Below, piece after piece: positions 1-32,000 of a DNA stretch of 32,000 bases; position 1 is the first letter of the stretch, and the number at the start of each line of letters is the position of its first letter. The translations under genes were made by a program, and so were the position numbers. Source of the DNA: Acaryochloris thomasi RCC1774 (GTDB lineage Bacteria > Cyanobacteriota > Cyanobacteriia > Thermosynechococcales > Thermosynechococcaceae). The notes beneath the pieces were generated by a model. It worked only from the letters and a program-made list of their open reading frames with translations, was not told where the DNA came from and did no database searches. The stretch is taken from assembly GCF_003231495.1 (NCBI RefSeq), contig NZ_PQWO01000015.1, positions 90,001 through 122,000 of the forward strand, written 5' to 3'.

Positions 1-678
1 TAGCTCCGCCGTTTGGGCAATGGCCGTATCCACCTTCGGATTAAAATGTTCTCGCAGGTAAGGCAAAACGCCTTGACGGATGCGGTTGCGCCGATAGTGC
101 AAGTCTTGATTCATCGGATCTTGCCAGACAGGTAGCCCTATGTCTCGGCAAAACTGGCCGGTCTCCGCACGAGTCACGTTTAGCAGCGGGCGCACCAGTT
201 TTCTCTCTCCCGATAGTGGACGCTGCCAGGTGAGAGCCTGTAGGCCATCTGCGCCACTGCCGCGCACCAGATTGTAGAGAAGGGTTTCAGTACGATCGCT
301 CGCAGTATGAGCCGTTACCACAGCATGAAAATCCTGCTGCTGAGCAATCTCAGCCATCTCCTGATAGCGCCATTCCCGTCCCTCAGCTTCTCCCTTGAGT
401 ACAGAAGGTGCCGTCCGTCCAAAGAAAGGTAGATTCCACCGCCGCACGAGGTCGGCCACATACCGAGCATTGGCCGTAGAGTCTGGAGGCCAGCGATGAT
501 CACAGTGCGCCACCGCCAAATCCCATTCCCATCTGTCCTGAAGATCAAGCAGGAGTCTCAGCAGACAGAAAGAATCCTGCCCCCCAGAGAACGCGATCAA
601 AATACGATGATTTAAGGGCAGTAGCAATCGCTGTTTAAGCGTTCGCTGTAGCCGGGCATGAAGCAGAGTCCAGGACAA
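1..678 (-). CDS. tilS: tRNA(Ile)-lysidine synthase, N-terminal part (gene continues past the left window edge)
   Basis: Absent from the ORF track because it is open at the window edge. My minus-strand translation from 678 reads (M)SWTLLHARLQRTLKQRLLLPLNHRILIAFSGGQDSFCLLRLLLDLQDRWEWDLAVAHCDHRWPPDS. The PP-loop SGGQDS is encoded at 571-588. An in-frame TGA at 685-687 leaves TTG 676-678 as the only plausible start. Confidence 0.85.
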   Translation of the reverse strand, partial: MSWTLLHARLQRTLKQRLLLPLNHRILIAFSGGQDSFCLLRLLLDLQDRWEWDLAVAHCDHRWPPDSTANARYVADLVRRWNLPFFGRTAPSVLKGEAEGREWRYQEMAEIAQQQDFHAVVTAHTASDRTETLLYNLVRGSGADGLQALTWQRPLSGERKLVRPLLNVTRAETGQFCRDIGLPVWQDPMNQDLHYRRNRIRQGVLPYLREHFNPKVDTAIAQTAEL

Positions 679-699
679 ATCCTTTCACACTCACGAGCA

Positions 700-1683
700 T
701 TAAAAGAACCAGCCGTAGCTGTGTAAGCCTTTGCCCAATAAATTAACGCCCAAATAGCAGACCCAGACCACGGCAAAACCCGCAGTCGCAAGCAACGCCG
801 GTTTGCGGCCCTGCCAACCCTTCGTAATCCGAGCATGAAGATAAGCGGCAAACACCAGCCAAGTAATCAACGCCCAGGTCTCCTTCGGATCCCAGCTCCA
901 GGGCGCACCCCAGGCTTCGTTGGCCCACACCGCACCGGCAATAATGCCTACGGTCAATAGGGGAAATCCTAGGCCAATAATGCGATAGCTAAGGTTGTCT
1001 AGGGTCTCAGCCAGACTCAAACGCTTCATCGACAGAGAGGCAACGGGTGCTTCAACTTTCTCTAAAACAGCAGTGCCGCCCTGCCCTGAGGTTGCGGCCA
1101 ATGGCTGCTGAACTGTACTGGCTTTCTGGAGTCGCTCTCGGAAGCCACCCGTACCCACGGAGCTGCCCTTGAGTTCAATGGGTTGCCCCCAGGTAATAGC
1201 AAGGAATGCGATCGCCATGAGCGATCCCACCATCAGCGCAGAGTAGCTAATCATCATCACGCTGACGTGCATCATCAGCCAATTTGATTTCAAAGCTGGA
1301 ACCAAGGGAGCCGACGCCTGCATCTCAGTCGGTAGGGTCAAAGCGGCAAAGGCTGTAATGGCCATGGCAACGGGGGCGGTGGCAACACCCACTAGACGAC
1401 TGCGGCTGAGGTATTCCGCCACGAGGTGAACACCTGTGACACCCCAAGCTAAAAAGAACAAAGACTCATAAAGGTTGCTGATCGGAAAGTATCCCGCCTC
1501 AGCCCATCTAGCCCCTAGCAAACAGGCCATACAGAGGTTTGCAATTGCCATGCCCGCAGTTCCTAAAGCGGGTAAAGCCGGAATCTTAGGAAAGGCTGCG
1601 CCTATCCAGTAGATCAGCATGGTGGCAAATAGGATCGCAAAGGAAACGTTGTCGAGGGTGCCCTGGAGGGTAACCAGATCCAT
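700..1683 (-). CDS. ccsA: cytochrome c biogenesis protein CcsA (system II heme handling)
   Basis: 327-aa polytopic membrane protein with the Trp-rich WWD-type motif [18 protein letters not shown] near the C-terminus. Length is typical of cyanobacterial and plastid CcsA. Confidence 0.9.
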
Positions 1684-1819
1684 ATTGTGTTCTCCCCAAT
1701 TGGGTGGCAGGTGTAGTCAGCGCTACCTATATCGTACCGATTAATGTTCCCTAAGTGTTCTCTGAGGGTTTAGGACCCCTGCCATCCTGCCAGAAAACGT
1801 AACGGACAAATCTAATAGA

Positions 1820-2641
1820 TTAAGCTGGGGAGGAGGATGAATGGATTTCCAATGACTGAGGACGGCAGTCCGCCAAAATTTGATGAAGATGAACGACGTT
1901 ACCGATGACTGCGATCGCAGGCGCTGTAAAGTCGGCCTCTATCATCTGGGCTTCAATCGTTTCCAGAATCCCCACAATCTGATCTTGTTCAGGACGAGTC
2001 CCCCAACGCACCAGGGCGATTGGCGTTTCAGGCTCTCGTCCGCCCAACTGTAGTTCTTGAAGAATATGGGGTAAGTTGTGGACTCCCATGTAGACCACGA
2101 TGGTTTCTGAGCCTTGAGCAATGGCTCGCCAGTTGACTTGAGGGCGATATTTACCAGACTGCTCGTGGCCGGTCACGAACGTCACTGAAGAGCTGCAATT
2201 TCGATGGGTAAGCGGAATCCCTGCGTAGGCGGGAGCAGCAATACCAGAGGTAATGCCTGGAACAATTTCGACCGGAACACCCGCATTTAAAAGGTCGATC
2301 ATCTCTTCACCACCGCGCCCAAAAATAAAGGGGTCGCCACCTTTGAGACGGACGACAACAGCATGGGTTTGGGCCTTCTCAATCATGAGGGCTGTTGTTT
2401 CCGCCTGCAGTAAAGAATGGTGGCCTCGACGTTTGCCAGCATGAATCTTCTCGGTCCGAGATGCGATCATCGCTAGAACCTCAGGGCTAACGAGGGCATC
2501 GTAAATCACAACATCAGCCGACTCGAGCAGTGTTTTGCCTTTCAGGGTCATTAAGCCTGGATCACCAGGGCCTGCACCAACAAGGTACACCTTGCCCACG
2601 CAGGACTTTTGAGTTTCGGAAGACATCGCAGGTATCACCAA
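1820..2641 (-). CDS. cobA: uroporphyrinogen-III C-methyltransferase (SUMT)
   Basis: Motifs VYLVGAGPGDPGLMTLKG, VVYDALV and LKGGDPFIFGRGGEE are typical of the CobA/CysG methylase domain. The start may be the internal Met at MSSETQ. Confidence 0.9.
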   Translation of the reverse strand: MVIPAMSSETQKSCVGKVYLVGAGPGDPGLMTLKGKTLLESADVVIYDALVSPEVLAMIASRTEKIHAGKRRGHHSLLQAETTALMIEKAQTHAVVVRLKGGDPFIFGRGGEEMIDLLNAGVPVEIVPGITSGIAAPAYAGIPLTHRNCSSSVTFVTGHEQSGKYRPQVNWRAIAQGSETIVVYMGVHNLPHILQELQLGGREPETPIALVRWGTRPEQDQIVGILETIEAQMIEADFTAPAIAVIGNVVHLHQILADCRPQSLEIHSSSSPA

Positions 2642-2655
2642 TCGAAGCAGGCTGC

Positions 2656-3360
2656 TTAAGTTAAATCAATGAGTAACTGCGCTAGGGCAGGGCTAGGGTC
2701 TAAGGGAGAGCTTAAGGCCAAGTTAAGTTGACCGAATCTATACTTTAGCTGATTAATTTGCTCAGCAATCGCATCGGTGATTTTGCCAGAGAACAGGAAG
2801 TAGGGCAGTACGCCAACGTTTCGATGTCCTTGCTCCACAATAGGGCGGAGGCTGTCTTCCAAGCTAGGTTCCACCGACCAGTAAGCAGGTTTGACGTCCA
2901 ATGCTGTTGCCAGCTCTTCAACGACTGCGTTACCGCCAGGGTAGCGGCTACCGTGGGCAACTAGAATCCAGGGATGTCTCGTGGAGATGCGAGCTCGCAG
3001 CAGTTCCAAAATGCCAGGATGCGAGCCTAGATGTGGCCGCAAATTGAAATGAACCTGCGGCACCTGTTGTTGGGCGACAGCGATAGCTTCAGGAATATCC
3101 GACATGACGTGGGTTCCAGGCAGCAAAAAGAGCGGCAGAATCTCGACTGTTGCCGGTTCTGCTAGCGACTGACCTAGCTGTTGAAGGCGCTCTTCTAACG
3201 GGAGACCCAGCTCTAGGGTGCCGGAGTGAATCTGCTCTGGCTTGATCCCTCGGTGAGCTGCAGCTTGTGTGAACAGGGCTGTGAGCTGCTGGAAGGATTG
3301 TTGCGATCGCAAATCCCGACTGCCGTGGGCCACCAGAAAATAATGGGTCTCCAAGATCAA
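2656..3360 (-). CDS. cbiX: sirohydrochlorin chelatase, CbiX/SirB family
   Basis: Two tandem CbiX-type half domains, each beginning with the VAHGSR(D/Y) motif. It lies 15 nt upstream of cobA on the same strand. Confidence 0.75.
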   Translation of the reverse strand: MILETHYFLVAHGSRDLRSQQSFQQLTALFTQAAAHRGIKPEQIHSGTLELGLPLEERLQQLGQSLAEPATVEILPLFLLPGTHVMSDIPEAIAVAQQQVPQVHFNLRPHLGSHPGILELLRARISTRHPWILVAHGSRYPGGNAVVEELATALDVKPAYWSVEPSLEDSLRPIVEQGHRNVGVLPYFLFSGKITDAIAEQINQLKYRFGQLNLALSSPLDPSPALAQLLIDLT

Positions 3361-3365
3361 ATAGC

Positions 3366-5363
3366 TCAGGACAACAGTGAAGGCGGAGAAAGGACGGAGG
3401 CCGCCGCAGAGATAGCGGGTCGCTTTTCGGGGACCGGAGGCTTTTTCGAGAGGTCTTGACCATATGCGATCGCAAGCTGCCGGAACTCTTCACCCTCGAC
3501 CGTTTCTCTTTCCAAAAGCATTTCCACCAACTTGTCCACCAGCTCTCGATTCTCTCGAATCAGACGCCGCGCCTGACCATAGCAGTGCAGCACAATTTCC
3601 CGAACCTGCCGATCAATCTGAACCGCAATATCCTCAGAATACTCAGGACGATTTGACCAGCCCTGCCCAAGGAATACATCATCATTTCGTTCACTTTCCA
3701 GCGCCACATGACCCAAATCAGACATACCCAAGCGCGTCACCATACTGCGGGCCAAGTTCGCCACATACTCTAGATCGCTACTGGCCCCAGACGTCACCTC
3801 AGCGTCGCCAAAGATCTCAACCTCCGCAGCTCGGCCTCCTAAAGCCATTGTGATCCGATCAAAAAACCAGGCTCGACTCTGGAAAACACGGTCTTCGTTG
3901 TAAACCTGCTGAGAGAATCCACCCACGCCCCCCGAACGAGGCAAAATTGTGACCTTATTTAACGGGTCCGCATCCTTCAGTAGCGTTGCCAACAGCGCAT
4001 GCCCCACCTCATGATAGGCAATCAGCCACTTTTTCTTGCTGTCTAAATGAGGCGTCATCGCCAAACCAATCGTGACCCGATCAATGGCATCATCAACCTC
4101 CAAATCGCCAATCGACTCCTTCCGACGTCTGGCCGTCAGAATCGCCGCCTCATTCAGCACATTAGCTAAAGCCGCCCCAGAAAAACCAGGCGTTCGACGG
4201 GCCACAGAATCAAGCGCCACATCATCAGAGAGCTTCTTGTCGCGGGCATGAACCTCCAAAATCCCCAGGCGCCCCTTATAGCTGGGCAAATCAACCATCA
4301 CCTGTCGGTCAAAACGACCCGGACGCAGCAAAGCCGAATCCAAGACATCAGGTCGGTTCGTCGCCGCAATGATAATCACGCCGCTGTTCCCTTCAAAACC
4401 ATCCATCTCCGTGAGCAACTGATTAAGCGTCTGTTCTCGCTCATCATTTCCGCCGCCAATACCCGCACCCCTCTGGCGACCAACAGCATCAATTTCATCA
4501 ATAAATACAAGACAAGGCGCACTTTCCTTCGCCTTCTTAAACAGATCTCGGACGCGCGATGCACCCACGCCCACAAACATTTCCACAAATTCAGAACCAG
4601 AGATGCTGAAGAAAGGCACCCCCGCTTCACCCGAGACAGCCCTAGCCAAAAGCGTCTTTCCAGTTCCCGGCGGACCAATCAGCAGAACACCGCGTGGAAT
4701 TCTAGCGCCCACAGCCGTAAACCGCTCCGGCTGCTTCAAGAAGGTCACAACCTCCTGCAGCTCCTCCTTTGCCTCTTCAATACCCGCAACATCGGCAAAG
4801 TTAATACCCGTCTCCGATTCCATATGGAACCGAGCCTTAGACTTGCCAAAATTCAGAATCTGACCCGGACCGCTAGAGGTATTGCTAGCCGCACGGCGCA
4901 AGAAAGAAAGCAGTAAAACAACCAGTAAAAAACCAATAAAAACCTGAAGCAGAATACCGGGTAGGGGGTTTTCACCTTGATTAGGAAAAACGTTTAGATT
5001 GACATCGTTCGCGCGCAGCGTCTTAGCGAATTGAGAGTCAAGATACTCGTTTTGGCCAAACAGGCGTACCTCCTGCTCTGGAGAATCCTTAGACTGGTCT
5101 TTGAGGCGAAACTTAGCAACGCGTTGCTTTTCATAAAGATCGACCTTTTCGACCTGACCCGCTTCGACCTGTCGAAGAAAGTCACTATAAGAAGGCGGCT
5201 CCTTCTTCGCCTGAGCCAGTACAGGAAGGCCCTGCGTCAACAACAGTCCCAGCATAAAAGCTGACAACCGTTTAACCAATTTATTGTTACCTGATGCTGG
5301 TTTCATGCGATGCGGGTAGCGTTTAAGTGAAATCAGGACGGGTGCAGGTCTGTTGTAGTCCAT
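3366..5363 (-). CDS. ftsH: ATP-dependent zinc metalloprotease FtsH
   Basis: Walker A GPPGTGKT, Walker B VFIDEIDA, second region of homology [19 protein letters not shown] and zinc site HEVGHAL. The likely true start is Met20 (ATG at 5306, MKPASGNNK), ahead of the first TM segment. Confidence 0.95.
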
Positions 5364-5547
5364 GCTCCTCTATCTCCAGCGTAATTTAACTCGACTCAGC
5401 TCAGCAACCTCTCAGAAAGGGCTTAAGGTTATTTCCCAGATTCACAGCACTTTCAAACTCAGTAGAGATCCTCCTCACAACCAAGAGAAGCAAACCCCTC
5501 GTGTATCATACAAAAACCATAGGCCTTTTACACTGCACGGATCTGCT

Positions 5548-7140
5548 ATGACTGCTGGCTCCCAGCGCCGCTTTGCGCTGACAACTCCTCTCTACTATGT
5601 CAACGATCGACCTCATATTGGGAGCGCCTATACCACAATGGCGGCAGACGCCCTGGCCCGATGGCAGCGACTCCGGGGATCTGACGTTCTTTTGATCACA
5701 GGAACCGACGAGCACGGCCAGAAAATCCAGAGAACCGCAGAACAGCGGGGGAAGGCGCCTCAAGAGCACTGCGACGAAGTCGTTACAGGCTTTGTCGATC
5801 TTTGGCAGCATCTCCAAATCCAGTACCAGCGCTTTAGCCGGACCACAGATCCACGCCATGCCGCCATCGTTGCCGAGTTCTTCCAAAAAGTATGGGATCA
5901 GGGTGATATTTATCTAGGTCATCAGCAAGGCTGGTACTGCGTTGGCTGCGAAGAATTTAAAGAAGAACGTGACCTCTTACCCGAGAAACACTGCCCCATT
6001 CACAGCAATCAGGCAGTGGAATGGCGAGATGAGCAAAACTATTTCTTTCGGCTCTCAAAGTACCAACAGGCACTAATTGATTTTTACAACCAGCACCCAG
6101 AATTCATCCAGCCGGAGATGCGCCGCAACGAAGTTCTGAGCTTTGTGAATCAGGGCTTACAGGATTTCTCAATTTCACGGGTCAACTTAGACTGGGGCTT
6201 CCCGGTCCCCACAGACCCGAGCCATACGCTCTACGTGTGGTTTGATGCACTCTTGGGGTATATCACAGCCCTGCTAGAGCCAGAAGACGAACCCACGCTA
6301 GCCAACGCCCTCAAGCATTGGTGGCCGATCAACGTTCACATAATTGGCAAAGACATTCTTCGATTTCACGCGGTTTACTGGCCCGCCATGTTAATGGCCG
6401 CGACTCTACCACTACCCGACCGAGTATTTGGTCATGGCTTCTTGACAAAAGATGGGCAAAAGATGGGCAAGAGCTTAGGCAACACCCTAGATCCCGTAGC
6501 ATTAGTCAACCAGTACGGCGTTGATGCCGTGCGCTACTACTTTTTGAAGGGAATTGAGTTTGGTCGTGATGGCGACTTTAACGAAGAACGGTTTATCAAC
6601 ATTCTGAATGCCGATCTTGCAGATGATCTCGGGAACCTACTCAATCGCACGCTTAATATGTCCGTGAAGTACTGCGATGGCAAAGTCCCCCAGGTTGATC
6701 GAGACCAATTAACTAAATTTGAGTTCGTTAAAACAGCACAGACGGCAGGAGAACGAGCAGCAGAAGCCTACGAGTCTCTGAAGTTTAGTCAAGCCTGTGA
6801 GATCGCTCTGTCTCTCGTTCAAACCGGGAATAAGTTTATTAGCGAGCAGGCACCCTGGTCACTTCACAAGCAGGGAGAAGATGAATTAGTAGGGCAAATC
6901 CTTTACACAGTTTTAGAATCAGTTAGACTATCAGTATATATACTCTCTCCGATTACTCCCGCATTGAGTAACAGGGTCTACCGGCAGTTAGGTTTTAATG
7001 TCGACTTCAGTGACTTAACCGAGGACCAAGCCATCGACCTAAATCACATCCGCTGGGGGTTGCTGCCCAGCCAACAACAGCTTGAGTGTCCACAACCTGT
7101 TTTCCAGAAGCTGCCTGCTCTCTCTGAGCCGACTCCCTAG
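5548..7140 (+). CDS. metG: methionine--tRNA ligase
   Basis: Class I synthetase signatures HIGS (in PHIGSAYTT) and KMGKS (the KMSKS motif), plus a CxxC...CP zinc knuckle (CVGCEEF...HCPIH). I place the start at ATG 5548 (MTAGSQRRFALTTPLYY). The longer ORF from 5362 would overlap the ftsH start. Confidence 0.95.
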   Translation: MTAGSQRRFALTTPLYYVNDRPHIGSAYTTMAADALARWQRLRGSDVLLITGTDEHGQKIQRTAEQRGKAPQEHCDEVVTGFVDLWQHLQIQYQRFSRTTDPRHAAIVAEFFQKVWDQGDIYLGHQQGWYCVGCEEFKEERDLLPEKHCPIHSNQAVEWRDEQNYFFRLSKYQQALIDFYNQHPEFIQPEMRRNEVLSFVNQGLQDFSISRVNLDWGFPVPTDPSHTLYVWFDALLGYITALLEPEDEPTLANALKHWWPINVHIIGKDILRFHAVYWPAMLMAATLPLPDRVFGHGFLTKDGQKMGKSLGNTLDPVALVNQYGVDAVRYYFLKGIEFGRDGDFNEERFINILNADLADDLGNLLNRTLNMSVKYCDGKVPQVDRDQLTKFEFVKTAQTAGERAAEAYESLKFSQACEIALSLVQTGNKFISEQAPWSLHKQGEDELVGQILYTVLESVRLSVYILSPITPALSNRVYRQLGFNVDFSDLTEDQAIDLNHIRWGLLPSQQQLECPQPVFQKLPALSEPTP

Positions 7141-7251
7141 CACAGCCCCTTCTAAACCTATCGCGCAGTAAGCTAGCTTATCGCTATTGCCCCTGAAGTA
7201 TTTTCTCAATAACATCCCCCTTTAGTAACTCACCGAGGCTCTACATACTTC

Positions 7252-7878
7252 ATGATGAACGCTGATAATGAAAATCAACCGCTCTTCTCTCCTGAGCAGG
7301 TTCTAGAGAATCGGGGACGAGTCGCAATTTTTATTGATGGCTCAAATCTTTTTTATGCAGCTCTACAGCTAGGCATTGAAATCGACTACACAAAGATGCT
7401 GTGTCGCTTGACGGCTGGTTCTCGATTGCTGCGTTCATTTTTTTATACAGGTGTTGATCCCACCAATGAAAAGCAGCAGGGCTTTTTGCTCTGGATGCGG
7501 CGCAATGGCTATCGGGTGATCACAAAGGAGCTGGTACAGCTACCCGACGGCTCTAAGAAAGCGAACCTTGACGTCGAGATAGCCGTAGACATGATGTCTT
7601 TAGTCGGCAGCTACGACACCGCTATTTTAGTCAGCGGTGATGGTGACTTAGCCTATGCCGTTAATGCCATAAGCTATCAGGGCATTCGAGTAGAGGTCGT
7701 GAGCCTTCGTTCAATGACGAGCGATAGCCTGATTAACGTTTCGGATCGGTATATTGATCTCGACATTATTAAAGAGCAGATTCAGAAAGCCCCTCGCTCT
7801 GGCTACAGCTACCGACCTCTCTCTAACGTTGGGGTAGCAGATGAAGCGAGCAAAGAAGCGAGTGCTGCGATCGAGTGA
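7252..7878 (+). CDS. NYN-domain (LabA/DUF88-like) putative RNase
   Basis: VAIFIDGSNLFY near the N-terminus, then DVEIAVDM and ILVSGDGDLAYAV. This is the acidic-residue pattern of PIN-like NYN domains, and the size is that of cyanobacterial LabA-like proteins. Confidence 0.8.
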   Translation: MMNADNENQPLFSPEQVLENRGRVAIFIDGSNLFYAALQLGIEIDYTKMLCRLTAGSRLLRSFFYTGVDPTNEKQQGFLLWMRRNGYRVITKELVQLPDGSKKANLDVEIAVDMMSLVGSYDTAILVSGDGDLAYAVNAISYQGIRVEVVSLRSMTSDSLINVSDRYIDLDIIKEQIQKAPRSGYSYRPLSNVGVADEASKEASAAIE

Positions 7879-7888
7879 CGGCTTTGTA

Positions 7889-9103
7889 ATGTGGCGTTTA
7901 TCCCACCAAAGCAAGGATCCGTTCTACCGACAAGACGCTCACTATACTCTGACAAGTCAGCGGCGTAGTCTCCGCCCATTAAGCCAGCTACTTGTACTTT
8001 GCCTTTTAAGTCTGACCTTCGTGGCCTGTGCCAGTCGTTCGTCCCCACCCAGCTCAGAAACCGTGAAACCTAAGGTTGAAGGTGGTTCTGAGCTAGCACA
8101 AGTAACCCTAAAGCAAACCAACGATCAAGGACAGCTTCTGTGGAAGCTGCAGGCAGAGAAAGTAACATATGGAGAAGATCTGTCCGTTGCCCACGTTCAG
8201 GGTTTAGACGGGCAGCTTTATGAGCAAGGGCAGCCTGTTTTCAAAATCACCGCAGATCGCGGAGAAGTGAAACAATTTGGCCAGATGATAAGTTTGAAGG
8301 GGCAAATCGTCGCCACAGAACTACAAAGCGATCTTGTGTTTAAGGGGCCTCGTTTAGAATGGCAAGCTGATTTAGGATTGCTGCAGGCCACGTCAGGCTG
8401 GAGGGTAACGCATCCACAGCTTCAGTTGTGGGCGCAGCGGTTACAGGCTTCATCTCGAACCCAACGGATACGGGCCAGAGGGAAGGTGACAGCAGAGACT
8501 CGTCCCGCTAAATTTCGATTAAAAACAGATCAGCTTATGTGGCAAGTCGATCAGCAATTCCTGCAAGCAGGGGCAGGCAAAGCAGATTCCACCACGCCGA
8601 GGGTTGAGATTGAGCAGTTAAGAGATACGGGTAAAGGAAATCAGGCGTTGGCAGGCAACGCTCGCATGAACTTGAAGCGTCAGATTGTCACGCTGCAGAA
8701 CCCAGCTCAGATCAAGCTATCGACACCCCCCATCGAACTAACCAGCAGACAAGTTGTTTGGGATCTTGAACGCCAGCTCATCAGCAGTGAACAGTTGCTT
8801 GAAGTGCGCCACCGCCAACAAGGCGTCAAGGTCATTGCGAACCGAGGACAGTTTGACCAGCAACGACAGACGGTCCAGTTCAATGGCCAAGTGGAAGCGA
8901 CAGGATTGAGAGATCGGTCTCGTCTTAAGACAGAGCAGCTTGTGTGGCAGCTATTAACTCAGCGAATTAATGCTCGGGGCAAGGTTCGATATACCCAAAG
9001 TTCACCTGCATTGACTCTGCAGGGGCCTAAAGCAGTTGGCAAAATTCAAGAGCAGATGATTCAAATTAGTGGCGGGAACGTCGTAACGGAGATCATTCCA
9101 TAG
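7889..9103 (+). CDS. putative periplasmic lipoprotein with tandem LptC/OstA-like domains
   Basis: Signal peptide with lipobox (LLSLTFVAC). Two repeats follow of the pattern W-L-A-(K/d)-V-Y ... A-RG-V ... L-G-V, typical of the LptC fold as I recognise it. Start taken at ATG 7889; the ORF opens at 7841 but would overlap the upstream gene. Confidence 0.45.
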   Translation: MWRLSHQSKDPFYRQDAHYTLTSQRRSLRPLSQLLVLCLLSLTFVACASRSSPPSSETVKPKVEGGSELAQVTLKQTNDQGQLLWKLQAEKVTYGEDLSVAHVQGLDGQLYEQGQPVFKITADRGEVKQFGQMISLKGQIVATELQSDLVFKGPRLEWQADLGLLQATSGWRVTHPQLQLWAQRLQASSRTQRIRARGKVTAETRPAKFRLKTDQLMWQVDQQFLQAGAGKADSTTPRVEIEQLRDTGKGNQALAGNARMNLKRQIVTLQNPAQIKLSTPPIELTSRQVVWDLERQLISSEQLLEVRHRQQGVKVIANRGQFDQQRQTVQFNGQVEATGLRDRSRLKTEQLVWQLLTQRINARGKVRYTQSSPALTLQGPKAVGKIQEQMIQISGGNVVTEIIP

Positions 9104-9749
9104 TTTTTACAGGGGCAAGAGTCTCGTGGCGACGCACAATTTTCTGGATAAAGGCGGCAGCAGTTGATGATTGAGGTTCAGAATCTCGATTCCGGCTAAT
9201 CCACCGGCCCTCAACCCGCTGTGGATTTTGCCACAGGTCTGCGTGGGTCACCTCTGGAACAGCATAAAAACTGTCATGCCCCGATCCCAAAAGGGCAGAG
9301 CTCCAGTGCGTAAAGAAGTCATGGCTGAGTCGATAGCAGGGAATTTCACTGACCAAGGGCACACCCCACCCGTCAATGGCTAAGATTGCGGCAATCTGTC
9401 CGCCTAGCTGCTGCCAAGCCCAGGCCGCCTGCATTGCCCCTACAACTCCCGCACTAAAGCCAATCAAAATAGGGGGACTATAGGAAGAGACTGCACCTGG
9501 CTTTTGGCGACCGTCATCCCCCATGCAACTTTGCACAAATTCCAAAAGATGAATCCCTGAACAGGCTGGATACTTATCTGTGGGGAATAGCCAGATGGGG
9601 TGAGTCTCTGGGAAGCTAACGTTGTGCAAAAAAGCCTCTGTCCAAGACCGATCATGGAATCCCGGACAAATGATCAGGGGAGCCCCGATCTCGGTAGCTG
9701 GCTGGTGATGCGTTTGTTGTTCAATCAGCATTCTAGAGATCTCTGGCAA
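9093..9749 (-). CDS. putative alpha/beta-hydrolase-fold protein (function unknown)
   Basis: Possible nucleophile elbow GFSAG preceded by a hydrophobic strand (PPILIGFSAGVVGA), with later D and H candidates (IDGWG, SHD, GHD). This is a weak, by-eye assignment. It overlaps the convergent gene end by 11 nt. Confidence 0.4.
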   Translation of the reverse strand: MPEISRMLIEQQTHHQPATEIGAPLIICPGFHDRSWTEAFLHNVSFPETHPIWLFPTDKYPACSGIHLLEFVQSCMGDDGRQKPGAVSSYSPPILIGFSAGVVGAMQAAWAWQQLGGQIAAILAIDGWGVPLVSEIPCYRLSHDFFTHWSSALLGSGHDSFYAVPEVTHADLWQNPQRVEGRWISRNRDSEPQSSTAAAFIQKIVRRHETLAPVKTME

Positions 9750-9806
9750 ATTCTAGCTAGGATAGAGACAATGGCGAATCAACTTATCTCTTTTTCTTGA
9801 ACTGTA

Positions 9807-10142
9807 ATGTCAACTTCTAACGGTCAATCCCCTGCCGAGCAGGTTTCCGATTCGCATACTGACCATGTTCATGTGCATAATCCTGACACGCTGCGCTCCA
9901 TTGTTAATCGGTTATCGCGCATTGAGGGCCATGTCCGAGGCATCAAGTCAATGGTGCAAGAGAGTCGCTCTTGCCCTGATGTATTGGTCCAGATTGCGGC
10001 AGTGCGGGGTGGGCTCGATCGGGTTGCGCGGATTATCCTTGACGAACACCTGACCGAGTGCATCGTCCGTTCGGCCCAAGAAGGTGATATGGAAGTTGAG
10101 ATTCAAGAACTTAAGGCTGCTTTAGATCGTTTTCTAGCTTAG
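9807..10142 (+). CDS. CsoR/RcnR/InrS-family metal-sensing transcriptional repressor
   Basis: DUF156 core RLSRIEGHVRGIKSMV...SCPDVLVQIAAV...ILDEHLTEC. Candidate ligands are H24, C56, H81 and C85, with the same spacings (32/25/4) as the InrS H21-C53-H78-C82 set. The N-terminus is His-rich (SDSHTDHVHVHNPD). Confidence 0.85.
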   Translation: MSTSNGQSPAEQVSDSHTDHVHVHNPDTLRSIVNRLSRIEGHVRGIKSMVQESRSCPDVLVQIAAVRGGLDRVARIILDEHLTECIVRSAQEGDMEVEIQELKAALDRFLA

Positions 10143-10328
10143 AGCCGTACTGAATTTAAGAGCCACCTCAGGCTAGCCAGGGATGAAAGTGCTTCTGACA
10201 GCCATGATCAATCGGAAGATTGATACGGAACGGGAACCCATCACATATCATATATAAATATTAATATAACTATTTCTCATGTCTAGCTCGATAGTCGTGA
10301 GATAAATCCAACTTTTGGAGATATCTGT

Positions 10329-12122
10329 TTGAAATCCGCTGACTCTCCCCTCTCTGCTGTTGCCAATCCTGCTCTTCCTACAGCCAATCAACCGCCTAGA
10401 GCAAATCCCAATCTTCCTGCCGAGTCTACCCAGCCCTATGACTCTTATCGATGGGCTCAAGGCACTTACAGTCATTGGGGACGCCTGATTGAAATCGGCC
10501 GTATTGGGGTGCAATTTTTAGCCTATCTCTGGACGGATCAACAGGACTGGAGTTATCCCTCTCGTCAAGCCACACCAGAGGCCCAGGCCTTACGTCGTCG
10601 TCAGCGGGCCGTATGGATTCGAGAGAGTTTGCTGCATCTAGGCCCAACTTTTATCAAGGTTGGCCAGTTCTTTTCCACTCGTGCAGATCTCTTTCCCACC
10701 GAGTACATTGAGGAACTCTCAAAGCTCCAGGATCAGGTGCCAGCTTTTGGGTATGAGCAGGTGACTGAGATTATTGAGCAGGAGCTGGGGGACTCTGTTG
10801 CAGCTACGTTCGAAAGCTTCAGCCCTGTTCCCATTGCCTCTGCAAGCTTGGGACAGGTTCACCACGGCCAGCTTCATTCTGGAGAGGAGGTGGCGGTCAA
10901 GGTGCAGCGCCCCGGCTTGAAGCAGTTGTTCAGTATTGATCTCGGTATTATGAGGGGGTTTGCTGAATTTGTGCAGTATCGTACGCCTTGGGGACAAGAC
11001 GGGCGAGATTGGCTAGGAATATACGAAGAATGCCATCAAAATCTATGGGGGGAGCTAGATTATCTGAATGAAGGCCGGAATGCGAATCTATTTCGCCGTA
11101 ACTTCAAGGGTCAGACCGATGTGATTGTGCCCCGGGTTCACTGGCGCTATACAACGACCCGCCTTCTGACGATGGAATATCTTCCAGGCATCAAGGTCAA
11201 TGATGTTGATGCCTTGGGTGCAGCCGGGATTGATCGAGTTGCGATCGCACAATTAGGTGCCCGTTCCTACCTGAGTCAAATCCTTCATCACGGCTTTTTT
11301 CATGCCGATCCCCACCCCGGCAACATCGCAGTTAATCCCGACGGGGCGCTGATTTTCTATGACTTCGGGATGATGGGTCAACTCCCGCCTGAAACAAAGG
11401 ATCGGCTACTGCTCAACTTCCGGGGGATCTTGCAAAACGATGCCAGCTTGGTGGTGCAGGCGATGGTGGAACTCGGAGCGTTGGCACCAGACTCTGATCT
11501 CGGTCCAGTGCGCCGCTCAGTGCAGTACATGCTCGACTCTTATTTTGATCGGGCCTTCTCAGATCATGGCGAGATCTCAATGGCTGCAATCAATGATGAT
11601 TTATACGAGCTAACCTACGACCAGCCCTTCCGGTTCCCGGCAGCTTTTACCTTTGTTCTGCGGTCTTTATCAGCGTTAGAGGCCCTGGGTAAATTTCTTG
11701 ACCCAGACTTCAATTTTATGGATGTCGCAACGCCCTTTGCTGAAGAGATTATGGCTCAGGATTCTGGCGGAGCGGCTCCCAATAATCTGCTGGGCCAATT
11801 TGGCCGTCAAGCAGCAGAGTTCACTAATACAAGCCTGAGCCTCCCCCAGCGCGTCGAGGTATCGCTCAATAGGCTAGAGCAGGGCGATATCAAGATGCGC
11901 GTTAGCTCAGTTGAGGCGAACCGCGAACTACGAAAACTCAACACAACTAGCCTGGGTGTCATTTACTCGCTGATATTTAGCATTTTGTTTCTGTGTGCAA
12001 CGCAGTTACTCATTGCGAATCTGACCGGCATCGCAACGGCCCTAGCTGCTTTTGCTGCCATTCCACTGACGTTGCTGCTGAGATTGCTGCTGTTTAAGCT
12101 GGATCGCTCTAGCGTGACTTAG
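10329..12122 (+). CDS. ABC1/UbiB-family atypical kinase
   Basis: Motifs ASLGQVH, VAVKVQRPG, HADPHPGN and DFG, plus C-terminal TM helices. There is no in-frame ATG near the 5' end, so the start is TTG 10329 or another non-ATG codon. Confidence 0.9.
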   Translation: MKSADSPLSAVANPALPTANQPPRANPNLPAESTQPYDSYRWAQGTYSHWGRLIEIGRIGVQFLAYLWTDQQDWSYPSRQATPEAQALRRRQRAVWIRESLLHLGPTFIKVGQFFSTRADLFPTEYIEELSKLQDQVPAFGYEQVTEIIEQELGDSVAATFESFSPVPIASASLGQVHHGQLHSGEEVAVKVQRPGLKQLFSIDLGIMRGFAEFVQYRTPWGQDGRDWLGIYEECHQNLWGELDYLNEGRNANLFRRNFKGQTDVIVPRVHWRYTTTRLLTMEYLPGIKVNDVDALGAAGIDRVAIAQLGARSYLSQILHHGFFHADPHPGNIAVNPDGALIFYDFGMMGQLPPETKDRLLLNFRGILQNDASLVVQAMVELGALAPDSDLGPVRRSVQYMLDSYFDRAFSDHGEISMAAINDDLYELTYDQPFRFPAAFTFVLRSLSALEALGKFLDPDFNFMDVATPFAEEIMAQDSGGAAPNNLLGQFGRQAAEFTNTSLSLPQRVEVSLNRLEQGDIKMRVSSVEANRELRKLNTTSLGVIYSLIFSILFLCATQLLIANLTGIATALAAFAAIPLTLLLRLLLFKLDRSSVT

Positions 12123-12205
12123 TCTTTTGTAGTTCTCTCACTCATTTCGAGGGTGCCCTGATCGGTTACTGTGGGTGTTGACCTCTGGGGGCTTAGGAGT
12201 GGGAG

Positions 12206-12784
12206 ATGCAAGTCTTACAGCTTTCACCAAGAATAGTTCTAAATTTGAGTGTAGTGGGCCTTATATTTATAGCCCTGACTGCCTGTAGAACAAACGATGT
12301 AGACGCCGAGCTTCCAAAATTAGAACCGACGATTCAGCTTCAAAGTTCGGCGTTTGCTGCCGACACGTCAATCCCCTCAGAATATACCTGTGATGGAGAG
12401 GATCGCTCTCCACCGTTGAGCTGGGATGCTGTACCGTCAGAGGCTCAGAGCCTGATCTTGATTGCGGATGATCCAGATGCGCCGGGTGGGACGTTTGTCC
12501 ACTGGGTTCTTTATGATCTTTCTCCTCAAACGCTGCAGCTTCCTGGTGGTGTTACCCCCGTTACCCAAGGCCCTCAGCAAAGTGTTCAAGGCAAAAATAG
12601 TTTTGGAAAGATTGGCTACCGGGGCCCCTGTCCACCCTCAGGAACGCATCGGTACTTCTTTAAGATCTATGCTCTCGACCAGAAAATCGAGATAGAGCCG
12701 GGAGCCAAGAAGAACAAAGTTTTATTAGCCGCGAAGGAGCATATCATCGCCACGGGTGAATTGATGGGGCGATATTCACGCTAA
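12206..12784 (+). CDS. YbhB/YbcL-family PEBP (Raf-kinase-inhibitor-like) lipoprotein
   Basis: DPDAPGGTFVHWVLYD and GYRGPCPPSGTHRYFFKIYALD are hallmark PEBP motifs. The N-terminal signal has a lipobox-like LTAC. Confidence 0.85.
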   Translation: MQVLQLSPRIVLNLSVVGLIFIALTACRTNDVDAELPKLEPTIQLQSSAFAADTSIPSEYTCDGEDRSPPLSWDAVPSEAQSLILIADDPDAPGGTFVHWVLYDLSPQTLQLPGGVTPVTQGPQQSVQGKNSFGKIGYRGPCPPSGTHRYFFKIYALDQKIEIEPGAKKNKVLLAAKEHIIATGELMGRYSR

Positions 12785-13419
12785 GGCCGATAGCCTGTTT
12801 CCGTCACAGTGGATAGATGTTTACGTAACAATATGCGCTTGGAACGTCTAAGACGGGGCCAAAGACCTTGCTGCTCAGAACGACAATATTGAGCCTTCGT
12901 ATACAGTTGCTGCGCAGCAATGTTAGTCTCCAGCACATTGAGATAGAGAAAGTGGGTCTGCCAAGCCGTCGCGGCTTGTTCACAGGCCAATAGCAAGTGT
13001 TGGGCGACTCCCCGACGACGGTGGTTAGGAGCAACAGCTAAGTTAGAAATATAGGGCACCGGCTGGCGGAGCAACCAGAGCGATCGCAATGTAACTTCCA
13101 CCGTTCCAATAATGTTGTTCTGTGCTGACGGGTCTCCCGGCCCCGTCTTTACGGCAATAAAACAGGCGTGCTTTGGGGATTGCGTGATGAATCGCGTCCG
13201 CAAGTCTTGATAAATGCCAACTCGCAACACAGGCAGTGCCCAGTGCCAGTAGCTGGTGGGGGGATAAAAGCTTTCGCAGAGAAGCTGCGCGACTCTTAAA
13301 AGGTCCCGATCTTCAACGGTGCGAATGCTGAAGCTTGGGCCGCTTAAGACCTGTGAGCCGTTCGCCCAAAGGGCTGGCGAGTTAGAGATCACCGGACCCG
13401 TCATCCACTTAACTGACAC
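12781..13419 (-). CDS. GNAT-family N-acetyltransferase
   Basis: Acetyl-CoA binding motif LAVAPNHRRRGVAQHLL (Q/RxxGxA type) with the usual downstream YxK/AQxLY segment. Confidence 0.75.
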   Translation of the reverse strand: MSVKWMTGPVISNSPALWANGSQVLSGPSFSIRTVEDRDLLRVAQLLCESFYPPTSYWHWALPVLRVGIYQDLRTRFITQSPKHACFIAVKTGPGDPSAQNNIIGTVEVTLRSLWLLRQPVPYISNLAVAPNHRRRGVAQHLLLACEQAATAWQTHFLYLNVLETNIAAQQLYTKAQYCRSEQQGLWPRLRRSKRILLRKHLSTVTETGYRP

Positions 13420-13463
13420 CTACGATTAGTTCGGACGTGGGGCCTGCCCCCATCTGCCAAGCG

Positions 13464-14390
13464 CTACTGCGCTTCAGGTTTACTGAGCGTCTCAGGTTCT
13501 TCTACCTCGAGGTCACCCGCCGGACTCTGACCAGCATCAGAGGCGAGCTGGGCAATGGTCTCTCGAATTTTAGGGAGCTTGAACACCATCTTGGTATCTT
13601 CAACCAAGCGCTCACCCCATAGATTTTCAACCAAGAAATCAACGTCACCATAGCGACTGTCCATCTCTAGAGCTTTCTGAGCCAGCGTGAGCGCCTGATC
13701 TTGATTACCCTGCTTATAGTGAGCTACGGCCAGTGCCAACAGCGGCTCACCAGTTTTTTCATCGATTTCAGTCGCTTTCTGCCACTGACGCATGGCTTCT
13801 TTAACCTCGCCTGATTCATATTGAACCAAGCCAATGTTATTCAAGGCGGGCCAAAACTTCTCGTTCTGCGCGATGGCCTTTTGGTAGGTTGCGATCGCAT
13901 CATCAAACTGCTCGAGCTTATAGTAGGTATTACCCAAATCGAATAGCGGCTCCAGCTGATCTGGCTTCAGCTTCAGACCAGACTTGAGCGAATCAGCCGC
14001 AGCAGGATAATCTGCTTGACTAAAATAAGCAGACCCCAAGCTAAACAGCACGCCTGGGTTCGAGTCATCCAGAGCCAGAGATTTATTGAGAGCCGAGATG
14101 CCCTTCTCTGACTGCTCAAGATTAAGATACAGCCCTCCCAACAAGGCCCAGCCTTCAGGTGCCTTAGGGTTCAACTGCGCCGCGAGCTGCGCCCTTGAGA
14201 GAGCCGACTCAAACTGTTGGAACTGCGTCAGATAAACAGCTTCCTTGAGCAGATCCTGTCCAGTCTTTTCGAGAGACTGTGCATCAACCGAAATAGTCCG
14301 CGGAACGATAGCCTGACCGATAGCTGGTGAGACTGCACTGCCTAGCCCAAGACAGATCATCAAAGGAATAAGTGTTGATCGATAGAGCAC
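13464..14390 (-). CDS. secreted tetratricopeptide (TPR) repeat protein
   Basis: N-terminal signal peptide, then at least five 34-aa repeats with the W/L-G-Y-A-F-P TPR consensus (for example FSLGSAYFSQADYPAAADSLKSGLKLKPD). Confidence 0.8.
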   Translation of the reverse strand: MLYRSTLIPLMICLGLGSAVSPAIGQAIVPRTISVDAQSLEKTGQDLLKEAVYLTQFQQFESALSRAQLAAQLNPKAPEGWALLGGLYLNLEQSEKGISALNKSLALDDSNPGVLFSLGSAYFSQADYPAAADSLKSGLKLKPDQLEPLFDLGNTYYKLEQFDDAIATYQKAIAQNEKFWPALNNIGLVQYESGEVKEAMRQWQKATEIDEKTGEPLLALAVAHYKQGNQDQALTLAQKALEMDSRYGDVDFLVENLWGERLVEDTKMVFKLPKIRETIAQLASDAGQSPAGDLEVEEPETLSKPEAQ

Positions 14391-14573
14391 AGTCTGTAAC
14401 CATAATTGACGACAAAAGCTTAGTTGCTAGCTTAGCTTAAATTTTCATCCCCGTAGTGAACGCACGATACTTCCCCCATCGACGTACGATATCCAGCGCC
14501 TGACGGACTCATATTGTTACAATTACCTGTGGTCTTTTAATCAACACGAGGCATTTTAGTGGATCCCATACTC

Positions 14574-14738
14574 ATGCAAGAGCGAATTGTGTTCATCGAA
14601 TCCAAGCGCGACATGTTGGTCAAACTGTTAGAACAACCCGATCTGGGGACCCTCAGAATTGACGTAAACCAAGCTTTAGAAGAGATGGACGACTTGATCG
14701 ATGAGTTCAAGAAAACATTCCCCTCTACATCTGTGTAG
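14574..14738 (+). CDS. candidate small acidic helical protein (54 aa), unannotated
   Basis: Found by hand; it is below the ORF-track length cut-off. ATG 14574 to TAG 14736-14738 reads MQERIVFIESKRDMLVKLLEQPDLGTLRIDVNQALEEMDDLIDEFKKTFPSTSV. It is the only sizeable ORF in a 583-bp intergenic gap. I saw no clear Shine-Dalgarno sequence. Confidence 0.3.
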   Translation: MQERIVFIESKRDMLVKLLEQPDLGTLRIDVNQALEEMDDLIDEFKKTFPSTSV

Positions 14739-14973
14739 CTGCCATACGAACTAGAGTATCAACCACCCGTTGCAATCAAATCTTTAGTCCTTCCTGCTTA
14801 TTTATTTTGTTGATTTCGTTTGGCCCTAATGAAAGCAACTACAGCTGTCCTTGACAAACCATTGACGGAAAGTCGTTAAGACAAGTTCACCTCAATTCTC
14901 AGGAGAAGTTCATTTTTGACAGCAGATTGCCCATACTAAGCTCGAAGCCTTTATCCAAGTTTTCGAAGCTAAC

Positions 14974-15912
14974 GTGACTGCTGATACAACCCCTCAACTC
15001 CTAATAAGCGCACCCACTGGTATCAAGCGGCTGCAGCTTCTCGCTCAGACAAGCTGGACTCTGGGCCGCCATCCCTCTAGCCTTATTCAACTATTAGACA
15101 ACAGTATCTCCAGGCATCATGCCAGGATTGAAGTTTTACAGGGTCGGCATTTCTTCCTCGTCGATTTGGGTAGCCGGAACGGATCAACCGTCAATCAACA
15201 GCCGGTCTCCAAACCCGTCTTGCTTAAGCACGGCGATCGCATTCACCTCGGCCAAACCGAACTGTTTTTCGAACAGAGCCTGTTCTATCCTGCAGATGTT
15301 GCAGCAATGGATAGAGCAGACATTGTTATGCTGCACCAATCATCACTGCAGGGCAAAATTTGGCAGGAACTTTTGCTCTCCCAAAATCTATCACTGCGCT
15401 GGGAAACTGGAGCAACAAATCTCAGACACGACATTGAACATCGAGTCAAAACTCAGAAGCTTCCTAAGATTCTCATCATTGACGTACAGGCCTATAGCGG
15501 TAGCTTGGCTTCATTCTGCCGCTGGAGTCAGGAGCACCATCCCGACCTAGCGATTCTACTGTTCGATAGCACCCAGCGTCAGATTGCTCTCGAAGAACGC
15601 CAGCAAATGACGGCCCTCGGGTGCATTGACTTTTTGCCAGCCTTCCGTGAGCCGAATCTTCTAGACAACGTAGCCGGTGTAGTTGTTCATCTCAATTTAG
15701 TGTCACGCGCCTTCCGAGACACAACGCTGCGCCAAGACAAACTTTTCCTGACGCTTAAAAAACTAGAGGAGCTGCTGCAGTTGGCCTCCAATTTGCCTGT
15801 CGCAGCCAGCGTACCTGTCCCCCAACCGGTTGCGGTTCCACATCAGGAGGTCGTTACACCACCAACCCTAGAGATGCAGGATATGACCATGATTACTCGA
15901 CATTCAAAATAA
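14974..15912 (+). CDS. FHA-domain protein with C-terminal degenerate receiver-like domain
   Basis: FHA core WTLGRHPSSLIQLLDNSISRHHARIEV...FLVDLGSRNGSTVNQQPV...HGDRIHLG. The second half has a receiver-like strand pattern (DIVMLHQSS, KILIIDVQ, AILLFDS, GCIDFLPAF). GTG start at 14974. Confidence 0.8.
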   Translation: MTADTTPQLLISAPTGIKRLQLLAQTSWTLGRHPSSLIQLLDNSISRHHARIEVLQGRHFFLVDLGSRNGSTVNQQPVSKPVLLKHGDRIHLGQTELFFEQSLFYPADVAAMDRADIVMLHQSSLQGKIWQELLLSQNLSLRWETGATNLRHDIEHRVKTQKLPKILIIDVQAYSGSLASFCRWSQEHHPDLAILLFDSTQRQIALEERQQMTALGCIDFLPAFREPNLLDNVAGVVVHLNLVSRAFRDTTLRQDKLFLTLKKLEELLQLASNLPVAASVPVPQPVAVPHQEVVTPPTLEMQDMTMITRHSK

Positions 15913-15941
15913 CGGCAAACATCTACGGGCTTAGGGCAAGA

Positions 15942-16904
15942 TCATGCCGGTGATGCTAGCTTGTGGAACGTCTCGCCAGATTGTTCAATCCAGCCATAAA
16001 TCATACCGGAAGTAGAATGCCGTGCAGCACATCGCCCCTGACGATCAATAACGATCACGCCGCCTAAACCATTGACCTTAGAAACGAGGTACCCAATTCC
16101 TGCTGCAGCAGCATCGTGGGCATTAAGCCCCTGGAAATCAATCAAATCTGCAATTGTCTTCGCCAGTACAGTCCGCAGAAACTGTTCTCCATAGCCGGTC
16201 GCGGAAACAGCACAGGTTGTGTTATCGGCGAAAACACCCGCTCCGATCACCGGCGTATCCCCCACCCGTCCCCATCGCTTGTTCACAATGCCACCAGTGG
16301 ATGTACCTGCGGCTAGGTTGCCTTCAAGATCTCTAGCAACAACACCAATCGTACCGAACTTCTCCTGGGGCTCTTCGGTGTCTTCATGGTCAAGAACCAT
16401 CCGTCCTAACTTTTGAGCCTCTTTTAGCTGACGAACGCGAGCATCTGTTATGAAATAGTGCTCAGGCCAAAACTTGATATTATGAAACTCAGCGAATTTC
16501 ATGGCTCCGTGCCCAGCTAACATGACATGTTCGCTATGTTCTATGACTTGACGAGCAAGTGAAATAGGGTTTTTGATGCCCTTAATACTGGCCACGGCTC
16601 CGGCGGATAGATCTACACCATTCATGAGAGCCGCATCCATTTCGACTTCACCATACTCATTGAGAACCGAACCTCGACCGGCATTATAGAGGGGATCGTC
16701 CTCTAGCAGGGCTGCACAATATTCAACCGCATCTAAGGCCGTTCCTTCTTGCTCAAGAATTTTTCGCCCCTGCTCTAAAATCCCGCAAATGCTGCGCTCA
16801 AATTCAGCCTCATTCCCCTCACGCTTAATGTGCTGTAGTGCACCCGCCCCACCGTGAACCATCAGGGAATAGGAATTTGACATTGCGAAGACCAGAAGGG
16901 GCAA
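15942..16904 (-). CDS. isoaspartyl peptidase / plant-type L-asparaginase (Ntn hydrolase)
   Basis: Autoprocessing site KFG-TIGVVARD with a Thr nucleophile, plus GTSTGG and RVGDTPVIGAG motifs characteristic of the IaaA/plant-type asparaginase family. Confidence 0.9.
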   Translation of the reverse strand: MPLLVFAMSNSYSLMVHGGAGALQHIKREGNEAEFERSICGILEQGRKILEQEGTALDAVEYCAALLEDDPLYNAGRGSVLNEYGEVEMDAALMNGVDLSAGAVASIKGIKNPISLARQVIEHSEHVMLAGHGAMKFAEFHNIKFWPEHYFITDARVRQLKEAQKLGRMVLDHEDTEEPQEKFGTIGVVARDLEGNLAAGTSTGGIVNKRWGRVGDTPVIGAGVFADNTTCAVSATGYGEQFLRTVLAKTIADLIDFQGLNAHDAAAAGIGYLVSKVNGLGGVIVIDRQGRCAARHSTSGMIYGWIEQSGETFHKLASPA

Positions 16905-17020
16905 TGGTTTATCTTAAACCAGCACCCAACCTAGCACCAACTCATTGTCTAGAGAAGATAACTTGAGATTCTAGCTTTGTTTCTAGCTACGTCAGGACTA
17001 CTTATATCCAGGCGTAATGC

Positions 17021-18199
17021 CTAATTCCATGCCTGACCCACATTCGAAATCGACTCTAATGGATGAAAAGAAGGCGGCAAAGTGGATTCCTGGAGCTGAG
17101 TCCCCATCAGACGCTGCTTTAAAGTTGTGCGTAGCTGATCTTGTTGAGTATGGGAGCCTGCAAGGAGACAGACGACTTTACCCATATGGACGTTGCCCCA
17201 GTTGACGATGATGACTCCAACGCCGGTTTGGGCATCAAACTCAATCCCGCTCAGGTCAATATCGTTGAGCGCACGAAGGGGTGTCGTAAATGTCTCACAG
17301 ATCCAGCTTTGGATATCGAGCTTCTGGGCGACACCCGTGGGGTAGGAAGCTCCGTTGTAGCGAGGGTTGCATTCAATCGCATAGTAGCGAGGACCGCGGG
17401 AGCTAAAGACCACAGCGACATCAAAAGCAAAGATCTCCTGCATCCCCTGATCAACCATCCACTGAGCCATTGGCTCGACTAAATCCCACGGCTGGTATTC
17501 GGTGGGGTAGCGATTGCCGCTGTGGGAGCAGCCGTCTAAAATCTGTTCGGTGGCGGCGTGTCTCTCCAAGCCATCTTCAGTGACTCGATACTGAAGATTA
17601 AGAAAGGAAGCCGCTAAAACTTCTTCTTGAATTTGAAAGGAAACATTATCTGGCATATCGTATAGCGCCAGAGAAAGCTGCTGCCGGTCTGCACAACGAA
17701 CAATTCCCATCCCATCAACGGATACAGATGGCTTAACGTAGCAGGGATAAGGGATCTCAGAGTTCAATCTCAGCTCTGACTTCTGAGCAAAGCACAAGGT
17801 CTTAGGCACCGTCACCTGGAGCTGATGTGCCAGCTCCATGAAGTTATTTTTGTTGTTCATGCACTGAACAACATCATGCCAGCGCTGGTTCTCTTGGCGA
17901 AACTGCTGGCTCCGGTAGCTCTCTTGATTCTCTGCATCTCCGAAGTAAAAAACAGAAGTCTCTAGCTGAGGATGGGCCAGTCGGACTGCTGAAGATACAT
18001 CCCAAATCACGTTCTGACTATGGCGTAGACCAATGCGTTCGTAGTGCCCAACAATAGCCTGCCACTCTCCCCTCAGCGCTGGATGTAGCTGCACAATATC
18101 ATTCTGATCGGTCAAGCCTAGAACGCGCCCCGAATACAAGTAATTGCCAGTCACCTGCTGGTGCGTGCAGTTCATGATGTCGTGGTTAAAAATTTTCAT
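17021..18199 (-). CDS. ATP-grasp-fold ligase of unknown specificity
   Basis: ATP-grasp signatures: Lys strand plus flexible loop YVKPSVSVDGMGIV, hinge FQIQEEV, and Mg/ATP site FAFDVAV...YAIECNPRYNGASYP (the E-x-N motif). The roughly 120-aa N-terminal region matches no family I recognise. Confidence 0.75.
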   Translation of the reverse strand: MKIFNHDIMNCTHQQVTGNYLYSGRVLGLTDQNDIVQLHPALRGEWQAIVGHYERIGLRHSQNVIWDVSSAVRLAHPQLETSVFYFGDAENQESYRSQQFRQENQRWHDVVQCMNNKNNFMELAHQLQVTVPKTLCFAQKSELRLNSEIPYPCYVKPSVSVDGMGIVRCADRQQLSLALYDMPDNVSFQIQEEVLAASFLNLQYRVTEDGLERHAATEQILDGCSHSGNRYPTEYQPWDLVEPMAQWMVDQGMQEIFAFDVAVVFSSRGPRYYAIECNPRYNGASYPTGVAQKLDIQSWICETFTTPLRALNDIDLSGIEFDAQTGVGVIIVNWGNVHMGKVVCLLAGSHTQQDQLRTTLKQRLMGTQLQESTLPPSFHPLESISNVGQAWN

Positions 18200-18596
18200 A
18201 GCAATTAGCGACTAATCCACTTACAAAGGTCGTGACACTATCGATGCAGAGCTTGAAACTTGGGAAAAGCTGACTCACGTAGAGATCAGGGTTTGCTCCG
18301 TCCGACGAAACATCTGTTGATCTAACAACTGTTCAGCTAGAAATAGGAATGGGCTGCCAATGAATATGGCTATCAATCAAAAACGGCCTTGAGACATGCG
18401 ATACATAAAGGTTATTCATGCAACACGCCTAATGCCTTTAGTCTCTAGACGGGATACTCCGCAATTTTGTAGAGAGCTATTCAATAAAACCCGAAATGGT
18501 ATCGGATTTTACTGTTCTAGATATAACACAGATATTTGAGTCACAGCAGCAACTTAAAATTGATCCTTAGGGGGCATGTCATCAATGTTTGACATA

Positions 18597-18622
18597 GGCT
18601 GTTTCTCTCAGGAGAAACAGCC
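18597..18622. other. perfect 11-bp stem / 4-nt loop hairpin in AT-rich spacer
   Basis: GGCTGTTTCTC-TCAG-GAGAAACAGCC read directly from the sequence. It is immediately preceded (18577-18596) by a second inverted repeat, ATGTCA-N8-TGACAT. No U-tract follows on either strand, so it is not a canonical intrinsic terminator. Confidence 0.6.
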
Positions 18623-18778
18623 TTGAGGTACAACCGTCTGAGAGTTTTAGAGAGCAAGGGTATCCTAGACAAATTGCAATGCATCACACCAATATTTTCT
18701 GCCCAAAGAATATATTGTCTTAATATTTCAAGTTTTCTAAACTTTCGAGATCTGGAAGCTGGACAGTTCGGAAGGCAT

Positions 18779-20257
18779 TCACGAGTTGGACAACACCCAG
18801 GTATCTTTGCTGCCGCCACCTTGGGTTGAGTTAACAACAAGGGAGCCTTTTTTAAGGGCAACGCGCGTCAATCCACCCGGATGCACATAGATGTCTTCGC
18901 CACGATGAAGAACATAGGGCCGCAGGTCAACGTGTCGTCCTTCTAGGGTTCGATTCACAGCGGTCGGAATCCGAGATAGATAGATAGTGGGTTGGGCAAT
19001 ATAGGCTCTCGGTTGAGCTTTGATAAGCTGCGCAAATTCTTCCCGCCCTGCTGAGCTAGCGTGGGGACCAATCAGCAATCCTTTGCCTCCTTCACCACCG
19101 GCAGGTTTGATCACTAACTGATCGAGATGTTCTAAAACATACTGACGATCCTGTTCTCGCCAGCACAGATAGGTGGGCACGTTGGGCAGCAGAGGGTCTT
19201 CGCCCAGATAGTAGCGAATCATCTCAGGGACGTAGGCATAGATCACTTTATCGTCAGCAACGCCGGTTCCAAAGGCGTTGGCAACGATTAATCGTCCTTG
19301 CTGGCACAGCTCGATGATGGCTGCGAGTCCAGAGGCGTGACGGGTGCCGAAATCGAGTGGTTCAAAGAAGTCGGCGTTACGCCGTCGATAGAGAATCTCA
19401 ATTCGCTGCAGTCCTGTGGGGGTTCTGCGATGGAGGGAGTCATCTGCAATGACGAGGTCTTGCGGTTCAACGAGGGCCACTCCCATCTGCTCTGCTAAAA
19501 AGGCATGTTCAAAATATGCGGACTCAATGGGGCCGGGGGTGAGCACCGCAATGTTGGGTGCGGTACTGCTGTCTGAGGCGAGATTGAGGAGCGTTGAGCG
19601 TAGCTGTTGAGGATAGTGGGCAATGGGTTCGATGCCAATAGACTGGGGTGGCGGCAGGACTCGGGTCAAGGCTTCTCGGTTTTTGATCACGTAGGCGATT
19701 CCTGAGGGGACGCGCAGGTTGTCTTCTAAAACGTGCCAGGTGCCGTTGCGATCGCAAATCAGATCAATCCCGCTCACGTGGCACCAGACCCCATTTCGAG
19801 GCTGCATTCCTATACAGTCCGGCAAAAACCGTTCTGCCGACTCCACAACCGCTCTCGGAATTTTGCCGTCATTAATGATCTGCTGTTTGCCGTAGACATC
19901 GGCACAAAACAGATTGAGGGCCGCCACTCGCTGCTTGAGACCGGCCGACAGCCGCTGCCACTCCGTTGCTGAGATCACGCGGGGAATCACATCAAAGGGC
20001 AAAACACGCGGTTCGCCATCAAAGGTAAAGGTTGCACCTAATTGGGCGAGAACCTCTTCAGCCCTGGCATTGGCCTGCACCAGATCGCCTGCCGATAGCT
20101 GCTGTAGCCACTGCACAATCGATTCCATATCAGGGCGAGGACGCCCTGGAGCAGAGAAGTATTCGTCATAAAACTGCTCGGGATCGTAGGTATCAAACAG
20201 CACGGCTTTTAGAAGTACAGACTGCTGAAGATTGTGACACAGCCTTTGACATCTCAC
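18779..20257 (-). CDS. circularly permuted type-2 ATP-grasp protein (DUF404/DUF407 family)
   Basis: The N-terminal FYDEYF...GRPRP segment, overall length and the C-terminal GGLTRVALKKGSLVVNSTQGGGSKDTWVL signature match this family. The start may be GTG at 20203 (VLFDTYDPEQFYDEYF). Confidence 0.8.
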   Translation of the reverse strand: MRCQRLCHNLQQSVLLKAVLFDTYDPEQFYDEYFSAPGRPRPDMESIVQWLQQLSAGDLVQANARAEEVLAQLGATFTFDGEPRVLPFDVIPRVISATEWQRLSAGLKQRVAALNLFCADVYGKQQIINDGKIPRAVVESAERFLPDCIGMQPRNGVWCHVSGIDLICDRNGTWHVLEDNLRVPSGIAYVIKNREALTRVLPPPQSIGIEPIAHYPQQLRSTLLNLASDSSTAPNIAVLTPGPIESAYFEHAFLAEQMGVALVEPQDLVIADDSLHRRTPTGLQRIEILYRRRNADFFEPLDFGTRHASGLAAIIELCQQGRLIVANAFGTGVADDKVIYAYVPEMIRYYLGEDPLLPNVPTYLCWREQDRQYVLEHLDQLVIKPAGGEGGKGLLIGPHASSAGREEFAQLIKAQPRAYIAQPTIYLSRIPTAVNRTLEGRHVDLRPYVLHRGEDIYVHPGGLTRVALKKGSLVVNSTQGGGSKDTWVLSNS

Positions 20258-20267
20258 TGTATTCAGC

Positions 20268-21779
20268 TCACTTCATGTCGTAGCCAAACAAGTTAGGGTC
20301 CACATCAGTCAGCTGCAAATCGGCCAGACCATATTCAGCCCAGCGTCGATCAACAATCGCAGCCGTCTCAGGATCTGGAGTCAGGGGTTCGCTCCATTCA
20401 CGGTCGGTCTCAGGATAGATCTTGGTGGTGGCATCAATCCCCATCTTGCCACCCAAACCAGGCTGAGCCGTGGCAAAGTCAAGGCTATCAAAGGGATTGT
20501 CCGGCAAAATAAAGACGTCGCGCGCCGGATCAACCTGAGAACTGATCGCCCACACCACCGCGCGCGGATCGCGGATATTAATGGTCTCATCCACGACAAT
20601 CACAAACTTGGTGTAGGAAAACTGGGGGAGGGCGCTCCAGAAGGCTAATGCCGCTCGACGCGCCTGCCCTGGATAGGATTTCTTGATGGAAATAATGGCA
20701 GCTTTATAGCTGAGCGCTTCCATCGGTAGAAAGAAATCAACAATCTCAGTGACCTGCTGCCGCAGGATTGGCGTATAAATTCGATTGAGGGCGATGGCCA
20801 TCATGGCATCTTCCTTGGGTGGGCGTCCGCTGAAAGCCGTTAAGTAGATCGGATTCTTGCGATGGGTAACGCAGTTGAAGCGAATCAGCGGGGCCTTCTC
20901 ATTGACGGGGCCGTAGAAACCGATGTGATCTCCTGCGGGGCCATCCACCGCCACGTCACCAGGGGTAATCGTTCCTTCAAGAATCATTTCGGCATCAGCA
21001 GGAACTTCTAAATCCACCGTTTTACACTTGGAGAGGTTAATGCCTTTACCGCCGTAGAGTCCGGCAAATAGCCATTCTGATAAATCGATGGGTAGAGGAG
21101 TGGCTGCCGCCATGATCACGAGGGGATCTACGCCGAGTGAGATCGCAACCTCTAGCTTCTCCCCCCGCTCCGCAGCTTTCCGCAGATGTCGCGTGGCTCC
21201 CCGCACCGACAGCCACTGCACCGTCATCGTATTTTTAGACTGAATCTGCAGCCGATAGACACCCACATTAGGAATCTTGCTCTCTGGATCGCGGGTAATC
21301 ATCAGACCCAGCGTGATCACTTTGTCCGCATCACCTGAATAAACGCGCAGCATTGGAACTTGGGTCAAATCAACCTGCTCATCCTTGAGCACCACCTGAT
21401 GACAGGGCGGGAACAAGTCACGATCGGGCTTGGCGCGCACCACATCAAAAAGCACCTTACCAAAGTTCACCGTCTGCGCCAGCGTCTTTGGCGGCTTCGG
21501 TTGATAGAGTAGCGCTAGCTTTTGCCCTAGTGCCTCAAGCTCTTCCGGCTGCTCCACATTCATCGCCCAGCAAACCCGCTCCACCGTGCCCATCAGATTG
21601 ACGGCGACAGACTGATCAGTTCCCTTTACATTCTCAAATAGAAGAGCCGGACCACCCTGCTGCAGCATGCGATTGGCAATTTCAGAAATTTCTAAATCAG
21701 GGTCTACCAGCGCCGTAATCCGCCGCAATTGTCCTCGCTGCTCTAGAAGCTTGATAAATCCCCGTAGGTCTCTAGCCAT
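20268..21779 (-). CDS. ubiD: UbiD-family (prenylated-FMN dependent) decarboxylase, probable 4-hydroxy-3-polyprenylbenzoate decarboxylase
   Basis: 503 aa starting MARDLRGFIKLLEQRGQLRRI. LLFENVKG, NVGVYR and the rest are collinear with UbiD family proteins. Confidence 0.9.
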   Translation of the reverse strand: MARDLRGFIKLLEQRGQLRRITALVDPDLEISEIANRMLQQGGPALLFENVKGTDQSVAVNLMGTVERVCWAMNVEQPEELEALGQKLALLYQPKPPKTLAQTVNFGKVLFDVVRAKPDRDLFPPCHQVVLKDEQVDLTQVPMLRVYSGDADKVITLGLMITRDPESKIPNVGVYRLQIQSKNTMTVQWLSVRGATRHLRKAAERGEKLEVAISLGVDPLVIMAAATPLPIDLSEWLFAGLYGGKGINLSKCKTVDLEVPADAEMILEGTITPGDVAVDGPAGDHIGFYGPVNEKAPLIRFNCVTHRKNPIYLTAFSGRPPKEDAMMAIALNRIYTPILRQQVTEIVDFFLPMEALSYKAAIISIKKSYPGQARRAALAFWSALPQFSYTKFVIVVDETINIRDPRAVVWAISSQVDPARDVFILPDNPFDSLDFATAQPGLGGKMGIDATTKIYPETDREWSEPLTPDPETAAIVDRRWAEYGLADLQLTDVDPNLFGYDMK

Positions 21780-22154
21780 GACTCTCTCATTGTGGATACA
21801 TCCTTCATTATTGCGAGAAGTGAAGTTATACGGGGATTTTATTGACTCCTATTTGTGACTTATCGGGGGTGGGAAGGTCTCACTGAAGAGTAATAGCCCC
21901 ATTCCAGAAAGGCTAGCTCGGTTAAATTTTTTATACAGACTGCGGGGAAATGCCTCATTAACTGCAAAACTCAGTTGTCAGGTTTTATTCCACTATTTTC
22001 ACAATAAACATGACCTTAAAAAACCTTGCCCACCCCCTTCGCATCTGAGTCCATCCATCTTGCCTTCATGGGCAGGGGACTTTATCTTAATGGAGGCCGT
22101 GCAATCGCCTTAGGATAAAAGTGTTCTGAGCGTTTTGTTCTCTGCTGACAGCTT

Positions 22155-23237
22155 GTGAGCAACTCTCGAAATTTGAACGTGTCAGGAAATCGCAGGTACT
22201 ATAGCAAGGCCATCACCTTAATGGAACAGGTTGTTGACAGAGAGAAGAAAACGCGTCAGACAACCCTGACAGCGCCAACGACAGGTCTCCTGGCTAGCGG
22301 TTTGAAAGACTATTGGTACGCTGTTGAATTTTCTTCTAAGCTTCAGGACGCAACCCTCATCTCCTTTGAACTTTTTGATCAGCCCTGGGTTCTTTTTCGA
22401 GATCGCCAGGGGCAAGTTGGCTGTATCCAAGACGAATGCGCTCACCGTGCCTGCCCGCTATCTCTAGGGCAAGTGGTAGACGGAACCGTGCAGTGTGGCT
22501 ACCACGGTTGGCAGTACGATGCCAGCGGTAGCTGTACCCACATGCCATCTTGTCAGCACATTCAGGTGCAGATCAAAAGCCTACCCTGCCAAGAACAAAA
22601 TGGGATGATTTGGGTCTGGCCAGGTTCAGCACAGCCAACGGAACTGTCTGAACACATTTATCAGCTTCCAGAGGGGTTTCAGCTCCATGCTGAAGTCGCG
22701 ATGGAGCTACCCGTTGAGCATGGCTTACTGCTGGAAAATCTCCTGGACCTTGCCCATGCACCTTTCACTCACACCGGTACGTTTGCTAGGGGCTGGTCTG
22801 TACCTGACTTAGTAAGGTTTATGACCCCCCAGACTCCCCTGACGGGACATTGGGATCCTTACCCCATTGAAATGTCCTTTGAGCCACCTTGCTACGTGAT
22901 CAGTACCATTGGTCTACGCGGCAAAACCTGCGGTCGCCATCTGCATCAGCTACACTGCTGCCTACCCGCAGGTCAGGGTAAAACCCGACTGCTCTATCAA
23001 CTTTCGCTGGATTTTTATGGCTGGGCCAGATTTCTGCCTGGTAAAGATCGGTTCTGGCGCTCGATGGCCCAGCGCGTGATTGACGAAGACCTGCGGTTGG
23101 TCGTAGGTCAGCAAGATCGACTTGCTGCAGGCGCGGACATTTGGCGAACACCTGTGGGATATGACAAGTTAGGGATTAGCTATCGTCGCTGGCGCAATCA
23201 GATTGAGCAAAGCAGCCCTGATTGGCAGGAACGGTAG
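22155..23237 (+). CDS. cao: chlorophyllide a oxygenase (chlorophyll b synthase), Rieske non-heme iron oxygenase
   Basis: Rieske motif C95-x-H97...C114-x2-H117 (nt 22437-22505). Mononuclear iron motif E-x3-D-x2-H-x4-H in ENLLDLAHAPFTH. Long blocks match the plant/algal CAO catalytic domain as I remember it (LLDLAHAPFTHT-TFA-GWSVP, WDPYPI-M-F-PPC, HLHQLH-CLP, KTRLLY--SLDF, EDLRLV-GQQ, YDKLG--YR-WRN). The ORF opens with GTG 22155; ATG 22221 (MEQVVD) is an alternative start. Confidence 0.8.
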   Translation: MSNSRNLNVSGNRRYYSKAITLMEQVVDREKKTRQTTLTAPTTGLLASGLKDYWYAVEFSSKLQDATLISFELFDQPWVLFRDRQGQVGCIQDECAHRACPLSLGQVVDGTVQCGYHGWQYDASGSCTHMPSCQHIQVQIKSLPCQEQNGMIWVWPGSAQPTELSEHIYQLPEGFQLHAEVAMELPVEHGLLLENLLDLAHAPFTHTGTFARGWSVPDLVRFMTPQTPLTGHWDPYPIEMSFEPPCYVISTIGLRGKTCGRHLHQLHCCLPAGQGKTRLLYQLSLDFYGWARFLPGKDRFWRSMAQRVIDEDLRLVVGQQDRLAAGADIWRTPVGYDKLGISYRRWRNQIEQSSPDWQER

Positions 23238-23377
23238 CCATCAGCGGCTTTCTAACATGGGCATATTGGCACTCGACGGCTGCGAGTGCTTAAAGAATTC
23301 GCAATATACTGCAGTCTCAAGTTTGGCTGCGGGCATAATAAGTCAAACTTAAGCAAAACTTAATCAGGGGTACCGTT

Positions 23378-23680
23378 ATGGTCTTGCATCCTGAGTTTAA
23401 GCGGAGTACGCTTCAGTTCTGGCGGCAGATGGAAATGTTCCATGTGTTTATCGGCCATCCTGAACTGGAGGTAGAAGTCTCCTACGACCTAAAGCCGATT
23501 CAACGCATCTTTATTCATTCTGACCACTGTGCTTTAGAGGTACCTGAGGTTCCGGCCATTACGTTTCGGGCAACGGTGATTGATACGCTGCCCATCGAAT
23601 CAGTGGAAACCATCATCCGCCGGTTTAGTTTTAATGCTGCAGACCAATCGTATATCGCCACCCTCGGCATGATTGGCTAG
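23378..23680 (+). CDS. hypothetical protein (100 aa)
   Basis: Clean ORF 140 nt downstream of cao on the same strand, with a purine-rich AGGGG 7 nt before the ATG. I recognise no motif. Confidence 0.5.
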   Translation: MVLHPEFKRSTLQFWRQMEMFHVFIGHPELEVEVSYDLKPIQRIFIHSDHCALEVPEVPAITFRATVIDTLPIESVETIIRRFSFNAADQSYIATLGMIG

Positions 23681-23690
23681 CGCGGTTTTC

Positions 23691-24252
23691 CTATTCTTTC
23701 AGCCAAGCAAACAGTTCTTTGACCGTTAAGTCAAAGGCTTCAGCAAAATCAGGCACGGGTAACTTCGCCTCCATTTCTTCGTAGAAGGCGGTCGACTGAT
23801 TAGGGCAGTAAACAAAAACCAACTGTTCTGCGGGGTCGATGAGCCACCCCATTTGAGTGCCATGACTGAGACAGTGCAAAATATTTTTCACAACTTCTGT
23901 ATAACTTTGTCCCGGCGACAAAATCTCGATTGTCCAGTCAGGCACAAGAGAAAATATATTTGTAACTTCTCCCTTTTGATCACGGGGAATACGGTCCTAA
24001 AGGAGAACGGCAATATCAGGAACAGTAGAGCGATCTCCAAAGGTACAGCGCAGTTCAGGGAATGTCCGAGCTATTCGCTGCGCTTTGACGACAGAGTTGA
24101 GGGCCGATACTAACTCCTTGAATGACGCTATGTTTTCCTTGCGACATCGGCTTTTGAATAATATTTCCATCAATGTACTCACCGGCAGGTTCTGTTTCTG
24201 GTAGGTCCAGAAAAGCTTCCAGCGTGAGTACTTTTTGAGGTACTTGAAGCAT
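23691..24252 (-). pseudogene. Uma2-family (DUF820) endonuclease, disrupted by one frameshift and one nonsense codon
   Basis: Three ORF fragments are collinear with Uma2 proteins: MLQVPQKVLTLEAFLDLPETEPAGEYIDGNIIQKPMSQGKHSVIQ (frame A), ELVSALNSVVKAQRIARTFPELRCTFGDRSTVPDIAVLL (frame B) and DRIPRDQKGEVTNIFSLVPDWTIEILSPGQS... (frame B). The frame shifts near 24115-24122. The in-frame TAG at 23997-23999 sits where family members have Trp (TGG) in the W-(D/E)-R-I-P segment. Confidence 0.8.
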
Positions 24253-24253
24253 G

Positions 24254-25489
24254 TTAGTGAGATTCTGAACTAAATTTTTCGATACAGCGCAGAAAAATTT
24301 CTACCCCTATCCCTAAAGCCGTTTCGTCGAAGTCGAAGCGAGGATGGTGGTGGGGATAGGCTAAGCCACGTTCCTTATTAGCTGCGCCGACAAAGAAGTA
24401 GCAGCCTGGCACTTCCTGCAAAAAATAAGACATATCTTCACCGCCCATAGTCTGACACTCAGGAACAACGCCCACCGGGGTTTCGATAACGGTTTCAGCC
24501 ACTGAACGCACTAGCTGTGCCATCTTGTCATCGTTGATCACGGCCGGATACAAGGGCCAATAGTTGAGGTCGTAGGTCGCGCCGTGGCTTTGGCAAATTC
24601 CGGCAACAATGTCTTCGACGCGCTTGCCAATCACGTTTTCTAGTTCGGGGTTGAAGTAGCGCACCGTGCCGGTCATGCGGGCGGAGTCGGCAATCACGTT
24701 ATTGGCAACCCCCGCATGGAGTTCGCCTACGGTTACAACGGCAGACTCTAGCGGATTGACGGTGCGAGAAACAATGGTCTGCAGCGCATTCACAATTTGA
24801 GCCGCCACTACGACAGAATCAACGGTCTGGTGGGGCATCGCTCCGTGACCGCCTTTTCCTTGGATGTGACATTCAAATAACTCGACTGCCGCCATCAGGG
24901 GACCGCTGCGGACACCAATGGTTCCGAGGGGCAAGTTGTTCCAAAGATGGAGACCGATAATGGCGTCTACGTCAGGATTTTTGAGCGCCCCTTCTTCAAT
25001 CATGGGCTTGGCTCCCCCCGGCGATTCTTCGGCGGGTTGGAAGATCAGTTTGAGGGTGCCTTTCAAGTGCTCACGGCTTCGGGAAAGGTGGTAGGCAGTG
25101 CCCAGTGCGATCGCAACATGCCCGTCATGACCACAGGCATGCATCCGGCCATCATGCTTAGAGCGGTAGGGAACCTGATTGGCCTCTTGGACCGGCAGCG
25201 CATCCATATCGGCCCGAATCGCCAACACCGGCCCCGGCAAATCCCCCTCAACGGTGGCAATGATTCCAGTTTTTGCTACCCCTGTTTGATGATCAATGCC
25301 CCATTCCGTCAACTTTTGGGAGACAACCTCTGCGGTACGAAATTCTTCAAAGCCTAGTTCAGGATGCTGGTGAAGATCGCGGCGCCAATTGACAAGATCA
25401 GCCTGAAGCAACTGGATTTCGGGTCGAATGTGGGGGGTAAACGTGACAGGAGTCGTAACCATATACGCTATTGAAGGGAATATCTTCAC
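24254..25489 (-). CDS. M20-family amidohydrolase (N-acyl-L-amino acid / hippurate hydrolase-like)
   Basis: LVNWRRDLHQHPELGFEEFRTA, IRADMDALPV, MHACGHDGH and FQPAEE are the metal-binding blocks of the M20D/ILR1-like subfamily. The start may be Met10 (25462). Confidence 0.85.
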   Translation of the reverse strand: MKIFPSIAYMVTTPVTFTPHIRPEIQLLQADLVNWRRDLHQHPELGFEEFRTAEVVSQKLTEWGIDHQTGVAKTGIIATVEGDLPGPVLAIRADMDALPVQEANQVPYRSKHDGRMHACGHDGHVAIALGTAYHLSRSREHLKGTLKLIFQPAEESPGGAKPMIEEGALKNPDVDAIIGLHLWNNLPLGTIGVRSGPLMAAVELFECHIQGKGGHGAMPHQTVDSVVVAAQIVNALQTIVSRTVNPLESAVVTVGELHAGVANNVIADSARMTGTVRYFNPELENVIGKRVEDIVAGICQSHGATYDLNYWPLYPAVINDDKMAQLVRSVAETVIETPVGVVPECQTMGGEDMSYFLQEVPGCYFFVGAANKERGLAYPHHHPRFDFDETALGIGVEIFLRCIEKFSSESH

Positions 25490-25549
25490 TATAGCTTTCT
25501 CTTTCTGACCGCTTGGGTGAAGGCTGCAAGCTTGAACGACTCTTAACCT

Positions 25550-26371
25550 ATGGCTGATTTATTTCCACTGCAAGGTCGCACTGCTGTTGTCACGGGCAGT
25601 ACGCGGGGCATTGGCCTCATCATGGCTCAGGCGCTCATTGCCGCAGGAGCGAATGTTGTGGTGTCCTCACGATCAGAGACTGGGGCCGTCTGTGAGCAGC
25701 TTGAACGGAATGCGTTGGCTCCGGGCACGGGCCAGATCATGGGCACCACCTGTGACGTTACCTCTTTAGGACAGGTGGAACAGCTAGCAGCTAAAACCAT
25801 TGAAAGGTTTGGGCAAATTGATATTTGGATTAACAATGCCGGAATTGCCAGTCCCTATGCTCAGACCCTTGATATCCCCATCGAGCGCTGGAAACGGGTG
25901 GTGCAGACGAATCTTTACGGCACCTATCATGGAACAACGGTCGCTCTCCAGCACATGTTAGAGCGTAACCAAGGCAAGATTGTGAATGTGTTCGGTGCCG
26001 GCGATCGAGATAGCCGCGTCGATAAGTATGGCTACATGAGTGCCTATGCCACGTCTAAATCGGCGGTACGACGATTCACATTGGTCATGGCGGAAGAATA
26101 CAAACAGACCCCGATCTCAATTTTGGGACTACGGCCTGGTTTAGTGGCAACTGACTTGATGACCAAGATTGAGCCACTGACCGATGAAGCAGCCCAGCGT
26201 CTCAAGGGGCTAAGTTTTGCTTTATTTCTATTTACGACACCTGCGGAGCAGATCCAGACCACTATCGTCAAGATGGTCTCTAGCACCACGGATGGGGTTA
26301 GCGGCCAGGTTTATCGCTGTCGGGTCACAGTCCCTACTATTGTTCAGCGCTGGATAAAGCGATCACGGTGA
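25550..26371 (+). CDS. short-chain dehydrogenase/reductase, NOL/NYC1-like (candidate chlorophyll b reductase)
   Basis: Classical SDR motifs are TGSTRGIG (the TGxxxGxG motif), NNAG and YATSK (the YxxxK motif). The blocks VTGSTRGIG, IDIWINNAG, GAG-(D/S)...AY-ATK-(S)-(A/V) and L-PG-V-TDL match my recollection of plant NOL. The subfamily call is less certain than the SDR call. Confidence 0.85.
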   Translation: MADLFPLQGRTAVVTGSTRGIGLIMAQALIAAGANVVVSSRSETGAVCEQLERNALAPGTGQIMGTTCDVTSLGQVEQLAAKTIERFGQIDIWINNAGIASPYAQTLDIPIERWKRVVQTNLYGTYHGTTVALQHMLERNQGKIVNVFGAGDRDSRVDKYGYMSAYATSKSAVRRFTLVMAEEYKQTPISILGLRPGLVATDLMTKIEPLTDEAAQRLKGLSFALFLFTTPAEQIQTTIVKMVSSTTDGVSGQVYRCRVTVPTIVQRWIKRSR

Positions 26372-26387
26372 TCGAGACTGCAGCGCA

Positions 26388-26873
26388 CTACTGCGGCATA
26401 TATTTTTGCACAACAGACCAGCCCGACAGTGAAACGAGTGCTAGCGCGACAAACAGAAGGCTGTTGATTCTGAGATGTAACGGTCGCGCCCAAGGACGTT
26501 GAGGGTGAATGCGCGTCGCCGACCAGGCAGAAGCGAAGGAAAGAGCAACCACAATTAATCCGACCGGAAGATGCCATGAATGGCCCAGGCTTCCGTAGTG
26601 GCCCAGTGTACCCACTAGACCAATGGCAAGTAGATTCACAATCAGCAGTACGAGGGCAATGCCTAAGCCTCGATGCAGAATACGAAGCCATTTCTGGGGT
26701 CTCGCACCGGGAGCAAGTCTCTGCCTTCTCAGCACCAGACCAACAGCGGCCAACCCAAAAAACAGCATGACAGTGAGGCCCATAGACCAGGCTGCAATTC
26801 GCCAGAGCCACATAAAGGAGGGTAAGTGCACGATGTTACTCCCACGATCACGAGTGCAAGCAAATGGTAGCAA
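26388..26873 (-). CDS. DUF4079-like integral membrane protein
   Basis: Four predicted TM helices with conserved-looking His residues (LHRGLG, GHYGSLGHSWH), a size and pattern typical of the cyanobacterial/plastid DUF4079 family. The probable start is the internal MWLWRIAAW (26813). Confidence 0.55.
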   Translation of the reverse strand: MLPFACTRDRGSNIVHLPSFMWLWRIAAWSMGLTVMLFFGLAAVGLVLRRQRLAPGARPQKWLRILHRGLGIALVLLIVNLLAIGLVGTLGHYGSLGHSWHLPVGLIVVALSFASAWSATRIHPQRPWARPLHLRINSLLFVALALVSLSGWSVVQKYMPQ

Positions 26874-27037
26874 AATCCTTGGTCATCGTTTTTAATAAGT
26901 GGGTGTTTCTTGTGATCTCAGTAACCTTCAGGCTATGTTTCGCTCGGTAAAATGTTGGGTATAAATACCTTTTTCAATACTTGCGATCGCATTTTTAATG
27001 CCCTCCCCTCTTTCGGCAAGTGAAGGCAGACACCTCC

Positions 27038-27343
27038 CTAACTTCGCCGAATCTCGAACCGCTCAAAGTTTTGCAGTGACTGCTCCTCAATGACCACTGA
27101 CTCGACCCGAGCTGCAGGTGGACCGCTGTCCAACCAATCTACAAGCTTCTGGACCTGAGTGCGATCGCCCTCGACCATCGCCTCCACCTGTCCATCGGGC
27201 AAATTGCGGACCCAGCCCACCAGGCCAAGACGGGTCGCTTGCTCCTGAGTCGTATAGCGGTAGCCCACACCCTGCACACGCCCTGAAATAATTGCGTGCT
27301 GGCAGATAGCGCTACTTGATGTCGAAGAGTTAGAGGGTACCAT
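27038..27343 (-). CDS. acyP: acylphosphatase
   Basis: ISGRVQGVGYRYTT and GWVRNLPDGQVE are the two acylphosphatase signature motifs. Length is about 100 aa. Confidence 0.9.
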   Translation of the reverse strand: MVPSNSSTSSSAICQHAIISGRVQGVGYRYTTQEQATRLGLVGWVRNLPDGQVEAMVEGDRTQVQKLVDWLDSGPPAARVESVVIEEQSLQNFERFEIRRS

Positions 27344-27391
27344 CCGTCTTCTACTGAATTGCTTTTCACATCATTTAGGGAATAAGTATGC

Positions 27392-28402
27392 CTAAGCTTT
27401 GACGGGTGAAGCCTCCATGCCCAGCTCACGCCGGAGCAGCTCTACAGACTGTGTATCAATGTAGGTTTTACAGTAGATCACCTTAGGCCGTCGAATCAGA
27501 TCAGGTTCAGCTTCAGCCATTGCGGCTCTGAGGGTCTGGCAACTAGCGCGATCACTAATAATCGTTTGCGAGTGACGAATCAAGGCACTCAGCCGCTGGG
27601 TGTCATGGCACTGAGCCGTCATCACATAGAGATCGTCACCCCGCAGGCTAGAGATCATAACTTCCGCAACGCCCAGGGTGCCAGAACTCAGGCTGACCAG
27701 TCCCAACCGCCCCTCTTTAGGCAGCTCTTTGATCAGCTCTAGCTCATCGCTGTAGTTATAAATATCGATAGGAATTACCCGAAAGGCTTTCAGATCGTCA
27801 TCCTGACGCGCCTCGACAATATCATGGGCTTCTTTAGCAAAGTAGCGGACCGTGACAATAGTGGCTGCGGCCCGCCTCTGAAGGGATGCGTCTAGCTCCT
27901 CTAACGGAATCAGCTTAATCGGGATCGAGAGGGCCAGATCTAGCTCTTGGACGATAATCTCTCCAGCGCCGAGATCGTGCTGCGGTACGGTCACGATCAG
28001 TTGTGAGCTGGCGCGCAGACGCTCCTTAATCGCAGCTAGCAGCATGCTCTTGACTTCCCCTAGGGAGTAGCCCTGCTGCAAAAAACCATCCAGGCTTTGC
28101 TCAATCAACTCTTCAACGGGAACGTCGGCTTGCTCTTTGCTAATCGGAATTGGCTCTTGCCCCAACGCCCGCACGTAAATGCCGGACCCCATCTGAGCTT
28201 CGACAAAGCCTGCCGTTTCTAAGCGTTCGTAAACTTTACTAATAGTGTTGCGATGTAGCCCTGTCTGCATCGCAAGCTGACGGGTGCTGGGCAGGCGGTA
28301 ACCCGGTGAAAATTGTCGAGATGCGATCGCAAAGCAGATCTGGTTAAAAAGCTGGGTAGACGCTGGAATTTCACTATCGGATTGAATCTGGAACTGCACC
28401 AT
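27392..28402 (-). CDS. plmA: GntR-family transcriptional regulator, PlmA subfamily
   Basis: N-terminal winged HTH LPSTRQLAMQTGLHRNTISKVYERLETAGFVEAQMGSGIYV. The roughly 250-aa C-terminal domain and overall 336-aa length match the cyanobacteria-restricted PlmA type. Confidence 0.75.
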   Translation of the reverse strand: MVQFQIQSDSEIPASTQLFNQICFAIASRQFSPGYRLPSTRQLAMQTGLHRNTISKVYERLETAGFVEAQMGSGIYVRALGQEPIPISKEQADVPVEELIEQSLDGFLQQGYSLGEVKSMLLAAIKERLRASSQLIVTVPQHDLGAGEIIVQELDLALSIPIKLIPLEELDASLQRRAAATIVTVRYFAKEAHDIVEARQDDDLKAFRVIPIDIYNYSDELELIKELPKEGRLGLVSLSSGTLGVAEVMISSLRGDDLYVMTAQCHDTQRLSALIRHSQTIISDRASCQTLRAAMAEAEPDLIRRPKVIYCKTYIDTQSVELLRRELGMEASPVKA

Positions 28403-28560
28403 ATGGGCCTCTCTGAAAGCCGCAGACGCAGCTTAGCACAGCCCTTGTCCTCTTGTGGGACTTCAAACTAGAGACCAGCAGCATTCTCGCTGCTCCACAA
28501 ATCCTGCGAAAATATAGCAGAAACCGATAAACGGCGATTAATTCCTCCACAACAGATCCG

Positions 28561-29307
28561 ATGGCTGATATAGAAATTCACACTCAAGCCCTGAAAATCC
28601 CCAATGGCTCGTTACAAATTGATGCATATCTAGCGGTCCCAAGCGAGCCCGGTCCCTACCCCGCCGTGATTGTCTGGCAGGAAATATTTGGCGTCAACGC
28701 CCATATTCGCAACGTCACCGAACGGATTGCACAGTTGGGATATGTTGCCATCGCCCCCGCCATCTATCAACGGCAGGCCCCAGGATTTGAAGTCGGCTAC
28801 AGTCCTGAAGAAGTAGAGCTAGGACGACAATACAAGATCCAAACGACAGCCACAGAACTGCTCAGTGATGCCCAAGCCACAATTGACATGCTCCATACCC
28901 TTGAACAAGTCCAGAATGACTGCATCGCCTCCATTGGCTTTTGCTTTGGTGGCCACGTTGCCTATCTGGTGGCCACGCTGCCTGCAATTGCGGCTACAGC
29001 CGTCTTCTATGGCGCTGGCATCGCCACCCTAACACCAGGAGGCGGCCCTCCCACCCTGACTCGGACCCCAGAGATCAAAGGGACGCTATATGGCTTTTTT
29101 GGTAATCAAGACGTGCTGATCCCTAATCCAGAGGTCGATCAAATTCGTCAAGTGCTTCAAGAAGCTGGCGTTGAGCATCGGATCACTCAATACCCTGCCA
29201 GACATGGTTTTTTCTGCGACCAGCGCGACAGCTACCAGCCCACCGCAGCAGCTGATGCTTGGCAGCAGTTTCAAGAATTGCTGGCAGGAACCTTTGCAAA
29301 TCGCTAG
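28561..29307 (+). CDS. dienelactone hydrolase family protein
   Basis: The pattern YPAVIVWQEIFGVN...IASIGFCFGG...HGF is typical of the DLH fold (nucleophile in GFCFGG). Confidence 0.85.
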   Translation: MADIEIHTQALKIPNGSLQIDAYLAVPSEPGPYPAVIVWQEIFGVNAHIRNVTERIAQLGYVAIAPAIYQRQAPGFEVGYSPEEVELGRQYKIQTTATELLSDAQATIDMLHTLEQVQNDCIASIGFCFGGHVAYLVATLPAIAATAVFYGAGIATLTPGGGPPTLTRTPEIKGTLYGFFGNQDVLIPNPEVDQIRQVLQEAGVEHRITQYPARHGFFCDQRDSYQPTAAADAWQQFQELLAGTFANR

Positions 29308-31403
29308 CTATCTGTCTCCAGTGAGAGCTGTTTGGCCCCTGTAGACTTGGCGCTGGAAGAACGGCGACGGCGGCGGCGTTTGGGATCAGCTTTAGGCACC
29401 TCTGTCTTAATTTCCTCGGCCCTGAGTTCCTCAACCACAGCTTCCTGCGTCGAGACTTCTGGGGATGTCGTATCTGACTCTGAGATCACAGCAGGCACCT
29501 CGGTCGCCGTCGCAGGGGCGACATCCGAGACCTTGATCGGGGGTGCGGGTGACTCTGACTTAGATCTGCGTCCTCGCCTAGGTTTAGACTCCGCTTGAGG
29601 CGTAGCCTCGGCCTCAGGCGTTGAATCGTCTGTTTTATCCTTCAAAGACACAACTTTGACCGGAGGTGTTTTCTCTTCACCAGGCAAACAAACATCAACG
29701 GTCACCGACTTCGGATTTTTAATGGTGCCGTCATACAGTGCCAAAGGTGAGATGCCCATGAACCCGTAGACAATCTGTTCCTCAGCGGTCATGGTGATGC
29801 TAATGAGCTCGGGGGGCGCTTCTTCCTGCTTTCTACTGGTCTCTGAACGGCTGGGTCGGGAGCGGTCAGGGCTAGTCTTCGTCGGCAATACGACGCCATT
29901 AGATTCAGCAGGCTTAGGCGGCTTTTTCTCAGATCCAGACCGCATCCGCGAAGAGGTGCGAGATAGACTATCGCCGAGTCTGGCCCGTCGCCGTCGTTTG
30001 CGAGTCCCCTGCTCCTGATAGCTAGGATGATTGGTTAAATCTAGCTCCTGTAAATTCTTAGAGGGGTCCAGCGATGGCGAGCCTACATCAGGAAGCGAAG
30101 GAGCCGCTCGCCGCGAGGAGCGTCGGGGGGCGGAGCGTTCAACGGATTCGCCCACTTCTTCTGGGTCAGAACCCGGTAAATGTGCAAGATGACCGAGTCC
30201 ACCGCAGGTGGGGCAGGGCTGGCCAAACAGCTCATAGATGTTTTGTCCCTGCCGCTTGCGAGTCAGCTCAACAAGGCCAAGTTCAGAAAGCTGGGCAATC
30301 TGAGGGCGCGACTTGTCGGGTTTAATGGCTTTATTGAAGTGCTCCAGCACCTGGAGCTGATCTCGGCGCGAGTCCATATCAATGAAGTCAATGATAATCA
30401 CCCCGGCGATGTTACGCAGCCGTAACTGACGGGCAATCTCGGTGGCGGCTTCACAATTAGTCCACAGCACGGTTTCTCGGGCGGTGGCCGACCGCGTGAA
30501 GGAGCCAGAGTTGACGTCTACCACCGTTAGCGCTTCGGTGCGTTCAATGATGATGTAACCACCGGAGGGTAAATCAACCCTCGGCTTAAGGGCTTCGCGA
30601 ATGGCAGCGTTGACGCGGAAGTACTCCAGAATGGACGCTGCTTCGTGATGCTGGTCAACGAGTACCCCCTGGGGCAACCGACTTTCATTCCAGGACATCA
30701 GGTGCTGTTTAACGCGCTTGAGGCCGGGACTCGAATCAATCACGATCCGGTTAACGTCATCGCTGTAAACGTCTCTCAACACCCGCTGGACGAAATCGTC
30801 ATCTCGATCTAGCAATGAAGGAGCGCGGGAAGAACTAGCCTGCTGCTGCACAGATTCCCATTGCTTCTGCAGCATTTCTAGATCTTCGATGATCGCGTCT
30901 TCAGGCACATCTTCGGCTTCGGTCCGCACCAATAGGCCCATACCGGCAGGCTTCACTAAAATACCGAGGGCGCGTAGTCGATTACGCTCTTCTTCATTGC
31001 GAATCCGGCGCGAGAGGTTAACGCCTCGGCCTGAGGGCATTAAGACGAGATACCGTCCTGGCAGTGAGAGGTTCCCCGTTAGACGCGGTCCTTTATTGCC
31101 GGTGGGCTCTTTCATCACCTGCACCAGCACTTTTTGCTGAGGCGTCAGTAGCTCGGTAATTGCGCCAGCAGAGCGCTTCAGACGTACCGGTCCGAGGTCA
31201 CTCACGTGGATAAAACCGTTCTTTTCGGTGTCGCCTAGGTTGACGAAGGCGGCATCAATACCGGGCAAGACATTCTCAACGACCCCGAGATAGATATCAC
31301 CGACTTGGTGGCTGCCGGTGGCCACAATAATTTCTTGAATTTGGTCTTCTGAAAATACAGCAGCAATTCGATGCTGTTCGGCAATGATGATTTGCTTGGA
31401 CAT
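29304..31403 (-). CDS. rne: ribonuclease E (compact cyanobacterial type)
   Basis: N-terminal S1 domain, 5'-sensor and DNase-I-like catalytic region (GDIYLGVVENVLPGIDAAFVNLG, ALTVVDVNSG, IIIDFIDM). Zn-link CPTCGGLG. Disordered Arg-rich C-terminus ending in RRRRRRSSS (nt 29352-29378). Confidence 0.95.
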   Translation of the reverse strand: MSKQIIIAEQHRIAAVFSEDQIQEIIVATGSHQVGDIYLGVVENVLPGIDAAFVNLGDTEKNGFIHVSDLGPVRLKRSAGAITELLTPQQKVLVQVMKEPTGNKGPRLTGNLSLPGRYLVLMPSGRGVNLSRRIRNEEERNRLRALGILVKPAGMGLLVRTEAEDVPEDAIIEDLEMLQKQWESVQQQASSSRAPSLLDRDDDFVQRVLRDVYSDDVNRIVIDSSPGLKRVKQHLMSWNESRLPQGVLVDQHHEAASILEYFRVNAAIREALKPRVDLPSGGYIIIERTEALTVVDVNSGSFTRSATARETVLWTNCEAATEIARQLRLRNIAGVIIIDFIDMDSRRDQLQVLEHFNKAIKPDKSRPQIAQLSELGLVELTRKRQGQNIYELFGQPCPTCGGLGHLAHLPGSDPEEVGESVERSAPRRSSRRAAPSLPDVGSPSLDPSKNLQELDLTNHPSYQEQGTRKRRRRARLGDSLSRTSSRMRSGSEKKPPKPAESNGVVLPTKTSPDRSRPSRSETSRKQEEAPPELISITMTAEEQIVYGFMGISPLALYDGTIKNPKSVTVDVCLPGEEKTPPVKVVSLKDKTDDSTPEAEATPQAESKPRRGRRSKSESPAPPIKVSDVAPATATEVPAVISESDTTSPEVSTQEAVVEELRAEEIKTEVPKADPKRRRRRRSSSAKSTGAKQLSLETDS

Positions 31404-31830
31404 TCAATTTCCTCGAAAGCTGCCAGCCCTCAGACCTAGGATTCATCCGAGGCACGGTTGGGGCTGACGTGACAAATTTGAGAGTAGAGAAAGGCGATTT
31501 ACCGTGAACCCTAGAGGTTGCTCGAAGGCTATTTCTAATAAATTCATTAAGTTGTAAGAAGCCTTGGAATTGCTTGAGAGATCGTTCATTTCAAGCACTG
31601 CATCTGATACGCTAGCAAGCCATTGAAATGCAAATTTTCAACAACGGCATTCACTGCATGATGCAAGCTTAAGTCTAGCATCTTAGACAGAAAAGCTGAC
31701 GCGCTTGCCAGAAGTCAACCGATTAGAGCGTCCGTGGGGGCTAACTCAGGTTCTAACTTCTACGAACAGTCTGCAAGAGCTTTAGTTGCCAAGCATTATA
31801 GCGTGGAGTTGTCCCCCTCAATGCTGAGTT
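31404..31830 (-). promoter_or_regulatory. long non-coding leader / promoter region upstream of rne
   Basis: 427 nt between the cobS stop (31831-31833) and the rne ATG (31403). I found no ORF longer than about 15 codons. Long rne 5' UTRs are known in other cyanobacteria and enterobacteria. Confidence 0.4.
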
Positions 31831-32000
31831 TTAGATAAAGTTTGTGGAGTGCAGTATCGGCAAGGTGAAAACGCACAGCAGTAGAGCTTCGGTCCATTCG
31901 ACGATGGCACCATAGACGTCGCCGGTCATGCCGCTTAATTGCTGATTGAACCATAGTCCAGTACCGGCAGAGATGAGTGCTGCGGCAATGAGCGTTAGAC
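31831..32000 (-). CDS. cobS: adenosylcobinamide-GDP ribazoletransferase (cobalamin synthase), C-terminal part; gene starts beyond the right edge
   Basis: Absent from the ORF track because it is open at the window edge. My minus-strand translation reads [55 protein letters not shown]-stop. The G-(x)-TGD-x-x-GA-x-x-E motif is the conserved CobS C-terminal signature. Confidence 0.7.

What the first reader, a model, noticed from the sequence alone, without database searches (positions are those of the whole stretch)
22155..23237. Chlorophyll b synthase (CAO) gene in a cyanobacterial context
The ORF has an intact Rieske centre (CAHRAC...CGYHGW, nt 22437-22505) and an intact mononuclear-iron site (ENLLDLAHAPFTH). 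Across the catalytic domain it matches block after block of the plant/green-algal chlorophyllide a oxygenase sequence as I remember it, rather than the PAO/Tic55 branch. CAO is known from only a handful of cyanobacteria (prochlorophytes such as Prochlorothrix and Prochloron, and a few recently found strains). The flanking genes and HIP1 density show this is native cyanobacterial DNA. The organism is therefore predicted to make Chl b. If it is not a known prochlorophyte, that would be a new Chl b lineage.
Basis: partly seen in the sequence, partly recalled or inferred. Interest (0 to 1): 0.7.

Follow-up and report, generated by a model that had tools for sequence, protein, structure and literature searches.

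The report
Known chlorophyll b synthase, Acaryochloris thomasi
The gene is a real, intact chlorophyll b synthase (chlorophyllide a oxygenase), but it is the already published cao gene of the cyanobacterium Acaryochloris thomasi RCC1774, a strain shown in 2018 to contain chlorophyll b, so the finding is correct and not new.

Summary
The ORF is real and intact. It has a Rieske [2Fe-2S] motif, a mononuclear-iron motif and Pfam Rieske + PaO + VanA_C domains. All of the best 120 database hits carry this same Pfam domain set, and every function-specific source name among them is chlorophyllide a oxygenase (CAO). Identity is 63% to the in-vitro-characterised Prochlorothrix hollandica CAO and 55-58% to plant CAO catalytic domains. 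In a neighbour-joining tree it falls in a cyanobacterial CAO clade (bootstrap 96).

The novelty condition fails. The 338-aa product read from ATG 22221 is 100% identical over its full length to PZD71631.1/WP_110987895.1, "chlorophyllide a oxygenase [Acaryochloris thomasi RCC1774]". Three other window proteins are 100% identical to proteins recorded for that genome, each listed with the same 133,860-bp longest contig. Partensky et al. 2018 (Sci Rep 8:9142) list this gene as cao, C1752_05092. [quoted passage not shown]

Corrections: the start is most likely ATG 22221, not GTG 22155.

Additions:
- The gene's composition matches its flanks.
- It is under strong purifying selection (dN/dS about 0.05).
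- It is syntenic in two uncultured relatives.
- It is absent from the plasmid and phage collections.

Verdict: already known, low interest.

The parts
22221..23237 (+). cao coding sequence (338 aa plus stop): chlorophyllide a oxygenase with the catalytic domain only. Published as C1752_05092 / PZD71631.1 / WP_110987895.1 of Acaryochloris thomasi RCC1774.
   Evidence: 100% identity over 338/338 aa to P0123; Pfam Rieske+PaO+VanA_C; locus tag from Table S2 of PMC6002478.
22155..22220 (+). Probably 5' leader or promoter DNA rather than coding sequence.
   Evidence: Annotated homologues start at the ATG. L001 has an in-frame stop 10 codons upstream of the ATG. The 30 nt before the ATG are nearly identical at the DNA level in the window, L028 and L001.
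22437..22505 (+). Rieske [2Fe-2S] ligand motif C73-x-H75 ... C92-x-x-H95 (338-aa numbering).
   Evidence: Motif search and alignment with Prochlorothrix, Prochloron, Marchantia and Canna CAOs; all four ligands are conserved.
22734..22772 (+). Mononuclear non-haem iron motif E172-x3-D176-x2-H179-x4-H184 (ENLLDLAHAPFTH).
   Evidence: NLLDLAHAPFTH is identical in all five aligned CAOs; the first residue of the motif is E in four and D in Canna.
22878..23135 (+). PaO (PF08417) C-terminal domain region of the catalytic domain.
   Evidence: Pfam PaO hit at residues 242-327 of the 360-aa ORF, E 1.4e-15.
21780..22220 (.). Intergenic region of 441 bp between the divergently transcribed UbiD-family decarboxylase gene (20268..21779, -) and cao. 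It contains blocks conserved in related loci and presumably holds both promoters.
   Evidence: Three-way alignment with L028 and L001, mean column identity 80% with long invariant blocks. The sigma-70 consensus scan found nothing.

Best explanation
This is the native, functional cao gene of Acaryochloris thomasi RCC1774. It encodes a prokaryote-type chlorophyllide a oxygenase that has the catalytic (C) domain only. By analogy with characterised CAOs, the enzyme is a trimeric Rieske non-haem-iron oxygenase. The [2Fe-2S] cluster (C73, H75, C92, H95) accepts electrons from a still unidentified reductase or ferredoxin and passes them to the mononuclear iron (motif E172/D176/H179/H184). There O2 is activated for two successive monooxygenations of the C7 methyl group of chlorophyllide a: methyl to hydroxymethyl, then to a gem-diol that loses water to give the formyl group, i.e. 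chlorophyllide b. Esterification by chlorophyll synthase then yields Chl b, which is bound by the Pcb-type antenna proteins encoded elsewhere in the genome. What is shown: sequence identity, motifs, clade membership, organism identity, purifying selection, and (from the literature) Chl b in the strain. What is inferred by homology: trimer formation, the two-step mechanism and the substrate for this particular protein.
For: - Identity of the gene: 100% identity to the annotated A. thomasi RCC1774 CAO.
- Identity of the window: three further window proteins are 100% identical to RCC1774 proteins, each recorded with the same 133,860-bp longest contig, and their WP accession numbers rise in window order.
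- Domains and motifs: Pfam Rieske+PaO+VanA_C; metal-ligand motifs intact and conserved in the alignment.
- Similarity: all of the best 120 homologues carry the same Pfam domain set, and every function-specific source name among them is CAO. Identity is 63% to Prochlorothrix hollandica, about 65% to the sequences I take to be Prochloron, and 55-58% to plants.
- Tree: bootstrap 96% for the cyanobacterial CAO clade and 99% for the CAO-like group against all other Rieske representatives.
- Selection: dN/dS 0.047 against the L028 orthologue.
- Literature: RCC1774 has Chl b (b/a about 0.16), no Chl d, one cao gene (66% and 63% identity to Prochloron and Prochlorothrix) and seven Chl a/b antenna genes (PMC6002478). 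P. hollandica CAO and three eukaryotic CAOs convert Chlide a to Chlide b in vitro through the 7-hydroxymethyl intermediate, and PhCAO is trimeric with three Fe per monomer (PMC9615114).
Against: - No enzymology or knockout exists for this particular protein; its activity is inferred from homology plus the strain's pigment content.
- Named PAO, Tic55 and PTC52 sequences were not in my tree. The outgroups were unnamed or generically named Rieske representatives.
- The second Rieske box reads CGYH, where most CAOs have CPYH. This is a minor difference and Prochloron has CAYH.
- The physiological electron donor is unknown for any CAO.
Confidence: 0.96

Rival explanations
1. The protein belongs to the PAO/Tic55/PTC52 branch, or is another Rieske oxygenase (for example a pheophorbide a oxygenase involved in chlorophyll breakdown), and is not the Chl b synthase.
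For: It carries the Pfam 'PaO' domain, which is shared by the whole CAO/PAO/Tic55 superfamily. NCBIfam has no CAO model, and its best hit is a sub-threshold sterol monooxygenase. No named PAO sequences were in my tree.
Against: Identity is 55-65% across the full catalytic domain to CAOs, including the biochemically validated P. hollandica enzyme. Identity to every full-length representative outside the CAO-like group is 36% or lower. Tree support is 96% and 99%. The 2018 paper reports separate Pao genes in the same genome, and says that cao has no orthologue in the Chl d-containing Acaryochloris strains that lack Chl b.
Confidence: 0.02
2. The gene is a functional CAO but a recent horizontal acquisition carried on a mobile element, not long-resident DNA of this lineage.
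For: CAO is patchily distributed among cyanobacteria. Its genomic context differs completely in P. hollandica (L030/L031) and in a 72%-identical metagenomic homologue (L029, next to psaA/psaB). A. marina lacks it. A degraded Uma2-family gene lies 450 bp downstream.
Against: GC (0.531) and GC3 (0.525) match the flanking housekeeping genes. No transposase, integrase or tRNA lies nearby. The UbiD-cao arrangement and eight or more flanking genes are collinear in two diverged relatives, L028 (89% CAO identity, both flanks) and L001 (83%, upstream flank). CAO divergence there is typical of its neighbours, which range from 58% to 96%. No CAO-like gene above 31% identity was found in 72,556 plasmids or 50,697 phage records. 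An ancient acquisition, or an ancestral presence with loss in A. marina, remains open, as the 2018 paper itself says.
Confidence: 0.08
3. The gene is an inactive relic, and Chl b in the strain comes from another enzyme.
For: There is no direct genetics for this gene.
Against: The ORF is intact, all metal ligands are present and dN/dS is about 0.05. The paper found only one cao homologue in the genome.
Confidence: 0.01

Closest known systems
Acaryochloris thomasi RCC1774 cao (C1752_05092; PZD71631.1 / WP_110987895.1), Partensky et al. 2018, Sci Rep 8:9142
   Same: It is the same gene: 338/338 aa identical. Neighbouring proteins are also identical to RCC1774 proteins.
   Different: Nothing at the protein level.
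Prochlorothrix hollandica CAO (PhCAO, WP_017713323.1), characterised in vitro (Liu et al. 2022, ACS Cent Sci, PMC9615114)
   Same: Prokaryotic architecture with the catalytic domain only. Rieske and mononuclear-iron motifs are identical, with 63% identity over 326 aa. Same cyanobacterial CAO clade.
   Different: PhCAO has a C-terminal tail of about 40 aa that is absent here. It has CPYH where this protein has CGYH in the second Rieske box. The genomic context is unrelated.
Prochloron didemni CAO (Tomitani et al. 1999). Hits P0013/P0137-139 (AFSK01/AGGA01 assemblies) are assigned to Prochloron from my memory of those accession prefixes, not from a source name.
   Same: About 65% identity here (the paper gives 66%); same architecture and motifs.
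   Different: Different host lineage. Prochloron lacks phycobiliproteins, whereas RCC1774 keeps phycocyanin.
Viridiplantae CAO (e.g. Arabidopsis AtCAO; Marchantia P0025)
   Same: The catalytic C domain is 55-58% identical with all motif blocks conserved. This is the same reaction as shown in vitro for the Arabidopsis, Chlamydomonas and Micromonas enzymes.
   Different: Plant enzymes have an N-terminal transit peptide plus regulatory A (degron) and B domains of about 200-290 aa. These are absent here: the alignment begins at Marchantia residue 288.
PAO / Tic55 / PTC52 Rieske oxygenases
   Same: Same superfamily: Rieske + PaO Pfam domains and the same metal-binding motifs.
   Different: Full-length representatives outside the CAO-like group are 36% identical or less. 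RCC1774 has separate Pao genes. They act on different substrates (pheophorbide a ring opening and others; from established knowledge).

Membership tests
Chlorophyllide a oxygenase (CAO, EC 1.14.13.122) | N-terminal Rieske [2Fe-2S] motif CxH-x16-17-CxxH | tested here: met
   C73-A-H75 ... C92-G-Y-H95, nt 22437-22505; Pfam Rieske E 6e-23.
Chlorophyllide a oxygenase (CAO, EC 1.14.13.122) | Mononuclear non-haem iron motif (E/N)x3Dx2Hx4H in the catalytic domain | tested here: met
   ENLLDLAHAPFTH, residues 172-184. NLLDLAHAPFTH is identical in the Prochlorothrix, Prochloron, Marchantia and Canna CAOs; the first residue is D in Canna.
Chlorophyllide a oxygenase (CAO, EC 1.14.13.122) | PaO/VanA_C-type C-terminal catalytic domain | tested here: met
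   PF08417 E 1.4e-15; PF19112 E 1.9e-13.
Chlorophyllide a oxygenase (CAO, EC 1.14.13.122) | Groups with experimentally validated CAOs in a phylogeny | tested here: met
   NJ tree of 102 sequences over 296 columns. The clade with P. hollandica CAO and the presumed Prochloron CAO has bootstrap 96/100. The CAO-like group against the remaining Rieske representatives has 99/100. Cyanobacterial plus eukaryotic CAO as one clade has 66/100.
Chlorophyllide a oxygenase (CAO, EC 1.14.13.122) | Separation from curated, named PAO, Tic55 and PTC52 sequences in a maximum-likelihood tree | not tested
   No named PAO/Tic55/PTC52 sequences were retrieved and the outgroup names were uninformative. Indirect evidence: identity to anything outside the CAO-like group is 36% or lower, and the paper lists separate Pao genes.
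Chlorophyllide a oxygenase (CAO, EC 1.14.13.122) | Converts chlorophyllide a to chlorophyllide b (C7 methyl to formyl) | not testable with these tools
   Organism-level support: HPLC shows Chl b at b/a about 0.16 in RCC1774, and there is only one cao homologue in its genome (PMC6002478). The activity has been shown in vitro for the 63%-identical PhCAO.
Plant-type CAO architecture (A degron + B + C domains) | N-terminal regulatory A and B domains | tested here: not met
   The protein aligns only to the C domain (Marchantia residues 288-600). This is the known prokaryotic architecture, as in PhCAO.
Chl b-containing cyanobacteria ('green oxyphotobacteria') | CAO plus Pcb-type Chl a/b antenna genes plus Chl b in the cells | tested here: inconclusive
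   CAO is present. No pcb gene lies in this 32-kb window. The paper lists seven antenna genes on other contigs and gives the HPLC evidence, so the feature is met according to the literature, not from the window alone.

The most novel reading that the evidence does not exclude
The gene itself is known. The most novel reading left open concerns its relatives. CAO orthologues at 72-97% identity occur in several uncultured MAGs and metagenomes assigned to Thermosynechococcaceae or to unclassified cyanobacteria. In two of them the UbiD-cao neighbourhood is collinear with RCC1774. This would mean that A. thomasi is the only cultured member of a broader, long-established clade of Chl b-producing cyanobacteria in which cao has been inherited vertically. 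That would favour the 'Chl b is old in this lineage' scenario that Partensky et al. left open.
Probability: 0.5. Interest if true: 0.35.

Novelty: already known. Interest (0 to 1): 0.1.

Why it matters
Chl b synthesis in cyanobacteria is rare and bears on the origin of the green-plastid antenna, so a new CAO-bearing lineage would have been notable. Here the gene, the organism and its pigment phenotype were all published in 2018. The value of this check is that it closes the lead. The small additions (native composition, strong purifying selection, conserved synteny in uncultured relatives, no plasmid or phage carriers) bear modestly on whether Chl b was gained recently or is old in the Acaryochloris/RCC1774 lineage.

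Tried and rejected
- Exact-product look-ups. Looking up the contig for the window protein and for P0123 returned nothing. The GTDB genome scan did not return the source genome, only relatives at 83% identity or less. The origin was established from cluster membership instead.
- Naming outgroups. I looked up ten distant representatives to label PAO/Tic55 branches. The names were absent or generic, and one was an obviously loose 'chlorophyllide a oxygenase' label on a 36%-identical protein. The tree therefore has no named PAO outgroup. I ran no further search on this because 100% identity to a published gene already settles the case.
- The 100-aa ORF just downstream (23378..23680) as a possible CAO partner. 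This is rejected as a linked factor. It is a real gene (dN/dS 0.024) and restricted to this lineage (6 clusters among 5.8 billion proteins). However, in three of its homologues' contigs no CAO is nearby.
- Structured RNA or tRNA near the gene: none.
- Sigma-70 consensus promoters in 21700-23700: none.
- Mobile-element origin: no support.
- Similarity between the N-terminal extensions of some cyanobacterial CAOs and the plant A/B domains: none by BLAST.

Full report
**Observation.** The + strand ORF at 22155..23237 exists (360 aa from a GTG). It contains the Rieske box CAHRACPLSLGQVVDGTVQCGYH at nt 22437-22505 and the mononuclear-iron motif ENLLDLAHAPFTH at nt 22734-22772. Pfam finds Rieske (E 6e-23), PaO (1.4e-15) and VanA_C (1.9e-13). 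NCBIfam has no model that reaches its cut-off. The closest solved structures are distant Rieske oxygenases such as dicamba demethylase DdmC (E 4e-23, N-terminal half only). HIP1 (GCGATCGC) occurs 13 times in the window against 0.4 expected. The flanking genes are ordinary cyanobacterial housekeeping genes:
- CcsA-type cytochrome c assembly protein, a tetrapyrrole methylase, CbiX, FtsH and MetRS;
- LptC, an ABC1 kinase, isoaspartyl peptidase and two ATP-grasp proteins;
- a UbiD-family decarboxylase, an M20 amidohydrolase, an SDR, DUF4079, acylphosphatase, dienelactone hydrolase and RNase E/G.

**Start codon.** The annotated protein and the nearest homologues are 338 aa, which corresponds to ATG 22221. 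In related loci the ATG and the 30 nt before it are conserved. In L001 an in-frame stop lies 10 codons upstream of the ATG. The 22 codons from GTG 22155 are therefore most likely untranslated.

**What it is.** The large protein search returned 798 hits. All of the best 120 carry the Pfam Rieske + PaO set (VanA_C as well in all but one), and every function-specific source name among them is CAO. They comprise:
- cyanobacterial sequences at 56-97% identity;
- Prochlorothrix hollandica at 63%;
- the sequences I take to be Prochloron at about 65% (assigned from the AFSK01/AGGA01 accession prefixes, from memory);
- plant and green-algal 'chlorophyllide a oxygenase' at 50-59% over the catalytic domain.

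Alignment with Prochlorothrix, Prochloron, Marchantia and Canna CAOs shows conservation block after block. It also shows that this protein corresponds only to the plant C (catalytic) domain; the transit peptide and the A and B domains are absent, as in other prokaryotic CAOs.

**Tree.** An exhaustive HMMER scan of 1.84 billion cluster representatives supplied more distant relatives. I built a neighbour-joining tree of 102 full-length sequences over 296 columns. The window protein falls in a cyanobacterial CAO clade (bootstrap 96/100) next to the Viridiplantae CAOs. A CAO-like supergroup separates from all other Rieske representatives at 99/100. Full-length proteins outside that group are 36% identical or less. 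I could not obtain named PAO/Tic55/PTC52 outgroups, so that specific comparison remains untested.

**Whose gene it is.**
- Cluster look-up shows that the 338-aa product is 100% identical, end to end, to PZD71631.1/WP_110987895.1, 'chlorophyllide a oxygenase [Acaryochloris thomasi RCC1774]'.
- Three other window proteins (LptC-like, SDR, dienelactone hydrolase) are also 100% identical to RCC1774 proteins. Each is recorded with the same 133,860-bp longest contig, and their WP accession numbers rise in window order.
- The window is therefore A. thomasi RCC1774 DNA.
- Partensky et al. 2018 (PMC6002478) described this strain as the 'fourth green oxyphotobacterium'. They reported monovinyl Chl a and b (b/a about 0.16 by HPLC), no Chl d, and phycocyanin.
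- Their Table S2 lists it as cao, C1752_05092, contig 15, 'no ortholog in A. marina MBIC11017'.
- The sequence has since been used as a prokaryotic outgroup in a CAO phylogeny (bioRxiv 10.1101/2025.02.10.637544).

**Mechanism.** This is inferred by homology. Liu et al. 2022 (PMC9615114) showed that P. hollandica CAO is trimeric and contains three Fe per monomer. They showed that it and the Arabidopsis, Chlamydomonas and Micromonas CAOs, together with the non-native reductase VanB and NADPH, convert chlorophyllide a (not Chl a) to chlorophyllide b. The reaction proceeds by two monooxygenations through 7-hydroxymethyl-chlorophyllide a. The native reductase is unknown. All ligands for both metal centres are present here, and the gene is under strong purifying selection (dN/dS 0.047 against L028).

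**Origin of the gene in this genome.**
- GC (0.531) and GC3 (0.525) are like those of the neighbours.
- No tRNA, Rfam element, integrase or transposase lies nearby.
- In a JGI metagenome contig (L028, CAO 89% identical) the neighbourhood is collinear on both sides over about 15 kb.
- In a Thermosynechococcaceae MAG (L001, CAO 83%) eight upstream genes are collinear. CAO divergence there is typical of its neighbours, which range from 58% to 96%.
- By contrast, P. hollandica (L030/L031) and a 72%-identical metagenomic CAO (L029, immediately downstream of psaA/psaB) have unrelated contexts.
- No CAO-like gene above 31% identity occurs in the plasmid or phage collections.
- These results argue against recent mobile-element transfer into RCC1774. 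They do not decide between ancient gain and ancestral presence, which the 2018 paper also left open.

**Verdict.** Novelty: already known. Interest: low.

Noticed in passing
window 23378-23680 (+): A 100-aa ORF lies immediately downstream of cao with no Pfam or NCBIfam hit. It is a real gene: 94% aa identity against 83% nt identity with L028, dN/dS 0.024. It is extremely lineage-restricted, with only 6 homologue clusters among 5.8 billion proteins, all in Thermosynechococcaceae-like MAGs or metagenomes. No functional link to CAO is supported.
   Followed up: yes
window 23691-24252 (-): A degraded Uma2-family (PF05685, 'putative restriction endonuclease') gene is split into two or three ORF fragments. 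This roughly 585-bp segment is absent from the otherwise collinear locus L028, where the 100-aa ORF is followed directly by the M20 amidohydrolase gene. It is therefore an insertion or relic specific to RCC1774 or its close kin.
   Followed up: partly
proteins P0007-P0010 and P0019 (e.g. MAG 'Cyanothece sp. SIO1E1'); not in the window: A subgroup of cyanobacterial CAO homologues (66-68% identical; 436-478 aa) carries an N-terminal extension of about 100-150 aa. The extension has a conserved, coiled-coil-looking segment of about 45 aa. It has no Pfam domain and no BLAST similarity to the plant A/B regulatory domains. It may be an independent regulatory add-on in prokaryotic CAOs.
   Followed up: partly
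L029 10001-11056 (ENA ERZ25070786, contig ctg149497l): A CAO homologue 72% identical to the window protein sits directly downstream of psaA and an apparently split psaB (443 + 293 aa) in an unidentified cyanobacterial contig. This context is different from both RCC1774 and Prochlorothrix.
   Followed up: no
database hits P0001-P0024: CAO-clade genes occur in many uncultured cyanobacterial MAGs and metagenomes (Thermosynechococcaceae, 'Cyanothece sp. SIO1E1', 'Xenococcus sp.', 'Prochlorothrix sp.' and unnamed ones). Potential Chl b producers therefore appear more widespread than the four cultured lineages. I found no paper on this, though I did not run a search aimed specifically at it.
   Followed up: partly
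window 21780-22220 (intergenic UbiD/cao), especially 21919-21980 and 22190-22220: Long invariant DNA blocks are shared with L028 and L001, including TTTAAATTTTTTATACAG and the 30 nt before the cao ATG (CGCAGGTACTATAGCAAGGCCATCACCT, with a -10-like TACTAT). These are candidate promoter or leader elements. The consensus promoter scan found nothing.
   Followed up: partly
window 17021-20257 (-): Two adjacent ATP-grasp-type genes (a weak ATP-grasp_4 hit and a circularly permuted ATP-grasp type 2) and an isoaspartyl peptidase gene lie upstream of UbiD. They are conserved in order in L001 and L028. Their function was not examined.
   Followed up: no

Follow-up and report, generated by a model that had tools for sequence, protein, structure and literature searches.

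The window analysed here, a 32,000-nucleotide stretch of the Acaryochloris thomasi RCC1774 contig NZ_PQWO01000015.1, encodes a short-chain reductase (SDR), P0001, of a small protein family (famA) that is confined to CAO-bearing cyanobacteria among those searched. Because the family occurs only in cyanobacteria that make chlorophyll (Chl) b, P0001 is probably a chlorophyll b reductase (CBR), and we rate as somewhat better than even the chance that it is a cyanobacterial CBR-type enzyme acting in the first step of the return from Chl b to Chl a. Judged from its sequence, it is a relative of plant CBR and not an orthologue of NOL/NYC1 or a member of their clade. The nearness of its gene to cao in this strain is a lineage-specific rearrangement, not an operon or a conserved cluster. 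We infer the substrate and reaction of P0001, while its fold, motifs, tree position and phyletic pattern, and the lack of synteny around its gene, are shown here.

The P0001 gene has an ATG start and is uninterrupted (Table 1), and its product matches Pfam adh_short with an E-value of 4e-45, bearing out the preliminary description of this locus as a classical SDR gene. Searches with the NCBIfam models returned none at cut-off and generic SDR models below threshold only, and the ESM Atlas likewise returned only generic SDR clusters. P0001 carries the SDR residues TGxxxGxG (T15-G16...G20-G22), N95-N96-A97-G98, N121, Y166, and K170, and the motifs quoted previously (VTGSTRGIG, IDIWINNAG, GAG...Y166-x3-K170, and LRPGLVATDL) were all found in it. 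Column analysis identified Arg41, located after strand beta2, as an NADP(H)-type residue. The catalytic Ser expected ~13 residues before the Tyr is replaced by Gly149; the aligned PDB enzymes have Ser in this column, as do 20 of the genome's 22 other SDRs. An AlphaFold model (46 relatives) displays a classical SDR fold with a mean pLDDT of 94, uncertain only in the loop after residue 150. Nearest PDB matches are NADPH-bound ketoreductases with TM values of ~0.75-0.86 and 25-30% identity. The best of them by sequence and fold, actinorhodin KR, 3-hydroxybutyrate dehydrogenase and FabG, keep the canonical catalytic Ser as well as a Leu in the NNAG motif, where P0001 has Trp. Orthologues from two congeneric genomes yield dN/dS values of 0.07-0.08, indicating strong purifying selection and therefore a functional gene. 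A promoter and terminator scan gave nothing above chance.

Table 1 Features of the window and related SDR genes elsewhere in the RCC1774 genome (G000).
Feature	Coordinates	Strand	Basis
CAO (Rieske+PaO)	22155..23237	+	Pfam; identity to other CAOs; published cao
Synteny breakpoint with orphan 100-aa ORF	23238..23700	.	blastn collinearity
M20 amidohydrolase	24254..25489	-	Pfam, NCBIfam
Classical SDR P0001, famA subclade A1, 273 aa	25550..26371	+	ORF, Pfam, trees
DUF4079 membrane protein, convergent downstream of SDR	26388..26873	-	Pfam; neighbour kept in G001
famA A2 paralogue	G000:C8:198098-198880 = L010:6033-6902	+	53-55% identity to P0001
NYC1-clade SDR	G000:C2:298736-299557 = L009:4734-5557	-	tree + signature

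Co-occurrence with CAO was surveyed in 401 Cyanobacteriia genomes from 167 genera, scoring the top candidates per genome with a famA threshold of E<=1e-40. The family was detected in five genomes, namely three of the Acaryochloris group (RCC1774 itself, G001, and G003) and two of Prochlorothrix (G030, which is P. hollandica, and G074), and CAO in exactly the same five and no other. The co-occurrence that the preliminary description had suggested checking was thus found in this sample, and the 41 nearest relatives follow the same pattern. The survey applies to genera other than Prochlorococcus, whose CAO is too divergent for the threshold used. A second class-level sample of lower completeness largely overlapped the first and added only two Prochlorothrix MAGs, one with a partial famA match; famA was not found in the other, which is 85% complete. 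Database names and accessions pair famA with CAO in four or five additional lineages. Such pairs were recovered from named records of P01_A01_bin.17, Thermosynechococcaceae MAGs, Cyanothece sp. SIO1E1, and Leptolyngbyaceae MO_188.B28. Xenococcaceae/Xenococcus records contain both genes as well, a weaker pairing because the record names are similar, not identical. For the AGGA01 accession, which we take to be Prochloron, the sizes of the famA and CAO contigs are identical (284,007, 1,994,172, and 2,951,036 bp). In total, the co-occurrence spans about six independent lineages, some of them paired by record names or contig sizes only.

As plant reference we used NYC1 (P0130 and P0131) and its clade at 50% clustering, in place of NOL. 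The NOL/NYC1 likeness put forward in the preliminary description stands at the level of motifs, since those quoted above align with ITGSTRGLG, VDIWINNAG, GAGSGG...YGSTK, and SPGMVLTDL of NYC1. It does not extend to overall similarity: BLASTP of P0001 against Sorghum NYC1 (P0131) gives 30% identity and 96 bits, an identity no higher than that of P0001 to generic SDRs. Plant NYC1/NOL and P0001 share TGxxxGxG, the NADP-type Arg after beta2, YxxxK and PG-V-TDL, together with an unusual Trp in DxWxNNAG and a Gly-x-Gly at the position of the catalytic Ser. They differ in that P0001 reads F-G-A-G-D where the NYC1 clade has [DE]-G-x-G-S, and in that P0001 has neither a transit peptide nor the N-terminal extension of NYC1 (517 aa, with the alignment starting from NYC1 residue 184). 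Searching NYC1 against a library of 1.84 billion proteins returned at least 291 cluster representatives closer to it (E<1e-30) than P0001, which scored far lower; many of these are 260-290 aa long with 40-50% identity, and one is a chlorophyll(ide) b reductase according to IMG. When NYC1 was searched against the RCC1774 genome, the best match was a gene on contig 2 (38% identity, 98 bits), followed by the window SDR with 72.8 bits and, tied with it, a paralogue on contig 8 with ~72 bits. The best NYC1 match is a famA gene in G001, G003, P. hollandica, and G074.

Phylogenies were computed with FastTree (100 rows) and with IQ-TREE under LG+C20 PMSF (76 rows, including 22 other SDRs of the genome), and their topologies agree. 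In the IQ-TREE analysis the famA clade, which contains P0001, receives a support of 100 and pairs with the Chloroflexota-type family famB (support 92). The NYC1 clade and the contig-2 group form a separate long-branch clade that excludes famA (SH-aLRT 100). Set against the 22 other SDRs of the genome, famA, famB, and the NYC1 clade group together with a moderate SH-aLRT of 83. The phylogenetic check advised beforehand, run here with NYC1 and the genome's own SDRs, thus upholds a wider group shared with plant CBR and at the same time leaves P0001 outside the NYC1 clade. Column counts draw the same line. Of the 54 ingroup rows, 53 have the Trp of DxWxNNAG, Trp93 in P0001, and all 22 outgroup rows lack it; Gly in place of the catalytic Ser, represented by G149/G151 in P0001, is found in 53 of 54 versus one of 22. 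P0001 lacks the NYC1-clade signature N-[ML]-[DE]-G-x-G-S and reads N-V-F-G-A-G-D instead. Among the 30 rows of the NYC1 clade and contig-2 group, 24 have Asp or Glu at position 148 and 24 have Ser at position 152; famA members have Leu, Phe, or Ile at 148 and a variable position 152 with no conserved Ser. It is because of these trees and column counts that we place P0001 outside the plant CBR clade. The closest relatives of famA outside the family include the famB proteins P0036 and P0039, with 42-43% identity in the family alignment. The closest famB relatives include a protein of Candidatus Chloroploca, a filamentous anoxygenic phototroph, and other famB members come mostly from non-phototrophic Chloroflexota. 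The neighbourhoods of a famB gene and of a metagenomic famA gene provided no functional hint.

Both tree methods divide famA into two subclades, A1 with the window gene and A2. Within the A. thomasi group, orthologues of the window gene share 79-92% identity with it; a few MAGs contain others at 63-64%. Subclade A2 (support 98) comprises the contig-8 paralogue, the Prochlorothrix proteins, the records that we take to be Prochloron, Cyanothece SIO1E1, and Leptolyngbyaceae MO_188. RCC1774 and G003 each harbour a pair of famA paralogues, and in G001, a fragmented MAG, an A1 copy only was recovered. The contig-8 paralogue is preceded by a 517-aa Rce1/CPBP-type protease, followed by an M48 peptidase, and has no pigment genes in its neighbourhood.

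A third candidate CBR is the contig-2 SDR, which falls in the same wider group as P0001 but inside the NYC1 clade. It carries the signature N-M-E-G-H-G-S-S, matches Sorghum NYC1 with 38% identity in the C-terminal part, and is divergent from an adjacent Pcb/CP43-like antenna gene (PF00421; L009:5971-7014, + strand). In this assembly a 1-base frameshift interrupts the SDR gene at a G-run that separates ...AIQAWG from IVDVWINNAG..., while the Dus-SDR-pcb order is intact in the congener G002, where the SDR is in a single frame with 92% identity. CAO and famA were not found in G002 (83% complete), nor was a contig-2-type SDR found in G001, G003, or Prochlorothrix. Unlike famA, this type of SDR does not track CAO.

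The cao gene of A. thomasi RCC1774, a Chl b-containing Acaryochloris, has been published (PMC6002478). The CAO encoded in the window is 97-63% identical to cyanobacterial CAOs and 50-59% identical to plant CAOs. Its listed GTG start at 22155 is probably too far upstream: the matching sequence in G003 has stop codons across the N-terminal stretch 22155-22220, and the true start is probably the ATG near 22221 (MEQVV...), which is likelier because cyanobacterial orthologues are ~338-352 aa long. A distance of 2,312 bp separates the end of cao from the start of the SDR gene, downstream on the same strand, in line with the ~2.3 kb reported earlier. The oppositely oriented M20 gene between them, convergent to cao and divergent from the SDR gene with a gap of 60 bp to the latter, means that cao and the SDR gene cannot be co-transcribed. 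Collinearity by blastn with G003 (contig C167) runs from ~12.9 kb to position 23226, at the end of cao, and then stops. The M20-SDR(-DUF4079) block is collinear from 23701 with G001 (contig C148) and from 24271 with G003, on other contigs, and CAO was not found within 10 kb of the block in either genome. The breakpoint at ~23.2-23.7 kb, joining a UbiD-CAO block to the M20-SDR-DUF4079 block, is unique to the RCC1774 genome. An orphan ORF of 100 aa (23378-23680, + strand) sits exactly at this breakpoint; it has no Pfam match, and the collinear stretches of G001 and G003 contain nothing equivalent.

The preliminary description had proposed a linked locus for Chl a/b interconversion and a check of CAO-SDR synteny across cyanobacterial genomes. 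Adjacency was not kept in the genomes searched: CAO and famA reside on different contigs in G001, G003, and both Prochlorothrix genomes, and in P. hollandica these contigs measure 349 kb and 371 kb. A metagenomic famA contig, obtained in a scan with a Prochloron-type SDR that gave one close relative, is assembled on one side of the gene only, and CAO was not found there within 10 kb. In P01_A01_bin.17, the closest relative, CAO and famA are on separate short contigs, which are uninformative for linkage. A linked, co-regulated pair of cao and SDR genes could draw on their spacing and common strand in RCC1774, and on a shared pathway if the SDR is a CBR; given the convergent M20 gene in between, the end of G003 collinearity at cao, the M20-SDR block located elsewhere in G001 and G003, the large separate contigs of P. 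hollandica, and the metagenomic contig, we regard it as highly improbable. The separate contigs and the breakpoint therefore identify the RCC1774 adjacency as a lineage-specific junction. The M20-SDR pair itself is retained in both congeners, G001 and G003. The M20 hydrolase was considered as a functional partner of the SDR and rejected, because in relatives without Chl b (G013, G004, and G012) the M20 orthologues have no adjoining SDR.

Two further observations concern possible pigment genes. A dienelactone hydrolase-family alpha/beta hydrolase (28561-29307, + strand), 2.2 kb downstream of the SDR gene, gives a sub-threshold match to Pfam Chlorophyllase (E 6e-4; 19 bits versus a cut-off of 26), which probably reflects just a shared fold. 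The window holds no FrhB/BciB (HCAR-family) gene, as had been stated for HCAR homologues. Elsewhere in the genome, two FrhB/FdhB genes of the BciB / F-DVR / HCAR family were identified (G000:C10:164190-164630 and G000:C12:18442-18912, both on the - strand), either of which could supply the second step from Chl b to Chl a.

P0001 is best pictured as a soluble, classical short-chain reductase that would probably depend on NADPH, a cofactor suggested because of Arg41 after beta2 and the NADPH-bound closest structures. It would reduce the 7-formyl group of Chl(ide) b by hydride transfer from NADPH, giving 7-hydroxymethyl Chl(ide) a, with Tyr166, Lys170, and Asn121 as the predicted catalytic core; the usual catalytic Ser is missing from P0001 and likewise from plant CBR. 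A BciB/HCAR-family enzyme encoded elsewhere would complete the conversion to Chl a. The SDR gene would form its own transcription unit, divergent from the unrelated M20 hydrolase gene. A 2022 paper (PMC9003380, section 3.3) states, citing Lim et al. 2019, that both P. hollandica and A. thomasi RCC1774 have had enzymes identified that turn Chl b into Chl a. P. hollandica has a single NYC1-like SDR, the famA member P0029 (G030:C6), 48% identical to P0001, and famA is therefore very probably the family that was assayed. The reported CBR would thus come from the organism studied here and belong to the small SDR family of P0001. However, the Prochlorothrix enzyme clusters with the A2 protein of contig 8, and P0001 is the A1 paralogue. 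It follows from this grouping that the contig-8 gene, and not P0001, is orthologous to the enzyme that was most likely studied in Prochlorothrix; this leaves room for a diverged role of the window copy, and the A1 sequence may indeed have diverged in function.

Several points speak against a CBR assignment for P0001: its low identity to NYC1, its position outside the NYC1 clade without the [DE]-G-x-G-S signature, the occurrence of its nearest non-cyanobacterial relatives (famB) in organisms without Chl b such as Chloroflexota, and the existence of two other candidates, A2 on contig 8, which groups with Prochlorothrix in place of P0001, and the NYC1-clade gene on contig 2. P0001 might instead be a reductase specific to the Chl b lineage with a substrate other than Chl b itself, A1 having been sub-functionalised after duplication and the contig-8 A2 protein being the real CBR. 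Candidate substrates would be another 7-formyl pigment or catabolite, such as chlorophyllide b or pheophorbide b, or else the carbonyl of a Pcb antenna-linked lipid or carotenoid. Such a role is compatible with the co-occurrence of famA and CAO, with the presence of two paralogues in RCC1774 and G003, and with the A2 type being the only one in Prochlorothrix and in the records that we take to be Prochloron; A1 also has a longer loop after GAG (DRDSRVDKYG), poorly modelled with a pLDDT of ~65. Yet A1 and A2 share 53-55% identity, famA as a whole shows no difference at the nucleotide-binding and Asn/Tyr/Lys core positions that were compared, G001 shows A1 only (though it is a fragmented MAG), and no neighbouring gene suggests an alternative substrate. 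We consider this reading unlikely. A variant in which A1 is a second, distinct Chl b-associated reductase, a duplicate of an A2-type CBR turned to another 7-formyl pigment or to turnover of the Pcb antenna, would make the recent juxtaposition with cao in RCC1774 an instance of early pathway clustering; the A. thomasi group and a small number of other lineages would then be the sole ones to retain A1, and we give this little credence.

P0001 might also be a generic housekeeping or secondary-metabolism SDR without a role in pigments, its restriction to CAO-bearing genomes being due to common descent, or to joint horizontal transfer between 'prochlorophyte' lineages. The absence of a function-specific NCBIfam or Pfam model, the ordinary ketoreductases among its structural neighbours, the lack of conserved linkage with any chlorophyll gene, and famB relatives in non-phototrophs would all fit. 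Such an enzyme would leave unaccounted for the exact match with CAO (5 of 401 genomes each) and the pairing of famA with CAO in further scattered lineages of named assemblies. The rank of famA as top NYC1 match in the other four genomes with famA and CAO also stands against it, as do the derived W93 and GxG common to plant CBR and the CBR enzymes reported from P. hollandica and RCC1774 (PMC9003380). A generic role is accordingly improbable in our estimate, and we retain CBR as the probable function of P0001.

In plants, the chlorophyll cycle adjusts antenna size and degrades light-harvesting complexes. Whether cyanobacteria possess such a cycle is a small question that has been largely answered (Lim et al. 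2019), and enzymes of the CBR kind have already been reported for RCC1774. Since the claim of a CAO-CBR locus fails, no new organisational principle arises. What is added here is a genome-wide view, in which the cyanobacterial family appears as a sister clade and not as part of the plant NYC1/NOL clade. With three candidates in A. thomasi, namely A1, A2, and the frameshifted plant-type gene beside pcb, any mention of 'the' CBR of this organism must name the gene. Because famA is confined to CAO-bearing lineages, our data suggest that these lineages acquired the reverse step along with Chl b synthesis, by recruitment or transfer.
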